NCBI GenBank assembly: GCA_963827505.1
Contig: CAWHBD010000001.1
Coordinates: forward strand, 2,310,663 to 2,374,662
Direction of reading: 5' to 3'
From: an uncultured Candidatus Rokubacteria bacterium
Lineage (GTDB): Bacteria; Methylomirabilota; Methylomirabilia; Rokubacteriales; CSP1-6
DNA length: 64,000 bases
Part shown: in pieces, positions 1-64,000 of the stretch
How the letters are laid out: the number at the start of each line of letters is the position of its first letter
How positions within the stretch are numbered: position 1 is the first letter of the stretch
The notes under the pieces: model-generated
What the model saw: only the letters and a program-made list of their open reading frames with translations
The model's database searches: none
What the model was told of the DNA's origin: nothing
Position numbers and translations under genes: made by a program

Positions 1-1326
1 GTGGGCCGGACGTTCGACGGCACCGTCGACGAGACGGTCGACGCCCGCGACCGGGTGCTGACGCCGGGGCTCATCACCACCCACGCCCACATCGGCGGCT
101 CGCCCCTCGACCGCTCGTTCATCGAGGACCGGGGCAGCCCGCAGTTCTGGTACTCGGGGCTGTTCGAGATGCTGCCGGTCCGGGGCGGCGCTCAGGACGA
201 CGAGGCGGGGCGCGCCTGCGTCGACTTCTCGATGGCCGAGCTGCTGCGCGGCGGCGTGACCACGTGCATGGAGATCGGCGGTCTCGGCGAGTACGTGGTC
301 GAGCGGGCCGCCCACTACGGTCTGCGGGTCTACATGGGGCTGACGTTCCGGTCCGGCCGGTGGCTCACCCGCGACGGGCGCCGGGTGGTGTGGGAGTGGG
401 ACGAGGAGGCCGGGCGGCGGGGGCTGCGCCGGGCCGTCGACTTCTTCGAGAAGCACGACGGCGCCCACGGCGGCCTCGTGCGCTGCTACTTCTCGCCGGC
501 CCAGGTCGACACCTGCACGCCCGAGCTGCTGCAGGAGGCCAAGCGCCGGGCCGACGAGGCCGGCCGGCCCTACACGGTCCACACCTCGCAGTCGGTGGTC
601 GAGTTCAACGAGATGCTGCAGCGCCACGGCAAGACACCGATCGCCTGGCTCAACGACCTCGGCGTGCTCGGCGACAACACCGTGCTCGGCCACGCCATCA
701 TCGTCGGCGGCTCCTCATGGACCAACTACCCGGCCGGCGACGTGGCCGATCATGGCCGAGTCGGGCTGCTCGGTGGCGCACGCGGTGTGGGTGTTCGCCC
801 GCCGTGGCGTGCTCATGGAGTCGTTCGCGCTCTACCGCACGGCCGGCATCAACATGGCGCTGGGCACCGACACCAATCCCCAGTCGGTGATCGAGGCCAT
901 GCGATGGGCGGCGGTGTGCTCGAAGGTGGTCGAGCGGAACACCGAGGCGACGACCGCCGCCCATGCCTTCGACGCGGCGACGCTGGGCGGCGCCCGGGCG
1001 CTCGGCCGCGACGACCTCGGCCGCATCGCGCCCGGGGCCACGGCCGACCTGGTGCTGTGGAAGGCCGCCTCGTGGACGATGACGCCGCTGCGCGACCCGA
1101 TCAAGAACATCGTCTACAACGCGACCGCCGAGGACGTCGACCGCGTCTACGTCGACGGTCGCCTGGTGGTCGACGAAGGGACGCGTCCTCGCCGCCGACG
1201 AGGCGCAAGATCCTGGCCGACCTGCAGGCGGGCGGCGAGCGGATGTGGCCGCGCATGAAGCAGTTCGACTGGGCCGGCCGGAGCGCCGACGAGCTGTCGC
1301 CGCTGAGCTACCGGGACTGGGAGTAG
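1..1326 (+). pseudogene. Amidohydrolase-superfamily hydrolase (chlorohydrolase/aminohydrolase-like); 5' end cut by window edge; frame broken twice (near 745 and near 1190)
   Basis: Frame 1 gives TTHAHIGGSP (HxH metal motif) and a convincing N-half, then turns into Arg/Pro-rich nonsense. The homologous continuation (INMALGTDTNPQSVIEAMRWAA...GRIAPGATADLVLW...VDRVYVDGRLVV) lies in ORF 752..1258. The last ~45 codons (ILADLQAGGERMWPRMKQFDW...) return to frame 1. Confidence 0.7.
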
Positions 1327-1344
1327 ATGACCCCGGGATCGGCC

Positions 1345-2013
1345 CTAGAGGGCGCGGGCCGCCTTGAGAATCTCCTCATCGCTGGGCTGCTTGCCGAGGT
1401 CGGTCATCCGCTCGATGCCCTCGATGTGCCGCCACCGGATGATCCCGTCCCGGTCGAGGAGGACGTGCCCGGCCAGCTGAAAGGCGTGCGCGGCCGCGAT
1501 CTGCTTGTCGACCTCGGTCAGCTCGAACCCGTCCCGCTGGTTCAGGGTCTCCATCGCCACGAAGGGATTCTGCGGCTCGGGCAGGTCTCCGGAGGGATTG
1601 ATCCGGATCGCCTGCATCTGGCCGATCGTGAAGGTGCCCTGGGCCCACGAGGTTGACGATTCGTCCTCGATCGGCGTGCCCTTGGGCAGCCCGAACGACT
1701 GGTGCGTCGCCACGTCCGGGTCCGCGGCCAGCAGCACGCGCGCGGGGCGATATTTGAAGTAGAGCCGCGCGCGCTCCAACGGGGTGTTGACCACCGCCAT
1801 CGTCTCGACACCCATCGCCTTCAGCTTGTCCTGGGTGGTGCCCAGCTGCACGATCTGGCGTCGGCAGAAGGGGCAGTGCAGCCCGCGGAACAGGCCAACC
1901 AGGACCGGAGCGCGACCGCGATAGTCGTCGAGCGAGACCTTGCCCTCTCGATTGACCGCGGGCAGTTCGAAGGGGGGCGCGGGATCACCAATCCGAGGGG
2001 GAGTGAACGCCAT
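1345..2013 (-). CDS. Peroxiredoxin-like thiol-disulfide oxidoreductase (AhpC/TSA/redoxin fold), CPFC active site
   Basis: Intact 222-aa ORF. GDPAPPFELP...VLVGLFRGLHCPFCRRQ is the redoxin-type CxxC context. SD AGGAGAA lies upstream of the ATG at 2013. Confidence 0.8.
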   Translation of the reverse strand: MAFTPPRIGDPAPPFELPAVNREGKVSLDDYRGRAPVLVGLFRGLHCPFCRRQIVQLGTTQDKLKAMGVETMAVVNTPLERARLYFKYRPARVLLAADPDVATHQSFGLPKGTPIEDESSTSWAQGTFTIGQMQAIRINPSGDLPEPQNPFVAMETLNQRDGFELTEVDKQIAAAHAFQLAGHVLLDRDGIIRWRHIEGIERMTDLGKQPSDEEILKAARAL

Positions 2014-2046
2014 GACGAATATTCTCCTGTTCGAGTTGTGTTCGAG

Positions 2047-5000
2047 TCAATCCAGGAACGGCAGCACCACGAGGGCGTCGGGCTCGAGCCCGGCCCGCTC
2101 GCAGACCGCCTGGGCCTTCTGCATGAACTCTTCCGCCTGGGCGTCGTCGCCCAGGTCCAGGTGGACGGTGGCGAGGCCATCGTAACAGGGAAACAGCAGC
2201 TGGGGCTCGTCGGCCTCCTCGGCGAGCGCGAGCGCTTCCCGGTAGTGCGCGATCGCCCGGGTCGGATCGCCGTGACACTGGTAGATCTGCCCGAGCACGA
2301 TGAGCGGCACCGCCAGGTGATCCAGCTGCCCGAGGCGCCGGTCGAGATCGATCGCGGCGTGCGCCGCGCCGACGCCCTGCTCGTCGCAGCGGTTGGTGAG
2401 CGCGCAGTAGGCCACCGCGAGGTTCGCGTAGAGGCGCGACTGGAAGCCGAGATCGCCGATCTTCTTGGCCGTCTCCAGGCCGGCCGCACAGGTCTCGATG
2501 GCGCGGGCCGGATCGAGGGTGCTGTAGAGCACGCTCAGGTTGGCGAGCCCGCGACAGGCCGCCTGCAGCAGTCCGTTCTCCTGGGAGAGCGCCACGCTGC
2601 GCTCGATGTGCGCGACCGCCTCGTCCAGCCGGTTCAGGCGGGCCAGGGCCACGCCGAGCGTGTTGTGGCTCTGGGCCGCGGCGGTCACGGCGTCCGCGCG
2701 TCCGTCCGCACCGAGCGAGGGGTCGGCGGCGAGCCGCTCGGCGTGGAGCCGGGCCTGCTCCGCCCAGTCGATGGCCCGCTGGCTGTCGCCGCTGCGGAAG
2801 GCCAGCCGCCCCATCTCCTGGTAGAGGTGCGCCCGCTCGATGTGCTCGCGCTCGGCGTCGAGCAAGGCGAGCCCGGCCTCGAAGCACCGGAGCGCTCGCG
2901 CTCGCGCGCCGGCGTCCCAGTGCAGTGCCCCCATCTTGCGAAGGATCCGCGCCCGGGCGGGCGCGTCCACTGCGGCGCGGTATCCGGCCTCGACGATCTC
3001 GTACTCGCCGAGCGCCGCCCCCCGCCGGCCGGTCGGGCCGAGCAGGTCGGCCATGCGCTCTCTGGCCACGAGCCGCTCCGTCTCGACCGCCTCGCAATGC
3101 TCGAGCGCGTCGAGCGCCCGTTGATAGTGCTGGATCGCGTCGGCGTTGGCGTACATGCCGCCGGCCCAGTCGCCGGCGGCCATCAGGTAGCGCGCGCCCC
3201 GGCCCTTGTCGGCTCCGAGGGCCCAGTGGTGACCGAGCGCCACCAGCCGCTCGAGGCTCTCGGGCCCGCCGGCGCTCTCGGCCTCGAGGGCCGTGCCCAC
3301 CCGGGTGTGGAGCTCCGTGCGTCGGGTCACGAGGATGTTCTGATACACGATCTCCTGCAAGAGCCCGTGGCGGAACCGGCGCTCCGGCCCCGCCGTCACC
3401 AGATCGGCGCGCGCCAGCGCGTCGAGGGCCGAGTCCACCGCGGCGGGCTCGGCCGAGACTTCCTTGAGCAGCGACACCTCGAAGCGGGGGCCGATCACCG
3501 ATGCGGCCTGAATGATCCGTCGCTCCACCGCGTCGAGCCGATCCAGGTGCGAGAGCAGCAGCCCGTGCAGGGTCGAGGGCACCTGCGCGGTCGCGGCCCC
3601 TTCGGTCGAGCGCCACACCTCGCCCTCGCGGACCAGCACACCCGCGGCGATCAGCGCGCGCACCACTTCCTCGAGGTACAGCGGGTTTCCACCGGCCCGC
3701 TCCAGGATCAGCGCCCGCAAGTGCTCCGGGAAGAGGCGCGTCGGGTCCCCGAACCACGCGGCCAGCAGGTCGAGGCTGTCGGACTGCGACAGCGGCGTCA
3801 CCTCGATCGCGGTGTGGGGAGCGTGGCTGGTGCCCAGGGCATCCGGCTCGAGCGTCGGCCGATACATCAGCAGGAGCAGGAGCGGACGGTCGGCGAGCCG
3901 ATCCGCCAATGCGCCCGATCAGCTCGATGGAGGCGGCGTCGGCCCAGTGCAGATCCTCGACGACCAGCACCAGCGGGCCGGCGGCGAGCCGCCGCTCCAC
4001 CAGGACGCGGGTCGCCATGAAGATCTGGCGCTTGAGCTGCTCGGGCTCCAGATGGCGCAGGCGCGCGTCGTCACGCTCGAGGCCGAGCACCCGGGCGAGC
4101 GCGGCCACCATCGCGGCGCGATCCTCGTCGCCGACCCCGAGCGTGGTGAGGCCGGTGGCGAGCTTGCTCCGCGCGATCTCGACGGAATCGCCGTGCTCCA
4201 CCCCGTAGGCGTCGCGCAGGAGGGCGGCCACCGCACCGTACGTCTGCTCCCCCAGCGCCGAGCACGCCGCGTGCCGGACGGTGACGCCCGCGAGGTGCCC
4301 GGCCGCCTCGAGGCGCGCGAAGAACTCCCGCTGCAGTCGCGACTTCCCCGCCCCGGGCTCGCCGATGAGGCTCAACAGCTGGGCGCGCCCCGCCCGCATG
4401 TACTCGAAGGCCGCTTGCATCCGCCGCAGCTCGGGCTCACGGCCCACGAGGGCCGCCGCCAGCCCGAGCCCCTCGAGGCCGCGGGCCGAGCGGGGCGCGG
4501 CGAGCGAGCTCAGCAGACGATGGACGGCTACCGGCTCGCTCTTGCCCTTGAGCCGGAGCTCCTCGCGCGGGGCGAAGGCGAAGGCGTGATGCGTGAGCTG
4601 ATACGTCGCGTCGGATATCAAGATCTCGCCCGCGGGCGCCGCACTCTGCAGGCGAGAGGCCGTGTTGACGGTGTCGCCGGTGACCGCGTAGGCGGCGTCG
4701 GCGGCCGCGCCGATCCGGCCCGCCACCACCGGGCCCGTGTTGACCCCGATGTGCAGCGCGAGCGGCCGACCCACCCGGCGCTCCCAGCGGCGATTGAGCG
4801 CGTCCATCCGCTCGCGCATCAGGAGGGCGGCGCGCAGGCCGCGCTCGGGATCGTCCTCGTGTGCCCGCGGCGCGCCGAAGACGGCCATGACCGCGTCGCC
4901 CACGAACTTCTCGACGAAGCCCTCGTAGCGGTCGATCGACGCGGACATCTCGTGGAAGAGATCGCTCTGGATCGCGCGCACGTCCTCGGGATCGAGCCCT

Positions 5001-5178
5001 TCGCTGAGCGCGGTGAACCCGGCCAGGTCGGCGAAGAGCACGGTGACCGGCCGCCGGTCGCCTTCGGGCGCGGTGGGGGCGGCGGCGGCGGTGCCGGCGC
5101 GGAGGCGAGCCTGGCTCCGCACTTGGGGCAGAACGCGAAATCGGCGGGCGCTTCGAAGCCGCAGCCGCTACACGTCAC
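2047..5178 (-). pseudogene. Zn-ribbon / class III adenylate-guanylate cyclase / AAA ATPase / TPR signalling protein; frame broken near 5090 and near 3905
   Basis: GTG at 5178 (GTGA overlap with the PhzF stop) opens TCSGCGFEAPADFAFCPKCGARL in the frame of ORF 4819..5895. The cyclase core (VTVLFADLAGFTALSE...FVGDAVMAVFGAP...TGDTVNTASRLQ) and Walker A GEPGAGKSRL are in ORF 1985..5122. The TPR-rich C-half ending VVLPFLD is in ORF 2047..3909. Confidence 0.75.
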
Positions 5179-6047
5179 GGGGACGGGGCGACGTCGATGA
5201 GGGTGCCCTCGATGCAGGTGACGGAATGGCCGCCGAGCCAGATCCCACCATCCTCCGCGAACCGCACCTCGACCCGACCGTCGCGATTCATCCGCCGTCC
5301 CTGGCTGGAGACGTAGGTGGCGCGGTCGAGCAGCTTCTCGCGCTGGATGACCGCGGCCACGCAGCCGTTGCCGCTGCCGCAGACCGGATCCTCGGGCACG
5401 TTGTGGGCCGGCGCGAACGAACGGACTTCCAGGTCGGCCGGCTCGCCACCGGCGTAGAACCCGAACACGTTGAGCCCGGTCATCGACCGGCCGGTGAGTG
5501 CCGCGATCGCCGCCATGTCCGGCTCGAGCTTGGCCACGGTGGCGCCGTCGCGAAGCTGGACGGTGAACCACACCGGGCCGACGTCGACGATGGCCGCGTG
5601 CCCGATGTCGCCGGTGGCGACGCCGAGCGCGGCGGCCGCCCGGGCCCGCTGGTCGGAGTCGGGGGTCCGGAAGGCGGGCGCCGGCAGCGCCAGGAACAAC
5701 CGATCGCCCTCGATCCTCAGCTCCACCAGCCCCTTGCCGCACTCCTGGACGAGGCGGCCGGCACGCCGGGGCACGAGGCCGTGGCGGAGGAGCGCGTGCG
5801 CCGAGCCGATCGTTGGATGGCCGGCGAACGGCAGCTCGGCGGTGGGCGTGAAGATCCGCAGGCGGTAGTCGGCCGCCGGGTCCGAGGTCGGGCACACGAA
5901 CGTCGTCTCCGAGAGGTTCGTCCAGCCAGCGATCTGCTGCATCCGGGCCGTCGAGAGGGCACCCCCCTCGAGGATCACCGCGACCGGGTTGCCCTTGAAG
6001 GGCACCCCCGTGAACACGTCGACCTGCTGGAACGCCACTGCCGTCAT
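5175..6047 (-). CDS. PhzF-family isomerase/epimerase-like protein
   Basis: MTAVAFQQVDVFTGVPFKGNPVAVIL...FAGHPTIGSAHAL...DPVCGSGNGCVAA is typical PhzF. SD GGAGG lies 7 nt upstream of the ATG at 6047. Confidence 0.85.
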   Translation of the reverse strand: MTAVAFQQVDVFTGVPFKGNPVAVILEGGALSTARMQQIAGWTNLSETTFVCPTSDPAADYRLRIFTPTAELPFAGHPTIGSAHALLRHGLVPRRAGRLVQECGKGLVELRIEGDRLFLALPAPAFRTPDSDQRARAAAALGVATGDIGHAAIVDVGPVWFTVQLRDGATVAKLEPDMAAIAALTGRSMTGLNVFGFYAGGEPADLEVRSFAPAHNVPEDPVCGSGNGCVAAVIQREKLLDRATYVSSQGRRMNRDGRVEVRFAEDGGIWLGGHSVTCIEGTLIDVAPSP

Positions 6048-6127
6048 GCCGCAGCCTCCACGTTCGGCCGGTTCTTCTGGCCGACGCTCCAGTTTACGTC
6101 GAACGAGCCGAGCGATGGACTCGTGCT

Positions 6128-7540
6128 TCAACCCGCCGCGATGACGGCCGGCCGGCCGGCCAGGAATGCGCGCGAGAACTCCAGCGCGAAGCCCGACTCG
6201 CCGTGGCAGTCGCGAACCGCGATGCCGTCTCGCTCCAGCCGCGCCATCAGCCCCTGGTCGAGCGAGCCGAACGCCACCGCGAGGACCGGCAGCGAGAGCG
6301 CCGCGGCCCGGCCCAGCGCCGCCGCCCCGGCGCCGAGCCCACCGGCGGTCGTGAACGCGACGACCCGGCGATCGGGGTGCGCGAGCTGGGCGGCGAGCGC
6401 AGCCAGCACCGCGTAGCCGGGCGTGGCGCCGATGGGCGACAGCGCCTCCCGCGGTCCCACTGCCTGCCACGCGGCCAGCGCTGGCACATCGCCGGTGGCC
6501 AGCGTGCCGGCCGGTGTCGCCTCGCGGGCCAGCGCCACCAGTCGAGCGGCCGGCATCGCCCCGGCGTCGCGCACGATGGCACGCTTGACGCGATCGAGCT
6601 CGGCCACGTCCCAGTCGGCCGCCGGCCGCGCCCGCACGTAGGGCGCCAGCTCCTCGATCACGAGGGCCAGGTCGCCGGTCGCCTCCGCGACGAAGTCGCC
6701 GCCCGGCCACGGCGCCCGGCCGATGCGCGCGATACGCGTGGCGCCCGGCACGACGCCGGGCGGTAACTCGCCGGCGTCGACCCCGAGCAGGATCACGAGA
6801 TCGGCACGCGTCAGCGCGGCGTGGTCGGCCACCAGCGCGCCGAGCGCGAGCGGATGCGGATCGGCGAGGGCGCCCTTGCCCTTCCGCGTGGCCAGCACGG
6901 GCGCCGGCAGCGTCTCGGCGAACGAGCGGATCCAGCGCGCGTCGTCGGGGCCGCACTCGAGGCCGGTGACGAGCACCGGATGGGTGGCGATGGCCAGCGC
7001 AGCGCCGAACGTATCGAGACTGTCGGGTGTGGGTGGCGGCAGGGGCGCGGGGCGGCAGATCGCGGCCACGGGCACGGTCGACGCGTCGCTGACGCCGGGG
7101 GCCACGACGAGGTGCACGGGCCCGCGCCGATCGGCCATCGCAAGCTGAGCGGCGTGGGCGATCCAGTGGCCGGCCGAGCCGGCTTCGACGGTCACGGTGC
7201 CCTTGACCACCGGCGCCAGCAGCGCGGCGTCGGCGCCGGCATCGGTGACCAGGATCAGCGGCGCGCGGTCGCGCTGGGCGTGGGCGAGGCCGCGCACGAG
7301 CCCCGTCGGGTCGGTGAGCCCGGCGAGGGCGGCGCCGGGTCCGTCGCCCAGCTCGCCGCTCACCGCCGCCAGCACGCCGACCGCGGTGGCGTCGGGTGCC
7401 TCGACGATCTCAAGCGGTCGCCGGCCGGCGGCGGCTCGCAGGGCCGCCGGCGCGTCGGGTGCGACGAACACCCGGACAGCGCCCGCGCGGGCCAGCCCGT
7501 CGATCAGGACGTCGGCGACGGTGGTGCGGGCCATCACCAC
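6128..7540 (-). CDS. Thiamine-diphosphate-enzyme-fold protein (acetolactate-synthase-like), short and divergent
   Basis: Intact 470-aa ORF with the three-domain ALS-like layout (N-terminal VADVLIDGLARAGAVRVF...). The C-terminal region where GDG...NN is expected reads TTAGGLGAGAAALGRAAALSLPVLAVAFGSL. Confidence 0.55.
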   Translation of the reverse strand: MVMARTTVADVLIDGLARAGAVRVFVAPDAPAALRAAAGRRPLEIVEAPDATAVGVLAAVSGELGDGPGAALAGLTDPTGLVRGLAHAQRDRAPLILVTDAGADAALLAPVVKGTVTVEAGSAGHWIAHAAQLAMADRRGPVHLVVAPGVSDASTVPVAAICRPAPLPPPTPDSLDTFGAALAIATHPVLVTGLECGPDDARWIRSFAETLPAPVLATRKGKGALADPHPLALGALVADHAALTRADLVILLGVDAGELPPGVVPGATRIARIGRAPWPGGDFVAEATGDLALVIEELAPYVRARPAADWDVAELDRVKRAIVRDAGAMPAARLVALAREATPAGTLATGDVPALAAWQAVGPREALSPIGATPGYAVLAALAAQLAHPDRRVVAFTTAGGLGAGAAALGRAAALSLPVLAVAFGSLDQGLMARLERDGIAVRDCHGESGFALEFSRAFLAGRPAVIAAG

Positions 7541-7559
7541 CGCCGCGTCGGCTGAGACC

Positions 7560-8729
7560 TCAGCGCGCCCAGGATTCGAACAACGGCCGCATGCGCTCCA
7601 GCGCCTTGGTCAGGTTGGCCTCGGAGTTGGCGTAGGAGATGCGCAGATATCCCTCGCCGTGGGCGCCGAACGCCGCGCCCGACAGGACCGCGACGCCGGC
7701 CTCCTGCAGCAACCGATCGGCGACCTCGGCCGAGGGGCGGCGAGTCCCGGTGATGTTGGGGAACACGTAGAAGGCGCCGCGCGGGCGCCGGCAGGTGACG
7801 CCGGGCAGACGGTTGAGACCGTCCACCAGCAGGTCGCGACGGCGCTTGAACTCGGCGACCATCCGCGTGACGGGGGTGTGGTCGCCCTGCAGCGCCGCCA
7901 CGCCGGCCAGCTGCACGAACGAGGCGGTGCACGAGTTGGAGTTCACCATCAGGCGCGTCACGTGCTCGGCCAGGTCGGCCGGCATCACGCCGTAGCCCAG
8001 CCGCCAGCCGGTCATCGCGTACGACTTCGAGAAGCCGTCGAGAAGGATCGAGCGGGCGTGCATGCCGGGCTGGGCGTAGAACGACACGAACTCGCCCTCG
8101 TAGAGGAACTGCCGGTAGATCTCGTCGGTCATCACCGGAATGTTGCGCTCGGTGGCGAGGCGGGCGATGGCCTCGATCTGCCCACGGTCGAGCACGCCGC
8201 CGGTCGGGTTCTCCGGCGAGTTGACGATGATGAGCTTCGTCTTCGGCGACAGCCGCCGCTCGAACAGGTCCAGGTCGAAGCCGAAGTCGCTCTCCTCGCG
8301 CAGAGGGATCGGCACCGGTACGCCACCCACGAAGTTGATGACCGATTCGTAGATGGGGAAGCCGGGGTTCGGATAGATGACCTCGTCGCCACGGTCGACC
8401 ATCGCCATGATCGTGAAGAACATGATCGGCTTGGCGCCCGGAGTGACGACCACCTGCTCGGGCGACACCGGGACGCCCCGCGTCTCGGCGGTGTGCTTGG
8501 CGATGGCCTCCCGCAGCTCGGGCAGACCCGCCGACGGCCCGTAGTGGGTGGCGTTGGCGTCGAGCGCGCGCTTGGCCGCCTCCTTGATGTGAGCCGGCGT
8601 GTCGAAGTCCGGCTCACCGATCTCCAGGTGGACGATCTCGCGCCCCTGCCGCTCCAGCGCCCGGGCCCGGGCCAGGACCTCGAACGCCGACTCGGTGCCC
8701 AGCCGGCTCATCCGTTCCGCGACCTTCAT
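7560..8729 (-). CDS. Pyridoxal-phosphate aminotransferase, class I/II (aspartate/aromatic aminotransferase-like)
   Basis: MKVAERMSRLGTESAFEVLARA...HLEIGEPDFDTP...IIVNSPENPTG...DGFSKSYAMTGWRLGY (PLP-lysine context). SD GAGGAGG precedes the ATG at 8729. The longer ORF 7560..9230 is an upstream extension. Confidence 0.88.
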   Translation of the reverse strand: MKVAERMSRLGTESAFEVLARARALERQGREIVHLEIGEPDFDTPAHIKEAAKRALDANATHYGPSAGLPELREAIAKHTAETRGVPVSPEQVVVTPGAKPIMFFTIMAMVDRGDEVIYPNPGFPIYESVINFVGGVPVPIPLREESDFGFDLDLFERRLSPKTKLIIVNSPENPTGGVLDRGQIEAIARLATERNIPVMTDEIYRQFLYEGEFVSFYAQPGMHARSILLDGFSKSYAMTGWRLGYGVMPADLAEHVTRLMVNSNSCTASFVQLAGVAALQGDHTPVTRMVAEFKRRRDLLVDGLNRLPGVTCRRPRGAFYVFPNITGTRRPSAEVADRLLQEAGVAVLSGAAFGAHGEGYLRISYANSEANLTKALERMRPLFESWAR

Positions 8730-8747
8730 TGCTCGCCTCCTCGGGGA

Positions 8748-9452
8748 ATGAGCCAGCATTATAGCCTCGTGGACTTCGTCGAGGTGCCGGCAGGGCCGTT
8801 CACGATGGGCTGGGAGGCCGGGCATCCCGGCGAGCGTCCGCCGCACGAGGTGTGGCTGGACGTCTTCGCCATCGCCACGACGCCGGTCACCAACGCCGAG
8901 TGGGCGGCCTGGCTCGACGCCACCGGCACGCCGCCGCCAGCGTTCTGGCGGGCGCCCGGTTTCGACGCGGCGGACCAGCCGGTCGTCGGGGTCTCGTGGG
9001 ACGAGGCGGCGAGATTCGCGGCGTGGGCCGGCGCCCGGCTGCCGACCGAGGCCGAGTGGGAGAAGGCCGCGCGGGGCGGGCGCGCGGGCGCGCGCTACCC
9101 GTGGGGCGACGCCCCGCCGCCGGCTCGACGCTTCACGGCGCCGCCGACCGTGCGTACGACCCCGGCCAATCCGCTCGGCCTCCACGACCTGTCCGGCGTC
9201 TGTCACGAGTGGTGCGCCGACTGGCACCACGAGGGCTACTACGCGGTGTCACCGCCGGGCGATCCGCGCGGCCCGGCCGCGGGCACCCGGCGCGTGAGCC
9301 GCGGCGGGGCGTGGCGCCACGCCGATCCGTGGAGCCCGGTCGCCCATCGCTCGTCGCTGCCGCCGCATCTGCGCTACTCCGACTACGGGGTGCGGCTGGC
9401 CCGCGGGGGGCGCGTCAAACCTGCTACTATGACGCCGGAGCCCAGCCCATGA
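8748..9452 (+). CDS. Formylglycine-generating-enzyme (SUMF1/FGE-sulfatase) family protein
   Basis: MSQHYSLVDFVEVPAGPFTMGWEAG...PVTNAEWAAWL...VVGVSWDEAARFAAWAGARLPTEAEWEKAARGG...RVSRGGAWRH...YGVRLARG. It is the last 234 codons of ORF 7197..9452. Confidence 0.8.
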   Translation: MSQHYSLVDFVEVPAGPFTMGWEAGHPGERPPHEVWLDVFAIATTPVTNAEWAAWLDATGTPPPAFWRAPGFDAADQPVVGVSWDEAARFAAWAGARLPTEAEWEKAARGGRAGARYPWGDAPPPARRFTAPPTVRTTPANPLGLHDLSGVCHEWCADWHHEGYYAVSPPGDPRGPAAGTRRVSRGGAWRHADPWSPVAHRSSLPPHLRYSDYGVRLARGGRVKPATMTPEPSP

Positions 9453-10396
9453 ACCCGGCCGAGCGCTCGGTACTCCGGGAGGGCATCGTCGCCGGCCTGA
9501 TCGGCGCCGCCGTCGTTGCGATCTGGTTTTTTGTCTTCGATCTCCTGCGCGGCCACCCCTTCCTGACCCCCACCCTGCTCGGATCGTTCGTCTTCTTCGG
9601 CGTCAGCACCCCGGCCGGCCTGGCGCCCGCGGTGGGCCCGATCCTCGGCTACACGGTCCTGCACGGCCTGGCCTTCGTGGCCTTCGGCATCGTCGCCGCC
9701 ACCATGATGGCGATGAGCGAGCGCGAGCCGTCGCTGTTCGTCGCCTTCGTCATCCTCTTCGCCGCCTTCGAGGTCTGCTTCTTCGGCGTGCTGAGCATCG
9801 TGGGCCCGGCCATGCAGGCGGCGCTGGTGTGGTGGGCCGTGCTGGTCGGCAACCTGCTGGCGTCGATCGCCATGCTGTGGTTCTTCTTCCGCGCCCACCG
9901 GGCGCTGCCGCGCTCGCTGATCGGCTCCTGGGGCGGCGTCCTGCGCGAGGGCGTGATCGCGGGCCTGCTCGGCGCCGCCGTCGTCGCCCTGTGGTTCTTC
10001 GGCATCGACGCCATCCAGGGCGAGCCGTTGCGCACGCCGCACCTGCTGGGCACTGCCCTGCTACGGGGCAGTGGCGATCCGACGGCGGCGATGCTCGCCT
10101 ACACCGTGCTGCACGGGCTGGCCTTCGTCGTGTTCGGCATCGTGGGGGCGCTGCTGATCGAGGGCGCCGAGCGGCAGCCGCTGCTGGTCTTCGCGCTGGT
10201 GATCCTGTTCACGGCCTTCGAGATCTTCTTCTTCGGCGCCGTCATCATCATGGCCAGCTGGATCCTTGACGAGATCGCCGGCTGGACCATCTTCGTCGGC
10301 AACATCCTCGCCGCCGCCGTCATGCTCGCCTACTACTTCAAGGGACACCGCACGCTCGCTCGTCGCCTCACCCAGGCCTGGGCCGAAGAAGAGTAG
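9449..10396 (+). CDS. Uncharacterised polytopic membrane protein built from two homologous ~150-aa halves (2 x 4 predicted TM helices)
   Basis: The ATG at 9449 overlaps the FGE stop (ATGA). Half 1 reads VLREGIVAGLIGAAVVAIWFFVFD...YTVLHGLAFVAFGIVAA. Half 2 reads VLREGVIAGLLGAAVVALWFFGID...YTVLHGLAFVVFGIVGA. Confidence 0.7.
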   Translation: MNPAERSVLREGIVAGLIGAAVVAIWFFVFDLLRGHPFLTPTLLGSFVFFGVSTPAGLAPAVGPILGYTVLHGLAFVAFGIVAATMMAMSEREPSLFVAFVILFAAFEVCFFGVLSIVGPAMQAALVWWAVLVGNLLASIAMLWFFFRAHRALPRSLIGSWGGVLREGVIAGLLGAAVVALWFFGIDAIQGEPLRTPHLLGTALLRGSGDPTAAMLAYTVLHGLAFVVFGIVGALLIEGAERQPLLVFALVILFTAFEIFFFGAVIIMASWILDEIAGWTIFVGNILAAAVMLAYYFKGHRTLARRLTQAWAEEE

Positions 10397-10412
10397 CGCC
10401 AGCCCCCCGCCG

Positions 10413-11714
10413 TCAGCCGTCGGCCCGGCCGACGGCGTTACCGAAGCGCTTCTGCATGACGTCCGCGAAGGACAGACCGCGATCGGCAACGATGCTGCCG
10501 CCGCGCAGGCGGTAGCCGGCGCCGTCGCGCGCGGCCGCTGGCTCGATGCCGGCGCGCAGGTCGCGGGCGCCGCGCAGCAGCCGCCGCCGGAACTCGATGA
10601 TGGCGGCGTCGGTGGGGCCGAGGTGCTCGCGGGTGCGATCGGCGATCCAGCCCTGGCTGTCCTGGATCATCGCGTCCTGCTCGGACACGCCCTGGATGCC
10701 GGTGAAGGTGCGGCGCTTCTGGGCGTCGCGGTCGATGAGGTAGTCGTTGTCGCGGTTGCGGAGCGGGACGAAGCGCGCGTCGACCTCGGCGTGGACGGTG
10801 CGGCCGGCCCGGTAGGCCCGGCGCTCCTCCTCGGTGAGCGGCCGGTCGGGGTTCCACGTGTAGCAGAAGACCCACGCGGCCTCGTCGGTGATCGGCACCC
10901 ACGTCTGTCCGTGGATGTTCTCGCCGGGGAAGGCGTTGGGGGTCAGCGCGTGGTTGGGCAGCATGAACTGCGCGATGCGCCAGTAGCGGGCGTCGCCGTC
11001 GGCCGTGCGGGCGGCCCCGGCGACGAACCCGACGTCGTGGCCGACCACCTCGAACTCCGGGCGGGGGTCGTCCCGCATCCAGCGCGTCCGCTGGCGGTCG
11101 ACCGAGGAGCGGCTGACGGCGGCGTCGACCGCGTCGTCGGCCGACCACACCGGCATGTGCAGGAACGAGAAGTGGGCGGTGTCGAGCGCCCCCTCGCAGG
11201 CCTGGGCCCAGTTGCACTGCTGCAGCTTCTTCGACACGAACCGGTGGGCGGCCGGCAGCCGGGCGAACTCCAGCTCGGGCAGCGCCGGCGTGAGGGCGGA
11301 GGGGCCGAGGTAGGCCCAGACGAAATCGCCCCACTCGCGGGTGGGATAGGCGCCGGTCCGGACGCGCTCGCGAAAGCTGCTGGCGGGCGCCATGGTCGGC
11401 ATGTCCACGCAGCGCCCGTCGACGTCGAACTTCCAGCCGTGGTACGCGCAGCGGAGACCGCACGCCTCGTTGCGGCCGAAGAACAGGTTGGCGCCCCGGT
11501 GCGGACAGCGGGGATCGAGCAGGCCCACGCGCCCGTCGGTGTCGCGGAAGGCCACGAGGTCCTCGTCCAGGACCTTCACGCGGACGGGCGGGCCGTCGGG
11601 GTCGGGCAGCTCCTGGGCCAGCAGCACCGGCAGCCAGAACCGGCGGAAGAGCTCGCCCATCGCCGTGCCGGCCCCGGTGCGGGTGAGCAGCTCGTTGTCG
11701 GCCGCGCTCAGCAC
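10413..11714 (-). CDS. Rieske [2Fe-2S] non-haem-iron oxygenase, alpha-subunit type (VanA/KshA-like)
   Basis: Rieske motif CPHRGANL...CAYHGWKF and mononuclear iron motif DTAHFSFLH. Intact 433-aa ORF. Confidence 0.85.
   Translation of the reverse strand: MLSAADNELLTRTGAGTAMGELFRRFWLPVLLAQELPDPDGPPVRVKVLDEDLVAFRDTDGRVGLLDPRCPHRGANLFFGRNEACGLRCAYHGWKFDVDGRCVDMPTMAPASSFRERVRTGAYPTREWGDFVWAYLGPSALTPALPELEFARLPAAHRFVSKKLQQCNWAQACEGALDTAHFSFLHMPVWSADDAVDAAVSRSSVDRQRTRWMRDDPRPEFEVVGHDVGFVAGAARTADGDARYWRIAQFMLPNHALTPNAFPGENIHGQTWVPITDEAAWVFCYTWNPDRPLTEEERRAYRAGRTVHAEVDARFVPLRNRDNDYLIDRDAQKRRTFTGIQGVSEQDAMIQDSQGWIADRTREHLGPTDAAIIEFRRRLLRGARDLRAGIEPAAARDGAGYRLRGGSIVADRGLSFADVMQKRFGNAVGRADG
10416..10436. 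terminator. GC hairpin between convergent genes (possible bidirectional terminator)
   Basis: gccgtcggc-ccg-gccgacggc forms a 9-bp perfect stem. It lies 20 nt after the TAG of the plus-strand membrane gene and overlaps the stop of the Rieske gene. There is no clear U-tract. Confidence 0.3.
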
Positions 11715-11718
11715 CCCG

Positions 11719-12465
11719 CTACCAGAGGGCGTCCGGCATCGGCAGTCCCTTGAAGACGTCGGTCGGCAGCGGCGACGGCGCCGTCACTCCCAGTCGCTCG
11801 GCCAGCACGTAGAGCTGGCGGAGGTGCTGGCCGCAGTGCCACGCCGTGCGCTCGAGCAGATCGTGGGCGCCCTGCGGACCGTAGTAGATCTGCAGGACGC
11901 GGGTGAACTCGTCCTCGCCGGCGCCCTCGAACCAGCCGGTGATACGCCCGCGCACAAGCGCGCCCCAGCGGGCAACGTCGCCGCCGTCCCGCATGTCGAC
12001 CGGCGCCCGCTCCTCGAACCACGTGTCCGGCATGCCGCCCCGGTCCATGGTGTCGACGAACGAGAGGCCGACCCGGAAGATGTGGAAGGCCAGATCGCGG
12101 ATCGAGCGCTTGCGCTCGGGCGGGACGACGTCGAGCTGGCCGGCGTCGAGCCGGGCCACCAGCCCCTGCGCGGATTCGAGGATGCGGTCCATGCGCCGGG
12201 CGAGCTCCCGGGGCGGCAGCTGGGTGCTCTCGGTGTACGGCACCCCCAGCAGGGCCGCGTAGCCGGCCGGGTTCCAGCCGTGGACGGCCCGGTCGCCGAC
12301 GGAGACGGCGGGCACGCGGGGAATGCCGAAGCGTTTGAGGTCCTCGACGCCGGACGGATCGGCCTGGATGTCGACGGGATCGAACTCGATCCCCCAAGAC
12401 GTGAGCAGCTCCTTCGTCTTGGCGCAGGACGATCAGCCCGGGCGGTAGTACAGGCGCGGCTTCAT
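11719..12465 (-). CDS. Glutaredoxin-like (UxxC) / DinB-family fusion protein; in-frame TGA at 12433-12435 proposed to be read as selenocysteine
   Basis: SD GGAGGA plus the ATG at 12465 open MKPRLYYRPG-TGA-SSCAKTKELLTSWGIEFDPVDIQADPSGVEDLKRFGIPRVPAVSVGDRAVHGWNP. This runs in the same frame into the 198-aa DinB-like ORF 11719..12315 (150 nt = 50 codons upstream of its GTG). Confidence 0.6.
12394..12422 (-). promoter_or_regulatory. SECIS-like hairpin downstream of the in-frame UGA
   Basis: On the mRNA the 8-bp perfect stem CCAAGACG/CGUCUUGG carries a 13-nt loop AAGGAGCUGCUCA and starts 11 nt after the UGA. Confidence 0.4.
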
Positions 12466-12504
12466 GGTGGTCCTCCCCGTTGCAAGAGTACCCGGCGAGC
12501 GGGC

Positions 12505-13296
12505 TCAGCGCCCGCGGAACGTGGGCGCCGCCTTCTTCTCGGCGAAGGCGGTGACGCCGGCCCGGAAGTCCTCGGTGTGGCCGCAGGCGGCGATGCCCTG
12601 GGCCTCCAGCTCCATCTGGGTCTCCAGGCTCTCCCACGTCGACTGGTGGAGCAGGCGCTTGGCGATCCCGAACGACTTCGACGGCCCCTGGGCCAGCTCG
12701 CGGGCCAGCGCGTCGACCGCGGCCTTGAACTCGGCGTCGGGCACCGCCCGGGTGACCATCCCCCACTCGACGGCTTCGCGGGCGGTGAGCACGCGGTTGG
12801 TGAAGTACAGCTCCATTGCCCGCCGGAGGCCGACGAGCCGCGGCAGGAAGTACGACGACGAGCCGTCGGGGCTGGCCGCGATCCTGGAATACGCCATCGT
12901 GAACTTCGCCGATTCGGTGGCCACCACGAGGTCGCCGGACAGGGCCAGGCTGAAGCCGCCGCCGGCGGCCACGCCGTTCACCGCCATGATCACCGGCTTG
13001 TCGGTGCGGGCGAAGCGCGAGATGGCGCCGTGCAGGTAGGTCGTCAGCTCCTTGATATGGGCGCCGATGCGGGGGAGGTTCTCGACGAAGTCCTTGACGT
13101 CGCCGCCCGCGCAGAAGGCCCGGCCACTGCCGGTCACGACGACGCAGCGGACGTCGGGGTCCTCGTCGAGCTCGATGGCAGCGGTGAACAGCTCGCGGCC
13201 CAGCGGCAGGTTGAGGGCGTTGTAGGCGTCGGGGCGGTTCAGGGTGAGCGTGGCGACGTTCGCCGCCCGCTCGACGGTCACGTGCTGGTAGGCCAT
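12505..13296 (-). CDS. Enoyl-CoA hydratase/isomerase (crotonase) family protein
   Basis: MAYQHVTVERAANVATLTLNRPDAYNAL...VVVTGSGRAFCAGGDVK...AVNGVAAGGGFSLAL. SD GGAGGA precedes the ATG at 13296. Confidence 0.88.
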   Translation of the reverse strand: MAYQHVTVERAANVATLTLNRPDAYNALNLPLGRELFTAAIELDEDPDVRCVVVTGSGRAFCAGGDVKDFVENLPRIGAHIKELTTYLHGAISRFARTDKPVIMAVNGVAAGGGFSLALSGDLVVATESAKFTMAYSRIAASPDGSSSYFLPRLVGLRRAMELYFTNRVLTAREAVEWGMVTRAVPDAEFKAAVDALARELAQGPSKSFGIAKRLLHQSTWESLETQMELEAQGIAACGHTEDFRAGVTAFAEKKAAPTFRGR

Positions 13297-13325
13297 CGGG
13301 TTCCTCCGGGGTACGGGGTGCGCGA

Positions 13326-16300
13326 TCAGCGGGGCCCGCCGCGCGCGCGCGCGACGTCGGACACGGCGTCGATGATCTCCTGGATCTGCAGCGGCTTGAC
13401 GAGGACCAGGTCGACGCCGTGCGCGTGGCGCTCCTCGGCCGACAGCTCGACACCGAAGCCGGTGACGAGGAACACGGGCACCTGGGGGGCGACCTGCTTG
13501 ACGGCTCGGGCCACCTGCCAGCCGGAGACGCGCGGCATGGCGAGGTCGGTGACCACGAGGTCGAACGGCTGAGCCAAGAAGCGGGCGATGGCCTCGCCGC
13601 CGTCTCCGAACGTCTCCACGATGTGGCCGGCCGACTCCAGGATGTCGCCGATCACGGCCCGCACCGGCGGCTCGTCGTCGACGACCAGGCAGCGCAGCCC
13701 CCGCACCGGCGGCGGCGGCGCGGCCGGGGGTGGCGCCGGTGCCGCCGGCTGCACGTCGGCGCCGCGTGGCAGCGACAGCCGGAAGGTCGAGCCCTGGCCC
13801 AGCTCGCTCTCGACCGCGATCGAGCCGCCGTGGCGGGAGATGATGCCATAGGTCATCGACAGCCCCAGCCCGGTGCCCTGCGGTCCCTTGGTCGTGAAGA
13901 ACGGATCGAAGACCTTCTCGCGCACCTCCAGCGGCATCCCCACGCCGCTGTCGCTCACCACGATCTCGATCCGCTCGTCGACCAGCGCGGTCGCCAGCGT
14001 CAGGGTCCCGCCCTGCGGCATGGCGTCGAGCGCGTTCAGGATGAGGTTGGTCATCGCCTCCCGCAGCTCGGAGCCGTCCCCGAGCACCGCCGGCACCTCG
14101 ACCAGGTGCGTGCACACATCGACCAGGATGCCGCGGCTGGTCGGCTCCTCCTTCCAGCGCGACTGGGTGATCTCGAGAGCGTCGCGGACGACCAGATTGA
14201 TGTCGAGCGGGACCAGTGGCTGGTCGCGGCGGATGCGCGTGAAGTCTTGCAGCCGCTTCACGGTCTGGGCCCCGTCGAGGGCGGAGCGCTCGATCACCTG
14301 CAGCCACTGGCGCAGCTGCGGCTCCTGCACGCGGCGCAGCAGGAGCTGGGCGCGGCCCAGCACCGAGGCCAGCAGGTTGTTGAAGTCGTGGGCCACGCCG
14401 GAAGCCATCTCGCCCAGCGCGCGCAGCTTCTCGGTGCGGACGAGCTGGTCCTGGGCGGCCGACAGCTCGCCGTAGGCGCGCGTGCGGTCCTCGTACAGGC
14501 GCACGCTGGACAGGGCCAGCGCGGCCAGGTGGCCGGTGTTGAGCAGCAGCCGCTCCTCGGCCTCGGTGAAGGGCCGCTCGGCGCTGCGCAGGGCCAGCAT
14601 GCCCAGCACCCGGTCGCGGGCGCTCAGCGGCACCCCGAGCCAGAAGCGCATCCGCAGCGAGGCGGCCACCGGCTTCACGCCCCGGCGCGCGCACTCGCCG
14701 GCGTAGTCGTCGGTCCGCAGGGGCTGACCCGATTCCAGCACCGTCGTCATGAGCCCCACTCCGCCGGCGGCGTAGCGCCGGGGCTCGCTGTCGTCGCGCT
14801 CGCCGTCGATCAGGCGCAGCGCGACCTCCATCTCGTCGCCCTCGTCCACCCGCAGGACCACCGCCATGTTGCGGATGTCGACGACGCGGCCGAGCTGGAC
14901 ACGGAGCGCTTCCAGCAGCGCGGCGCGCTCCAGCTCGCCGGTGACCGCCCGCGACAGCTCGTGCAGCACGGACAGCTCCTCGACCCGCTGCCGGTTCTCC
15001 TCGAACAGCCGCGCGTTCTCGATGGCCACGCCGGCCTGGCTGGCGATGGCCTCGACCAGGGCCAGCTCGCCCGGGGTGAAGTCGCGCCGCCGCTCCCACC
15101 ACACCACCGCGAAGCCGCCGAGCATCCGGTCCTTGGTCACGACCGGCACGAACAGGTGGCTCCGGTGGGGGGCCCGCTCCCGGATGACCGGCGGCATCCG
15201 CGGATCGTTGGCGGCGTCGGCCACGAACACCGGGCGCCGGGTCCGCGCGGCCTCGGCGTAGATCGCGTGATCCACGAGCGACAGCCGCACGTCGCGCAGC
15301 GCCGCCAGCTGGACCGGCGGCACCCGGTACCCGGCCAGCGGCGTCAACCACTGGCCGGTCTCGTCGACCATCCAGAGGCCGACGGTGTCGGCCCCGAAGG
15401 TGGTGGCGACTTGGCGGAGGAAGAGCCGTACGAGGCTCTGGACGTCGAGCGTGGAGGAAACGGCCCGGCTGACCGAGAGCAGCGTCTCCGTCTCCGACAG
15501 CTTGCTCTGCGTCTGGCGGGCCAGCTCGACGTTCTCCATGGCCAGCCCCACCTGCGAGGCGATGCCGTCCAGCAGCCGCAGCTCGGCGGGAGCGAAGGTG
15601 CGGCCGGTGTGCCACCACACCAGGAACAGCGCGCCCACCGCCTGGCCGTGGGCCAGGGTCGGCGCGAACAGCATCGAGAACGGCGGCAGCCCGCGGATCC
15701 ACTCGGCGTCGTACCCGGGATCGCGGTGAACGTCGGCGCTGCCCACCGGCTGGGCGCCCCGGAAGGCCGCGGTCAGGGCCGGGGCCCGGTCGAGCACGAG
15801 CGGGTTGCGCAGGAAGAAGTCGAGCAGGTCCCGGGGGACGTGGTAGCCGGCCGCCGGCACCAGCGCCTCCCGCCGCTCGTCCACGAGGTACACGCCGACC
15901 ATGTCGGCGCCGAAGGCGTGGCCGACCTCGGCCGCCACCCCGCGCAGCAGGACGTCGGTTGGGCCCGGCTGCGACAGGGTCTGGCCCACGGCGAGCAGCG
16001 TGCGGGTCTCGCGCAGCCGCTCCTGGGCCTCGTTGAACAGCCGTGAGTTCTCGAGGGCCAGCGCGATCTGGCCGGCGATGGCCAGGGCGAGATCGCGCTG
16101 CCAGTCCTGGAAGCGCCCCGGCCGGTCACAGTAGTCGACCGTCAGTACGCCGATGATCCGATCCTGACGCAGCATGGGCACGATGAGGCAGGCGCGCAGC
16201 CCGAAGGCCTCGACCCAGGCGGCCGGGATCAGCGTCGAGGTCGCGCAGTCCTCGATGAGCAGCGGCTGCCGGGTCTCGATGACCTGCGCATTGGCGGGGA

Positions 16301-19300
16301 TCGCGGCCGGCGGCTCCGCCGGCAGCGACTGGAACTGCTCCCACATGCGCGGCGTCTTGCGGCCGTCGGCGAACTGCGACATCAGCGGCACCACGCGGTC
16401 GCCGTCCCACAGCTCGAGCGTGCAGCGGTCGACGCGGCAGACCTGGGCGACCTTCAGCGTCACCCGCTTGAGCAGCCGGCGCGAGTCGAGCGTCGCCGAC
16501 AGGATCTCGGCCACCTCGAGCAGCGCGCGCGTCTCGGTCAGCCGCCGGCTCGTCTCCGAGTAGAGGTTGGCGTTCTCCAGCGCGATGGCGGCCTGGGCGG
16601 CCAGCGAGCCCATCAGGGTGGAGGTCTCCGGGGTGATTGGTAGCGCCGAGGCGCGGTGGACGGCGAAGGCGCCGAGCACGCGGTCGCCGATCGCGATCGG
16701 GTAGGCGGTCATCCAGTTCAGCCCGTGCTGGCGCATCGGGTCGCCGTCGAGGAACCGGGGGTCGCTGACGGCCTCCGTCCACAGGATGGGCTCCCGGTGC
16801 TGCGCGACCCAGCCGACGGCCCCCTCGCCCAGCGCCAGCTCGTCGCGCAGCAGCACCGCCACCTCCTGGCCGCCGAAGGTCAGCGCCCGGCGCAGGCGCT
16901 GGGTGGCGACGTCGAAGGCCCAGATGCTGACGTAGGGCGCGTCGAAGAACTGGGCGATGGCCCGGGCCAGGTTCTGCAGCACCTCCTCGACGTTCAGCGA
17001 GGAGGACACCAGCCGGTTGACCTCCTCCAGGGCCCGCAGCCGCTCGGCGTAGTGGCGCGTCTCCTCGTACAGCCGCGCGTTGCGGACGGCCGCGGCGGCC
17101 TGGGCCGAGAACGACTGCAGCAGATCCTCGTCGTCGGGGCCGAACCGGAAGGGATGCTCGCGGAGGAGAACGAGCACGCCGAGCAGCCGCTCCCGGTCGA
17201 GGATGGGCGTGCAGAACAGGCTGCGCAGGCCGCGCTCGCGCGCCCAGTCCTGGGCGACGAAGCGGCCGTCGGCGGCGAGGTCGTCGATGGTGAGCGGCCG
17301 TCGCTCCTCGGCGACCCAGCCCACCGCTCCCTCGCCGAAGCGGAGGCTCGCGTTCTGGGTGGCGCCACCCAGCCCCGAGTCGGACGAGGCCTGCAGGCGC
17401 AGGGTGCGCGTGCCCTCGTCGGCGAGCCAGAACCCCACGAACGGCGCGCTCATGATCTGCACGGCGGCCTGGGCGATCGAGGTCAACACGTCGGCGGTGT
17501 CGAGCGAGGAGGTGACGAGGTGGTTGAGCCGGGCCAGTGTCCGCAGCCGCGTGGCCCGCGTCTCTGCCGCGTGGTAGAGCCGCGAGTTCTCCAGCGCGAT
17601 GCCGGCCTGGGCGGCGAAGCTCTCCAGCAGGCCGAGGTCGTCGGGCAGGAACGGCTCGGCGCCGTCGTTCCGGCTCATCGCGATGGCGGCGTGCACGCGG
17701 CCGGCGATGACGACCGGCTGCACGATCGCGTGGCGCACGCCGAGAGCGACGAAGTCCGGCCGGGCGAAGGGCGAGCGGGGATAGTCGTTGGCGATCATCC
17801 CGCGCTTCTCGCTCACGGCGGCGCCGATGAGCCCGGTCCCCGGCACCGCCACCACGCTGGTCGGGCCCTCGCCGGTCCAGGCTCGCCGCACGAGGCGCCC
17901 GTCGGCGTCCACGAGGTAGAGCGCGGCGTCGGCGTCGAACAGCCGGGCCGAGCGCTCGACGATGAGGTCGAGGAGCCGCTCGGTGTCCAGCTCGGCGGCG
18001 AACTCGCGCTCGATCTCGGCCAGGGCGGCGGCTTGCCGACGCCGGGCCCGCTCCAGCGAGAAGAGCCGCGCGTTCTCCAGCGCCAGCGCCGCCTGGTCGG
18101 CGAAAGCCTGCAGCAGCTGCGCTTCCTCCTCGGTGAAGCGCCGGCCGGAAGCGTCGGACACGCCGAGGCCGCCGATCACCATGGCCTTCACGCGCAGCGG
18201 CACCGCCAGCGCGGCCCGCTCGCCGGAGCCCCGCAGCACCTCGCGCAGGTCCTCGGTCAGGGTCACGTCAGGATCGGTGAGGACGTCGGACGACCACAAC
18301 GGGCGCCCCTCGGCGACGGCCCGGCCGAGGATGCCGAGCCCGGGCCGCAGCACGTGGCCGGGGTCGAAGCCACCGGTCGACCCCCCCAGCCCCAGCGCCA
18401 CCAGCGAGCCGTCGGGCTGGCTCAGCATCAGGACGGAGGACCGCGCGCCGAACAGCGGCAGCACGCTCTCGACGGTGCGCGACACCACGTCGGTCACGTC
18501 CAGGCTCTCGGTCAGCGTCTGGGCCAGGCGGGCCAGCTGCTCGGCCTCCTGCCGGCGGCGCGCGGTCTCGGCGTAGAGCTGCGCGTTCTCCAGCGCCAGC
18601 GCCGCCTGGTCGGCGAAGGCCTGCAGCAGGTGGGCCTCGGCCTCGGTGAACGGGCGGCCGGCGCGATCGGAGATCGACAGCGTCCCGATCGTCTGGCCCT
18701 TGGCCCGCAGCGGCACGGTCAGCTGGGCGCCCTCGCCAGCGCCCCGCATGCGCTCGCGCACCTCGTCGGGAAGGGCGAGCGTCGGGTCGTTCGGGAGGTC
18801 GAGGCTCGTGACCGCCATGCCCCGCTCGATGGCCAGGGCCGAGGTCGAGGCGCCGGCCGGCAGCACGTGACCGGGGGTGAGAACGGTCGCCACCCGGCCC
18901 GCCATCGCCAGCGCCTCCAGCGCGCCGTCGGGACGCAGCAGGCGCAGGACCGAGGACTGCGCGGTGAACAGCGTGAGAACGCTCTCGGTGATGCAGGCAC
19001 CGACCGCGTTGACGTCCAGGCTCTCGGTGAGCCGGCGGACCAGCCCCGTCAGCTCCTCGGCCTCGCGCCGCCGGCGCGTCGTCTCGGCGTAGAGGCCGGC
19101 GTTCTCGAGGGCCAGCGCCGCCTGGTCGGCGAAGGCCTCGGCCAGCCGCGTGTCCTCGGCGGCGAACACCCGGCCCGTCCGGTCGCCCACAGCGAGGGCG
19201 CCCACGACCCGGTCACGCACGATCAGCGGCACCCCCATGACCGCGCGGTCCGTGCTCGAGGCCAGCGTCTCGCGCACGTGCTCGTCATAGCGGATGAGCG

Positions 19301-21122
19301 GGTCGAGCAGGGAGTCCGGGCTGGCGTGGGTGCGCCGCTCGGCGGCGGCAAAGCCGGCCAGGCCGGTCCCCGCCGGCAACTCGCGGGCCCAATGGTAGGT
19401 GCTGCCCTGAGAGACGCTGAGCGCGACCATGCGGCCGCCCTCCACAATCCGGTAGAGGGCCGACGACCGAGCGCCGAGCAGCGTGCAAATGCTGTCGGCG
19501 ACGCGCTGGCCGACGAGGTCGGGGTCGAGCGTCTCGGACAGCACGCGGCCGAGGTCGGCCAGCGCGCGCATGCGCGTGGCCTGCTGGCGCGCCTCCCGGT
19601 ACAGCCGCGCGTGCTCGAGGGCGACCGCGGCCTGGCCGGCGAACGCCTCGGCCAGGTCCTGGTCACGGGGCGTGAACGGCCGCCGGGCCCGGAAGGTGAG
19701 CACGCCGATCATCCGATCACCCAGCTTGAGCGGGACGCCGAGGAACGTCGTGTAGCCCAGCCGGAGGTCGGCGGCCAGGTGCTCGGCGACGGCGCCGGCC
19801 TGGGCGTCGAGGTCGAGGACGAGCGAGTGTCCGGCCTTCATCACCCGGCCGCTGAGGCTCTCGTCCATGCGCAGACGCGGGCGGAGCATGGTCTCGACGG
19901 CGGTGCCGGCCAGCCCGGCCACGACGAGATCGTCGCCCTCCAGCAGGCGGAAGCCCGCATTGTCGACGGCGAGCAGCCGGGCCGCCTCCTCGGCGATGGA
20001 GGTCAGCAGTGGCTCGGTCGGCGCCATCGCGCCGATCTTGGTGTTGATCTCCAGCAGCGCGTTCAGGTAGGCGCGGCGCGTCTGCTCGTCGAAGAACAGC
20101 CGCGCATTCTCGATGGCGATGGCCGCCTGGTCGGCCAGCGACTGCAGCAGCGCCACCTCCTCGTCCGAGTACGGGCGCCGGTCGTGGGTGCCGATGGCGA
20201 GCGCGCCGATCACCCGGGTGCCGACCATCAGCGGCACCCCCGCCGACGACGCGATGCCCCGGGCGAGCAGCCGCGCGGCGTTGCGCACACGCGGATCGCC
20301 CTGTAGATCTGGGATCGCCACCGGGGCGCGCTGGGCGACGATGAGACCGACGAGTCCCTCGCCTACCGGCAGCGTGCGCACTTCCTCGGGCGTGGTGACC
20401 AGCCCCGCCGAGGCGCCCAGCGTCAGCTGCCGGGCATCCTCGTCGAGCAGCCACAAGCGCGCGACGGTGCAGCCGAACAGCTCGACGGCAGCCTCGACGA
20501 CGCGCTCGAGGACCTGATCGCCCGAGAGCGTCGCCGTCAGCCCCTGGGCCAGGCGGGCCAGCGTCTCCAGCCGCCGGCTCTTCTCCTGCGTTTCGGCGAC
20601 CAGCGCGGCCCGGCCGACGGCGAGCCCCACCTGCAGGGCCACGCCCTGCAGCAGGGTCACCAGGTCGGCGTCAAACTCGCGCCGCTCCGGCGTGACCAGG
20701 GCCAGCACGCCCCAGATCCGGCCCTCGGCGAAGATCGGCAGCGCGAGCTGGGTGTGAAACTGTCCGCCGCTGATCGCCCCTCGCAGCACCGGGTCCCGTA
20801 TGAAGGGCGAGGTCGTGAGGTCGGTGACGACGAAGCGACCGCTCCGGACCGCCTCGCCGGTGTGCGAGGCGTCCACCCGACGCTCGCGCAAGCGGTCGGC
20901 CTGCTCCGCACTGAGGCCCCGGCTGGCGATCAGGATCAGCCGCTCGCCGGCCGGATCCAGGCGGTACACCATGCCGACGCGCATGCCGGCCACCGCCAGC
21001 ACCACGTCGAGGGTCTGCTCGGCGGTGGTGGCGAGGTCACCCTTCGAACCCATGGTGACGGCGGCGGCGTGGAGCGCCTCCAGCTCGCGGCTGCGCCGTT
21101 CGATCTCGGGCCCGGACGGCAC
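13326..21122 (-). CDS. Giant hybrid sensor histidine kinase: 13 tandem GAF domains - HisKA - HATPase_c - receiver
   Basis: One uninterrupted frame. Thirteen GAF-ending linkers of the type F(A/S)xQAAxALENAxLYxE...L occur about every 170 aa. These are followed by the H-box GVAHDFNNLL, then NLILNALDAM...DSGVGM...GTGLGLS, then the receiver LVVDDEPPVR...VVTDLAMP...LVKP. The start is taken as GTG 21122, just after the pyk stop. The ORF-track extension to 22061 overlaps pyk out of frame. Confidence 0.85.
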   Translation of the reverse strand: MPSGPEIERRSRELEALHAAAVTMGSKGDLATTAEQTLDVVLAVAGMRVGMVYRLDPAGERLILIASRGLSAEQADRLRERRVDASHTGEAVRSGRFVVTDLTTSPFIRDPVLRGAISGGQFHTQLALPIFAEGRIWGVLALVTPERREFDADLVTLLQGVALQVGLAVGRAALVAETQEKSRRLETLARLAQGLTATLSGDQVLERVVEAAVELFGCTVARLWLLDEDARQLTLGASAGLVTTPEEVRTLPVGEGLVGLIVAQRAPVAIPDLQGDPRVRNAARLLARGIASSAGVPLMVGTRVIGALAIGTHDRRPYSDEEVALLQSLADQAAIAIENARLFFDEQTRRAYLNALLEINTKIGAMAPTEPLLTSIAEEAARLLAVDNAGFRLLEGDDLVVAGLAGTAVETMLRPRLRMDESLSGRVMKAGHSLVLDLDAQAGAVAEHLAADLRLGYTTFLGVPLKLGDRMIGVLTFRARRPFTPRDQDLAEAFAGQAAVALEHARLYREARQQATRMRALADLGRVLSETLDPDLVGQRVADSICTLLGARSSALYRIVEGGRMVALSVSQGSTYHWARELPAGTGLAGFAAAERRTHASPDSLLDPLIRYDEHVRETLASSTDRAVMGVPLIVRDRVVGALAVGDRTGRVFAAEDTRLAEAFADQAALALENAGLYAETTRRRREAEELTGLVRRLTESLDVNAVGACITESVLTLFTAQSSVLRLLRPDGALEALAMAGRVATVLTPGHVLPAGASTSALAIERGMAVTSLDLPNDPTLALPDEVRERMRGAGEGAQLTVPLRAKGQTIGTLSISDRAGRPFTEAEAHLLQAFADQAALALENAQLYAETARRRQEAEQLARLAQTLTESLDVTDVVSRTVESVLPLFGARSSVLMLSQPDGSLVALGLGGSTGGFDPGHVLRPGLGILGRAVAEGRPLWSSDVLTDPDVTLTEDLREVLRGSGERAALAVPLRVKAMVIGGLGVSDASGRRFTEEEAQLLQAFADQAALALENARLFSLERARRRQAAALAEIEREFAAELDTERLLDLIVERSARLFDADAALYLVDADGRLVRRAWTGEGPTSVVAVPGTGLIGAAVSEKRGMIANDYPRSPFARPDFVALGVRHAIVQPVVIAGRVHAAIAMSRNDGAEPFLPDDLGLLESFAAQAGIALENSRLYHAAETRATRLRTLARLNHLVTSSLDTADVLTSIAQAAVQIMSAPFVGFWLADEGTRTLRLQASSDSGLGGATQNASLRFGEGAVGWVAEERRPLTIDDLAADGRFVAQDWARERGLRSLFCTPILDRERLLGVLVLLREHPFRFGPDDEDLLQSFSAQAAAAVRNARLYEETRHYAERLRALEEVNRLVSSSLNVEEVLQNLARAIAQFFDAPYVSIWAFDVATQRLRRALTFGGQEVAVLLRDELALGEGAVGWVAQHREPILWTEAVSDPRFLDGDPMRQHGLNWMTAYPIAIGDRVLGAFAVHRASALPITPETSTLMGSLAAQAAIALENANLYSETSRRLTETRALLEVAEILSATLDSRRLLKRVTLKVAQVCRVDRCTLELWDGDRVVPLMSQFADGRKTPRMWEQFQSLPAEPPAAIPANAQVIETRQPLLIEDCATSTLIPAAWVEAFGLRACLIVPMLRQDRIIGVLTVDYCDRPGRFQDWQRDLALAIAGQIALALENSRLFNEAQERLRETRTLLAVGQTLSQPGPTDVLLRGVAAEVGHAFGADMVGVYLVDERREALVPAAGYHVPRDLLDFFLRNPLVLDRAPALTAAFRGAQPVGSADVHRDPGYDAEWIRGLPPFSMLFAPTLAHGQAVGALFLVWWHTGRTFAPAELRLLDGIASQVGLAMENVELARQTQSKLSETETLLSVSRAVSSTLDVQSLVRLFLRQVATTFGADTVGLWMVDETGQWLTPLAGYRVPPVQLAALRDVRLSLVDHAIYAEAARTRRPVFVADAANDPRMPPVIRERAPHRSHLFVPVVTKDRMLGGFAVVWWERRRDFTPGELALVEAIASQAGVAIENARLFEENRQRVEELSVLHELSRAVTGELERAALLEALRVQLGRVVDIRNMAVVLRVDEGDEMEVALRLIDGERDDSEPRRYAAGGVGLMTTVLESGQPLRTDDYAGECARRGVKPVAASLRMRFWLGVPLSARDRVLGMLALRSAERPFTEAEERLLLNTGHLAALALSSVRLYEDRTRAYGELSAAQDQLVRTEKLRALGEMASGVAHDFNNLLASVLGRAQLLLRRVQEPQLRQWLQVIERSALDGAQTVKRLQDFTRIRRDQPLVPLDINLVVRDALEITQSRWKEEPTSRGILVDVCTHLVEVPAVLGDGSELREAMTNLILNALDAMPQGGTLTLATALVDERIEIVVSDSGVGMPLEVREKVFDPFFTTKGPQGTGLGLSMTYGIISRHGGSIAVESELGQGSTFRLSLPRGADVQPAAPAPPPAAPPPPVRGLRCLVVDDEPPVRAVIGDILESAGHIVETFGDGGEAIARFLAQPFDLVVTDLAMPRVSGWQVARAVKQVAPQVPVFLVTGFGVELSAEERHAHGVDLVLVKPLQIQEIIDAVSDVARARGGPR
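18068..18629. repeat. 49-nt direct repeat (48/49 identical) at 18068-18116 and 18581-18629, one GAF module (513 bp) apart
   Basis: gcgcgttctccagcgccagcgccgcctggtcggcgaa[a/g]gcctgcagcag occurs twice. A more diverged third copy lies near 19091. Confidence 0.85.
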
Positions 21123-21133
21123 CCGCCGCCGGC

Positions 21134-22596
21134 TCAGCGACGCTCCCCGATGCGATGCAGCTTCATGAGGTTGGTGGTGCCGGCCACCCACATCGGCGCC
21201 CCCGAGATGATCACGATGACGTCGTTGATGCCGACCGAGCCATCGCCGAGAAGCGCGCGCTCGATCTCCACGATCATGTCGTCGGTCGTCTCGAACTTGC
21301 GGATCAGCCGCGAGGACACGCCCCACGACAGGGTCAGCCGGCGCCGGACCTCGACCGACGGCGTGAAGGCGATGATGGGGACGTCGGGCCGCTGGTGGGA
21401 GATCAGCCGCGCCGAGAACCCCGACTGCGTGAAGGCGACGATGGCCCGGGCGTGGAGCGCGGTGGCCGCCATGGCGGCGGCATCGGAGACCGCCTCCGGG
21501 AACCCGACCTGCGCGTTGCTCCGGCGGCGGCGGATCGGCTCCTGCTCCATGACGGCCTGCTCGGCCCGGGCGGCGATCCGGGCCATCATCTCCACCGTCT
21601 CGGCGGGATAGCGGCCGGTAGCCGACTCCGCCGAGAGCATGACGGCGTCGGCGCCGTCGAAGATCGCGGTGGCGACGTCGGAGACCTCGGCCCGGGTAGG
21701 CCGCAGGTGGGTGACCATCGACTCCAGCATCTGGGTGGCGACGATCACCGGGATCTTGGCAGCCCGGGCCTGGCGGACGATCTCCTTCTGCAGGTGCGGC
21801 ACGTCCTCGAGCGGCACGTCGACCCCGAGGTCCCCGCGCGCCACCATGACAGCGTCGACGGTAGTCAGGATGCCCGGCAGGTTCTCCATGACCTCCTGGC
21901 GCTCGAGCTTGGCCACGATCGGCAGCCCGGCGCCCTGCTCGGCCAGGAAGCGCCGCACCTCGGCGATGTCGGCGGCCGAGCGCACGAACGAGATGGCCAC
22001 GAAGTCCACGCCCTGCTCGATGCCGAAGCGGAGGTCGTCGCGGTCCTTGTCGCTCAGGCACGAGACCGGCAACGCCACCCGCGGCAGCGACAGCCCCTTG
22101 TGATCGCTGATGCGCCCCCCCTGCACCACGCGGCAGCGGACCTCGTCCGGTGTCGTCTCCTCCACGCGGAGCTGGATCATGCCGTCGTCCATCAGCACCT
22201 GGTCGCCGACCTTGACCTCGCGCAGCGTCTCGGGGGGCGCGACGTAGGCGCGCTCCACGGTGCCCACGCAGGGACGGCGCGACAGCGCGAACGGGCGGCC
22301 CGGCTCGAGGTCGACGCGGCGGCCGCCCCCCTCGCCGAAGGTGCCGAGGCGGATCTTGGGCCCCTGGAGGTCTTGCAGGATGGCCACCGGCCGGCCCCAG
22401 CGCACCTCTCCTTCACGGATGCGAGCGACGACCTCGGCGTGCTCGGCGTGGGTGCCGTGCGAGAAGTTGAGGCGGGCGACGTCCATGCCGGCCGCGACCA
22501 GCCGGTCGAGCTGCTCGACGCTGGAGGAGGCGGGGCCGATGGTGCAGACGATCTTCGTGCGCCGCATCCGAAGGCTCCGCACGTCGCTCCCGGTCG

Positions 22597-22600
<4 letters not shown>
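21134..22600 (-). CDS. pyk: Pyruvate kinase
   Basis: [15 protein letters not shown]...ARLNFSHG...MVARGDLGV...ATQMLESM. The ATG at 22600 forms an ATGA overlap with the uvrA stop. An alternative ATG at 22567 gives the canonical MRRTKIV N-terminus. Confidence 0.88.
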
Positions 22601-25601
<3,001 letters not shown>

Positions 25602-25615
25602 ATCTGATTATTATG
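25602..25615 (-). promoter_or_regulatory. Possible -10 element (CATAAT) 8 nt upstream of the uvrA ATG (leaderless-type geometry)
   Basis: The minus strand reads GCATAATAATCAGAT-ATG. There is no SD. Confidence 0.3.
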
Positions 25616-25654
25616 CGGCCGGTGCCTAGGGACCACAATGAAGTGGGCCCGCGA

Positions 25655-27103
25655 TCACAACGAACTCGCCTGCTTAAGCTCCTTCCCCGGCCCTCCATCG
25701 TCGAGGACCCGGGACGCGGTCAGCCCGAGCGGCAGCGCGACCAGGGCCGGGTACCGCGCCAGCGTTTCCAGCCAGATCCCACCACCGGGCACCAGCACCG
25801 GCAGCGCCGCCAGCGCCACGAACACGGCGGCGCCGACGCTGGAGCCGGCCAGGGCGGCCGCCCGACCGTCGGCCAGCCGCGCCGGTGTCCACGCCGCCGC
25901 CGCCAGCCCGAGGCCGAGCAGGAGCAGCCGCCAGGGGTCCGGCGACCAGGCGGCGAGCGCGGTGGCCCCGGCGACCACGGCCGCCCACACCGCGGGGCGG
26001 GACCCAGCGGTGACGGCCAGCCGCCCGCGCAGGGCGATGGCCGCCGTCACCAGGAGCACACCCACCGCGCCGAGCACGAGCGCGGCCAGCACAGCGCCGG
26101 AATGCACACCGAGGGCGCGCGGCGGCAGGCGGAGCAGGGGCGCCAGCGTCGAGCCGCCGAGGGCGAGGTCGGGGGCTGCCGCGCCGGCGTACACGCCCCA
26201 GCCGACCGCGGCGGTCACCGTGGCCATCAGCACGAGCGGCCCCGCGGCCGCCGGGCGGCCCCGGCCATCCAGCGGCGGGACGAGCGCCAACGCGCCACCG
26301 ACGAGCGTGACGAGGGCGCCGAGCGCGGCGGGCAGCATCCATGGACCGCGGGTCGGCGCGTCGGCCCAAGCCACGCCGGTGGCCGGCGCGCTCGGCACGC
26401 GGCGGCCGGCCTCGAAGCGTAGCCGCGCGCCCGCCTCGACCGCGAGCTCGTCGCCGGGTCGCAGCGTGAGCGTCTCGCCGGCGCCCAGCCGCCACTCGCG
26501 CACCGTTGGCGGCGTCGCGTCCCGCTCGACGACGCGATAGAGGCCGGCCGAGAGCACGGTCACGCGCTGGCCCTCGGTGAAGCTCAGCCGGGCCGGGCGC
26601 GGGAACCGCTCGCCCGTCTGCACCCACCCGCTCGCGTCGGGAAACGTGAGCGCCGCCGGCCGGCCGCCGTGGCTCCACGCGGTCCACGGCGCGGCCCACG
26701 TGCGCGAGGCCACCGCGGCGAGCGGCAGGACGAGCCCGAGGGCCGCGAGCACGAGCACGGCGGGCCCGATGCGCCGTGCGGCCGGTAGCAGCGGCACCAG
26801 CACCGCCAGAGCGGCGGCCGCCCCTACGCCCACCCACGGGCCCGCGCCGAGCAACCCGGCGGCGTCGCCGGCGACCGCGAAGTCGGCGGCCAGCCCGAGC
26901 GTGATAGCGAGCACGGCGGCGGTGGCGGTGACGGGGTTCGCGCCGAGCGGGCGGCGGGTGGCGGCCAGCAGCGCGACGAGCGGCGCGACGAGCGCGCCGA
27001 GCGCCAGCCACGGCGCCTCGGCGTCGCCGGCGGCCACGCGCAGGACCACGGCCGTCAGCAGCACGGGCTGCAGCCAGACGGCGGCGGCGGCCAGCGCGGT
27101 CAT
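25655..27103 (-). CDS. Uncharacterised polytopic membrane protein with a central soluble (beta-rich) domain
   Basis: The ATG at 27103 forms an ATGA overlap with the upstream small ORF. Ala/Leu-rich TM segments flank WSHGGRPAALTFPDASGWVQTGERFPRPARLSFTEGQRVTVLSAGLYRVVERD...LTLRPGDELAVEAGARLRFEAG. Confidence 0.6.
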   Translation of the reverse strand: MTALAAAAVWLQPVLLTAVVLRVAAGDAEAPWLALGALVAPLVALLAATRRPLGANPVTATAAVLAITLGLAADFAVAGDAAGLLGAGPWVGVGAAAALAVLVPLLPAARRIGPAVLVLAALGLVLPLAAVASRTWAAPWTAWSHGGRPAALTFPDASGWVQTGERFPRPARLSFTEGQRVTVLSAGLYRVVERDATPPTVREWRLGAGETLTLRPGDELAVEAGARLRFEAGRRVPSAPATGVAWADAPTRGPWMLPAALGALVTLVGGALALVPPLDGRGRPAAAGPLVLMATVTAAVGWGVYAGAAAPDLALGGSTLAPLLRLPPRALGVHSGAVLAALVLGAVGVLLVTAAIALRGRLAVTAGSRPAVWAAVVAGATALAAWSPDPWRLLLLGLGLAAAAWTPARLADGRAAALAGSSVGAAVFVALAALPVLVPGGGIWLETLARYPALVALPLGLTASRVLDDGGPGKELKQASSL

Positions 27104-27300
27104 TCGCCGCGCACGAGGACGCCGATGGCGATGCCCGTCGCCAGCAGGGGCGCGACGAGGCCGACGTACCACCAGAGCAGGCTGACGCCGGCCAGGCGGA
27201 CGGCCCCAGGAGCGGCGGGCGCGAGGGCCAGCAACGGAGCGCCGGCGAGCAGGGCGAGCAGGACGAGGATCGCCGTCCGACGCCGGCGAGGCACTGACAT
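27100..27300 (-). CDS. Small (66 aa) two-TM membrane protein, translationally coupled to the 25655..27103 gene
   Basis: MSVPRRRRTAILVLLALLAGAPLLALAP...LLWWYVGLVAPLLATGIAIGVLV. The stop overlaps the next start. Confidence 0.5.
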   Translation of the reverse strand: MSVPRRRRTAILVLLALLAGAPLLALAPAAPGAVRLAGVSLLWWYVGLVAPLLATGIAIGVLVRGE

Positions 27301-27314
27301 CGGGCGGGATTATA
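27301..27314 (-). promoter_or_regulatory. Consensus -10 hexamer TATAAT 8 nt upstream of the ATG at 27300 (leaderless-type promoter)
   Basis: The minus strand reads GTTATAATCCCGCCCG-ATG. There is no SD between the hexamer and the start. Confidence 0.4.
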
Positions 27315-27386
27315 ACGCGAGGGGCTTCCCCGAATCGGTATGCTGGCAGTCGACGTCTCAAACAGACTGCCTGGAGAGGAGCGTGC

Positions 27387-28082
27387 ATGGCCGACACGAT
27401 CCAGCGCGTGCTCGTGGTGACAGCGCACCCCGACGACTCGGAATTCGGCGCGGGTGGCACCATCGCCAAGCTCGCCAAGGACGGCTGCGAGATCACCTAC
27501 ATCATCGTCACCAACGGTAACAAGGGCTCGAGCGACCGCACGATGACGCCGGAGCGGCTGGCCGCCATCCGGGCCGAGGAGCAGCGCAATGCCGCCCGTA
27601 CCCTGGGCGTGGCCCGCGTGGAGTTCCTGGGCTACCCGGACGGCGAGGTGGAGGACACGCGCGAGGTCCGCCGCGAGGTGACGCGGCACATCCGCCGGTG
27701 GCGGCCGGACCTGCTCATCTGCCAGAGCCCCGCCCGCACCTACAACCTGGGCGCCTCCCACCGCGACCATCGCACCGTGGGAGGCGTGGCGCTCGACTGC
27801 GTCTATCCCCTCGCCCGCGATCACATGGCCTTCCCCGAGCTGATGCCCGAGCTCGAGCCGCACAAGGTGCGGCAGGTCTACGTGATGCAGTGGCAGAACC
27901 CGCAGCTCGTCCTCGACATCTCCGACGTCATCGACCTCAAGCTGCGCGCGCTGGCCTGCCACGCCAGCCAGTTCGCCGATTTCAAGGCGGTCGAGAAGCG
28001 CGTGCGCGAGCGCTCCGGCGAGATCGGCCAGGCCAAGGGCTTCGCCCACGCCGAGGGGTTCGATCACATCGTGCTGCCGTGA
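27387..28082 (+). CDS. PIG-L/LmbE-family N-acetylglucosaminyl deacetylase (MshB/BshB/Mca-like)
   Basis: VLVVTAHPDDSEFGAGGT...YPDGEV...HRDH motifs. SD GGAGAGGAG. Intact 231-aa ORF. Confidence 0.88.
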   Translation: MADTIQRVLVVTAHPDDSEFGAGGTIAKLAKDGCEITYIIVTNGNKGSSDRTMTPERLAAIRAEEQRNAARTLGVARVEFLGYPDGEVEDTREVRREVTRHIRRWRPDLLICQSPARTYNLGASHRDHRTVGGVALDCVYPLARDHMAFPELMPELEPHKVRQVYVMQWQNPQLVLDISDVIDLKLRALACHASQFADFKAVEKRVRERSGEIGQAKGFAHAEGFDHIVLP

Positions 28083-28819
28083 AGCTCACCGCGGGAGGGC
28101 TGGTCGCGCTCAGCCTGGGGCTTGCCGCCGGCGGCATCGGCGCCTACGTGCTGCTCTTTCGGGTGGCCGCCGTGCGCAACCACCCCGAGGGCTACGTCGT
28201 CGCGATGGGGCTGGCCACGGCCCTGGCGGCGGTGGCGCTGGCCCGCGCGCGGCGCTGGTTCACGTGGCTGGGGCTGGGGGTGACGGTCATCCTCCTGGTG
28301 GGCAGCGTCTTCTTCAACTTCGTCGCCGCCCGCGTGCCCACGACGCCGACGGCCCTGAAGGTGGGCGAGCCGGCCCCGGACTTCACGTTGTCCGACGCCG
28401 CGGGCCGGTCCGTCACCCTCAGCGACTTCCGCGGCAAGAAACCGGTCGTCCTCGTCTTCTACCGCGGCGCCTGGTGACCGTTCTGCGTCGCGGAGCTCCA
28501 AGGTCTTGGAGCGGCACTGTCGGAGGCGGAGAAGGCCGGGGTCGAGATCATCGCACTGTCGCCCGATCCCAACGAGCACAGCCAGCGGCTCGCCGAGGGG
28601 CTGCGCCTGGCCTATCGGTTCGTCTCCGATCGCGACCTGACGGTGACCCGCCGCTACGGGCTGGTGCACCCGCGCGGCGGCTCGGAGGGGCAGGACGTGC
28701 CGCGCCCGGCCACGGTAGTGCTCGACCGCAACGGCGTCGTGCGCTGGTTCTCGGTCACTGCCAACTTCCAGGTGCGGCCCGATGCCGCCGACGTCCTGCG
28801 CGCCGTGCGCGCGCTCTAG
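28079..28819 (+). CDS. Membrane-anchored (3 TM) peroxiredoxin-like protein with W-U-P-F-C motif; in-frame TGA at 28475-28477 proposed to be read as selenocysteine
   Basis: GTG 28079 (GTGA overlap with the PIG-L stop) opens ...[49 protein letters not shown]...IIALSPD...ATVVLDRNGVVRWF... ending at TAG 28817-28819. The 114 codons after the TGA stay in frame. Confidence 0.7.
28495..28512 (+). promoter_or_regulatory. SECIS-like hairpin: 7-bp stem GCUCCAA/UUGGAGC with GGUC tetraloop
   Basis: The stem starts 18 nt and the loop 25 nt after the UGA. The loop sequence is identical to the E. coli fdhF SECIS apical loop. Confidence 0.55.
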
Positions 28820-28826
28820 GACCGCC

Positions 28827-29786
28827 GTGACCGAGCAGGCGCTGATGCTGGCCCGGCTGGCGACCACCTCTGCGATGCTGCGCGAGCTGACCATCGACGT
28901 GACGGCCGAGCAGGCGGCGCGGCCGCCGGCGCCCGGCGAGTGGTCGGTGCTCGAAATCGTACGCCACCTCGTCGAGGGCGACCGCGACACCCTGCTGCCG
29001 CGGCTCCGGCGGATGCTGGCCGAGATGCGGCCCGTGTTTGCGCCGAGGGTCAGCGACGCCGGCGACACCAGTGACGTGACCACGCTCGTGGCCGCGCACG
29101 GCTCGGCCCGCGCCGAGGTGCTGAAGATCCTGGGCGGCCTCGACGCGGCCGGCTGGCGGCGCGAGGGCGTGAGCCCCAGCCGCGGCGTCCTCACCGTCGA
29201 GGGCTACGTGCGCAGCACCGATGCCCACGATACCGAGCACCTGCGGCAGATCCACGAGGCGCGGGCCCGGCTCGGCCTGCGGCCCAAGCGGTGCGAGGCG
29301 CGGGCGCCGCTGGCCGTGCCCGAGCTGATCGCGGCAATGACGGCGGCGGCGGGACGGCTGCGCGCAGTGGCGGCCGGCCTCGACGAGGCGCAGCGCCGCC
29401 AGCGTCCGCTCCCGGCCGAGTGGGGTCTGAACGAGGTGATGGCCCACCTGCTCCACGTCGAGACGAAGCTGTTCCTGCCCCGCCTGCGGCGCATCGCCGC
29501 CGAGGACTGTCCGACCTTCGCGCCGTTCAGCCCCGAGGCGTGGGCGCGGGAGCGCGATCACGGCCTGACGCCGTTCGACGACTCGCTGGTTGCCTTCGAG
29601 CGCGCGCGGGCCGAGACCATCACCTTTCTGCGTGCGCTGCCGGCGGGCGCCGGCGAGCGCCCCGCCGTCTCCGGCTTCTTCGGGCCGATGACGCTGTTGC
29701 AGTACGCGACCCACGCCGCCGACCACGACGTCGAGCACCTCGCCCAGATGGCGCGGGCCCGGGCGACCGCGCTGGGCCCGCGCTGA
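28827..29786 (+). CDS. Tandem double DinB-family (DinB_2-like) protein
   Basis: There are two homologous halves: EWSVLEIVRHLVEGDRDTLLPRLRRMLAE..RPVFAP...DAHDTEHLRQI, and EWGLNEVMAHLLHVETKLFLPRLRRIAAEDCPTFAP...AADHDVEHLAQM. The start is taken as GTG 28827, after the upstream TAG. Confidence 0.75.
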   Translation: MTEQALMLARLATTSAMLRELTIDVTAEQAARPPAPGEWSVLEIVRHLVEGDRDTLLPRLRRMLAEMRPVFAPRVSDAGDTSDVTTLVAAHGSARAEVLKILGGLDAAGWRREGVSPSRGVLTVEGYVRSTDAHDTEHLRQIHEARARLGLRPKRCEARAPLAVPELIAAMTAAAGRLRAVAAGLDEAQRRQRPLPAEWGLNEVMAHLLHVETKLFLPRLRRIAAEDCPTFAPFSPEAWARERDHGLTPFDDSLVAFERARAETITFLRALPAGAGERPAVSGFFGPMTLLQYATHAADHDVEHLAQMARARATALGPR

Positions 29787-30265
29787 TGACGGAGTTTGCC
29801 AGCCCGACCGTGCGGCGGGTGCAGGCCGCGCTGCAGGCGCTGGGGCTGGGCCACGAGATCGTCGACCTCGGGCTCTCGGCCCGCACCGCCGCCGACGCCG
29901 CCGGCGCCGTCGGCTGCCGGGTCGACCAGATCGCCAAGTCGCTCGTCTTCCGCCTGCGCGAGTCGGGGCGCGCGCTGCTCGTCGTCACCAGCGGCACCCA
30001 CCGGGTGAACGAGGCGCGAGTCGCCGCACTCGTCGGCGAGCCGCTCGACCGCGCCGACGCCGACTTCGTGCGGGCGGAGACGGGCTTCGCGATCGGCGGG
30101 GTGGCCCCGGTCGGTCACGTCAAGCCGGTGGTGACGCTCATCGACGAGCACCTGCTGACCTTCGAGGAGATCTGGGCCGCCGCCGGCCATCCCAACACGG
30201 TGTTCCGGCTGCGGCCGGCCGACCTCGTGACCATGACGGGCGGGCGCGTGGCCACCGTGGCCTGA
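29786..30265 (+). CDS. YbaK/EbsC-type aminoacyl-tRNA editing (deacylase) domain protein
   Basis: MTEFASPTVRRVQAAL...DQIAKSLVFR...LLVVTSGTHRVN...GFAIGGVAPVGH. The start overlaps the previous stop (TGATG). Confidence 0.85.
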   Translation: MTEFASPTVRRVQAALQALGLGHEIVDLGLSARTAADAAGAVGCRVDQIAKSLVFRLRESGRALLVVTSGTHRVNEARVAALVGEPLDRADADFVRAETGFAIGGVAPVGHVKPVVTLIDEHLLTFEEIWAAAGHPNTVFRLRPADLVTMTGGRVATVA

Positions 30266-30291
30266 ACGTTCCGGCCTACCCGGGCTCACGG

Positions 30292-30297
30292 TAGAAT
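30292..30297 (+). promoter_or_regulatory. Possible -10 element TAGAAT 6 nt upstream of the GTG start of the peptidase gene
   Basis: cggTAGAATggcccgGTG. There is no SD. Confidence 0.25.
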
Positions 30298-30303
30298 GGC
30301 CCG

Positions 30304-32040
30304 GTGAGCCGCCGCAGCATCACGCTGCTCCCCGTCGTCCTCGCGCTCCTCGCCTCCGTCGCCGTCGCCGGTCCGGCACTCGTCCCGCCCAGTGCGGGCG
30401 AGCTGAAGGCGGCCGCCGACACGCTCACCGGCCCCGGCATGGAGGGACGCCGCTCCGGCACACCGGGCGGCGACCTCGCCGCCCGCCAGCTCGCCGACTG
30501 GCTGAAGGCGGCGGGCCTGCGGCCGGGCGGCGAGGGCGAGTCGTTCTTCCAGTCGTTCGTCGTCGCCACCGGGGCGCGCATCGCGGCCGGGACCTCGCTG
30601 CGATCGCTGGCCGGCGGAGCGCCGGGGATCGAGACCGGTCGCGACTGGACGCCGCACGGCGGGTCGCTGCGCGACACCGTCACCGGCGAGGTCGTCTTCG
30701 TCGGCTACGGGATCAGCGCGCCCGAGGCTGGCTACGACGACTGGGTCGGCGTGGACGCGCGCGGGCGCATCGCGGTCGCGCTGGAGGGCGCGCCGCCGCA
30801 CCTGGCCGGCCCCCGGCCGAGCCGGCTCGACAAGCTCATCGCCGCGCGCCGCGCGGGCGCCGGGGCGCTGCTGATCGTCGCCGACCGGTTGCCGTCGCTG
30901 GTCGCGACCGCCACCGCGGTGCGCCTCGTCTCCGGCGCGCTGACGCCGGCCGGCGCCGACACGCTGCTGGCCCCGGCCGGCATCACCACCGCGCGGCTGG
31001 CCCAGTCGATCGCCGAGCGACGAGCCCCGGCCTCGCTGGCGATCGGCGTCACCGCCGAGGTCCGGGTGGCGCTGGAGGCCGCCGACCGTACCGCCGTCAA
31101 CGTGGTCGGCGTGCTGCCCGGCCGCGATCCCGCGCGCGCGGCCGAGGCCGTCGTGCTCGGCGCCCACTACGATCACCTCGGCGTGGTGGGCGGCACGCTC
31201 CACCCCGGCGCCGACGACAACGCCTCCGGCACCGCCGTCGTCGTCGGCCTCGCTCGGGCGTTCGCCGCCGCCGGCCCGCTCGACCGCACGCTGGTCTTCG
31301 CGCTGTTCGGCGCCGAGGAGATCGGCCTCGTCGGCTCCGGCCATTACGTGCGCCAGCCGGCAGTCCCGATCGACCGCACGGTGGCCATGCTGAACTTCGA
31401 CATGGTCGGACGCCTGGGCGGCGGCAAGCTCACGGTGGGCGGCGTCGAGAGCGGCCGCGGTCTGCGCGACATCGTCGGCGAGGCGGCGCGCGCGCTCGCG
31501 GTGGGCGTGAACCTGCGCGACTCGCCGTTCGGCCCCTCCGATCACACCCGCTTCTACGACGCGGGGACGCCGGCCCTGTTCTTCCACACCGGCGCCCACG
31601 CCGACTACCACCGGCCCGGCGACACCGCCGACAAGCTCGACGCCGTCGGCATGGCCCGGGTGGCCGCGGTGGGCGCGCGGGTCACCGAGCGGCTGGCCGC
31701 GGGCGACCGCCCGGCCTACGTGACGCTCACGCGTCCGAACCGCGGGCGGGAGCGCCGCGAGGCGGGCGCGGCGGCCCCCGTCTTCCTCGGCGTGGGCGGC
31801 GAGGGCGGCAGCGAGGCGGACGGGCTACGGCTCTCCCGCATCGTGCCCGACAGCGCCGCCGCCCGGGCCGGGCTGCGGGAGGGCGACGTTCTCGTGCGCA
31901 TCGACGAGCGCGCGCTGAACGGCCTCGAGGACCTGCTGGCCGCGCTGCGCACCCACCGGAGCGGCGATCAGGTCCGCCTCCGCTATCTCCGCGACGGCCT
32001 CGAACACGACACGGCGGCGACGCTGGACGCCCGCCCCTGA
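30304..32040 (+). CDS. Secreted M28-family aminopeptidase with C-terminal PDZ domain
   Basis: Signal peptide MSRRSITLLPVVLALLASVAVAG. M28 motifs HYDHLG, GADDNASG, FGAEEIGLVGS, SDHTRFY. PDZ-like segment GLRLSRIVPDSAAARAGLREGDVLVRI. Confidence 0.85.
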   Translation: MSRRSITLLPVVLALLASVAVAGPALVPPSAGELKAAADTLTGPGMEGRRSGTPGGDLAARQLADWLKAAGLRPGGEGESFFQSFVVATGARIAAGTSLRSLAGGAPGIETGRDWTPHGGSLRDTVTGEVVFVGYGISAPEAGYDDWVGVDARGRIAVALEGAPPHLAGPRPSRLDKLIAARRAGAGALLIVADRLPSLVATATAVRLVSGALTPAGADTLLAPAGITTARLAQSIAERRAPASLAIGVTAEVRVALEAADRTAVNVVGVLPGRDPARAAEAVVLGAHYDHLGVVGGTLHPGADDNASGTAVVVGLARAFAAAGPLDRTLVFALFGAEEIGLVGSGHYVRQPAVPIDRTVAMLNFDMVGRLGGGKLTVGGVESGRGLRDIVGEAARALAVGVNLRDSPFGPSDHTRFYDAGTPALFFHTGAHADYHRPGDTADKLDAVGMARVAAVGARVTERLAAGDRPAYVTLTRPNRGRERREAGAAAPVFLGVGGEGGSEADGLRLSRIVPDSAAARAGLREGDVLVRIDERALNGLEDLLAALRTHRSGDQVRLRYLRDGLEHDTAATLDARP

Positions 32041-32051
32041 GAGGACCCGGC

Positions 32052-33662
32052 ATGGCCGACCAGGACCCGCGGGACGCCGCCACGCTCGGCGAGATGATGC
32101 GCCGGCGTGCCGCCGCCTCGCCCGAGACGCAGTACTTCTCGCTATTCGACGAGACGGTGACCTACGGGCGGCTGTGGGCCCAGGCCGGGCGCTACGCGGC
32201 CGGGCTGGCCCGCGCCGGCGTGCGGGCCGGCGACAAGGTCGCGCTGATCTACCCGACCTGCGCCGAGTTCTTCTACACGTTCTTCGGCTGCACGCGGCTG
32301 GGCGCCGTGCCGGTGCCCCTCTACCCGACGCTCGGTGTCGAAGCCACCGGCGGCGTGCTGCGCAACTCCGACGCGGTGGTCGTCGCCACCATCGGGTGGT
32401 TCCGGCCCGGCGTGGACGAGAGCGTGGCGCTGGCCCCCAACGTGCGCGGGATCGTCGAGCCCAACGACCTCGACGTCGAGGCGCCGGCGCCGCCCGACCA
32501 TCCGGCCGGTCCGGATGATCTCGCTTTCATCCAGTACACCTCGGGCAGCACCGGCCAGCCGCGCGGCGTGATGCTCACCCACGCCAACGTCATGGCCACG
32601 TGCCGCTTCATGTCGGAGGCCGCCGCGATCACGGTGGAGGACCGGGTGGTGTCGTGGCTGCCGCTCTATCACGACATGGGGTTGATCGGCTGCGCCTTCA
32701 CGCCGCCACTCACCGCCACCCCGCTGTGGCTGCTGCCGCCCGACCTGCGCAACCCCCGGGTATGGCTGGAGCTCGTCACGCGGATCAAGGCCACCTTCAC
32801 CGTCTCGCCCGACTTCGGCTACCGCAACTGCGTGCGCCACGTGCGCGATACCACCGACCTCGACCTGACGTCGCTGAAGGCGGCGCTGTCCGGCGCCGAG
32901 CCGGTGCGGCAGTCCACCATCGAGTCGTTCGAGCGCCACTTCGGCCTCAAGCGGGTGATCTGCCCGTGCTACGGCCTGGCCGAGGCGACGCTGGCCGTGG
33001 CCATCTGGCCGCGTAACACCCCGCTGCGCACCGACGCCAGCGGGCGGTTCCTCTCGGTGGGCCGGCCCTGTCGGGGCGTGTCGGTGCGGATCATGGAGCC
33101 GGTAGGCGACGGCGCCACCGGCGAGGCCATCCTGGACGACGGCGTCGAGGGCGAGGTGTGCGTGAAGAGCCCCGGCGTGATGAAGGGCTACTACAAGAAC
33201 CCGGAGGCGACGGCGCGGGTGCTGGGCCCGGACGGCTGGCTGCGCACCGGCGACCTCGGCTTCATCGACGACGAGGGCTACCTGTTCATCACCGGCCGCA
33301 TCAAGGACGTGATCATCCTGGGCGGCGAGAACGTCCTGCCTGCCGACATCGAGGAGGTCGTCGACCACGTGCCGGGCGTGCGCTACTCGGCGGCGGTCGG
33401 CCTCGATAGCGAGCGGTCCGGCACCCAGCGGCTGCACGTCGTGGCCGAGGTGCGCAACGAGTCGGGCGGCGAGGCCGAGTACCGCGACCTAGTGCGCGAG
33501 ATCGTCAGCCGGGTGCACCAGGCGCGCGGCCACCGGCCGGCCCGTGTGCTGCTCGTCCGCTCCGGCACCATCCCCAAGACCTCCAGCGGCAAGCTGCAGC
33601 GCTCGCGGCTGGCCCAGATGATCCAGGCCGACGAGCTGCGGGCGGCGCTGGTGCACGCGTGA
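32052..33662 (+). CDS. AMP-dependent synthetase/ligase, fatty-acyl-AMP-ligase (FAAL)-like
   Basis: AFIQYTSGSTGQPRGVMLTHANV..., YGLAEATL, TGDLGFIDDEGYLFITGRIKD, SGKLQR. Confidence 0.8.
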   Translation: MADQDPRDAATLGEMMRRRAAASPETQYFSLFDETVTYGRLWAQAGRYAAGLARAGVRAGDKVALIYPTCAEFFYTFFGCTRLGAVPVPLYPTLGVEATGGVLRNSDAVVVATIGWFRPGVDESVALAPNVRGIVEPNDLDVEAPAPPDHPAGPDDLAFIQYTSGSTGQPRGVMLTHANVMATCRFMSEAAAITVEDRVVSWLPLYHDMGLIGCAFTPPLTATPLWLLPPDLRNPRVWLELVTRIKATFTVSPDFGYRNCVRHVRDTTDLDLTSLKAALSGAEPVRQSTIESFERHFGLKRVICPCYGLAEATLAVAIWPRNTPLRTDASGRFLSVGRPCRGVSVRIMEPVGDGATGEAILDDGVEGEVCVKSPGVMKGYYKNPEATARVLGPDGWLRTGDLGFIDDEGYLFITGRIKDVIILGGENVLPADIEEVVDHVPGVRYSAAVGLDSERSGTQRLHVVAEVRNESGGEAEYRDLVREIVSRVHQARGHRPARVLLVRSGTIPKTSSGKLQRSRLAQMIQADELRAALVHA

Positions 33663-34543
33663 TGGAGATCGGCGCTCACCTGCCCGTCTACGGCGCGGCG
33701 GCCACGCGCGAGGGCATCACGCTCGTCGCGCGGCGGGTCGAGGCGCTGGGATTCGACTCGCTGTGGGTGAGCGACCACGTGGTGATCCCGTGGGAGATCC
33801 GCTCGCGCTACCCTTACAACGCGACCGGCGACTTCCCGCTGTCGCCCGCCACCGATTTCCTGGAGCCGCTGACCGCGCTCACGCTGGCCGCGGCGGTGAC
33901 CGCGCGGGTGCGCCTGGGCACCAGCGTGCTGGTGCTGCCCCACCGTCATCCCGTGCTCACCGCCAAGATGCTGGCCACGCTCGACCACCTGGCCCCGGGC
34001 CGGGTGATCCTGGGCGCCGGCGTCGGCTGGATGCGCGAGGAGATCGAGCTGTTCGGCGTGCCCTACGGGCGTCGCGGGGCCTGGACCGACGAGGCCATCG
34101 CGGTCATGCGCGCCTGCTGGCGGGACGACCGCGTCTCCCACCGGGGCGAGTTCTTCAGCTTCGAGAACCTGGGCTGCCGGCCGCGCCCCGCCCGCGGGAC
34201 GATTCCAATCTGGATCGGCGGCCACACCGACCGGGCGCTGAAGCGCGTCGCGACACTGGGCGACGGCTGGCACGCGGCGTTCCCCACGCCGGCGGCGCTC
34301 GGCGAGGGCATCGCCCGCCTTCGCGCCGCCTGCCAGGCGATCGGCCGCGACCCGGCCGCGCTCACGATCAGCGCGCGGCTCGGCCTCTCCGCCAAGCGCC
34401 CCGCTGACGACCTGCTGGCCGAGCTGCGCGCGCTGAGCGATCTCGGCGTCGCCCACGTGATCCTCGAGTCGCGGATGCGCGACGTCGCCGAGATGACGGA
34501 CATCTACGAGCGCTTCGCCACCGAGGTGCGCGCGCGCCTCTAG
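33659..34543 (+). CDS. Luciferase-like monooxygenase family, F420-dependent-type oxidoreductase
   Basis: GFDSLWVSDHV...LGTSVLVLPHRHPVLTAKMLATLDHLAPGRVILGAGVGW. ATGA overlap with the ligase stop. Confidence 0.85.
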   Translation: MMEIGAHLPVYGAAATREGITLVARRVEALGFDSLWVSDHVVIPWEIRSRYPYNATGDFPLSPATDFLEPLTALTLAAAVTARVRLGTSVLVLPHRHPVLTAKMLATLDHLAPGRVILGAGVGWMREEIELFGVPYGRRGAWTDEAIAVMRACWRDDRVSHRGEFFSFENLGCRPRPARGTIPIWIGGHTDRALKRVATLGDGWHAAFPTPAALGEGIARLRAACQAIGRDPAALTISARLGLSAKRPADDLLAELRALSDLGVAHVILESRMRDVAEMTDIYERFATEVRARL

Positions 34544-34559
34544 CCTTCCGGCGCGTCGG

Positions 34560-35210
34560 CTACAGCTTGGCGCCCGACTTGGCCCAGTCGTCGAGGAACT
34601 TCTTGAGGCCGATGTCGGTGAGCGGGTGCTTCATCAGCTGCTGCAGCACGTTGAACGGCATCGTGCACACGTGGGCACCCGCCTTGGCGGCGTCGACGAC
34701 GTGCAGCGGGTTGCGGATGGACGCGGCCAGCACCTGCGTCTTGAATCCGTAGTTGCGATAGATCTCGCAGATGTCGCGGATCAGGTCCATGCCGACGTGG
34801 GCAATGTCGTCCAGGCGGCCGAGGAACGGGCTGATGTAAGTCGCGCCCGCCTTGGCGCTCAGCAGCGCCTGCGGCGCCGAGAAGCACAGCGTCTGGTTGA
34901 GGCGGATGCCCTTGCCGGACAGGTACTTCACGGCCTTGAGGCCGTCCTGGGTGAGCGGCACCTTCACGACGGCGTTGGGGGCCACCTGGGCCAGTTCCTG
35001 GCCCTCCTTGATCATGCCCTCGAAATCGGTGGCCACGACTTCCAGGCTGACGTCGCCGGGGACGATCGAGCAGATCTCCTCGACGAGCGGCCGGAAGGGA
35101 CGCTTCTCCTTGGCGATGAGCGATGGGTTGGTGGTGACGCCGTCGACCACGCCGATCGCCACCCCTTCCTTGATCTCGGCGACGTTCGCGGTGTCGAGAA
35201 AGATCTTCAT
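34560..35210 (-). CDS. Short (216 aa) transaldolase / fructose-6-phosphate aldolase family protein
   Basis: [16 protein letters not shown]...[14 protein letters not shown]...VKVP. Confidence 0.88.
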
Positions 35211-35232
35211 GCGTGCCCCCCTGTCGAGAGAA

Positions 35233-35604
35233 TCAGGCCGCCTCTATCCTAACGCGACTTCCCGCGCGGACCTTGGTGAATGCCCGGGCGTCGCCGACCA
35301 CGCGACCGACGACGTTCACCGGGCTGGCCGGGCGGATCTCGTCGCCCCGGCTCATCGGCGTGGGCCCGAAGAAGATGCAGAAGGCCTGGCCGGGCGGCCA
35401 GTAGCCGAGGTCGCCCAGCTCGACGACCTCGCGCGGTGACTCCCCGGCCAGCGCCTGCCCGATGTCGAAGTAGATCTCGTCGCCCCAGGTCTCGGCCTTG
35501 GCCTCGATCGGCAGCCGGGCCGCGATGGCGGTCGCCGTGCGGGAGTCGTTCAGCTCGGCATCGACGGTCACCGAGCCGGCCGTGATGCGGATCGGGCGCG
35601 CCAT
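35233..35604 (-). CDS. Cyclophilin-like-fold small protein of unknown function
   Basis: [46 protein letters not shown]...[20 protein letters not shown]. Confidence 0.6.
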
Positions 35605-35610
35605 CAACGG

Positions 35611-38454
35611 CTACCGCAGGGCCTGCTCGACGGCCTTGCGCAGCGCCGTCAGCCCCGCCTTCACGTCGGGGCCCAGGTGCACGCGCAGGGCCCGGCGGTC
35701 GCGATCGCCGAGCACTTGCAGATCTCCTCGGGCCTGGGCCGCCTTGACCACGCCGAAGGTGTACGTCTGGCCGGGCACTGGCACGTCGGCGGTGTCGTCG
35801 GCGGTGATCTGCAGAAAGACGCCGGTGTTGGCGCCACCCTTGTAGGCCTGCCCGCTCGAGTGCAGGTAGCGGGGGCCGAAGCCGACCGAGGTCGCGACCT
35901 TGAGCCGATCGCGGATGGCCACGCGGAGGGCCTGGACCTCGGCCTCGGTAGCCGCGTTCATCTCGAGGAAGGGCAGCAGGGCCACGTAGTCGCCGACCTT
36001 GGCCCGGCCCAGGTGGGCACGGAGGGCGTCGGCCACCGACGTGCCGCTGCCGAGCGCGCCGGCGTTGCGGGCGTCGGCGTACAGCGCGAGCCCGTCGCCC
36101 TCCCGGAACGGCGTCTGGGCGGCGAGCGCGCCCGTCTTGCCGTACTCGCCGGTGAGCTTGCGGGCGACGATCTTGGCTCCCTCGATGTCGGGCTGGTCGA
36201 ACGGGTTGATGCCGAGGACGGCACCCGCCACCGCGGCGGCGAACTGCCAGCGGAAGAACTCGCCGCCGAGGTCGTAGGGGTCGTTGACAGCGATGCGGAC
36301 CACCGGCTGCCCGGCACCCAACAGCGCGGCCACCGCGGCGTCCTGGCCGGCATCGGGTGCTGACTCCAGCCGCAGGTGGACGATCAGCCGATCGGCGCCG
36401 TAGACGGCCGGCTCTCCCAGCGGCTCGCCGTCCACCACCAGCACGCCGCGGCCAAGCTTGCCGAGCGAGGCGGTGAGCAGCTGCTCGACCCAGGTGCCGA
36501 GCGCCCGGATGGCCGGCGAGACGACCAGCGTGACCTTGTCGCGGCCTCGCTTGGCCAGCACGCCGATCACGATGCCGAGCACCGCGCCGGGGTTCTCCTC
36601 AACCGGCACCGCCGCCGCGCAGCTGTGCACCATCTCGTCGGCCTGGCCGAGGAGCCTGGCGATGTCCAGCCCGATCATCGCACCGGGCACCATCCCGAAG
36701 TCGCTGAGCGCGGAGAACCGCCCCCCCAGCGAGGGCAGGCCGAAGAAGATCCGCCGGAACCGGTCGGCCTCGGCCACGTACTGCATCTTCGACTCGGGGT
36801 CGGTGATGGCGATGAAGCGGCGCCCGACCTCGGCCGGGCCCACCACCGCCTTCACCGCCTCGAAGAAGTGCCGCTTGAGCGCGTTCGGCTCCAGCGTGCT
36901 GCCCGACTTGCTGGAGACGATGAAGAGCGTCTTGGTGAGGTCGAGCCCCTTCTCCACCGCCCGGATCTGGGCGGGATCGGTCGAGTCGAGGACGCGCAGC
37001 TCCGGGAAGCCGGCCGCCTGGCCGAGCGTGCGGGCCAGTGCGTCGGCGCCGAGGACGGTGCCGCCCATGCCCAGCAGCACGGCGTGGGTGAAGCCGGCCG
37101 CGCGCACGTTCTCGGCGGCCTGGCGCAGGTGATCGACGTGGGCGAGCTGGTCGTCGGTGGCGCCCAGCCAGCCGAGCCGGCGGCTCTCGTCGGCGCTGGT
37201 CCACAAGGTGGCATCGCGCGCCCACAGCCGGTGCACCTTGGCGCCATCCGCCCACTCCTTGAGCACGGCGCGGACCTCGGTCGTGAGCGGCTCCGGCAGC
37301 GTCCACGTCTGGCGCTTGATCGCCTCCGAGGGCGTGCGCAGGCGCTTGGTGACGGCGGCCAGCAGCTTGGCGAAGGCGTCGACGAAGATCTTCACGCCGT
37401 CGGCGAGGAGCTGGTCGGCGATCGGCTTGAACGCGATGCCGACCTCGGCCAGCGTGTCCATCGTGTGATGGGCGTCCTCGAGATCGTCCTCCAGGCTTGG
37501 CTGGGGGCGGCCGTGGTCGCGGAACGCGTCATAGGTGGCGGGCGGAATCGTGTTGACGGTGTCGGCCCCGATCAGCTCCTCCACGTAGATGACGTCGCGG
37601 AAGTTCGGGTTCTTGGTGCTGGTGCTGGCCCACAGCAGCCGCTGGGTGCGGGCGCCGCGGTTGCCCAGCGCCGCCCACCGCGGCCCGGTGTAGATCTCCT
37701 TGTAGCGCTGGTAGGTCAGCTTCGCGTTGGCGATGGCGACCCGACCCAGCAGCCCCTTGAGCATCCCCTGCTCCAGCGTGCTCTCGGTGGCCTTCAGCCG
37801 CGCGTCGATGAGGGCGTCGACGGCGCTGTCGATGCGGCTGATGAAGAAGCTGGCCACGCTCTCGACCCGGCTCGGATCACCGCCCTTGGCCGCGAACGCC
37901 TCCAGCCCCGCGATGTACGCCTCGGCCACCGCCTCGTAGGCCTCCAGCGCGAACAGCAAGGTGACGTTGACGTTGATGCCGTCGCCAATGAGGGCCTTGA
38001 TGGCCGGGATGCCGGCCGGGGTGGCCGGCACCTTGATCATCACGTTGACGCGGTCGACCGCCTTCCACAGGCGGCGGGCCTCGTCGAGGGTGCCCTGGGT
38101 GTCGTGAGCGAGGTCGGGCGAGACCTCCAGGCTGACGTAGCCGTCGCGCTTGCCGCTCGACTCGTAGATCGGGCGCAGGATGTCGGCGACGTCCTGGATG
38201 TCGTGGATGGCCAGGATCTCGTAGGCCGCCTTGGCGTCGAGGTCGCGCCGCTTCGTCAGCTCCTTGAGCTGGCCCTCGTAGTCGGTGGAGCCGGCGATGG
38301 CCTTCTCGAAGATGGCCGGATTGGAGGTGACGCCGCGCAGCCCGTCCTCGTCCAGGAGCCTCCGCAGCTCGCCGCCCGTGATCAGGCTCCGCCTGATGTA
38401 GTCGAGCCACACGGACTGGCCGTAGCGCTGAAGCTCTGTCAAGGGATTGGGCAT
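35611..38454 (-). CDS. Bifunctional transaldolase / glucose-6-phosphate isomerase
   Basis: The N-terminal MPNPLTELQRYGQSVWLDYIRR...GVTSNPAIFEKAI...KVPAT is transaldolase. The C-terminal half has the PGI-type segment ...FIVSSKSGSTLEP.... SD AGGAGG precedes the ATG at 38454. Confidence 0.88.
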   Translation of the reverse strand: MPNPLTELQRYGQSVWLDYIRRSLITGGELRRLLDEDGLRGVTSNPAIFEKAIAGSTDYEGQLKELTKRRDLDAKAAYEILAIHDIQDVADILRPIYESSGKRDGYVSLEVSPDLAHDTQGTLDEARRLWKAVDRVNVMIKVPATPAGIPAIKALIGDGINVNVTLLFALEAYEAVAEAYIAGLEAFAAKGGDPSRVESVASFFISRIDSAVDALIDARLKATESTLEQGMLKGLLGRVAIANAKLTYQRYKEIYTGPRWAALGNRGARTQRLLWASTSTKNPNFRDVIYVEELIGADTVNTIPPATYDAFRDHGRPQPSLEDDLEDAHHTMDTLAEVGIAFKPIADQLLADGVKIFVDAFAKLLAAVTKRLRTPSEAIKRQTWTLPEPLTTEVRAVLKEWADGAKVHRLWARDATLWTSADESRRLGWLGATDDQLAHVDHLRQAAENVRAAGFTHAVLLGMGGTVLGADALARTLGQAAGFPELRVLDSTDPAQIRAVEKGLDLTKTLFIVSSKSGSTLEPNALKRHFFEAVKAVVGPAEVGRRFIAITDPESKMQYVAEADRFRRIFFGLPSLGGRFSALSDFGMVPGAMIGLDIARLLGQADEMVHSCAAAVPVEENPGAVLGIVIGVLAKRGRDKVTLVVSPAIRALGTWVEQLLTASLGKLGRGVLVVDGEPLGEPAVYGADRLIVHLRLESAPDAGQDAAVAALLGAGQPVVRIAVNDPYDLGGEFFRWQFAAAVAGAVLGINPFDQPDIEGAKIVARKLTGEYGKTGALAAQTPFREGDGLALYADARNAGALGSGTSVADALRAHLGRAKVGDYVALLPFLEMNAATEAEVQALRVAIRDRLKVATSVGFGPRYLHSSGQAYKGGANTGVFLQITADDTADVPVPGQTYTFGVVKAAQARGDLQVLGDRDRRALRVHLGPDVKAGLTALRKAVEQALR

Positions 38455-38528
38455 CCTGGCCTCCTGGGCACGATCGAGACGGCTAGTCTGGCAAGTCGGC
38501 TCCTGCACGTCAACCTCTGCGGCACCCC

Positions 38529-39374
38529 TCAGCGACGGCGAGCGCGATACGCCTCCAGCGCCGCGGCCAGCGTGGCCGCGTCCGGTACGGTCGACCACCC
38601 CTCGCCTTCCACCGAGAGCGAGGCGGCGCAGGCAGCGGCCTCGGCCGCCTCCCAGGCATCGCCGTGGCGGTCGTAGTGGATGAGGAAGGCGGAGGCGAAG
38701 ACGTCGCCGGCGCCGGTGGGGTCGACTTCACGGGTCCGGCGCGGCCGCACCTCGTAGCGGTCGCCGTTGACGTAGAGCACGGCACCGGCGGCGCCGGCGG
38801 TGACCACCGCCAGTGGGACCCGCTGGACCCACTCGACGACCTGCGCCTCCTGCCCGCGCACGTCCTGGCCGCTCACGAAGATGGCCTGCAGGCGGGCCAG
38901 CGTGGGGTCCGGCGAGAGCCACGCGGTGGGGCTGACGGCGCCGTCGGCGCCGACCGCGCGCAGCCAGCCCTGCAGCTCGGCACCCACGCCGGCGTCGGGG
39001 AAGGCGGCGGCCAGCACGGGATCGACCTCCTGCAGCACCGGCGCCAGCAGCGCCAGCGGGGCCGGGCGCCAGTCCTCCGGCAGATCGGCGAGGCCCAGCG
39101 GCCGGGCGGCGCCGAGCACGCGCAGGGTTCGTCCCCCCTTGCCGCCGCGGTGCTCGAAGGCCGTCGTTGCCGGCGCCTCCCGGCCCACCACCTCGATCTG
39201 GCTCGGCACCTCGTCCAGCGGAAAGTCGGCCCCGTGACTGGTCAGGATCGCCGCCGTCAACCCCAGCCGATGCGCCGTGATCGCCGCATAGAGAGCAGCG
39301 CCCCCCGGACGCGTCACCCCGCCAAAGTGATCAAGGGTGACATGACCAACCGCGACGAAATCCGGCGCGCTCAC
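38529..39374 (-). CDS. PfkB-family carbohydrate kinase
   Basis: MSAPDFVAVGHVTLDHF...GGAALYAA...DPTGAGDVFASAFL. Confidence 0.8.
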   Translation of the reverse strand: MSAPDFVAVGHVTLDHFGGVTRPGGAALYAAITAHRLGLTAAILTSHGADFPLDEVPSQIEVVGREAPATTAFEHRGGKGGRTLRVLGAARPLGLADLPEDWRPAPLALLAPVLQEVDPVLAAAFPDAGVGAELQGWLRAVGADGAVSPTAWLSPDPTLARLQAIFVSGQDVRGQEAQVVEWVQRVPLAVVTAGAAGAVLYVNGDRYEVRPRRTREVDPTGAGDVFASAFLIHYDRHGDAWEAAEAAACAASLSVEGEGWSTVPDAATLAAALEAYRARRR

Positions 39375-39384
39375 ACGGATGGCC

Positions 39385-39505
39385 GGAGCGACGAGAACGG
39401 TGCAGATGCGAGGCGGTGAGGAGTTCCCGACTGAGGCGTAGGCCGCCTACGCCGCAGGGAGGGAACGACGAGCCAACGAAGCAGATGCGCCGTTATCGTC
39501 GCTCC
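39385..39505. repeat. Palindromic MITE/REP-like element, copy A (121 bp), filling the SDR-PfkB intercistronic spacer
   Basis: Terminal inverted repeats are ggagcgacgagaacggtgc and gcgccgttatcgtcgctcc. The central hairpin is ggcgtagg-ccg-cctacgcc. The core ccgactgaggcgtaggccgcctacgccgcagg nearly matches copy B at 53625-53747. Confidence 0.7.
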
Positions 39506-39508
39506 GCC

Positions 39509-40255
39509 TCACACCATTGTCAGACCACCGGAGACACTCAGCGTCTGACCGGTGATGTAGCCGGCATCGTCGGAGGCGAGGAACACGACGGCGGGGGCGA
39601 TGTCTTCGGGGGTGCCGAGGCGGCCCCAGGGAATGACGCGCTTGAGGCTCTCGGCGAGCTTGGGGCTGGGGCCGGCGAACTCCTTCTGGAACAGCGGCGT
39701 GTCGGACGGGCCCGGGCAGACGCAGTTGACGTTGATGCGGTGGCGCGCCGTCTCTCGCGCGATGGTCTTGGTGAAGGCGATGAGGCCGCCCTTGGCGGCG
39801 GAGTACACCGCCTCGCCGGTGGAACCGACGCGCCCGGCGTCGGAAGCGATCGAGACGATCTTGCCGTAGCCCTGGGCGATCATCGGCCGCAGCACCGCGT
39901 GGGTGCAGGCGATGGGCCCCTTGAGGTTGATGGCGAGGATCCGGTCCCAGAAGTCCGGCGTCGTCTCGACGAACGGGATCGGCTTGTCCCAGCCGGCGCA
40001 GTTGACCAGCACGTGCACGGTGCCCCAGCGGGCGACGATCTCGCCAACCACGGCAGCCACCCGGCCGGCATCGGCCACGTCGACGGGCCAGGCGTGGGCG
40101 GCACCGCCGATCTCGCGGGCCACGGCGGCGGCGCCGTCGGCGTTGAGGTCGAGCACGGCCACCCGCGCGCCCTCGGCGGCCACGGCCAGCGCGATGGCGC
40201 GGCCGATGCCGCTGGCGGCGCCGGTGACGATCGCGATCTTCTCGGGCAGTCTCAC
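39509..40255 (-). CDS. Short-chain dehydrogenase/reductase (FabG-like)
   Basis: IAIVTGAASGIGRA...NCAG...YSAAKGG...PGPSDTP. GTG 40255 forms a GTGA overlap with the ACAD stop. Confidence 0.88.
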   Translation of the reverse strand: MRLPEKIAIVTGAASGIGRAIALAVAAEGARVAVLDLNADGAAAVAREIGGAAHAWPVDVADAGRVAAVVGEIVARWGTVHVLVNCAGWDKPIPFVETTPDFWDRILAINLKGPIACTHAVLRPMIAQGYGKIVSIASDAGRVGSTGEAVYSAAKGGLIAFTKTIARETARHRINVNCVCPGPSDTPLFQKEFAGPSPKLAESLKRVIPWGRLGTPEDIAPAVVFLASDDAGYITGQTLSVSGGLTMV

Positions 40256-41403
40256 GGCAGGATGGCCTTGGCGATGATGTCGCGCATGATCTCGCTGGTG
40301 CCGCCGCCGATCGTCATGAGCCGGGCGTCGCGGGCAAAGCGCTCGACCGCGTACTCGCGCATGTAGCCGTAGCCGCCGTGGAGCTGCACGCAGTCGTAGG
40401 CCACCCGGTTGACCATCTCGGCCGTGTACAGCTTCACCATCGAGACCTCGCGCACGCACTCCTCGCCGGCGGCGAACTTCGTGCACGCCGCGTAGGTCAG
40501 CCAGCGGCCGGCCTCGATCTGGGTGGCGAGGTCGGCCAGCTTGTGGCGGATCACCTGCTTGTCGCTGAGGGGCCCCCCGAACGCCTGCCGCTCGCGCACG
40601 TAGGCGATGGTGTCCTCCAGCGCGCGATCGGCCATGGCGACGGCGTGCAGGCCGGCCACCAGCCGCTCGCGCTGGAAGACGCGCATGACCTCGTAGAAGC
40701 CCACGCCCTCGCGGCCGAGCAGGTTCCCGGCCGGTACCCGCACGCCCTCGAAGGACAGCTCGGCGGTGTCGGAGGCGCGCATGCCCATCTTGTCGAGCGT
40801 GCGGCTCACCGTGAAGCCGGGGGTGGCGCGCTCGACGAGGAACATCGAGATCCCCCGGTGGCGCTTGCCGGTGTCGCGCCGACTCCACGCGGGCGGCCAC
40901 GAAGAAGACGTCGGCGGTGGCACCGTTGGTGATGAACATCTTGGCGCCGTCGATCACGTAGTGGTCGCCGTCGCGGACAGCCCGGGTCCGGATGGCCGCC
41001 ACGTCGCTGCCGCCGCCCGGGCTCGGTCACCGCGATGGCGGTGAGCGTCTCGCCCCGGCAGATGCCGGGCAGGTAGCGCTCCTTGAGCGCCTCGCTGCCC
41101 GTCCAGTAGAGATGCGGGCGAGGCCATGTCGCAGTGCACGCCGACCGCCATGGCGAACGAGCCCGAGCGTGAGCGCGCGCACTCCTCGTGCAGCACGGCC
41201 GAGGTGAGGACGTCGGCGCCGGCGCCGCCGTACTTGTCGTCGTACTCCACGCCGAGCAGCCCCAGCTCGCCCATGCGCGGCCAGATCCAGCGCGGCATCC
41301 GGCCGGCCGCCTCCCACTCCTCGACGTGAGGGGCGATCTCCTTGTCGACGAACGCCCGCACCGTCGCCCGGAACATCGCGTGCTGCTCGTTGAACGGATT
41401 CAC
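40252..41403 (-). pseudogene. Acyl-CoA dehydrogenase; at least three frame changes (near 41125, 41015, 40890)
   Basis: The N-terminal MNPFNEQHAMFRATVRAFVDKEIAPHVEEWE... is in ORF 40954..41403. AAIRTRAVRDGDHYVIDGAKMFITNG is in ORF 39509..41002. ISMFLVERATPGFTVSRTLDKMGMRASDTAEL...GGYGYMREYAVERFARDARLMTIGGGTSEI is in ORF 40252..40923. Confidence 0.8.
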
Positions 41404-41440
41404 GGCTCGCCTCCGGCCTTCCGACTATACAACGCGCTGG

Positions 41441-42964
41441 TCAGGCGGTCGCGTTGCCCCACGCCGTCTTCACGGCCTCGCGGTCCACGGCGCCGTCGCG
41501 AGTGCGGGGCAGGGCGTCGGTGAACACCACGACGTGGGGTCGCTTGAACCGCGCGATGGTGGCGCCGACGTGGTCGGTCACCTGCTGGGCCGTGTAGCGG
41601 CCGGCCGGACGCACCTCGACGACGGCCTTGACGGCCTCGCCCCAGCGGACGTCGGGCACCCCGTACACGCAGGCGCCGGTGACGCCCTCCATCTGCACGA
41701 TGACCGTCTCGACCTCGGCCGGGTACACGTTCTCGCCGCCCGGCTTGATCAGCTCCTTCTCGGGCTTCCGCCCGACGTAGTGCAGGTAGCCGTCGGCGTC
41801 GAAGCGGCCCACGTCGCCGGTGTGGTGCCAGCCGTTGCGGAAGGTGTAGGCGGTCACGTCCGGCTGGCCGAAATACCCCTGGAAGACGAGGGGGCCACGC
41901 ACGGCGATCTCGCCCGGCGTGCCGGCCGGCACCGCGCGGTCGTAGTCGTCCACCAGGCCGATCAGCGCGGCCGGCACCGGGCGGCCGGCGGCGCCGGGGC
42001 GGTCGAGCACGCGCTGCAGGCTCACGAAGCCGCTGGTCTCCGACTGGCCGAACCCGGTCCAGAACTTCGCCCCGGTCGTCTCGTGCAGGCGCTGGATGGT
42101 CGGAGGCGCGTCGAGGCCGGAGACGTCCCGGAGGCTCGGCAGCCGGCTGCCGAGCTTGTCGGCGGCGTCGAGAAGCGAGCTGAGCACCGGCGGAAAGTCC
42201 GACAGGTGGGTGATGCGGTGGCGGTCGATCAGCCGCACCGCCTCCTCGGCATCGAAGCGCGACACCACCACGCCGGCGGCGCCGGCGTGCATGTGGGCGA
42301 GCGCGGTGCCGAGCGCGGTGATGTGGAAGAGCGGCAGCGCGACCAGATAGCGGTCGGCCGGCGTGACGCCGAAGGCGGCGATGGCCGTGAGGTTGGCGGC
42401 CACGATGTTGGCGTGGGTGAGGACGGCGCCGCGCGGGACCACGTCGACCGCCGCCGTCGAGATGGCGGCGAAGGCGTCGTCGGGAGCGACCGCGGGCGGA
42501 GGCGGCGCGCCCTCCCGGTAGAGCGCGGCGAGCGGTGTGAACCCGGGGGCGGACGACTCGCCCAGCTGGTACCAGTGCCGGACGGCCGGCTTGGCCGCCG
42601 GCCAGCCGCCGACGGTGGCAAGGGCGGCCGCGTCGGCGACGAACATCACGGGGGCCGCCCGTTCCACCACGCGCTCCACCTCGGCGGCGGTGAGGCGCCA
42701 GTTGATGGGATAGGCGACGATGCCCTGGCGCGCGCAGGCGCCGTACAGCTCGAGGTAGGCGACGTCGTTCTGGGCGAGGATGCAGACGCGGTCGCCGCGG
42801 CCGACACCGAGCCCGGCCAGCCCGCCGGCCAGCGCGTCGACCCGATGCTGGAACTCCCGGAAGGACCACGCGCGGTCGCCCTGGAGGACGGCGGGGGCGT
42901 CGCCGTAGAGCGACGCGCCCCGCCCGATCATGTCGTAGAGGGTGAAGCCGTGGACGGCCATCAC
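41441..42964 (-). CDS. AMP-dependent synthetase/ligase (acyl-CoA synthetase family)
   Basis: Intact 507 aa. ...LTHANIVAA..., FGQSETSG, TGDVGRFDADGYLHYVGRKPEKELIKPGGENVYP. Confidence 0.85.
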   Translation of the reverse strand: MMAVHGFTLYDMIGRGASLYGDAPAVLQGDRAWSFREFQHRVDALAGGLAGLGVGRGDRVCILAQNDVAYLELYGACARQGIVAYPINWRLTAAEVERVVERAAPVMFVADAAALATVGGWPAAKPAVRHWYQLGESSAPGFTPLAALYREGAPPPPAVAPDDAFAAISTAAVDVVPRGAVLTHANIVAANLTAIAAFGVTPADRYLVALPLFHITALGTALAHMHAGAAGVVVSRFDAEEAVRLIDRHRITHLSDFPPVLSSLLDAADKLGSRLPSLRDVSGLDAPPTIQRLHETTGAKFWTGFGQSETSGFVSLQRVLDRPGAAGRPVPAALIGLVDDYDRAVPAGTPGEIAVRGPLVFQGYFGQPDVTAYTFRNGWHHTGDVGRFDADGYLHYVGRKPEKELIKPGGENVYPAEVETVIVQMEGVTGACVYGVPDVRWGEAVKAVVEVRPAGRYTAQQVTDHVGATIARFKRPHVVVFTDALPRTRDGAVDREAVKTAWGNATA

Positions 42965-42968
42965 GACG

Positions 42969-43424
42969 TCAGCGGCCGACGATGTCGCCCTTCATCGGCC
43001 CCAGCGCGCCCAGCAGCTCCTGCTTGGCCCCGGCCGGCACGTTGTTCTTGTCCAGGGCCTTGACGAGATTCTGGACGGTGGCGGTCCACTCTTCCTCGGT
43101 GATCTTCATCCCGGCATGGGCCGCCTTCATGTCCTTGCCCAGGTAGGAGCAGGGGCCGCCGGTCGCATCGCAGATCTGGTCGGCGAGGTTGGACTTGAAC
43201 TTCTCGACCTCGGGGCCCTTCATCCCCTTGAACCGCGCGTTCACCCGCGGGTCGGCGACCATGGTGGTCATGAAGTCGGTCACCACGAGCGAGATGCCCT
43301 CGCGCCCGCCCAGCCGCTTGTACAGCGACGGCGCGCTCGGCGCATCCTGCCCCATGCTCGCGCACGCCCCCAGATTCACCACCAGCAGAATCAACAGACC
43401 TCCCCACCCCAGCATTCGTCTCAT
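42969..43424 (-). CDS. Group I truncated haemoglobin with lipoprotein signal peptide
   Basis: MRRMLGWGGLLILLVVNLGAC (lipobox L-G-A-C) is followed by SLYKRLGGREGISLVVTDF...FKGMKGPEVEKFKSNLADQICDATGGPCSYLGKDMKAAHAGMKITEEEW. Confidence 0.8.
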   Translation of the reverse strand: MRRMLGWGGLLILLVVNLGACASMGQDAPSAPSLYKRLGGREGISLVVTDFMTTMVADPRVNARFKGMKGPEVEKFKSNLADQICDATGGPCSYLGKDMKAAHAGMKITEEEWTATVQNLVKALDKNNVPAGAKQELLGALGPMKGDIVGR

Positions 43425-43450
43425 CGTCCTGGGTCTCCCCTGGTGGCTCA

Positions 43451-44253
43451 CTAGCTGAGCCAGCGTTTACGGCGCTTGTAGTGCTTCACGTCGCGGTAGG
43501 ACTTGCGGGCGCCGACCTCGGTGAGGCCGAGGTAGAACTCCTTGATGTCGGCGTTCTCCCGGAGCGCCTCGGCCGCTGCCCTCCAGCACGATGCGGCCGT
43601 TCTCCATGACGTAGCCGTGGTCGGCGATCGCCGAGGGCCAGCGTGGCGTTCTGCTCGACCAGCAGCACGGTGAGCTTCTCCTGGCGGTTCAGCCGCTGCA
43701 CGATCTCGAAGATCTCCTCGACCAGCATGGGGGCCAGCCCCAGCGACGGCTCGTCGAGCAGGATGACCGCGGGGGCCCGACATCAGCGCGCGGCCGATGA
43801 CCAGCATCTGCTGCTCGCCGCCCGACAGGTAGCCGGACTGCACGTGGCGGCGCTCCTTCAGCCGGGGGAAGTACTGGTAGACCCGCTCGATGCCCTCCCG
43901 CGACCTGGCCGCCGGTCGGCGCTGGGTGTGGGCGCCGGCGATCAGGTTCTCCTCGGTGGTCAGGTGCTCGAACACCCGCCGGCCCTCGAACACCTGCACC
44001 ACCCCGCGCTGGACGACCTCGTAGGGCGGCAAGCGGTCGATCCGCTGGCCGCCCGAGCTCGATCGTGCCCTTGGTGACCTCGCCCCGCTCGGTGCGGAGC
44101 ACGCCCGAGATGGCCTTCAGCGTGGTCGTCTTGCCGGCGCCGTTGGCGCCGAGCAGGGTGGTGATCCGCCCTCCTCGCGACGTCGAGCGACACGCCCTTG
44201 AGGACGAGGATGACGCCGTCGTAGATGACCTCGATGTTGTTGAGGGTCAGCAT
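43451..44253 (-). pseudogene. Cassette 1: LivF-type ABC ATPase; at least 5 frame changes
   Basis: [93 protein letters not shown] and ...[17 protein letters not shown]-stop are spread over three frames. Confidence 0.75.
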
Positions 44254-45572
44254 GGCGATGGCGCGCGGAGTGGGCCGGGCCCCCTCCGCCTCTCCGTTCT
44301 CGCGCGCGGCTTCTTCGCGCCGCTCCTTGATGTGCTTGGCCACGACGTCCGGGTAGGCCGCGAACCACTCCGTCGACCTTCTCGAACTTGCCGTCCTTGA
44401 CCTGCCAGATCTGGACGAGCCCGCCGCCCTCGTGGTCGGTGGGCGTGATCTTGAGCGGCGGCACCAGCCCGCCCAGCGTGAAGTTGGTGATCTTCTCGAA
44501 GCCGGCCTTCGACGTCGGCGCCGGTGATCTTGCCGTCCGGCTTGGCCTTGAGCGCGTTGCGGATGGCCTCGACGTGGAGCGCGCCGACCAGCACCCCGCG
44601 GTTGTAGAAGACCGTGGAGGCCATCTCCTTCGGCGCCGCCTTGCCCTGCTTCTTGTACATCTCGCGGATCTCGTTCAGCACCGGGTAGTCGCTGCCCACG
44701 CCCGGCGAACTGCATCGTGGTAGTAACCCTCGGCGACTGCGAAGCCCGCCGGCCGCCTCGATGTTGGCCTCGGCCGAGCCCCACACGAACGCCACCACCT
44801 TGCGCAGCGGGTAGCCGATCGCGCTTCAGCTCCTTGATCGACACCGACGGGCGCGCCGCCGAACAGGTGGGCGATCGACGAAGTCGGCGCCGGAAGCGCT
44901 GGGCGATGTCGAGCACCTGGGCGCCCATCTCCACGCCGGGAGGCGGCACCGCGAAGGTCTTGAGCTGGAACCCCTCCAGGGCTCGCGAGGTCCTCGAGCA
45001 CCTCGATCGGCTCCCGGCCGGCCGGGTTGTCGTAGAAGAGGTAGGCGATCTTCTTGCCCTTGAGGCTGCCGCCGAGCTGCTTCTTGGCGAAGTCGACGCG
45101 CGGCCGCCGCCTGCGACCAGTAGGTGGCGGCGATGGGGAAGATGTACGGGTAGCGCTGGCCGTCGGCGGCGGCGGCGCTGCCGAAGCCCGGCGAGGTGCC
45201 GGGGATCCGGTCTTCCGTCAGCTTGGCGGCGAGCGCGTAGATGTGCGGCGTGCCGTAGACCGATGATGGTCACGGCGCCTTCCTTCTTGTGGCGCTCGTA
45301 GGACTCCATCGCGGGCGGCACCTTGTACTCGTGGTCGATCTCGAGGGCCTTGATCTTGTGGCCCTCCACGCCGCCCTTGCTGTTCACGAGCGCGACGTAG
45401 TCGTGGGTGCCCGGGCACAGGACCGTGCCCACGATCTGGGTCGCCCCGGTGCGGTCGCACTGCATCCCGATCACGATCTCGTGCCTTGACCGTGCCGGGC
45501 GACGCGCCGCGCGACAGCAGTCCCTCCGGCGGCGATCAACGAGGCTGCGGCAAGAGCCAGGATCTGCCTCAT
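44247..45572 (-). pseudogene. Cassette 1: LivK-type periplasmic substrate-binding protein; many frame changes, 3' end uncertain
   Basis: SD GGAAAGGAGA plus MRQILALAAASLIAAGG. Fragments: IGMQCDRTGATQIVGTVLCPGTHDYVALVNSKGGVEGHKIKALEIDHEYKVPPAMESYERHKKEGAV, LEGFQLKTFAVPPPGVEMGAQVLDIAQRF, PLKITPTDHEGGGLVQIWQVKDGKFEKV. Confidence 0.65.
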
Positions 45573-45597
45573 GAGCGGTCTCCTTTCCTCGCGTACC

Positions 45598-46672
45598 TCA
45601 GTACGCGAACGGCCAGACGCGGAAATAGCTCCGGATGTTCCGCCACAGGCGGTTCAGCCCCTCGGGCTCCACGATCAGGAAGAAGATGATGAGGGCGCCG
45701 AACAGCATGAGGCGGAGGTTGGGGATCAGGTTGAGCACGGTCTGCTGGCGAGAAGAACAGGCCGCCGAACGCCTCCATGGCGTAGCCGGATGACGATGGG
45801 CAGCAGGGTCACGAAGACGGCGCCGAAGATCGAGCCCAGCACCGAGCCCAGCCCGCCGATGATGATCATGGCCAGGTAGTCGATGGACACGCCGATCTGG
45901 AACTGCTCGTAGTTGGCGATGCCGAGGTAGTACGTGTAGAGCACGCCGGTGACGCCCGGCGTAGAACGACGAGATCGCGAAGGCCAGGAGCTTGTAGCGG
46001 AAGATGTTGATGCCGATGATCTCGGCCGCGATGTCCTGGTCGCGGATGGCGATGAAGGCGCCGCCCGATCCGGGTCCGCATGAGGTTCATGGTGCCCACG
46101 ATGGCCAGCACCACGAAGACCAGCAGGAAGTAGTACATGTCGCGCTGGGTGTCGAGGACGATCGGACCCAGCCGCGGCCGGGCCACCTCGATCGAGGCCT
46201 GCACGCCGCCGCTGATGAAGGTCACGTGGTTGATGGTCCACTCGATGATGAGCTGCCCGGCCAGGGTGGCGATGGCCAGGTACAGGCCCTTGATGCGCAG
46301 CGACGGGATGCCCACGACCGCCCCCACCAGCGCGGCCATGAGGCCGCCCGGCGAGCAGGTTGACCGGCCACGGCGAGTCGAGCCGGTTGGCGAGGTTGGC
46401 GGCGGTGTAGGCGCCCACCGACATGAAGGCCCCGTGGCCGATGGAGACCTGCCCGGTGTAGCCGACCAGGATGTTGAGGCCGAGGGCGCCGATGACGGCG
46501 ATCCAGACGAGGTTGCCGATCGACAGGTAGTACTCGTGCAGCGTCAGCGGGATGACGAGCAAAGAACAGCACCGCCGAGCCGCCGCCACCGTCCACCGCG
46601 CGATCGGCAGCGGGTACAGCGCCATGTCCGCCTCGTAGTCGTCTTGAGCACCCCGCACTCGCGATGGATCAT
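45598..46672 (-). pseudogene. Cassette 1: LivM-type ABC permease; several frame changes
   Basis: MIHRECGVLKT, YEADMALYPLPIARW, IAVIGALGLNILVGYTGQVSIGHGAFMSVGAY, IKGLYLAIATLAGQLIIEW, DYLAMIIIGGLGSVLGSIFGAVFVTLLP, and the hand-translated end GALIIFFLIVEPEGLNRLWRNIRSYFRVWPFAY-TGA. Confidence 0.7.
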
Positions 46673-46676
46673 CGCC

Positions 46677-47590
46677 CTAGATCCTCTCGATGATGCGTTT
46701 GCCGAAGATGCCGTAGGGACGGATCATGAGGGCCAGGATCATCAGGACGTAGGGCGCGAAGTCCTTGGTGCCGCCGCCCACGTAGGGGTCCACGTAGCCG
46801 GCGGCGACGTTCTCGACGATGCCCACGATGAGGCCGCCGATGATCGCCCCGGGGATCGAGTCGAGCCCGCCCAGGATCACCACCGGGAACACCTTGAAGC
46901 CCACCAGCGCCAGGTTGACGTCGACGCCGAGCAGGTTGCCCCAGATGATGCCGCCCAGCGCCGAGACGATGCCGGTCATGGCCCACGCCAGGCCGAAGTA
47001 GCGCTCGACGTTGATGCCCATGGCCATGGCCACCTGCTGGTTGTCGGCCACCGCCCGCATGGCGATGCCCTTGCGCGACTTCAGGAAGAACCAGCCGAAG
47101 CCGGCCGAGGAAGACCAGGCTGACCACGCGCCCCGAGGAGCTGGATGGGCGGGATGAAGAGCGGCCCGAGCATCGAAGGGCTCGTCGGGGATGGGCAGCG
47201 GCAGCGGCCTTGGTGCCCGGCCCCGAAGATGGACGGGCCCGAGGCCGCGCAGGATCGGCGGCCAGGCCGATGGTGGCCATGACCACGGCGATGACCGGGC
47301 CGGCCGATCAGCTTGCGCAGCATGACCCGCTCGAGGGCGAAGCCGAAGCGCGACCATCCCGACCAGCGCGGCCGCGATGGACACGCCACAGCGGCGCGCC
47401 TGCCGGAGCGCCGAGCAGCCGCGGCCACCACGAGGCCGGCGATCATCACGAACTCGCCCTGGGCGAAGTTGACGGCGTCGGTGGCCTTGTAGACGAGCAC
47501 GAAGCCCAGCGCGATCAGCGAGTACATCAGGCCGATGAGCACGCCGTTGGACAGCAGCAGGAGCGAAGAAGTGCCGAGCTCATCAGACAT
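46677..47590 (-). pseudogene. Cassette 1: LivH-type ABC permease; several frame changes
   Basis: MSDELGTSSLLLLSNGVLIGLMYSLIALGFVLVYKATDAVNFAQGEF, then ...GIAMRAVADNQQVAMAMGINVERYFGLAWAMTGIVSALGGII...VILGGLDSIPGAIIGGLIVGIVEN...YGIFGKRIIERI-TAG. Confidence 0.75.
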
Positions 47591-49528
47591 GGGCGGGGAC
47601 CTCCGCCACGTCCTCGATGTGGACGCGCGGAGCGGATCGTCGCCCTGGCGGCCGTCCTCGTAGGTGATGGCCGTGGTGAGCTCCACCTCGCTCGCGCCGC
47701 CGTAGAAGGCGTCGATCGACCGGCGCGTACTTCTCGGCCACGTAGCGGCGCCGGACCTTGCGGGTGCGGGTCATCTCGGCGTCGTCGGCGTCGAGGTCCT
47801 TGGTCAGGAGGAGGAAGCGCCGGATCCGCGGTGGCCTCCGGCAGCGTCTCGTTGCCCCGGCGGATCTCCTCGCGAATGAGGCGCGCGGACCTCGGCCTTC
47901 TGGCTCAGGTCCGTGTAGGAGGTGTAGGCGACGCTCGCGCCGCTCGGCCCAGCTGCCCACCGTGTTCGAGGTCGATGGCGATCATCGCCGTCGACGAACG
48001 GGCGCTCGTGGCCGAAGGCGCACCGCCTCCCGGATGTAGGGGCTGAACTTCAGCTTGTTCTCGATGAACTGCGGCGCGAAGGCGGTGCCGTCGCGCAGGG
48101 CGCCCACGTCCTTGGCCCGGTCGATGATGACCAGGTGGCCGCGCGGGATCGATGAAGCCGGCGTCGCCGGTGTGGAACCAGCCCTCGGCGATCGATGACC
48201 TCGCGGGTGGCCTCGTCGTTCTTGAAGTAGCCCTTGAAGATCCCCGGGCTCTTGACCAGCACCTCGCCCCGGTCGCCGATCTTGACGTCGATACCCGGGC
48301 ACGGCCGGCCGGCGGTGGTCGGGATTGGCCTCGGCGTCGGGCTGCAGCGACACCAGCCCGGTGGTCTCGGTCGAGCCGTAGACCTGCTTGAGGTTGACGC
48401 CGAAGGCGCGGAAGAAGCGGAAGGTGTCGGGGCCCAGCGGCGCCCCGCCCGTGTAGCGCCCACCGGGCGCGGCGCAGGCCGAGCTGGTCGCGCACGGGGC
48501 CGTAGACGAAGAACTCGCCGAGCGTCGACCAGCAGCCGCAGGCCGGAGCGGCACCGGCTTGCCCTCCGCCCGGAGAATCTCGGCCCGCTCGGCGACGCCG
48601 CCGGAAGTCTCGAACACCCAGCGCTTGAGGCGGCGCGGCGTCGGCGGCGCGCACCTGCACGCTGGTGAGCATGTTCTCCCAGATGCGGGGCGGGGCCAGC
48701 ACCGCGGTGGGCCCGAGCTCGCGCAGGTCGCGCTGCACCGTCTCCGGGCTCTCCGGGCAGTTGACGCACGAAGCCCGACCATCGAGGCTGATGACCAGCG
48801 TGTAGAGCGAGTCCCCCACCCAGGCCATGGGCAGGTAGGCGAGCCAGTTGTCCTCGAGCCGGATGTCCTCGGCCTTGATGAGCGTCTGGCCGGTGCCGAC
48901 CACGTTGGCGTGCGTCAGCATGGCGCCCTTGGGGTGGCCGGTGGTGCCCGAGGTGTAGGCAGATCAGGGCCAGCGTCGTCGGCCCGGCCGTTGTCGATCT
49001 CGGCCTCGAAGCGGCCCGGGTGCTCGGCGCCGAAGCGCCGCCCCAGCTCCTCGATCGTCCGCGAGCGACTGCAGCCAGTCGGGACGAGTACTGCGACATC
49101 CCGCGCGAGTCGTCGTAGAGCAGCAGGCGCAGATTCGGGAGCTGGTCCTTCAGCGCCAGGATCTTGTCCACCTGCTCCTGGTCCTCGGCGACGATCACCG
49201 AGACCTCGGCGTGGTTCGAGGACGAAGGCCAGCTCCTTGGCGATGGAGTCCTGGTAGACCGGCACCGAGACACCGCCCAGGCACATGGCGGCCACCTGCG
49301 CCCAGTAGAGCCGCGGGCCGGTTGTCGCCGATGACCGACAGCTTGTCGCCGCGGGCGAAGCCGAGCGCGGCCAGGCCGAGCGCGATGTCGCGCACGTGGG
49401 CGTGGTAGTCGCGCCAGGTGAACGTCTGCCAGATGCCCCGATCCTTCTCGCGGATGGCCGGTCGGTCGGCGTAGCTGCTGGGCGTTGCGTGCAGCAGGAG
49501 CGGGGCAGCGTCGTGGCAGCTCAGCCAC
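47583..49528 (-). pseudogene. Cassette 1: long-chain acyl-CoA-synthetase-like AMP-binding enzyme; many frame changes; start tentative (GTG 49528)
   Basis: [150 protein letters not shown], ...VHIEDVAEVPAHV-TGA. Confidence 0.7.
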
Positions 49529-50317
49529 GGCGGCGCTCCGTCGGCGCGGCCCTTGGGGTCGCCGAGGTAGGCCTTGATCACCTGCGGATTGGCGCGGACC
49601 TCGTCGGGCGTGCCGTCGGCGATCTTGCTGCCCATGTCGAGCACCGCCACCCGGTCGGAGATGTCCATGACCACCCCCATGTCGTGCTCGATCAGGATGA
49701 CGGTCGTGCCCCACTCCTCGTTGACGTCGAGGATGAAGCGCGCCATGTCCTCCTTCTCCTCGTGGTTGCAGCCGCCCATCGGCTCGTCGAGCAGCAGGAT
49801 CTTGGGATCGAGGGCCAGCGCCCGGCCCAGCTCGACCCGCTTCTGGAGGCCGTAGGCCAGGGAGCCGGTCGGCCGCTTCCGGAGATCCTGGATGCGGAGG
49901 AAGTCGATGATGTCCTCCACCCGCTTGCGGTGGGCGACCTCCTCGCGCTGGGCCAGGCCCCAGTAGACGAAGGACGCCAGCACGCCGGTCTTCATGTGCA
50001 CGTGGCGGCCGAGCATGAGGTTGTCGAGCACCGTCATGCCGCGGAAGAGGGCGATGTTCTGGAAGGTGCGCGCGACCCCGCGCTCGGCGATGCGGGAGGG
50101 GGCGGCGTGGGTGACGTCGGCCCCCTCCAGCACGATGCGGCCGCTGTCGGGGTGGTAGAAGCCGCTGATCATGTTCAGCAGCGACGTCTTGCCGGCCCCG
50201 TTGGGCCCGATGACCGACAGCAGGTCGCCCTGGTCGACGTCGAGGCTGACCCGGTTGACGGCCTGCACGCCCCCGAAGGCCTTGGAGATCTCCTGGATCT
50301 GCGAGCAGTGCGCTCAT
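49521..50317 (-). pseudogene. Cassette 1: LivG-type ABC ATPase; frame change right after codon 5, 3' end tentative
   Basis: The ATG at 50317 forms an ATGA overlap with the upstream LivF-type stop. MSALL then (shift) [47 protein letters not shown]...[16 protein letters not shown]...LLLDEPMGG...[17 protein letters not shown]...VIKAYLG. Confidence 0.75.
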
Positions 50318-51142
50318 GACAGCCACCGTTTGCGCCGGCGGTAGTGCTTGACGTCGCGGTAGCTCTTGCGCTGTCCGACGCCCGGTAGGCCCAGGTAGAA
50401 CTCCTTGATGTCCTCGTTCTCGCTGATCGTGCGCGGCGTCGCCGTCCAGCACGATGCGCCCGTTCTCCATCACGTAGCCGTGCTGGGCTACGCGCAGCGC
50501 CATCGTGGCGTTCTGCTCGGCCAGCAGCACCGCCACCCTCTCCTCGCGGTTGAGCCGGCTCACGATCTCGAAGATCTCCGCCACCAGCATGGGGGCCAGC
50601 CCCATCGACGGCTCGTCCAGCAGCATCAGCCGCGGATGGGCCATGAGGGCCCGGCCGATGGCGAGCATCTGCTGCTCGCCGCCCGAGATGTAGCCGGCCT
50701 TGACGCCCCGGCGCTGGCGTCAGCCGGGGGAAGTAGCGTATACACCAGATCGAGGTCGCGCTTGAGCGCGTCGCCGTTGCGCCGGGTGTAGCCGCCGGCC
50801 AGGAGGTTCTCCTCCACCGTCAGGTGCTCGAAGACGTGGCGGCCCTCCATCACCTGCACCACGCCCCGGCGGACGATCTCGGCGGCGCTCGCGGCGCTGG
50901 ATGGCCTCGCCCCGGAGCTCGATGCTGCCCTTGGTGACGTCGCCCCGCTCGGTCCGCAGGAGCCCGGAGATCGCCTTGAGGGTGGTGGACTTGCCGGCGC
51001 CGTTGGCCCCGAGGAGGGCGACGATGCCCCCCTCGGGGACCTGCGAGCGAGACGCCCTTCAGCACGAGGATGACGTGATCGTAGATCACCTCGATGTTGT
51101 TGACCGCCAGCAGCGGTCGGACGTCTCGCCGCGGACGCTCAC
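50314..51142 (-). pseudogene. Cassette 2: LivF-type ABC ATPase; several frame changes; start tentative
   Basis: [121 protein letters not shown], ...[18 protein letters not shown]. Confidence 0.75.
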
Positions 51143-51148
51143 GCGGTC

Positions 51149-52485
51149 CTACTTCTCCTTCGAGCAGTCCCGCGTGGTGTAGCTGAGCTTCTTGCCCTCC
51201 TCGACCGCCGCCGCCTCGAGCTTGGGCCGGACCACGTCGCGCATGGGCGCGATCCAGTCGGAGACGATCGTCCCACTTCTTGCCGTCCCACTGCTGGATC
51301 ATCACGGGGCCGTTGCCCTCGTGGTCCTCGCAGGTCACCTTGACCGGCTGGGTGAAGCCCTTCATGCCGAGCTCCTCGAGCCGCTTGCTCGGTCAGGTTC
51401 AGGTTCTCGAAGCCCCAGCGCACCTGCTCGCCGGTGGCGGCTTGTTGCCGAACTTGCCCATGGCGGTGCGGATGGCCTCGGCTGTCGAACATCGCGTTGA
51501 CGATGCCGCGGTTGTAGAGCACCTCGCCGACGGCTGTCCTTCTTGCCGGCGCCCTTGCCCTTGTCGTAGACGTGCTTGATGATGTCCTGGTGCACCTTGA
51601 AGTTCGGTGCCGGGGGCGTGGAAGGTCGCGCCCTTGTAGCCCTTGGCGCCGTCGCCGGCCGGGACCACGTCGGCCTCGCTGCGCCGACCACCAGTTGCCG
51701 ATGAAGTGGTCCATCTTGAAGCCGATGGCGGCCGCTTCCTTCACCGCCACCTGGTTCATCACGCCCCAGCCGGACATGAAGATCCAGTCGGGGTTGATGC
51801 CGCCGCACCTGCAGCCAGGTGGACTTCTGCTCCTGGCCGGGATGGTCGACCGGCGAGCAGCGTCAGCTCGAAGCCGTACTTGCGCGCCAGGTCCTCCAGG
51901 GTCGGGTTGGCTTCCTTGCCGTAGGGGCTGTTGTGGAAGACGTGGACGATCTTCTTGCCCTTCAGCTTGTCGAGCCCGCCCTCCTGCTGGCCGATGTACC
52001 GGATGACCGCGGAGGCCTGGCTCCAGTACGTGGTGGGGAAGTTGAACACCCAGGGGAACCAGCGGCCGTCGGCGGCGGCCGTCATGCCGTAGCCCATCGA
52101 GAGCACCGACGATCTTGTCGACGGCGGCCTTGGGGATGAGCTGGTAGGTGATGCCCGGTGCTGTAGGGATTGACCACGCAGCCGGCGCTCTTGCCCTTCA
52201 GCCGCTCGTAGCACTCCACGCCCTGCTTGGTGTCGTACTGGGTCTCGCACTCCTCCCACGGTGATCTTGACGCCGTTGATGCCGCCGTCGCGCTCGTTGA
52301 GCGAGCGTGAAGTAGTCGCGAAGCCGTTGGCGATCGGGATGCCGCTCGGCGCGTAGGGGCCGGTGCGGTACACCAGCAGCGGGATGAAGATGTCCTTGGC
52401 CTGGGCGGAGCACGGCGCCCGCCAGCGGCCCGGCGGCGACGGCGGCGGCCAGCGAGCGCGATCAGCAGATCTGCGTCGTCGTCAT
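51149..52485 (-). pseudogene. Cassette 2: LivK-type periplasmic substrate-binding protein; roughly a dozen frame changes
   Basis: SD AGAGGAGAGA plus the ATG at 52485 (MTTTQI...). Fragments: YRTGPYAPSGIPIANGF, ERDGGINGVKIT, ECETQYDTKQGVECYERLKGKSAGCVVNPYSTG, LSMGYGMTAAADGRWFPWVFNFPTTYWSQASAVIRYIGQQEGGLDKLKGKKIVHVFHNSPYGKEANPTLEDLARKYGFELTLLA, MSGWGVMNQVAVKEAAAIGFKMDHFIGNWWS, MKGFTQPVKVTCEDHEGNGPVMIQQWDGKKW, and the end ...SYTTRDCSKEK-TAG. Confidence 0.7.
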
Positions 52486-52506
52486 GCGGTCTCTCCTCTG
52501 TCCGGG

Positions 52507-53594
52507 TTAGTGCGGGAACGGCCACAGCCGCAGCTTTTCCTTGGTGATCTGCCAGAGCCGGGCGAGGCCGTTGCGGCTCGACGATCAGGAAGAAGACGAT
52601 CAGGCCGCCGAAGACCATCAGCTCGATCTGCTTCTGGAGCGCCATCGGCAGCGACAGGCCCAGCAGGTGGGGCGCGTTGGTGAGGAAGATCGGCACCAGC
52701 ACGATGAAGGCCGCGCCCAGGAACGAGCCGAGGATGCTGCCCAGCCCGCCGATGATGACCATGAACAGCACGAGGAACGACAGGTTGATGTCGAAGGCCA
52801 GCGTCTCCGCGCTGCCGAGGTAGAGGAACACGCAGCTCGGCCCCGGCCACGCCGCAGTAGAACGAGCTGATCGCGAAGGCCAGGAGCTTGGTCGGCAGCG
52901 GGCGGATCCCGATGATCTCGGCGGCGATGTCGCGGTCGCGGATGGCCATCCACGAGCGGCCCACCCGGCCCCGCACGAGGTTCTTGGCCACGAGCGCGAA
53001 GCACGCACCACCACGCGAGCGCGACCAGGTAGCGCACGGGCGCCGTCGCCTGGGGCCCGGTCACCATGACGCCCAGCACGGTCCGGGGCGGCGCGGTGAT
53101 GGTGCCCGACGGCGCGTAGTTCGCGAACCAGCGCCACCTTGTTGAAGAGCCAGATCAGGAAGAACTGCGCGGCCAGCGTGGCCACCGCCAGGTAGAAGCC
53201 CTTGATGCGCAGGCTGGGGATGCCGAAGAGCGACGCCCACCAGCGGCCGCGGCCAGCCCGGCCAGCAGGAAGACCACCAGGATGTTGAGCGCCGGGAAGG
53301 CGGTGGTGAGCTTGAAGCGCGGCGTAGGCGCCCACCGCCATGAAGCCGCCGGTGCCGAGCGAGAGCTGGCCGGCGTAGCCGGTGAGCAGGTTGAGCCCGA
53401 GGGCGGCCAGCGCGTAGATCAGGAACGGGATCAGCACCGCCTGCAGCCAGTACTCGCTGGCCAGCGCAGCGGCACCGCCACGAACGCCGCGCACCAGCCG
53501 CCAGCGCCATGACGACCCGATCCTGCACGATCGGGAAGATCGCCTGGTCGCCGCGTAACGTCGACTTGAACTGCCCCGCCTCGCGGTAGATCAC
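52507..53594 (-). pseudogene. Cassette 2: LivM-type ABC permease; several frame changes
   Basis: GTG 53594 opens (M)IYREAGQFKSTLRGDQAIFPIVQDRV. Further fragments: ASEYWLQAVLIPFLIYALAALGLNLLTGYAGQLSLGTGGFMAVGAYA, IKGFYLAVATLAAQFFLIWLFNKVA, SWMAIRDRDIAAEIIGIRPLPTKLLAFAISSFYCGVAGA, DINLSFLVLFMVIIGGLGSILGSFLGAAFIVLVPIF, and the end ...LRLWPFPH-TAA. Confidence 0.7.
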
Positions 53595-53624
53595 GCCGCA
53601 CCCGCAAGCACGGTCGACGCCGCG

Positions 53625-53747
53625 CTGACGGCGATGAAAACGATCCATCTGCGTCGTTGCCGACTCGCGCCTCCTGCGGCGTAGGCCGCCTACGCCGCAG
53701 TCGGCGCTCGTCGGCGCCTAGCAGATGATCGTTTTCATCGCCGTCAG
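53625..53747. repeat. Palindromic MITE/REP-like element, copy B (123 bp), between the LivH-type and LivM-type genes of cassette 2
   Basis: The 27/28-nt terminal inverted repeats are ctgacggcgatgaaaacgatccatctgc and gcagatgatcgttttcatcgccgtcag. The central hairpin is ctgcggcgtagg-ccg-cctacgccgcag. The right arm contains the LivH-type stop codon (53744-53746). Confidence 0.75.
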
Positions 53748-54683
53748 ACCCGCTCGATGATCTTTTCGCCGAACAGGCCCTGGGGCCGGACGAGCAGGAA
53801 GGCGAGGGCCAGGACGTAGGCGAACCAGTTCTCGATGGCGCCGCCGACAAGCGGGCCCCAGTACACCTCGCCGAGCTTCTCGCCCACCCCGATGATGAGC
53901 CCGCCCACGATGGCGCCCGGCACCGAGGTGAAGCCGCCCAGGATCAGCACCGGCAGGGCCTTGAGGGCGATGAGCGAGAGGCTGAACTGCACGCCGCTCT
54001 TGGCGCCCCACATGATGCCGGCCACGATGGCCACCATGCCCGGCCACCGACCACACGACCACCCAGATCGTCTTGAGCGGGATGCCGATGGACAGCGCGG
54101 CCTCGTGGTCGTCGGCCACCGCCCGCAGCGCCCGGCCGATGCGCGTGCGCTGGAAGAACACGGCCAGGATCGGCGACCAGCACCGCGGCGGTGACGGCCG
54201 CGGTCAGCTCGAGCTGGTTGATCTGGACGCCCGCCGACCATGAAGGACTTGTCGGGGATGCCGACGTCGAGCCGCTTGACGTTGGCGCCCCACACCATCT
54301 CGCCGAACCCCTCCAGGAAGAAGTTCAGCCCGATGGTGGCCATGAACAGGATGATGTGCTCCTGGTTGACGAGCGGGCGCAGCACCAGCCGCTCGATGGC
54401 GAAGGCCAGCGCGATCATCACCGCCCGTCGTCAGCACCAGCGCCACCAGCACCGGCACGCCGCGCTCGATCAGCCCGACCAGCGTCAGGGCCGCGAACAG
54501 CACCATCACGCCCTGGGCGAAGTTGAAGACGCCCGAGGCCTTGAAGATGAGGACGAAGCCCAGGGCGACCAGCGAGTACATGAGCCCGGCGGCGATCCCG
54601 CCGAGCAGCACCTCGACCAGGAAGGCCGGCGAGCCGGCCATGTCCTTGAAGGGCGCGACGAGGACGGCGGCGACGGCGTCCAC
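53744..54683 (-). pseudogene. Cassette 2: LivH-type ABC permease; at least 4 frame changes
   Basis: MAGSPAFLVEVLLGGIAAGLMYSLVALGFVLIFKASGVFNFAQGVMVLFAAL, MMIALAFAIERLVLRPLVNQEHIILFMATIGLNFFLEGFGEMVWG, FFQRTRIGRALRAVADDHEAALSIGIPLKTIWVVVWSVAG, MVAIVAGIMWGAKSGVQFSLSLIALKALPVLILGGFTSVPGAIVGGLIIGVGE...GLFGEKIIERV-TGA. Confidence 0.72.
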
Positions 54684-54685
54684 GG

Positions 54686-55487
54686 TCAGGCCGACTTCTC
54701 GTCGTGGGCGACGCCGAGGTAGGCGTCGAGCACGGCCGCGTCCTTGCGGACCTGCGTCGGGCGGCCCGTCGGCGATCTTGCGGCCGTAGTCGAGCACGAC
54801 CACGCGGTCGGAGATGTCCATCACCACGCCCATGTCGTGCTCGATCAGCGCGATGGTGGTGCCGAACTCGCCGTTGACGTCGAGGATGAAGCGGCACATG
54901 TCTTCCTTCTCCTCGACGTTCATCCCCGCCATCGGCTCGTCGAGCAGCAGGAGCTGCGGCTCGGCGGCCAGCGCCCGGGCCAGCTCCACGCGCTTCTGCA
55001 GGCCGTACGGCAGCCGGCCCGCCGGCGTCTTGCGGATGGCCTGGATCTCCAGGAAGTCGATGATGCGCTCGACGAACGCGCGGTGCTCGAGCTCCTGGCG
55101 CCGGGCCGGCCCCCACCACACGGCGTCGAGCAGGAAGCTGCCGCGCATCTTCATGAGCCGCCCGGTCATGATGTTGTCGAGCACGCTCATGCCCTGGAAC
55201 AGGGCGACGTTCTGGAAGGTGCGGGCGATGCCGAGGGCGGCGACGTCGGGCGGCCGCAGGTGCGTGCGATCGTGGCCCGCGAAGCGGATGCGGCCCTCGT
55301 ACGGATGGTAGAAGCCGCTGATGCACGTTGAGCAGCGTCGTCTTGCCGGCGCCGTTGGGCCCGATGATGGCGGCGATCTCGCCCGCGCGGGATCGTCGAG
55401 GCTCACGCGGTTGAGGGCCAGGAGCGCGCCGAAGCGGACGCTGATGCCGTCGACCTCCAGCAAGCGGGCCGGCCGGTCTCGCGTCAC
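54686..55487 (-). pseudogene. Cassette 2: LivG-type ABC ATPase; several frame changes
   Basis: GTG 55487 (GTGA overlap with the inferred ACSL stop) opens ...RLLEVDGISVRFG. Further fragments: [38 protein letters not shown]...[86 protein letters not shown], and the hand-translated end VRKDAAVLDAYLGVAHDEKSA-TGA. Confidence 0.75.
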
Positions 55488-57430
55488 CGGCGGCCAGCGC
55501 GGCACTCCCGGCGTGGATCCGACCTCGGCACGGATGGTGCCCGTCCGCCCGTCCTCGTAGGTGACCTGGGCCTCCACCGTCACGTGGTCGCGCGTCGCCG
55601 TACAGCGCCTCGATGAGCGGCGCGTACTTCTCGGCGATGTAACCCCGCCGCACCTTGCGGGTGCGGGTGATCTCCTCGTCGTCGGGATCGAGCTCCTTGT
55701 GCAGGAGCAGGAACTTGCGGATCTGCGCCCCCCGCAGCACCTCGTCCTCGGTGGCCAGGCTCCGGTTCACCCGCGCCACCTCCTGCGCGATGAGCTCGTA
55801 GACCTCGGGCTTCTGGCTGAGGTCGGTGTAGCTCGTATAGGCAATGCCCCGCCGCTCCGCCCAGTTCCCGACCGACCGCCAGGTCGATGTTGACCAGGGC
55901 GGTGACGTAGGGGCGGCCCGGGCCCAGCGCGACCGCCTCCTTGACGTAGGGCGAGAACTTCAGCTTGTTCTCGAGGTACTTGGGCGCGAACACCGTGCCG
56001 TCGGCGAGCCGGCCCAGGTCGCGGGCCCGGTCGATGATCTTCAGGTGCCCGGCCTGATCGAGGAAGCCGGCGTCGCCCGAGTGGATCCAGCCGTCCTCGA
56101 GCGTCTGCCGCGTCGCCTCGGGGTTCTTGAAGTAGCCCTGGAAGACGCCGGGGCTGCGGAACAGCACCTCGCCTGACGCCGAGATCTTGATCTCCACCCC
56201 CGGCATCGGGGTACCGACCGTGTCGAGCCGGACGTCGCCGTCCCGCTGCACGGCCACGAACACGCTGGCCTCGGTCATGCCGTATAGCTGCTTGACGTTG
56301 ATGCCGAGGGCGCGGAAGAAGACGAAGATCTCGGGGCCGATGGCCTCGCCGGCCGTGTAGGCGATGCGGATGCGCCGCATCCCCAGGTTGTCGCGCAGCG
56401 GCCCGTAGACGAGCAGCCGGCCCAGCGGCGTACAGCAGCCGCGGCAGCAGCGGCAGCGGCTGCCGGTTGAGCCGGCGGCGCTCGAGATCCTGGGCCAGGC
56501 GCAGGAAGGCATGGGTCAAGGCGCGCTTGGGCCACGCCGCATCCTCGATGCGGATCATGCACGCTGGTCAGCAGATTTTCCCAGATGCGCGGGGGCGCGA
56601 AGAAGTAGGTCGGTCCGATCTCCTTGAGGTCGTGCAGGACGGTGGCGGCGCTCTCCGGACAGTTGATGGCGAAGCCGGCCACGATGGCCTGGGCGTAGGA
56701 CAGCATGTGGTCGCCGACCCAGGCCATCGGCAGGTAGGCCAGCGCCTCATCGTCCGCGGCGCAGCCCCTCGCGCTCGGTCGCGCTCCGCGCCGTCACGAT
56801 CAGGTTGCGGTGGGACAGCATCGCGCCCTTGGGGGTGCCGGTGGTCCCCGAGGTGTAGCAGATGACCGCGGTGTCCTCGGCGCCGCCCCGCGCGACCTCG
56901 TCGTCGAAGCAGGTCGGATGGCCGAGCGCGAACTTCTCCCCGCGCTCCTCCAGCTCGGCCAGGCTCAGCAGACCCGGCTCGGAGTAGGCCCGCAGGCCGC
57001 GGGCGTCGACGTACACGATGAACTCCAGGCGGGGGCAGCGCGCGCGGACGTTGAGCAGCTTGTCGACCTGCTCCTGGTCCTCGGCCACGGCGAAGCGCGC
57101 CTCCGAGTGGTCGAGGATGTAGACCAGCTCCTTCTCGATCGAGTCCTGGTAGAGGGGGACGGGGATGCCGCCGAGGGCCTGGCTGGCCAGCACCGACCAG
57201 TACAGCTCGGGCCGGTTGTCGCCGATGACCGCCGTCACGTCACCCCGGGCGAAGCCCAGCGAGGCCAGTCCCAGCGCGATCCGGCGGCTGCGCTCGAGGT
57301 AGTCGCGCCAGGTGTAGGCCTGCCAGATGCCGAGGTCCTTCTCGCGGATCGCCACCCGGCGCGGCAGCCGCTCCGCGTTGGCAATCACGAGCTTGGGGAA
57401 TGTATCGAGCGACGAGGCCGCACTGCTCAT
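55484..57430 (-). pseudogene. Cassette 2: long-chain acyl-CoA-synthetase-like AMP-binding enzyme; many frame changes
   Basis: MSSAASSLDTFPKLVIANAERLPRRVAIREKDLGIWQAYTWRDY...[127 protein letters not shown]...GEVLFRSPGVFQGYFKNPEATRQTL...[61 protein letters not shown]. Confidence 0.75.
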
Positions 57431-57502
57431 CGTCTCTTGTGAACCTCCGCACTAAGTTGCTGCTCGTGGACTCCCGGCTCTGGCGGGCTCGTGAGTGGCG
57501 AG

Positions 57503-57531
57503 AGTGTAGCCAAGCGTCCGGGGGCTGTCAA
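57503..57531 (-). promoter_or_regulatory. Sigma-70-type promoter: TTGACA - 17 nt - TACACT, about 70-75 nt upstream of the cassette-2 start
   Basis: The minus strand reads attgcTTGACAgcccccggacgcttggcTACACTctcgcc. The -35 element is at 57526-57531 and the -10 element at 57503-57508. Confidence 0.5.
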
Positions 57532-57566
57532 GCAATTGGGTCGGTATGACGAGGACTTACGACGCG

Positions 57567-57598
57567 GGCGAGCCGGAACCTCAGGCGACCGGCTCGCC
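57567..57598 (-). terminator. 10-bp GC hairpin spanning the kinase stop codon (possible U-tract-less terminator)
   Basis: ggcgagccgg-aacctcaggcga-ccggctcgcc. No U-run follows. Confidence 0.3.
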
Positions 57599-59908
57599 GT
57601 CGAGCACGGCGCGCACCTTGCGGGCGAGCTCGTCGGGGGTGAACGGCTTGGCCAGGTAGGCCAGGCCGGTGTCGAGCACGCCATGGTGAACGATCGCGTG
57701 ATCGGTGTACCCGGACATGTAGAGGATCCGCATGTCCCGCCGGAGGGGGGACAGCCGGTCGGCGAGCTCGCGGCCGCTGCCACCGGGCATGACGACGTCG
57801 GTCAGCAGCAGGTGGATGACGGCCGGGTGAGCCGCGGCCGTCTGCATGGCCTCGTCGGGTCCGGCGGCCTGCAGCACCGAGTAGCCGCGCTCGCGAAGGA
57901 TCTCGCAGGCCAGCACCCGCACCTGCGCCTCGTCCTCCACGACCAGGACCGTCTCCCAGCCCGGCGCCACCGGCGGCAGCACGGGCTCTTCGACCGGGGC
58001 CTCCGCAGGCTCGTCGAAGACCGGCAGGCACACGCGGAAGGTGGCCCCCAGGCCCGGCTGGCTCTCGACCCACACGATCCCGCCGCTCTGCCGCACGATG
58101 CCGTACACGGTCGACAGTCCGAGGCCGGTGCCCTGCCCCGGGGCCTTGGTCGTGAAGAACGGCTCGAAGATCCGGGACACCGTCGCCGCGTCCATGCCGA
58201 CCCCGGTGTCGCTCACGGTGAGCTGCACGTGGAGGCCGACCGGCGCCCCCTCGAGGCGCCGCGCCTGGCCGGCGTCGAGCACCACCTCGGCCGTCTCCAG
58301 GGTCAGGCGGCCGCCGCGCGGCATGGCGTCGCGCGCGTTGACGGCGAGATTGACGATCACCTGCTCGATCTGGGAGAGGTCGGCCCGTACGCGCCGGACG
58401 GCGGTCAGCCGGGTGGCCAGCTCGACGTTCTCACCGATCAGCCGCCGCAGCATGGGCGTGATGCCGTCGACCACGGCGGTCAGGTCGAGGGCCTGCGGCT
58501 TGAGCACCTGCTTGCGGCTGAACGCCAGCAGCTGGCGGGTGAGGCCGGCGGCGCGCTGGGCGGTCTCCTGGATGAGCGACACGCCGCGGTGGGCCGGGGT
58601 GCCATCCGGCATGCGGGGCAGCAGGATCGCGCACCGCCCCAGGATGACCGTGAGGAGGTTGTTGAAGTCGTGGGCCACGCCGCCGGCCAGCTTGCCGACA
58701 GCTTCCATCTTCAGCGCCTGGCGCAGCTGGTCCTCGGTGCGCCCGAGGGCCTCGTCGGCCTCGCGACGCTCGAGGAAGAGGCCGATGCGACCGGCGGCGT
58801 CGGCGACGGTGGCGCGCAGGTCCTCGTCGACCTCGCGTCCCTCGGTCACGAGGACGACCACGCCCAGCACGTCGCGGGTACCGCGCAGCGGCACGGCGAG
58901 CGAGGCCACCGCGCCGGTCGCGCTCGACTGGGCCTGCCCGGACGCCCACGCCCGGCCCACGAGCCCCACCCCCCGCGCCACGGTCAGATCGCCACCGCTG
59001 ATGACCTGCTCGGCCAGGGCCAGGCCGTCGGCGCGCCACGTCCCCGCGCAGCGCAGGACGCCGGCGTCGGGGTCGACCAGCCAGCACTCGCCGCGGTCCC
59101 AGCCCAGCGTCTCGCCGAGGGCCTCGACGACGCGCGCCAGCGCCTTGCCGGGGTCGTCGGCGTCGGCCAGGATGCGCGTCACCGCGAACCGCGCGGCCTG
59201 CCGCCGCTCGGCCTCGCGCCGCTCGACCTCGCGCTGCTCGAGGTTGCCGGCCATGGTGTTGAATGCCGCCACGGTCGGCGCGATCTCCACGAAGCGGGTC
59301 AGCGGCATCCGCGCCCCGAGATCGCCGGCGCCGAAGCGGGCGGCGCTCGCGGCCAGCTCACGCACCGGCCGCAGGCCACGGCCGAGGATCACGTACATGA
59401 GCACGAGCAGCACGACCAGCAGGATGCCCTGCATCACGATGTCGGAGCGGATCTCGGTCCACACCTCGCTCTCCAGGCGGTGCGAGGCCGGGGTGACCGC
59501 CAGCACGGCGTAGACGACGGGCTCGGAAGCCAGGCGCGCGCGGTGCTCGGCCCGCTGCAGGCGCAGGGCGAAGCGCAGGATCCGGGGAGCGTCGGACTCG
59601 GGCAACCCGGCCGGGGAAGCGTCCAGCATGAGGCGCCGACCGTCGGGCTCGTAGAGCGCAACGCGCGCCCACACCACGTCCGCGTTGAGCTCGCGCAGGG
59701 TCTGCTCGGCCGTCGCCAGGTCGCCGACGATGAGGGCGTTGAGCAGCAGCGGCGTGCCCGCTGCCATCAGGCGCGTGGTCTCGGCGGCGAGGCGGGCCTC
59801 GGCCGCCTGGCTCCGCTCGTTCAGGGTCACCACCAGCTCGCCCAGGGTCACGGCCAGGATCGCGAGGCCCGTGAGGCCGAGCAGGAGGGTGCGGAGGCGG
59901 AGCCTCAC
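57581..59908 (-). CDS. Hybrid sensor histidine kinase: TM - periplasmic domain - TM - HAMP - GAF - HisKA - HATPase_c - receiver
   Basis: Intact 775 aa. H-box GVAHDFNNLL. NLAVNARDAM...DTGVGM...GTGLGLS. Receiver VLVVEDEAQVR...LLLTDVVMPGGSG...LAKPF. Confidence 0.88.
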   Translation of the reverse strand: MRLRLRTLLLGLTGLAILAVTLGELVVTLNERSQAAEARLAAETTRLMAAGTPLLLNALIVGDLATAEQTLRELNADVVWARVALYEPDGRRLMLDASPAGLPESDAPRILRFALRLQRAEHRARLASEPVVYAVLAVTPASHRLESEVWTEIRSDIVMQGILLVVLLVLMYVILGRGLRPVRELAASAARFGAGDLGARMPLTRFVEIAPTVAAFNTMAGNLEQREVERREAERRQAARFAVTRILADADDPGKALARVVEALGETLGWDRGECWLVDPDAGVLRCAGTWRADGLALAEQVISGGDLTVARGVGLVGRAWASGQAQSSATGAVASLAVPLRGTRDVLGVVVLVTEGREVDEDLRATVADAAGRIGLFLERREADEALGRTEDQLRQALKMEAVGKLAGGVAHDFNNLLTVILGRCAILLPRMPDGTPAHRGVSLIQETAQRAAGLTRQLLAFSRKQVLKPQALDLTAVVDGITPMLRRLIGENVELATRLTAVRRVRADLSQIEQVIVNLAVNARDAMPRGGRLTLETAEVVLDAGQARRLEGAPVGLHVQLTVSDTGVGMDAATVSRIFEPFFTTKAPGQGTGLGLSTVYGIVRQSGGIVWVESQPGLGATFRVCLPVFDEPAEAPVEEPVLPPVAPGWETVLVVEDEAQVRVLACEILRERGYSVLQAAGPDEAMQTAAAHPAVIHLLLTDVVMPGGSGRELADRLSPLRRDMRILYMSGYTDHAIVHHGVLDTGLAYLAKPFTPDELARKVRAVLDGEPVA

Positions 59909-60744
59909 TGACCGATCAGGCGATATACGTGCCGGACGGAGTCGTAGTCACGATCCGTGGCCGGCTCGAACCCTCGCGACGCCGCCCGGGCCAGGATCGG
60001 CGCGGCGGCGGCATCGCTCTTCATGCCGATCAGGGCCTGGCGAACCTTGTCGACGACGGGAGCGGACAGGCGCGAGTGGGCGATCACCGCGAGGTCCGGA
60101 TAGCCCTGGGAGACGAAGACCTCGCGGAAGTGCAGCCCCTCACGCTCGGCGTACTGGGCGAGGAACCGCGAATTCACGGCCCCGCCGTCGACGCGCCGGG
60201 CCTTGAGCTGGGCCAGCACGCCTTCCTGGTTGCCGGCGAAGACCTCCTCGACCTTGACCCCGGCCTGGCGCAGAGCCAGCACGGGGACCGCGTACCCGAC
60301 GAACGCGTCGACCGACGGGAAGGCCACGCGGCGACCGTCGAGGTCCTTCAGGCTCTTGACGGGGCTGTCGGCAGGCACGGCGATGACGCCGCGGATCGGC
60401 TCGCCGGCCCAGCGGGCGATCACCCGGTAGCCCAGCGAATCGAACTCGGTCTGGAAGACGTGGTTGGTGAAGACGAAGTCGAGCTCGCCCTTCGCCATCA
60501 GTGCATTGGTCTCCTGCACCGTCGGACCCATGCGGAGCTGCAGCGGCACGCCGGTCTGGGTGGTGACGTAGTGCAGGATGGGGTTCCAGCGCTCGGCGGT
60601 CCGGGTCGGGCTCTGCTGGTTCAGGACACCGAAGGCCAGCGGCCGATCCTGGGCCAGGGCTCCGGTCACGAGGACGGCCACCGCGAGCCCGGCTCCCAGC
60701 GCCCTAGTCAGCCGTGCGGGTTCGCTACCCATTGTTTCCAGCAT
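59905..60744 (-). CDS. PhnD-like (phosphonate-bd family) periplasmic substrate-binding protein
   Basis: LAFGVLNQQSPTRTAERWNPILHYVTTQTGVPLQLRMGPTVQETNALMAKGELDFVFTN. The stop overlaps the kinase GTG start (GTGA). Confidence 0.78.
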   Translation of the reverse strand: MLETMGSEPARLTRALGAGLAVAVLVTGALAQDRPLAFGVLNQQSPTRTAERWNPILHYVTTQTGVPLQLRMGPTVQETNALMAKGELDFVFTNHVFQTEFDSLGYRVIARWAGEPIRGVIAVPADSPVKSLKDLDGRRVAFPSVDAFVGYAVPVLALRQAGVKVEEVFAGNQEGVLAQLKARRVDGGAVNSRFLAQYAEREGLHFREVFVSQGYPDLAVIAHSRLSAPVVDKVRQALIGMKSDAAAAPILARAASRGFEPATDRDYDSVRHVYRLIGQ

Positions 60745-60876
60745 AGCCGAGAGGGTCCCCAGACCAGCGACACGGAATCACGCGCCGGACGGGCCTCCGA
60801 TGCCCCCCACCGCCGTGAAACTTCTACATGATTGGCGCTCTAGGGGCCGGCGGGGGGCCCAAGTCCATCTCCTCGC

Positions 60877-62274
60877 TCAGGTCAGGCGACGCTCCACCAG
60901 CGGCAAGATGAAGTAGACGACGAAGGCGGCAGCGGCCAGATACAGCATCCAGTGGACGCGACCGCCCCGCCCGCTCAGCACCTTGATGGCCACGTACGTC
61001 ACGAAGCCGGCCCCGATCCCGTTGGTGATGGACCAGGTGAACGGCATCACCAGCATGGTGACGAAGGCCGGGATGGCCTCCTCGAAGTCGTCCCAGGCGA
61101 TCTCGCGAGCCACGCTCATCATGTAGAAGCCGACGATGATGAGCGCCGGCGCCGTGGCCTGGGCCGGGATCACGCTGGCCAGCGGGGAGAACCACATGGC
61201 CACCAGGAACAGCAACCCGGTGACGATGGCGACGAGCCCCGTGCGCCCGCCCTCGGCGACGCCGGCCGCGCTCTCGATGTACGTGGTGTTGCTGCTGCCG
61301 TTGGCCACGCCCCCCAGCACCGCGCCCAGCGAATCCACCAGGAGCACGCGATTGGAACCCGGCAGCCGCCCGTTCGGATCGAGGAAGCCGCCCTTGCCTC
61401 CGACGCCGATGATCGTCCCGATGGTGTCGAAGAAGTCGCTGAGCATGATCGAGAACGTCACCAGCACGGTGGCGAGGACGCCGAGCCGGGCGATCACGCC
61501 GAAGTCGAGCCGGCCGAACGTGGAAAAGTCGGGGAGCTGCACGATGGCGGCGGGCAGCTGGGCGGCGCCCGGCGTCGGAAAGCCCTTCCAGCCGGCCAGC
61601 GTCCCGTTCAGCCCGATGGCCAGGATGGTGGTGAGCACGATGCCCAGGAGCAGCGCACCCCGCACCCGGCGGGCCATGAGCCCGGCCGTCAGCACGAAGC
61701 CCAGCACGAAGACCACGCTGGGCAGCCCACCCAGCGCCCCGAGCCCCACCGGCAGCGGCCCCTTGTCCGGCTTCACGACGAATCCCGCCGTGAAGAAGCC
61801 GATGAACGCGATGAACAGGCCGATGCCGACGCTGATGGCGCGCTTGAGGCCGACCGGCACCGCCTCCAGCATCGCCTCCCGGAACCGGGTGACCACCAGC
61901 ACGGTGATGACGAACCCCTCCAGCACCACGATGGTCATCGCCTGGGGCCAGCTCAATCCCCGGCCGGCCACCAGCTCGAAGGCGACGACCGCGTTGAGCC
62001 CCATGCCGGGGGCCAGCGCAAAGGGATAGTTCGTCCACGCGCCCATCGCGATGGAGAGCAGGCCGGCGGTGAGGCACGTCACCGTCAGCGTCGCCGCGAA
62101 CGGCAGCCCCTTGCCATCGAGGCCGGGCACGCCGACGTAGCCGAGCACGATGGGGTTCACGAAGATGATGTAGGCCATGACCATGAAGGTGGCGGTACCG
62201 GCCCGCACCTCGGTGAGAGCGTCGGTGCCGCGCGCGCGCAGGTGGAACCAACGCTCGAGCGCTCCGTCGGCCAT
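60877..62274 (-). CDS. NCS2-family (AzgA-like) purine permease
   Basis: MADGALERWFHLRARGTDALTEVRAGTATFMVMAYIIFVNP... with many TM segments. The ORF-track N-terminal extension to 62433 overlaps the upstream gene. Confidence 0.85.
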   Translation of the reverse strand: MADGALERWFHLRARGTDALTEVRAGTATFMVMAYIIFVNPIVLGYVGVPGLDGKGLPFAATLTVTCLTAGLLSIAMGAWTNYPFALAPGMGLNAVVAFELVAGRGLSWPQAMTIVVLEGFVITVLVVTRFREAMLEAVPVGLKRAISVGIGLFIAFIGFFTAGFVVKPDKGPLPVGLGALGGLPSVVFVLGFVLTAGLMARRVRGALLLGIVLTTILAIGLNGTLAGWKGFPTPGAAQLPAAIVQLPDFSTFGRLDFGVIARLGVLATVLVTFSIMLSDFFDTIGTIIGVGGKGGFLDPNGRLPGSNRVLLVDSLGAVLGGVANGSSNTTYIESAAGVAEGGRTGLVAIVTGLLFLVAMWFSPLASVIPAQATAPALIIVGFYMMSVAREIAWDDFEEAIPAFVTMLVMPFTWSITNGIGAGFVTYVAIKVLSGRGGRVHWMLYLAAAAFVVYFILPLVERRLT

Positions 62275-62275
62275 C

Positions 62276-63901
62276 TCAGTCGCTCTCCCGAGCCCGCTCG
62301 CGCAGCACGAATTTCTGGATCTTGCCGGTGGAGGTCTTGGGCAGCGGCCCGAACACGACGTGGCGCGGCACCTTGAAGTGGGCGATGGTCCCGCGCAGGA
62401 AGCTGACGATCTCCTCGGCGGTGGCGCCGGCACCCGGCTTGAGGGTCACGAACGCGCACGGCGTTTCCCCCCAGCGGGCATCGGGCTTCGCCACCACCGC
62501 GGCCTCCATCACGGCCGGGTGCTTGTAGAGCGCCTCCTCGACCTCCAGCGACGAGATGTTCTCGCCGCCGGAGATGATCACGTCCTTGCTGCGGTCCTTG
62601 ATCTCGATGTAGCCGTCCGGATGCCAGACGGCCAGGTCACCCGTGTGGAACCACCCGCCCGCGAACGCGGTCTCCGTCGCCCGCGGGTTCTTGAGGTAGC
62701 CCTTCATGAGCGTATTGCCGCGCAGCATCACCTCGCCCAGCGTGGCGCCGTCGCGCGGCACCGGCGCCAGTGTCGCGGGATCGGCCACCATCAGCCCCGC
62801 CGCCGTCGGGTAGCCGACCCCCTGCCGAGCCATGCGGCCGGCGCGCTCGGCGAGCGGCAGTTCCTCCCACGCCTCCTGCCAGGCGCAGAACGAGGCGGGG
62901 CCATAGGACTCGGTGAGGCCGTAGAGATGGGTGACGCGGAAGCCCATGGCCTCCATCGCAGCGATGACTGTCGAGGGCGGCGCCGCGCCCCCGGTGGCGA
63001 TCTCCACGGGGTGGGCGAAGGTCTGCTTCACCTCGGCCGGGGCGTGGATGAGCATCGTCATGATGATCGGCGCCCCGCACATGTGGGTGACGCCATGGCG
63101 GGCGATGGCCGGGAAGATCAGCGCGGGATCGACCCGGCGCAGGCACACGTGGGTGCCGCCGACCGCGGTCACCGCCCACGTGTAGGTCCAGCCGCTGCAG
63201 TGGAACATGGGCAGGGTCCACAGATAGACCGTGCGGGGCGACAGGCCGAAGGTCAGCGCGTTGCCGAGCGCGTTGAGGTAGGCGCCGCGATGGTGGTAGA
63301 CGACGCCCTTGGGATCGCCCGTCGTGCCCGAGGTGTAGAGCAGGCAGATCGCCTGCCACTCGTCGACGGGCGGCTCCCACGTCGCCTCGGGGTCGCCCTC
63401 GGCCAGCAAGGCCTCGTAGTCCTTCTCGCCGAGCCGCCGCCCGCCCTCGTCCAGCGGATCGTCGACGTCGATCACGGGGATTGGCCGGCCGAGCAGGCGC
63501 AGCGCCTCCTCGACGGTGGGCGAGAACTCCCGATCCGTGATGAGCAGCTTCGCCTCGCCGTGGTCGAGGATGAAGGCGATGGTGCGCGCGTCCAGGCGAT
63601 AGTTCAGCGGGTTGAGGACGGCGCCGGCCATGGGGACGCCGTAGTGGGCCTCTAGCATGGCGGGGACGTTGGGCGCCACGATCGCCACCGTGTCGCCGCG
63701 GCCGATGCCACGGCGGGCCAGGGCCGAGGCCAGCCGGCGGCAGCGCGCGTAGAGCTCGGTGTAGGTGAAGGCGCGGTCGCCGTGGACGACCGCCGTCTTG
63801 CCCGCGTAGACCTGGGCCGCCCAGGCCAGGAACGACAGCGGCGTGAGCGACGCAAAGTTGGCCGGCCGGCGGCCGAGGTCCTGGTCGAAGGCACCGGCCA
63901 C
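62276..63901 (-). CDS. AMP-forming acyl-CoA synthetase (medium-chain type)
   Basis: Intact 541 aa. LLYTSGTTGDPKGVVYHHRGAYLNA, YGLTESYGP, FHTGDLAVWHPDGYIEIKDRSKDVIISGGENISS, TSTGKIQKF. Confidence 0.85.
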   Translation of the reverse strand: MAGAFDQDLGRRPANFASLTPLSFLAWAAQVYAGKTAVVHGDRAFTYTELYARCRRLASALARRGIGRGDTVAIVAPNVPAMLEAHYGVPMAGAVLNPLNYRLDARTIAFILDHGEAKLLITDREFSPTVEEALRLLGRPIPVIDVDDPLDEGGRRLGEKDYEALLAEGDPEATWEPPVDEWQAICLLYTSGTTGDPKGVVYHHRGAYLNALGNALTFGLSPRTVYLWTLPMFHCSGWTYTWAVTAVGGTHVCLRRVDPALIFPAIARHGVTHMCGAPIIMTMLIHAPAEVKQTFAHPVEIATGGAAPPSTVIAAMEAMGFRVTHLYGLTESYGPASFCAWQEAWEELPLAERAGRMARQGVGYPTAAGLMVADPATLAPVPRDGATLGEVMLRGNTLMKGYLKNPRATETAFAGGWFHTGDLAVWHPDGYIEIKDRSKDVIISGGENISSLEVEEALYKHPAVMEAAVVAKPDARWGETPCAFVTLKPGAGATAEEIVSFLRGTIAHFKVPRHVVFGPLPKTSTGKIQKFVLRERARESD

Positions 63902-63912
63902 GCCGCCCGTCC

Positions 63913-64000
63913 CTACAGCGGCCGGCGGAGCAGACGGCCCAGCTCGCCGACCACGCCCCGGCGGAAGGTCAGCACGCAGACCACGAAGATGGCGCCCTGC
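63913..64000 (-). CDS. 3' end (last ~28 codons) of another Liv-type ABC permease gene, cut by window edge
   Basis: The hand translation QGAIFVVCVLTFRRGVVGELGRLLRRPL-TAG resembles permease C-termini. Confidence 0.45.
   Translation of the reverse strand, partial: QGAIFVVCVLTFRRGVVGELGRLLRRPL

What the first reader, a model, noticed from the sequence alone, without database searches (positions are those of the whole stretch)
11719..12465. Second candidate selenoprotein: glutaredoxin-like U-S-S-C domain fused to a DinB domain
Seen in the sequence:
- A strong SD (GGAGGA) and the ATG at 12465 open MKPRLYYRPG-TGA-SSCAKTKELLTSWGIEFDPVDIQADPSGVEDLKRFGIPRVPAVSVGDRAVHGWNP.
- This runs, with no other stop and in the same frame (exactly 50 codons), into the DinB-like ORF 11719..12315.
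- The N-terminal 65 residues have the glutaredoxin/NrdH layout: beta1, CxxC, helix, then ...VP.V..G....G. The TGA (12433-12435) takes the place of the first Cys.
- An 8-bp perfect stem CCAAGACG/CGUCUUGG (12394-12422) starts 11 nt after the UGA, which is the classical spacing of the minimal fdhF SECIS. Its 13-nt loop (AAGGAGCUGCUCA) is not fdhF-like.

Inference: this is a Sec-containing Grx-DinB fusion. Two independent TGA-at-CxxC cases in one 64-kb window are unlikely to both be chance nonsense mutations. They also differ in kind from the indel-type damage elsewhere in the window.
Basis: partly seen in the sequence, partly recalled or inferred. Interest (0 to 1): 0.7.

Follow-up and report, generated by a model that had tools for sequence, protein, structure and literature searches.

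The report
Unannotated selenoprotein: glutaredoxin-DinB fusion
This gene almost certainly encodes a real selenocysteine-containing enzyme, a glutaredoxin-like redox domain fused to a metal-binding DinB domain, which is conserved across the soil phylum Methylomirabilota (Rokubacteria and NC10), cut short at its in-frame TGA in every public annotation I saw, and absent from the 2026 catalogue of prokaryotic selenoprotein families.

Summary
The minus-strand ORF 12465..11719 reads MKPRLYYRPG-UGA-SSC… through one in-frame TGA (12433-12435). It encodes a 248-residue protein with a Glutaredoxin domain and a DinB_2 domain.

All 97 scorable orthologous loci, from independent assemblies, carry TGA at this codon. 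The peptide is conserved on both sides, and the upstream codons vary synonymously. More distant full-length homologues with the same architecture have Cys there (…PGCSSC…).

A hairpin follows the UGA: an invariant GACG/CGUC core, a 5-nt apical loop AG(C/U)UN, and 22 nt between the UGA and the loop. It meets the published bacterial SECIS model. It is held in place by strongly atypical codon choice, and it is missing from six Cys-form genes.

A second TGA-at-CxxC gene in the window (a Prx-like protein) has a GGUC-loop hairpin at the same spacing. The phylum is reported in the literature to be rich in selenoproteins.

Two things were not shown: Sec machinery in this particular genome, and the enzyme's substrate.

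This is a new fusion variant of the known UxxC thioredoxin-fold selenoproteins. It is not a new mechanism. All public annotations seen truncate it.

The parts
12471..12476 (-). Shine-Dalgarno GGAGGA, 5 nt upstream of the start codon
   Evidence: Read directly from the sequence.
11719..12465 (-). Full coding sequence of the Grx(U)-DinB selenoprotein: 248 residues, one in-frame UGA, stop TAG at 11719-11721
   Evidence: Translation. Pfam finds both domains. Gene callers report only the 198-aa downstream part and leave a 190-nt unexplained gap. All 120 best homologues are N-terminally truncated calls of 174-234 aa.
12433..12435 (-). UGA codon 11, the proposed selenocysteine, at the first position of the U-S-S-C redox motif
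   Evidence: TGA in 97 of 97 orthologous loci and 94 of 94 unique CDS. It aligns with an invariant Cys in full-length homologues, and the Cys forms use TGC or TGT.
12424..12426 (-). TGC, Cys14, the resolving cysteine of the UxxC motif
   Evidence: Cys in 93 of 94 unique CDS. The one exception is L090, which has Gly.
12394..12422 (-). SECIS-like hairpin inside the coding sequence. 5' arm 12411-12422 (CCAAGACGAAGG), apical loop 12406-12410 (AGCUG), 3' arm 12394-12405 (CUCACGUCUUGG).
   Evidence: Window fold: -17.8 kcal/mol over 48 nt and -26 kcal/mol over 61 nt, z = -2.0. In 54 distinct orthologue sequences, 88% of cells pair, against 38-52% when partners are slid; compensatory changes occur at 3 pairs. 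RNAalifold keeps the GACG/CGUC core and the loop-closing pairs. Codon choice is atypical at hairpin positions. Mean MFE of this window is -16.8 kcal/mol in TGA forms and -6.7 in Cys forms. The element meets all four bSECIS model criteria quoted.
12286..12453 (-). Glutaredoxin/NrdH-like thioredoxin-fold domain (residues 5-60 by Pfam)
   Evidence: PF00462, E = 5.9e-11. A family profile hits Grx and NrdH structures at E down to 6e-17. The model of homologue P0134 superposes on BC3987 and cGrx1 at TM 0.88-0.89. The cis-Pro position P52 is invariant.
11812..12183 (-). DinB_2 (DinB/YfiT-like) four-helix-bundle domain (residues 95-218). The invariant His triad is H128 (12082-12084), H210 (11836-11838) and H214 (11824-11826).
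   Evidence: PF12867, E = 1.6e-9. H128, H210 and H214 are invariant in the Sec and Cys forms. Foldseek matches DR0053 (6iz2), YfiT (1rxq), the mycothiol-dependent maleylpyruvate isomerase (2nsf) and Mtb mycothiol S-transferase with Zn (8f5v).
12505..13296 (-). Upstream enoyl-CoA hydratase (ECH_1) gene. This is conserved synteny within subfamily 1 only, and is probably not a functional part of the system.
   Evidence: Pfam on the called gene. It is adjacent in 44 of 85 loci, all in subfamily 1.

Best explanation
Window 12465..11719 (minus strand) is a single gene for a 248-residue selenoprotein. Translation starts at the ATG at 12465. The UGA at codon 11 is decoded as selenocysteine by SelB and Sec-tRNA(Sec), directed by a bacterial SECIS hairpin that lies inside the coding sequence (12394-12422). 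The apical loop of that hairpin starts 22 nt after the UGA.

The product has an N-terminal glutaredoxin/NrdH-like thioredoxin-fold domain. Its active site is U-S-S-C, with Sec as the exposed nucleophile and Cys14 as the resolving residue. This domain is fused to a C-terminal DinB/YfiT-type four-helix bundle with an invariant three-histidine metal site.

What is shown: the recoded architecture, its conservation, the Sec/Cys pairing, and the RNA element.

What is inferred, by analogy with DinB-superfamily thiol S-transferases and isomerases (bacillithiol and mycothiol transferases, the mycothiol-dependent maleylpyruvate isomerase): the DinB domain uses its metal to bind and activate a thiol or an electrophilic substrate. 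The fused selenol/thiol pair then acts as the built-in redox partner. It would attack the resulting conjugate or disulfide and form an intramolecular selenenylsulfide, which a thioredoxin-reductase-type system would later reduce. The substrate is unknown.
For: 1. TGA occupies the same codon in 17 of 17 species-representative Methylomirabilota/Rokubacteria genomes. Overall it is there in 97 of 97 scorable loci, 94 of them unique CDS, spanning two subfamilies that are only about 48% identical.
2. The 10 codons upstream of the TGA are under protein-level selection. Arg7 is invariant but is encoded by CGC, CGG, CGT and CGA; Pro8 and Gly9 behave the same way.
3. Residues 12-50 include the resolving Cys and helix 1. 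They are highly conserved, yet there is no consistent in-frame start after the TGA. Gene callers start at varied positions, giving products of 174-234 aa.
4. Full-length homologues at 31-38% identity carry ...PGCSSC..., with Cys exactly at the U position, and share the Grx-DinB architecture.
5. The hairpin meets the bSECIS model criteria given in PMC13188914. The apical loop is 5 nt, within 3-9. The stem lies within 4-16 bp. G is the second loop nucleotide. The spacing is 22 nt, within 16-37. The MFE is well below -7.5 kcal/mol.
6. Codon choice shows RNA-level constraint. In the 3' arm, Ser is TCT or TCA in 81 of 93 sequences, against 8.1% A/T-ending Ser codons elsewhere in the same genes. Thr is ACG in 92 of 94, Ala is GCC in 79 of 83, and Leu is CTT in 35 of 93 against 2.7% elsewhere. 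Amino-acid entropy is 0.26 over the hairpin and 1.30 in the rest of the protein.
7. Six Cys-form genes lack the hairpin. Their mean MFE is -6.7 kcal/mol, against -16.8 for 69 distinct TGA forms.
8. TGA is the usual stop codon in this window, ending 30 of 40 GC3-supported ORFs. The recoding must therefore be site-specific.
9. A second TGA in the same window lies in a Prx-like W-U-P-F-C context. It is followed by a GCUCCAA-GGUC-UUGGAGC hairpin whose loop starts 24 nt after the UGA.
10. Methylomirabilota are reported to use Sec heavily. One MAG is predicted to hold 63 selenoprotein genes, and Sec-type hydrogenases occur in the phylum.
11. The fold is confirmed on homologue P0134: pLDDT 94.8, pTM 0.91, with Grx-like and DinB/YfiT structural matches.
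Against: - No selA, selB, selD or tRNA-Sec was found in the window or in the 438 kb of related DNA I fetched. These are small fragments of large genomes, so this neither supports nor refutes. It does mean the machinery in this genome is not demonstrated.
- Covariation in the hairpin is modest. Three pairs show double-sided changes, and many cells at pairs 17/39, 22/34 and 23/33 are mismatches. The window's own copy has A.A and A.C in the upper stem. It also cannot be fully separated from the very high protein conservation of this segment.
- The window's apical loop is AGCUG. It lacks the G followed by G or U that most bSECIS loops have. Subfamily 2 has AGUUG.
- There is no Rfam match.
- The enzymatic mechanism is inferred only from domain homology. 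No conserved operon partner points to a substrate.
- I could not obtain model coordinates, so I could not measure the distance between the UxxC motif and the His triad.
Confidence: 0.88

Rival explanations
1. UGA is recoded through the SECIS and a SelB-like factor, but as cysteine. This would use a tRNA-Sec-like tRNA(ReC) (selC*), so the mature protein would carry an ordinary CSSC glutaredoxin motif.
For: [quoted passage not shown] 2018, as cited). Nothing in the gene sequence alone distinguishes Sec from Cys insertion.
Against: In the hydrogenase survey, tRNA(ReC) was reported in Armatimonadota, Desulfobacterota and JAPLJL01. It was rare (about 2.3%) in Sec-type genomes without UXXU motifs, and no Methylomirabilota case is mentioned. 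Keeping a costly recoding apparatus only to insert Cys, across about 100 lineages in which a TGC mutation would do the same job, is hard to explain. The phylum is reported to be selenoprotein-rich.
Confidence: 0.05
2. The TGA is a true stop. The real product is a stand-alone DinB protein of about 198-237 aa started at an internal codon. The upstream ATG-to-TGA stretch is a short leader ORF or non-coding sequence.
For: This is what every gene caller and public annotation reports.
Against: The predicted starts are inconsistent between orthologues, giving products of 174-234 aa. In the window there is no ATG, GTG or TTG between the TGA and codon 51. Yet residues 12-50, which are half of a Grx fold and include the resolving Cys, are the most conserved part of the protein. 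The 10 upstream codons complete beta-strand 1 of the Grx fold and match the Cys homologues (F/Y-W/Y-x-P-G-C). A Grx domain without strand 1 and its first active-site residue would not be functional.
Confidence: 0.03
3. The gene is a pseudogene, or the TGA is a sequencing or assembly error. A nonsense mutation or a nanopore error would have hit an ordinary Cys-Grx-DinB gene.
For: The window appears to come from a long-read MAG, and L005 is identical over this region.
Against: The TGA is shared by 97 of 97 loci from independent studies and assemblers, including Illumina assemblies. Both flanks are under purifying selection. The TGA always comes with a dedicated hairpin that the Cys forms lack.
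Confidence: 0.01
4. SECIS-independent read-through occurs: a near-cognate tRNA (for example Trp or Cys) suppresses the UGA, and the hairpin only slows the ribosome or release-factor access.
For: Stimulatory downstream structures for stop-codon read-through exist in other systems (general knowledge).
Against: The UGA sits exactly at the catalytic Cys position of a CxxC motif, which is the hallmark of Sec/Cys exchange. The hairpin's spacing and loop fit the SelB-type bSECIS model. A second site in the same window has a GGUC-loop hairpin at the same spacing.
Confidence: 0.02

Closest known systems
Selenocysteine-containing glutaredoxin (PF00462, UxxC; Clostridium/Alkaliphilus oremlandii type, Kim et al. 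2011, listed as experimentally verified in PMC13188914)
   Same: It has the same Pfam domain. Sec is at the same first position of the UxxC active site, at the N-terminus of helix 1. The bSECIS lies in the coding sequence immediately downstream.
   Different: The known Sec-Grx is a stand-alone protein of about 80-90 aa from anaerobic Firmicutes. Here the domain is closer to NrdH/YruB-type redoxins, has a U-S-S-C motif, and is covalently fused to a DinB_2 domain. It occurs in high-GC soil Methylomirabilota.
DinB/YfiT-superfamily thiol-dependent enzymes: bacillithiol S-transferase YfiT/BstA (1rxq), Mtb mycothiol S-transferase (8f5v), mycothiol-dependent maleylpyruvate isomerase (2nsf), and DR0053 (6iz2)
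   Same: They share the four-helix bundle with a three-His metal site (H128, H210 and H214 are invariant here). Foldseek gives probability 1.0 with TM 0.62-0.77 normalised to the target.
   Different: Sequence identity is only 13-20%. None of the solved members carries a fused redoxin domain or selenocysteine. The thiol cofactor and the substrate of the present family are unknown.
Cys-form Grx-DinB_2 fusion proteins (e.g. P0134, P0139, P0147, P0165; annotated 'glutaredoxin' or 'hypothetical protein')
   Same: They have the same two-domain architecture, the same ...PGCSSC.KTKEFL... active-site neighbourhood, the same His triad, and the same C-terminal GLPxP motif.
   Different: They have Cys (TGC or TGT) instead of UGA, and no hairpin downstream. 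Identity is 31-38%. They lack the SSWG(I/V)EF and HGWNP signatures of the Sec clade. As far as I could find, they are uncharacterised themselves.
Canonical GST / Grx2-type architecture (thioredoxin-fold N-domain plus all-helical C-domain)
   Same: The overall logic matches: a thioredoxin-fold thiol-handling domain followed by a helical substrate domain. Foldseek lists many GSTs and Francisella Grx2 as weak full-length matches.
   Different: The superposition is poor (rmsd 13-17 A, TM about 0.3). The helical domain here is a DinB bundle with a metal site, not a GST C-domain. This is an analogy, not homology.
Other recently catalogued fusion selenoproteins (HUGP/GUXX-star fusion; arsenite methyltransferase/AhpD-domain selenoprotein; rhodanese/DsbD-like TsoB)
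   Same: A small redox selenoprotein module is fused to an enzymatic domain. The Grx domain gives weak sub-threshold hits to the Uxx-star models.
   Different: All NCBIfam scores are far below their cut-offs, for example NF041212 at 26.5 bits against 66. No catalogued family contains a DinB domain.

Membership tests
Bacterial selenoprotein (SelB/SECIS-dependent UGA decoding) | In-frame UGA conserved among orthologues, with coding conservation on both sides | tested here: met
   TGA in 97 of 97 loci. Upstream codons vary synonymously while the amino acids stay fixed.
Bacterial selenoprotein (SelB/SECIS-dependent UGA decoding) | Homologues with Cys aligned to the UGA position | tested here: met
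   At least 18 full-length representatives have Cys at the position aligned with U, mostly as ...PGCSSC.... TGC or TGT was confirmed in the DNA of 6 of them.
Bacterial selenoprotein (SelB/SECIS-dependent UGA decoding) | bSECIS hairpin downstream of the UGA: 3-9 nt apical loop, 4-16 bp stem, G in the first two loop positions, 16-37 nt from UGA to loop, MFE <= -7.5 kcal/mol (criteria quoted) | tested here: met
   The loop is AG(C/U)UN (5 nt), G is the second loop nucleotide, the spacing is 22 nt, and the MFE is -17.8 kcal/mol for the window. The hairpin is specific to TGA forms. The window's loop has GC rather than the commoner GG or GU.
Bacterial selenoprotein (SelB/SECIS-dependent UGA decoding) | selA, selB, selC (tRNA-Sec) and selD present in the same genome | not testable with these tools
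There is only phylum-level support from the literature.
Bacterial selenoprotein (SelB/SECIS-dependent UGA decoding) | Selenium demonstrated in the protein (75Se labelling or mass spectrometry) | not testable with these tools
   Requires an experiment.
Glutaredoxin family (Pfam PF00462) | Profile match above the gathering threshold, a CxxC-type motif before helix 1, and the conserved cis-Pro | tested here: met
   42.9 bits against a cut-off of 22.9. The motif is U-S-S-C. P52 is invariant. The homologue model matches Grx-like folds at TM 0.88.
NrdH / YruB glutaredoxin-like equivalogs (NCBIfam TIGR02194, TIGR02196) | Score above the curated cut-off | tested here: not met
   37.6 bits against 85.75, and 42.9 bits against 88.55. 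These are the closest redoxin types, but this protein is not a member.
DinB_2 / DinB-YfiT superfamily (Pfam PF12867) | Profile match above threshold, a four-helix bundle, and a three-His metal site | tested here: met
   38.8 bits against 24.8. H128, H210 and H214 are invariant. Foldseek matches 6iz2, 1rxq, 2nsf and 8f5v (the model is of homologue P0134, not of the window protein itself).
Thiol S-transferase activity of DinB enzymes (BstA / MST type) | Metal-dependent conjugation of a low-molecular-weight thiol to electrophiles | not testable with these tools
   Structural similarity only. Requires biochemistry.
Any selenoprotein family in the 2026 catalogue (119 families, PMC13188914) or in NCBIfam release 20 | Listed domain architecture, or a model hit above its cut-off | tested here: not met
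   The review never mentions 'DinB', and its table has no Grx-DinB row. No NCBIfam model reaches its cut-off. The deep-Sep paper does not mention it.

The most novel reading that the evidence does not exclude
The family is a previously undescribed selenoenzyme class. In it, a selenol/thiol (U-x-x-C) redoxin module is hard-wired to a DinB-type metal centre. That would make a self-contained, selenium-dependent, 'GST-like' detoxifying reductase or transferase specific to Methylomirabilota. It would be the first DinB-superfamily enzyme to use selenium. The confident inter-domain packing (pTM 0.91) would then reflect direct hand-over of substrate between the metal site and the Sec.
Probability: 0.3. 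Interest if true: 0.65.

Novelty: new variant of a known kind. Interest (0 to 1): 0.5.

Why it matters
1. Annotation. Every public entry for this widespread soil-bacterial protein that I saw is truncated and named 'DinB family', 'glutaredoxin' or 'hypothetical' (611 homologues; names). The catalytic residue and half of the redox domain are missing from these entries. A dedicated model would correct hundreds of records.
2. Selenoproteome. It adds a domain architecture (Grx-DinB) that is absent from the current 119-family catalogue. It also helps explain why Methylomirabilota are emerging as the most selenoprotein-rich bacteria.
3. Enzymology. DinB-superfamily proteins are numerous and mostly of unknown function. 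An obligatory fusion to a Sec/Cys redoxin is a strong hint that at least this branch catalyses thiol-dependent redox chemistry. The natural Sec and Cys pairs offer a ready comparison for testing it.
4. Method. The codon-bias and Cys-form-control approach gives clean evidence for a SECIS embedded in coding sequence, where classical covariation is weak.

Tried and rejected
- Rfam at gathering threshold over the whole window, and at permissive threshold over 12330-12480, found no SECIS or other relevant family.
- ARAGORN gave a single 84-nt 'tRNA-Gln(CUG)' at 25800-25883. It lies in GC-rich sequence that reads as a membrane-protein ORF, so I judged it a false positive and not a tRNA-Sec or allo-tRNA.
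There were no hits, which is uninformative.
I therefore used the post-TGA sequence for the search and modelled Cys homologue P0134.
- Model coordinates are not exposed, so the distance from the UxxC motif to the His triad could not be measured.
- Operon-based function inference did not hold up. The Rieske/LigXa_C oxygenase 4 nt downstream looked like an operon partner, but it is adjacent in only 4 of 79 loci. The ECH upstream is conserved only within subfamily 1. Neighbours elsewhere are unrelated.
- Deng et al. 2026 (Cell Rep), Haft & Tolstoy 2025, and the supplement of PMC13582414 are not held, so I could not check whether this gene is among the 63 predicted Methylomirabilota selenoproteins.
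- P0314 (287 aa), in a cluster of truncated forms, was checked as a possible close Cys orthologue. It is only a C-terminal frameshift extension.
- My first scan for in-frame TGAs in the window was too strict and missed the known cases. The relaxed scan found only the two protein-like sites.
Full report
**1. The observation**

On the minus strand, a GGAGGA Shine-Dalgarno (12471-12476) precedes the ATG at 12463-12465. The frame then reads MKPRLYYRPG, TGA (12433-12435), and SSCAKTKELLTSWGIEFDP…, and runs on without another stop to the TAG at 11719-11721. That is 248 sense positions including the TGA. The ORF that mechanical callers report starts at the GTG at 12315, exactly 50 codons downstream. 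With U replaced by C, Pfam finds Glutaredoxin at residues 5-60 (42.9 bits, cut-off 22.9) and DinB_2 at residues 95-218 (38.8 bits, cut-off 24.8). The 8-bp stem CCAAGACG/CGTCTTGG lies at 12394-12422 and starts at the 11th nt after the UGA.

**2. Is the TGA real and conserved?**

A search of 5.8 billion proteins returned 611 homologues. The 120 best are all 174-234 aa, and none reaches upstream of the TGA. The longest begin just after it, for example MKTKELLSSWGIEFDP…. That is the usual signature of gene callers restarting after a recoded stop.

I fetched DNA for 17 species-representative genomes, all Candidatus Rokubacteria or Methylomirabilota MAGs, and for 80 metagenome loci. Of these, 97 of 97 scorable loci have TGA at the same codon. 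No other stop codon and no sense codon appears there. The loci fall into two subfamilies that are only about 48% identical overall: …YYRPG-U-SSCAKTKELL(T/S)SWGIEFDP… and …VYYRQG-U-SSCAKTKELLSSWGV.FEGFDVE…. A still more divergent truncated cluster includes an NC10 bacterium entry.

In 94 unique coding sequences, the ten codons before the TGA keep their amino acids while varying synonymously. Arg7 is encoded by CGC 42, CGG 34, CGT 12 and CGA 5, and Pro8 and Gly9 behave the same way. They are therefore translated. TGA is also the normal stop in this window, ending 30 of 40 GC3-supported ORFs, so there is no genome-wide reassignment. A sequencing error or a pseudogene is excluded.

**3. Sec/Cys pairing**

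I ran an exhaustive HMMER search of 1.84 billion cluster representatives with the post-TGA sequence. It found 679 relatives. Full-length members of 250-276 aa, at 31-38% identity, have the same two-domain architecture. They carry …(F/Y)W(Q/R)PGCSSC.(K/R).KEFL…, with Cys exactly where the window has UGA. I fetched DNA for six of them, and that codon is TGC or TGT. The alignment also shows an invariant His128/His210/His214 triad, invariant Arg206, Arg216 and Gln217, and a conserved C-terminal GLPxP motif.

**4. The RNA element**

- **Shape.** In the window, the 48 nt from the UGA fold to -17.8 kcal/mol, and 61 nt fold to -26 kcal/mol with z = -2.0. Alignment columns 14-25 pair with columns 31-42 around a 5-nt apical loop AG(C/U)UN.
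- **Pairing.** 88% of cells form standard pairs, against 38-52% when the partners are slid.
- **Covariation.** Double-sided changes occur at three pairs: 22/34 (A-U 35, C-G 5), 23/33 (A-U 17, G-C 9) and 17/39 (one G-C). There are also many mismatches at these same pairs. The window's own copy has A.A and A.C there.
- **Consensus fold.** RNAalifold keeps the invariant GACG/CGUC core and the two loop-closing pairs. Classical covariation is therefore modest.

Two other tests are clearer.

- **Codon choice.** In genes with a median GC3 of 0.91, the Ser codon in the 3′ arm is TCT or TCA in 81 of 93 sequences, against 8.1% A/T-ending Ser codons elsewhere in the same genes. The neighbouring Ser is TCG in 66 of 66. 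Thr is ACG in 92 of 94 (about 49% elsewhere). Ala is GCC in 79 of 83 (about 48% elsewhere). Leu is CTT in 35 of 93 (2.7% elsewhere). The sequences are related, so the Fisher p-values are only indicative, but the effect is very large.
- **Cys-form control.** The equivalent 35-nt window has a mean MFE of -16.8 kcal/mol in 69 distinct TGA forms. In the six Cys forms, which have comparable G+C, it is -6.7 kcal/mol.

The element satisfies all four constraints of the consensus bSECIS model as quoted in the 2026 review. Those are a 3-9 nt loop, a 4-16 bp stem, G in the first two loop positions, 16-37 nt from UGA to loop (here 22), and an MFE of -7.5 kcal/mol or lower. Rfam has no matching family.

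**5. Support from the same genome and phylum**

The other TGA case in the window, at 28475, lies in a membrane-anchored Prx/AhpC-like protein (…FYRGAW-U-PFC…). Its best NCBIfam neighbours are thiol peroxidase, ResA and the SelL-related redox protein, all below their cut-offs. It is followed by a 7-bp stem GCUCCAA/UUGGAGC with a GGUC tetraloop that starts 24 nt after the UGA. From my own knowledge, GGUC is also the apical loop sequence of the E. coli fdhF SECIS. Two sites in the window therefore share SelB-compatible geometry. A relaxed scan of the window found no third protein-like in-frame TGA.

I could not examine the rest of the genome. No sel genes or tRNA-Sec occur in the 438 kb I held. 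The literature states that a Methylomirabilota MAG was predicted to encode 63 selenoproteins, the largest bacterial selenoproteome so far. It also reports Sec-type group 4 hydrogenases in this phylum, with selABCD detected in about 90% of Sec-type genomes overall. The tRNA(ReC) system, which recodes UGA as Cys, was reported there in other phyla.

**6. What the protein is**

The N-domain is closest to small NrdH/YruB/Grx-type redoxins. The family profile matches PDB 7c10 at E = 6e-17 and NrdH structures at E around 1e-12. It reaches no NCBIfam cut-off. An AlphaFold2 model of Cys homologue P0134, built with a 55-sequence family alignment, is very confident (pLDDT 94.8, pTM 0.91). The high pTM implies a defined packing of the two domains.

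Foldseek matches the C-domain to DinB/YfiT four-helix bundles. These are DR0053 (6iz2), B. subtilis YfiT (1rxq), the mycothiol-dependent maleylpyruvate isomerase (2nsf) and the M. tuberculosis mycothiol S-transferase with Zn (8f5v). It matches the N-domain to BC3987 and cGrx1 at TM 0.88-0.89. No solved structure combines the two domains.

Genomic context gives no functional partner. The Rieske/LigXa_C oxygenase 4 nt downstream is adjacent in only 4 of 79 loci. The enoyl-CoA hydratase upstream is adjacent in 44 of 85 loci, all in subfamily 1, which looks like lineage synteny. Neighbours elsewhere differ.

**7. Mechanism**

- **Shown:** a single ORF with a conserved, site-specific UGA at the nucleophilic position of a thioredoxin-fold UxxC motif; an in-frame SECIS-type hairpin; and a fused DinB domain with an intact His-triad metal site.
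- **Inferred, with high confidence:** SelB and Sec-tRNA(Sec) insert selenocysteine at codon 11.
- **Inferred, with low to moderate confidence:** the metal site binds or activates a thiol or an electrophile, as in the bacillithiol and mycothiol transferases. The tethered selenol/thiol pair performs the redox step and forms a Se-S bond with Cys14, which a thioredoxin-reductase-like system then recycles, as for NrdH. One orthologue (L090) has U-S-S-G, and one relative (P0130) has lost the motif entirely. The redoxin chemistry may therefore be monothiol-capable or dispensable in some lineages.

**8. Comparison with known families, and novelty**

Sec-containing glutaredoxin (PF00462, UxxC) is an experimentally verified selenoprotein family. 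UxxC thioredoxin-fold selenoproteins are the commonest kind. The recoding mechanism here is ordinary. The architecture is what appears to be undescribed. The 2026 catalogue of 119 prokaryotic selenoprotein families and subfamilies has no DinB-containing entry, and 'DinB' does not occur in its text. Full-text searches for selenoprotein together with DinB found nothing relevant. The deep-Sep paper does not mention it. NCBIfam release 20 has no model that reaches its cut-off. Public names are 'hypothetical protein', 'DinB family protein' or 'glutaredoxin' on truncated sequences. The gene may be among the 63 bulk predictions of Deng et al. 2026, which I could not read. I therefore rate it a new variant of a known kind, with moderate interest.

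**9. Verdict**

My confidence that this is a UGA-recoded, SECIS-bearing Grx-DinB gene is about 0.95. My confidence that the inserted residue is selenocysteine is about 0.88. The enzymatic role remains an inference.

Noticed in passing
It is a membrane-anchored Prx/AhpC-TSA-like protein reading ...FYRGAW-U-PFC.... Its TGA is followed by a 7-bp stem GCUCCAA/UUGGAGC with a GGUC tetraloop that starts 24 nt after the UGA, which is a textbook bSECIS geometry. Its best NCBIfam neighbours (thiol peroxidase, ResA, SelL-related redox protein) are all below their cut-offs.
   Followed up: partly
window 25800-25883 (-): ARAGORN calls an 84-nt 'tRNA-Gln (CUG)'. The sequence is GC-rich and reads in frame as a hydrophobic membrane-protein segment (…LLGLGLAAAAWTPARLADGRAALAGSSVGAAVFVALAALPVLVPGG…). 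It is probably a false positive, not a tRNA-Sec or an unusual long tRNA.
   Followed up: partly
L090:1531-1578 (metagenome contig WNFB01008312.1): One orthologue has U-S-S-G instead of U-S-S-C, so the resolving Cys is replaced by Gly. It keeps the TGA and the hairpin, with one stem mismatch. This may be a monothiol-type (selenol-only) variant.
   Followed up: no
P0130 (267 aa representative): This relative is 44% identical to the window protein, so it is closer than the Cys forms. It has lost the redox motif altogether (…RPRLFIRPDSPTGERVRALLASLG…) while keeping the DinB His residues. The redoxin chemistry may therefore be dispensable in some lineages.
   Followed up: no
window 13326-21122 (-), next to the enoyl-CoA hydratase gene at 12505-13296: This is a giant sensor histidine kinase of about 2,600 residues or more, with many tandem GAF domains. 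It lies upstream of the ECH and Grx(U)-DinB genes. In several subfamily-1 orthologous loci, a kinase C-terminus also precedes the ECH gene.
   Followed up: no
window 10413-11714 (-): A Rieske/LigXa_C-type oxygenase gene starts 4 nt after the selenoprotein's stop codon, which looks like an operon. The adjacency is found only in the window's own species (4 of 79 loci).
   Followed up: yes
L018 (ENA ERZ25039547 contig_31308) 49-261 and 499-1182; also 14186-14761: In a near-identical assembly of this region, pyruvate kinase is called as two fragments and an aminotransferase as a 191-aa fragment. It differs in kind from the conserved TGA sites.
   Followed up: no
Alignment A3, columns 17/39 (window 12419 / 12397): In subfamily 2 the hairpin has a conserved A.A mismatch, produced by a Ser TCA codon. 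It sits between a 3-bp base (CCA/UGG) and a perfect 8-bp upper stem GACGAAAG/CUUUCGUC. The A/T-ending codon is kept even though it does not pair, so the internal mismatch or bulge may itself be a recognition feature.
   Followed up: no

Follow-up and report, generated by a model that had tools for sequence, protein, structure and literature searches.

The question at this locus is whether a UGA in the middle of a redox protein gene is a stop codon or is read as selenocysteine. In the 64-kb stretch of DNA that was analysed (the window), a frame on the plus strand runs from 28079 to 28819, and the TGA at 28475-28477 is its sole interruption before the TAG at 28817-28819. The frame around this codon reads as the motif W-U-P-F-C. 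With UGA read as selenocysteine, the putative coding sequence has 246 codons, including one Sec codon, followed by the TAG. All features lie on the plus strand unless stated otherwise.

The reading frame and its conserved TGA

The gene begins with a GTG at 28079-28081, which overlaps the stop codon of the upstream gene (TGA, 28080-28082) as GTGA. In the alignment this start coincides with the initiating Met of the orthologues, and an independent gene call on a different contig uses the identical position. The GTGA overlap had been reported in the first-pass annotation of this DNA, together with a single frame that contains three hydrophobic segments and ends at TAG 28817-28819, and we recover each of these in the sequence. 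The 114 codons that it counted past the TGA are in fact 113 sense codons, a trivial slip.

The coding signature carries on through the interruption, with a GC3 of 0.97 before the TGA and 0.89 after it. No other TGA in the 64-kb window has coding-type composition on both sides. Gene callers break the gene at this point into pieces of 132 and 58 amino acids. TGA is also the ordinary stop of 25 of the 32 other coding-like ORFs, which bears out the earlier view that there is no genome-wide reassignment of the codon.

To see how widely the codon is conserved, we compared 106 orthologous DNA sequences: the window, 15 genomes of Rokubacteria/Methylomirabilota species (GTDB representatives) and about 90 soil metagenome contigs. 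TGA is found at this codon in all of them (106/106), always in frame to the same C-terminus, while the protein identity falls as low as 53%. The downstream continuation is a conserved stretch of 110-118 residues that completes the thioredoxin fold, and none of the 106 DNA-level orthologues truly ends after FYRG(A/Y)W. Neither a miscalled base nor a nonsense mutation private to one genome can explain a TGA that recurs in 15 species-level genomes and in about 90 soil contigs of independent origin. One genome with 96% identity (L007) has a frameshift within this gene.

The neighbouring genes are shared by few of the orthologues. Upstream, at 27387-28082, lies a PIG-L family deacetylase (Pfam PIG-L), which is BshB1-like but under the family cutoff (NCBIfam TIGR04001, 110.8 bits, cutoff 182.5); the closest relatives, L002, L004, L007 and L013, are the only ones to retain it next to the gene. 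Downstream, at 28827-29786, lies a protein with two DinB domains (Pfam DinB_2 twice; NCBIfam NF009807 and TIGR03083), kept only in L007 and L013. It resembles the YfiT bacillithiol transferase and the mycothiol-dependent MDMPI family, with 57.6 bits against NF009807 (cutoff 160). We considered an operon for low-molecular-weight thiols as a general explanation of the locus and dropped it, because the PIG-L and DinB genes occur only near the closest relatives and unrelated neighbours are found elsewhere.

Cysteine homologues and the architecture of the protein

A distant paralogue in the same window, at 1345-2013 on the minus strand, carries cysteine where the gene has TGA. This paralogue lacks the membrane anchor and shares 25% identity with the protein (E = 7e-16). 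Its sequence GLFRGLHCPFC had been noted before; the CPFC, whose first Cys is encoded by TGC, lies opposite U-PFC in the alignment. Cysteine is found in the TGA column also in the related locus L068 (TGT) and in the protein records P0096, P0097 and P0100 (CPFC or CPYC), i.e. the Cys/Sec column that the first-pass annotation proposed to look for is present. The only close "Cys orthologue", P0001 with 76% identity, is a protein record whose DNA is not on record. Its cysteine could stem from a TGA that was translated with a different genetic code, and we have set it aside as evidence for a Cys orthologue.

The protein starts with a membrane anchor of three hydrophobic segments (28094-28327), approximately residues 6-27, 39-54 and 61-83 according to the hydropathy profile and the alignment of 19 orthologues. 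RARRW forms the loop between segments 2 and 3, and there is no Pfam match to the anchor part. By the positive-inside rule the anchor is predicted to be N-in/C-out, which would place the catalytic domain outside the cytoplasmic membrane.

The anchor is followed by an AhpC/TSA domain, peroxiredoxin-like and of thioredoxin fold, at 28361-28747 (residues 95-223), and this domain runs across the TGA. It matches Pfam PF00578 (AhpC-TSA) with an E-value of 6.8e-33 and 113.7 bits, against a cutoff of 26, and PF08534 (Redoxin) with 1.7e-25. It aligns with solved BCP/Prx structures across 150 residues. The redox motif U-P-F-C (TGA CCG TTC TGC, 28475-28486) was aligned to the BCP structure 2cx3, which has FSPVC at this site. 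The Sec position is opposite the Ser/Thr of the peroxiredoxin T/SxxC, and the Cys is opposite the peroxidatic Cys. Of the peroxiredoxin triad Thr/Ser-Cys-Arg, the peroxidatic Cys is present and the Thr/Ser position would be Sec. The conserved Arg of 2cx3 (KRAVFIV) aligns with the Pro of PRPATVV, and the Arg sits one residue earlier.

Among known selenoproteins the nearest kind, judged by domain and motif, is probably the Prx-like thiol:disulfide oxidoreductases (PF00578, UxxC/UxxU; representative WP_010940744.1). These were predicted by Kryukov & Gladyshev in 2004, counted 22 finds in the Sargasso Sea data, and are listed in Table 1 of PMC13188914. Shared features are the AhpC/TSA domain, a Sec-first UxxC in place of the TxxU of Sec-peroxiredoxins, and the existence of Cys homologues. 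The window protein adds the three-helix N-terminal anchor, which has no family assignment, and proteins of its type were found only in soil sequences of Rokubacteria/Methylomirabilota.

Other families are related to it in part. The SelL-related proteins (NCBIfam NF040769) and PRX_like2 (CDD cd02970) share the signature FYRG-x-W-[C/U]-P-x-C; their motif is UxxU or UxxS (the UxxS selenoprotein form of cd02970 is described in PMC13188914), whereas that of the window protein is UxxC. NF040769 is the highest-scoring selenoprotein-related NCBIfam model, with 52.4 bits against a cutoff of 120, i.e. the protein is not a SelL-related member by the NCBI rule. Two models that are not for selenoproteins, those of thiol peroxidase (NF006960) and ResA (NF002854), give higher scores, and no NCBIfam selenoprotein model reaches its cutoff for this protein. 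PrxU (NF040737, TxxU) has the same Pfam domain and is also a selenoprotein. Its Sec is at the peroxidatic Cys, while in the window protein the Sec would be three residues earlier with a Cys at the peroxidatic site, and the score of 45.1 bits against a cutoff of 270 places the protein outside that family. With ResA, TlpA and CcmG/DsbE the protein shares an N-terminal membrane anchor, the thioredoxin fold and a W-C-x-x-C-type motif. The ResA model matches residues 70-196 with 59.5 bits (cutoff 170), and ResA structures are among the PDB matches. However, these proteins have a single anchor helix instead of three, the domain of the window protein is nearer to BCP/Prx than to TlpA, and its outward topology is a prediction.

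A conserved hairpin downstream of the UGA

A SECIS-type hairpin is found at 28495-28512, inside the codons for E-L-Q-G-L-G-A. A 7-bp stem (GCUCCAA/UUGGAGC) closes the loop GGUC at 28502-28505; the hairpin starts 17 nt past the UGA and its loop begins 25 nt after it, and stem, loop and spacing agree with what was first described. Published rules for a bacterial SECIS (PMC13188914) call for 3-9 nt in the loop, with a G among its first two nucleotides, for 4-16 bp in the stem and for 16-37 nt separating UGA and loop, and the energy must not exceed -7.5 kcal/mol. The hairpin lies within all of these limits (4-nt loop, 7 bp, GG, 24 nt, -9.1 kcal/mol).

In a single sequence such a hairpin carries little weight, because 11.7% of the 1301 TGA triplets in the window precede a stem of at least 7 bp with the same limits on loop and spacing. 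Shuffled versions of the 61-nt segment fold equally well (z = 0.32), and when the whole window was scanned against Rfam at the gathering thresholds there was no hit, either to a SECIS or tRNA-Sec model or to any other. In the alignment of 49 distinct sequences, on the other hand, the hairpin is the only consensus structure recovered by RNAalifold, with 99.7% of the cells paired. The stem changes among these sequences are three U-A to U-G and one mismatch, and there are zero compensatory changes. Given the lack of compensatory changes and the 11.7% background in a GC-rich window, the evidence for the hairpin is its conservation.

This conservation extends to synonymous sites. In 19 sequences the synonymous diversity of the stem codons CTC, CAA and CTT is zero and that of GGA is 0.11, compared with 0.29-0.58 for 14 other conserved Leu columns and 0.69 for the Gly codon of the loop. 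Three of the stem codons are rare, CAA and CTT each making up 3% of their codon family and GGA 10%. Within the stem, each third codon position that could change synonymously is base-paired to position one or two of a different codon, which explains both why the rare CAA, CTT and GGA are locked and why compensatory stem changes are absent. These comparative data show that selection acts on the hairpin as RNA.

The first-pass annotation had called the hairpin fdhF-type, and this holds in part. As in the E. coli fdhF SECIS (checked in K-12), the hairpin lies just 3' of the UGA, and the GGUC apical tetraloop of the window is identical. The third loop base varies, however, being T in six, G in nine, A in two and C in two of 19 sequences, i.e. 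the loop of the family is GGNC. The fdhF loop starts 19 nt past the UGA, compared with 25 nt here, and the 7-bp stem of the window is without the bulged U, unlike the fdhF SECIS. In E. coli the loop U is critical for SelB. With a loop U that varies freely, the window family fails as an fdhF-type SECIS, a type defined by a conserved loop G-U and fdhF-like spacing.

Decoding of the UGA and its meaning for the family

Taken together, the conserved TGA, the Cys/Sec column, the domain that spans the codon and the conserved hairpin support the original proposal, and very probably the UGA at 28475-28477 is decoded as selenocysteine, so that the gene would encode one 246-residue Prx-like selenoprotein and not two proteins. 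At the UGA, the downstream 7-bp hairpin with its GGNC loop would recruit SelB with GTP and Sec-tRNA(Sec) to the ribosome, selenocysteine would be inserted, and translation would run on to the TAG at 28817. The Sec would replace the N-terminal nucleophilic Cys of the CxxC motif, and the motif Cys would occupy the site of the peroxidatic Cys of true peroxiredoxins. From motif and fold, the protein is most likely a selenol/thiol oxidoreductase that cycles via a selenenylsulfide.

We searched for the Sec machinery in the window and in about 1.7 Mb of related flanks. No selA, selB or selD was found by tblastn with the E. coli proteins in the window or the genome-derived related loci, and no tRNA-Sec by ARAGORN in the window, the 15 genome loci or all 173 loci. 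The metagenome loci gave one match, a SelD-like one (L117, 6853-7881), which was rejected as SelD; it belongs to the HypE/ThiL/SelD superfamily (an AIR-synthase relative), is below every NCBIfam cutoff, and has no N-terminal Cys/Sec-Lys motif. We found nothing specific in the literature on Rokubacteria with selenocysteine or selenium. At the level of the phylum, a Methylomirabilota genome with 63 predicted selenoproteins has been described (PMC13188914), and Sec-type group 4 hydrogenases are present (PMC13582414).

Other candidate selenoproteins are found close to the orthologues. In at least ten related loci the gene is adjoined by a DedA-rhodanese gene with a conserved TGA of its own, in LYC(S/T)-U-P. 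This TGA is at the active-site position of that protein and is accompanied, on the same contigs, by a hairpin of different sequence, and the best match of the protein is the NCBIfam model "rhodanese-related (seleno)protein". The related locus L131 carries a PrxU-type gene (FSPV-U).

Recoding of the UGA need not give selenocysteine. The same hairpin and a SelB-like factor might insert cysteine or another residue, producing an ordinary CxxC enzyme, and the conserved TGA, the hairpin and the active-site position would fit this equally well. tRNA-Sec-like tRNAs that accept Cys exist in some uncultured bacteria; such systems are rare. The failure to find the tRNA and the Sec-synthesis genes in the window and the related flanks also fits. 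We nevertheless regard it as very improbable, since the phylum is reported to be selenoprotein-rich, the adjoining rhodanese gene best matches a model named for selenoproteins, and Cys recoding has no obvious benefit over a TGC codon.

It is harder still to believe that termination at the UGA simply leaks, with a near-cognate tRNA (Trp, Cys or Arg) decoding it independently of SelB and the hairpin doing no more than delaying the ribosome or promoting read-through. The base after the UGA is always C, and in E. coli no stop context terminates more weakly than UGA-C; read-through can also be stimulated by downstream hairpins. However, the UGA falls precisely on the catalytic Cys position of the CxxC, where Trp or Arg would abolish function, the geometry and GG loop of the hairpin agree with the SECIS consensus, and the same contigs carry a second, unrelated gene in which the active-site position is also TGA and the hairpin differs in sequence.

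Equally hard to credit is a true stop, in which case the locus would have two products, a membrane protein of 132 residues and a separate C-terminal protein of 110 residues that arises by re-initiation at a nearby GTG or ATG. Gene callers yield these two products in dozens of contigs, and many orthologues have a GTG or ATG 9 nt past the TGA. This start is not conserved, however; the window has GTC at that codon, and L016, L084 and L083 have ATC, ACT and GCC, respectively. The split would also cut one thioredoxin-fold domain, leaving beta1-beta2 with the first active-site residue in one product and the remainder of the fold in the other, and the Cys homologues are unbroken. Finally, a pseudogene or an error of sequencing or assembly, as could be suggested by the frameshifted gene in the 96%-identical L007 and by the frameshifts reported earlier elsewhere in the window, is already refuted by the comparative data, in which independent sequences, taken from many samples and built with many assemblers, all have the TGA (106/106) and in which frame and purifying selection continue downstream.

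If the UGA is read as selenocysteine, the pairing with the DedA-rhodanese gene, which has not been described previously, could have a functional meaning. An unlikely but conceivable arrangement is that the two selenoproteins form a membrane-bound module for redox or for selenium/sulfur trafficking in Rokubacteria, with the Sec site facing outward. If true, SelB-dependent recoding would have to be coordinated with co-translational membrane insertion.

What is known of Sec decoding, or of how such enzymes act, is unchanged by these results. As an example of method, they show that covariation is not required for recognising a SECIS inside a coding sequence; it can be picked out by rare codons that are frozen at synonymous sites because each such site pairs with a protein-constrained base. 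The subfamily is new and mis-annotated, and it is of a known kind, Prx-like UxxC selenoproteins having been known since 2004. The gene family is common in soil Rokubacteria/Methylomirabilota, and more than 100 copies are mis-annotated publicly, each as two truncated "redoxin" or "hypothetical" ORFs; the NCBI entry P0012, for example, has 140 amino acids and ends in FYRGYW. A corrected annotation would give the Prx-like selenoprotein class a membrane-anchored member and would enlarge the selenoproteome of a phylum that is reported to be rich in selenoproteins.

Reading frame and conservation of the TGA

The start codon of the Prx-like gene (window 28079-28819, +), GTG 28079, shares bases with the TGA that terminates the PIG-L gene upstream. 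Translation in this frame gives three hydrophobic segments, followed by ...[28 protein letters not shown]..., and runs to TAG 28817-28819. The first-pass annotation described the start overlap, the hydrophobic segments and the TAG end correctly, but counted 114 codons after the in-frame TGA (28475-28477), where there are 113 sense codons. When the TGA is replaced by Cys, a single Pfam AhpC-TSA domain crosses it (residues 95-223, 6.8e-33), and Redoxin is also matched (1.7e-25). The GC3 is 0.97 before the TGA and 0.89 after it, i.e. of coding type on both sides, and in a six-frame scan this is the sole TGA in the 64-kb window with at least 40 coding-type codons per side. TGA is otherwise the usual stop, ending 25 of the 32 other coding-like ORFs in the window, the gene directly upstream among them; genome-wide reassignment is therefore excluded, in agreement with the first-pass annotation.

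Searching protein databases, we found dozens of proteins of 135-145 residues that all terminate exactly at ...FYRG(Y/A)W, and others that begin at (M/V)AELQGLGA. These are the two halves of the Prx-like gene, made by gene callers. The gene is present in 15 species-representative genomes of Candidatus Rokubacteria/Methylomirabilota, all with the TGA in W-*-P-F-C and a frame open to a common ...VLRAVRAL end. A more distant second clade from metagenomes, 53-55% identical and without the RNHPEGY motif, retains the TGA, which is also found in 80/80 best matches of a metagenome scan. The total is 106 sequences with TGA (68 distinct 54-nt segments) and none with a sense codon. One family member (L129, TGA at 1038) has FYRGHW-U-PYC instead of W-U-PFC, with an identical hairpin. 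In a 96% identical Rokubacteria genome (L007, CAVTGC010000008.1, 10001-10739) the gene is frameshifted before the TGA is reached, probably through an indel from long-read assembly; this may bear on the frameshifts noticed elsewhere in the window.

An alignment with homologues contains the Cys/Sec column. In the TGA column, the window paralogue (1345-2013, -; 25% identity, E = 7e-16) has the Cys codon TGC, the distant homologue L068 has TGT, and the distant homologues P0096, P0097 and P0100 have Cys. Two database proteins read through the position, P0014 as Gly (...YWGPFW...) and P0001 as Cys (...YWCPFC...). Both may be alternative-code translations rather than true sense-codon variants, their source having no contig on record, and P0001, a close Cys form, was set aside as Cys evidence, as its DNA is not on record.

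The hairpin downstream of the TGA

The predicted hairpin, GCUCCAA-GGUC-UUGGAGC, was confirmed at 28495-28512 (+), where it folds at -9.1 kcal/mol, and it satisfies 4/4 rules of the consensus published for bacterial SECIS elements (PMC13188914). Its earlier description as fdhF-type is only partly borne out. The loop is GGUC, as in the E. coli K-12 fdhF sequence; it starts 25 nt past the UGA, compared with 19 nt in fdhF, and its third base varies in the Rokubacteria family, so that the family loop is GGNC.

In one sequence the hairpin is no more than chance; the argument for it is a comparative one. A stem of at least 7 bp under the same loop and spacing rules follows 11.7% of the 1301 TGA triplets in the window (GC 72%), and shuffled versions of the 61-nt region fold just as well (z = 0.32). 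Within the family the 18-nt hairpin is practically invariant, at a mean pairwise nucleotide identity across the gene of 82%. We aligned 19 sequences by codon and measured synonymous diversity at each codon. It is 0 for the stem codons CTC, CAA and CTT and 0.11 for GGA, compared with 0.29-0.58 in 14 other conserved Leu columns and 0.22-0.63 in 11 other conserved Gly columns. It rises to 0.69, one of the highest values in the gene, for the Gly codon that contributes its third base to the loop (position 3). The frozen stem codons are rare: CAA makes up 3% of Gln, CTT 3% of Leu and GGA 10% of Gly codons.

The RNAalifold consensus consists of the hairpin stem alone. Across 49 distinct sequences, pairing is kept in 99.7% of cells. 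Three U-A pairs have become U-G and there is one C-A mismatch; no compensatory double change occurs. The sequence itself explains why covariation is absent: wherever a stem base is the third of its codon, its partner is the first or second base of another codon (Gln-3 with Leu-2, Leu-3 with Gln-2, Leu-3 with Gly-2, Gly-3 with Leu-2, Glu-3 with Ala-2), and a compensatory pair therefore needs an amino-acid change. With TGA in 106/106 sequences and the frozen rare stem codons, the first-pass reading stands: the UGA is very probably decoded as selenocysteine.

Evidence on selenocysteine use in the lineage

Neither the window nor ~1.7 Mb of related flanks yielded a tRNA-Sec, selA, selB or selD; a SelD-like match in the flanks was rejected, as it is an AIR-synthase relative. 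ARAGORN calls a tRNA-Gln(CUG) at window 25800-25883 (-; 84 nt, anticodon position 32), probably a false positive, as the site has no Rfam tRNA match at gathering score and lies within long ORFs.

Indirect support for Sec use in the lineage is good, and comes from reports on the phylum and from two further genes. A 2026 review (PMC13188914) credits one Methylomirabilota genome with 63 predicted selenoproteins, and Sec-type group 4 hydrogenases are known in the phylum (PMC13582414). In at least 10 related loci, not including the window, the Prx-like gene adjoins a DedA(VTT)-rhodanese fusion gene in which an in-frame TGA is conserved within LYC(S/T)-U-P (L003 10749-11690, TGA at 11556; L092 4529-5470, TGA at 5336; L005, L108 and L109 6149-7069; L120, L150, L159, L123). 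This gene has its own hairpin downstream of the TGA, of a sequence unlike that of the Prx-like gene, and the NCBIfam model it matches best is NF041203, 'rhodanese-related (seleno)protein' (86 bits, below the cutoff of 115), making it a candidate second selenoprotein gene. The contig L131, which also has the UxxC gene, contains a peroxiredoxin gene (-) with an in-frame TGA (18360) at the peroxidatic position, FYGADFSPV-U, of the PrxU/TxxU type.

The protein and its neighbours

When the protein is aligned with solved BCP/peroxiredoxin structures, the Sec position falls on the Ser/Thr of the T/SxxC motif and the following Cys on the peroxidatic Cys, which is the arrangement described for the 'Prx-like' UxxC selenoproteins. 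No NCBIfam model matches the protein at cutoff; thiol peroxidase reaches 62.6 bits (cutoff 140), ResA 59.5 (170), SelL-related 52.4 (120) and PrxU 45 (270). The N-terminal 90 residues, without family matches, contain the three hydrophobic segments; the loop that joins the second to the third, RARRW, is conserved and strongly basic. Under the positive-inside rule, such a loop would put the catalytic domain on the outer side of the membrane. The gene probably encodes a Prx-like selenol/thiol oxidoreductase anchored in the membrane.

Upstream lies a PIG-L deacetylase (BshB1/BshB2/Mca-like, 27387-28082) and downstream a double-DinB protein (YfiT bacillithiol-transferase-like, 28827-29786), an arrangement kept in the closest relatives only. 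Both the PIG-L/BshB-like and the DinB/YfiT-like families are connected with the metabolism of low-molecular-weight thiols. The flanking genes suggest a link of the Prx-like gene to such thiols.

As a class, Prx-like UxxC selenoproteins have been on record since 2004; new here are the Rokubacteria subfamily, its membrane anchor and the systematic mis-annotation of the gene as two halves.
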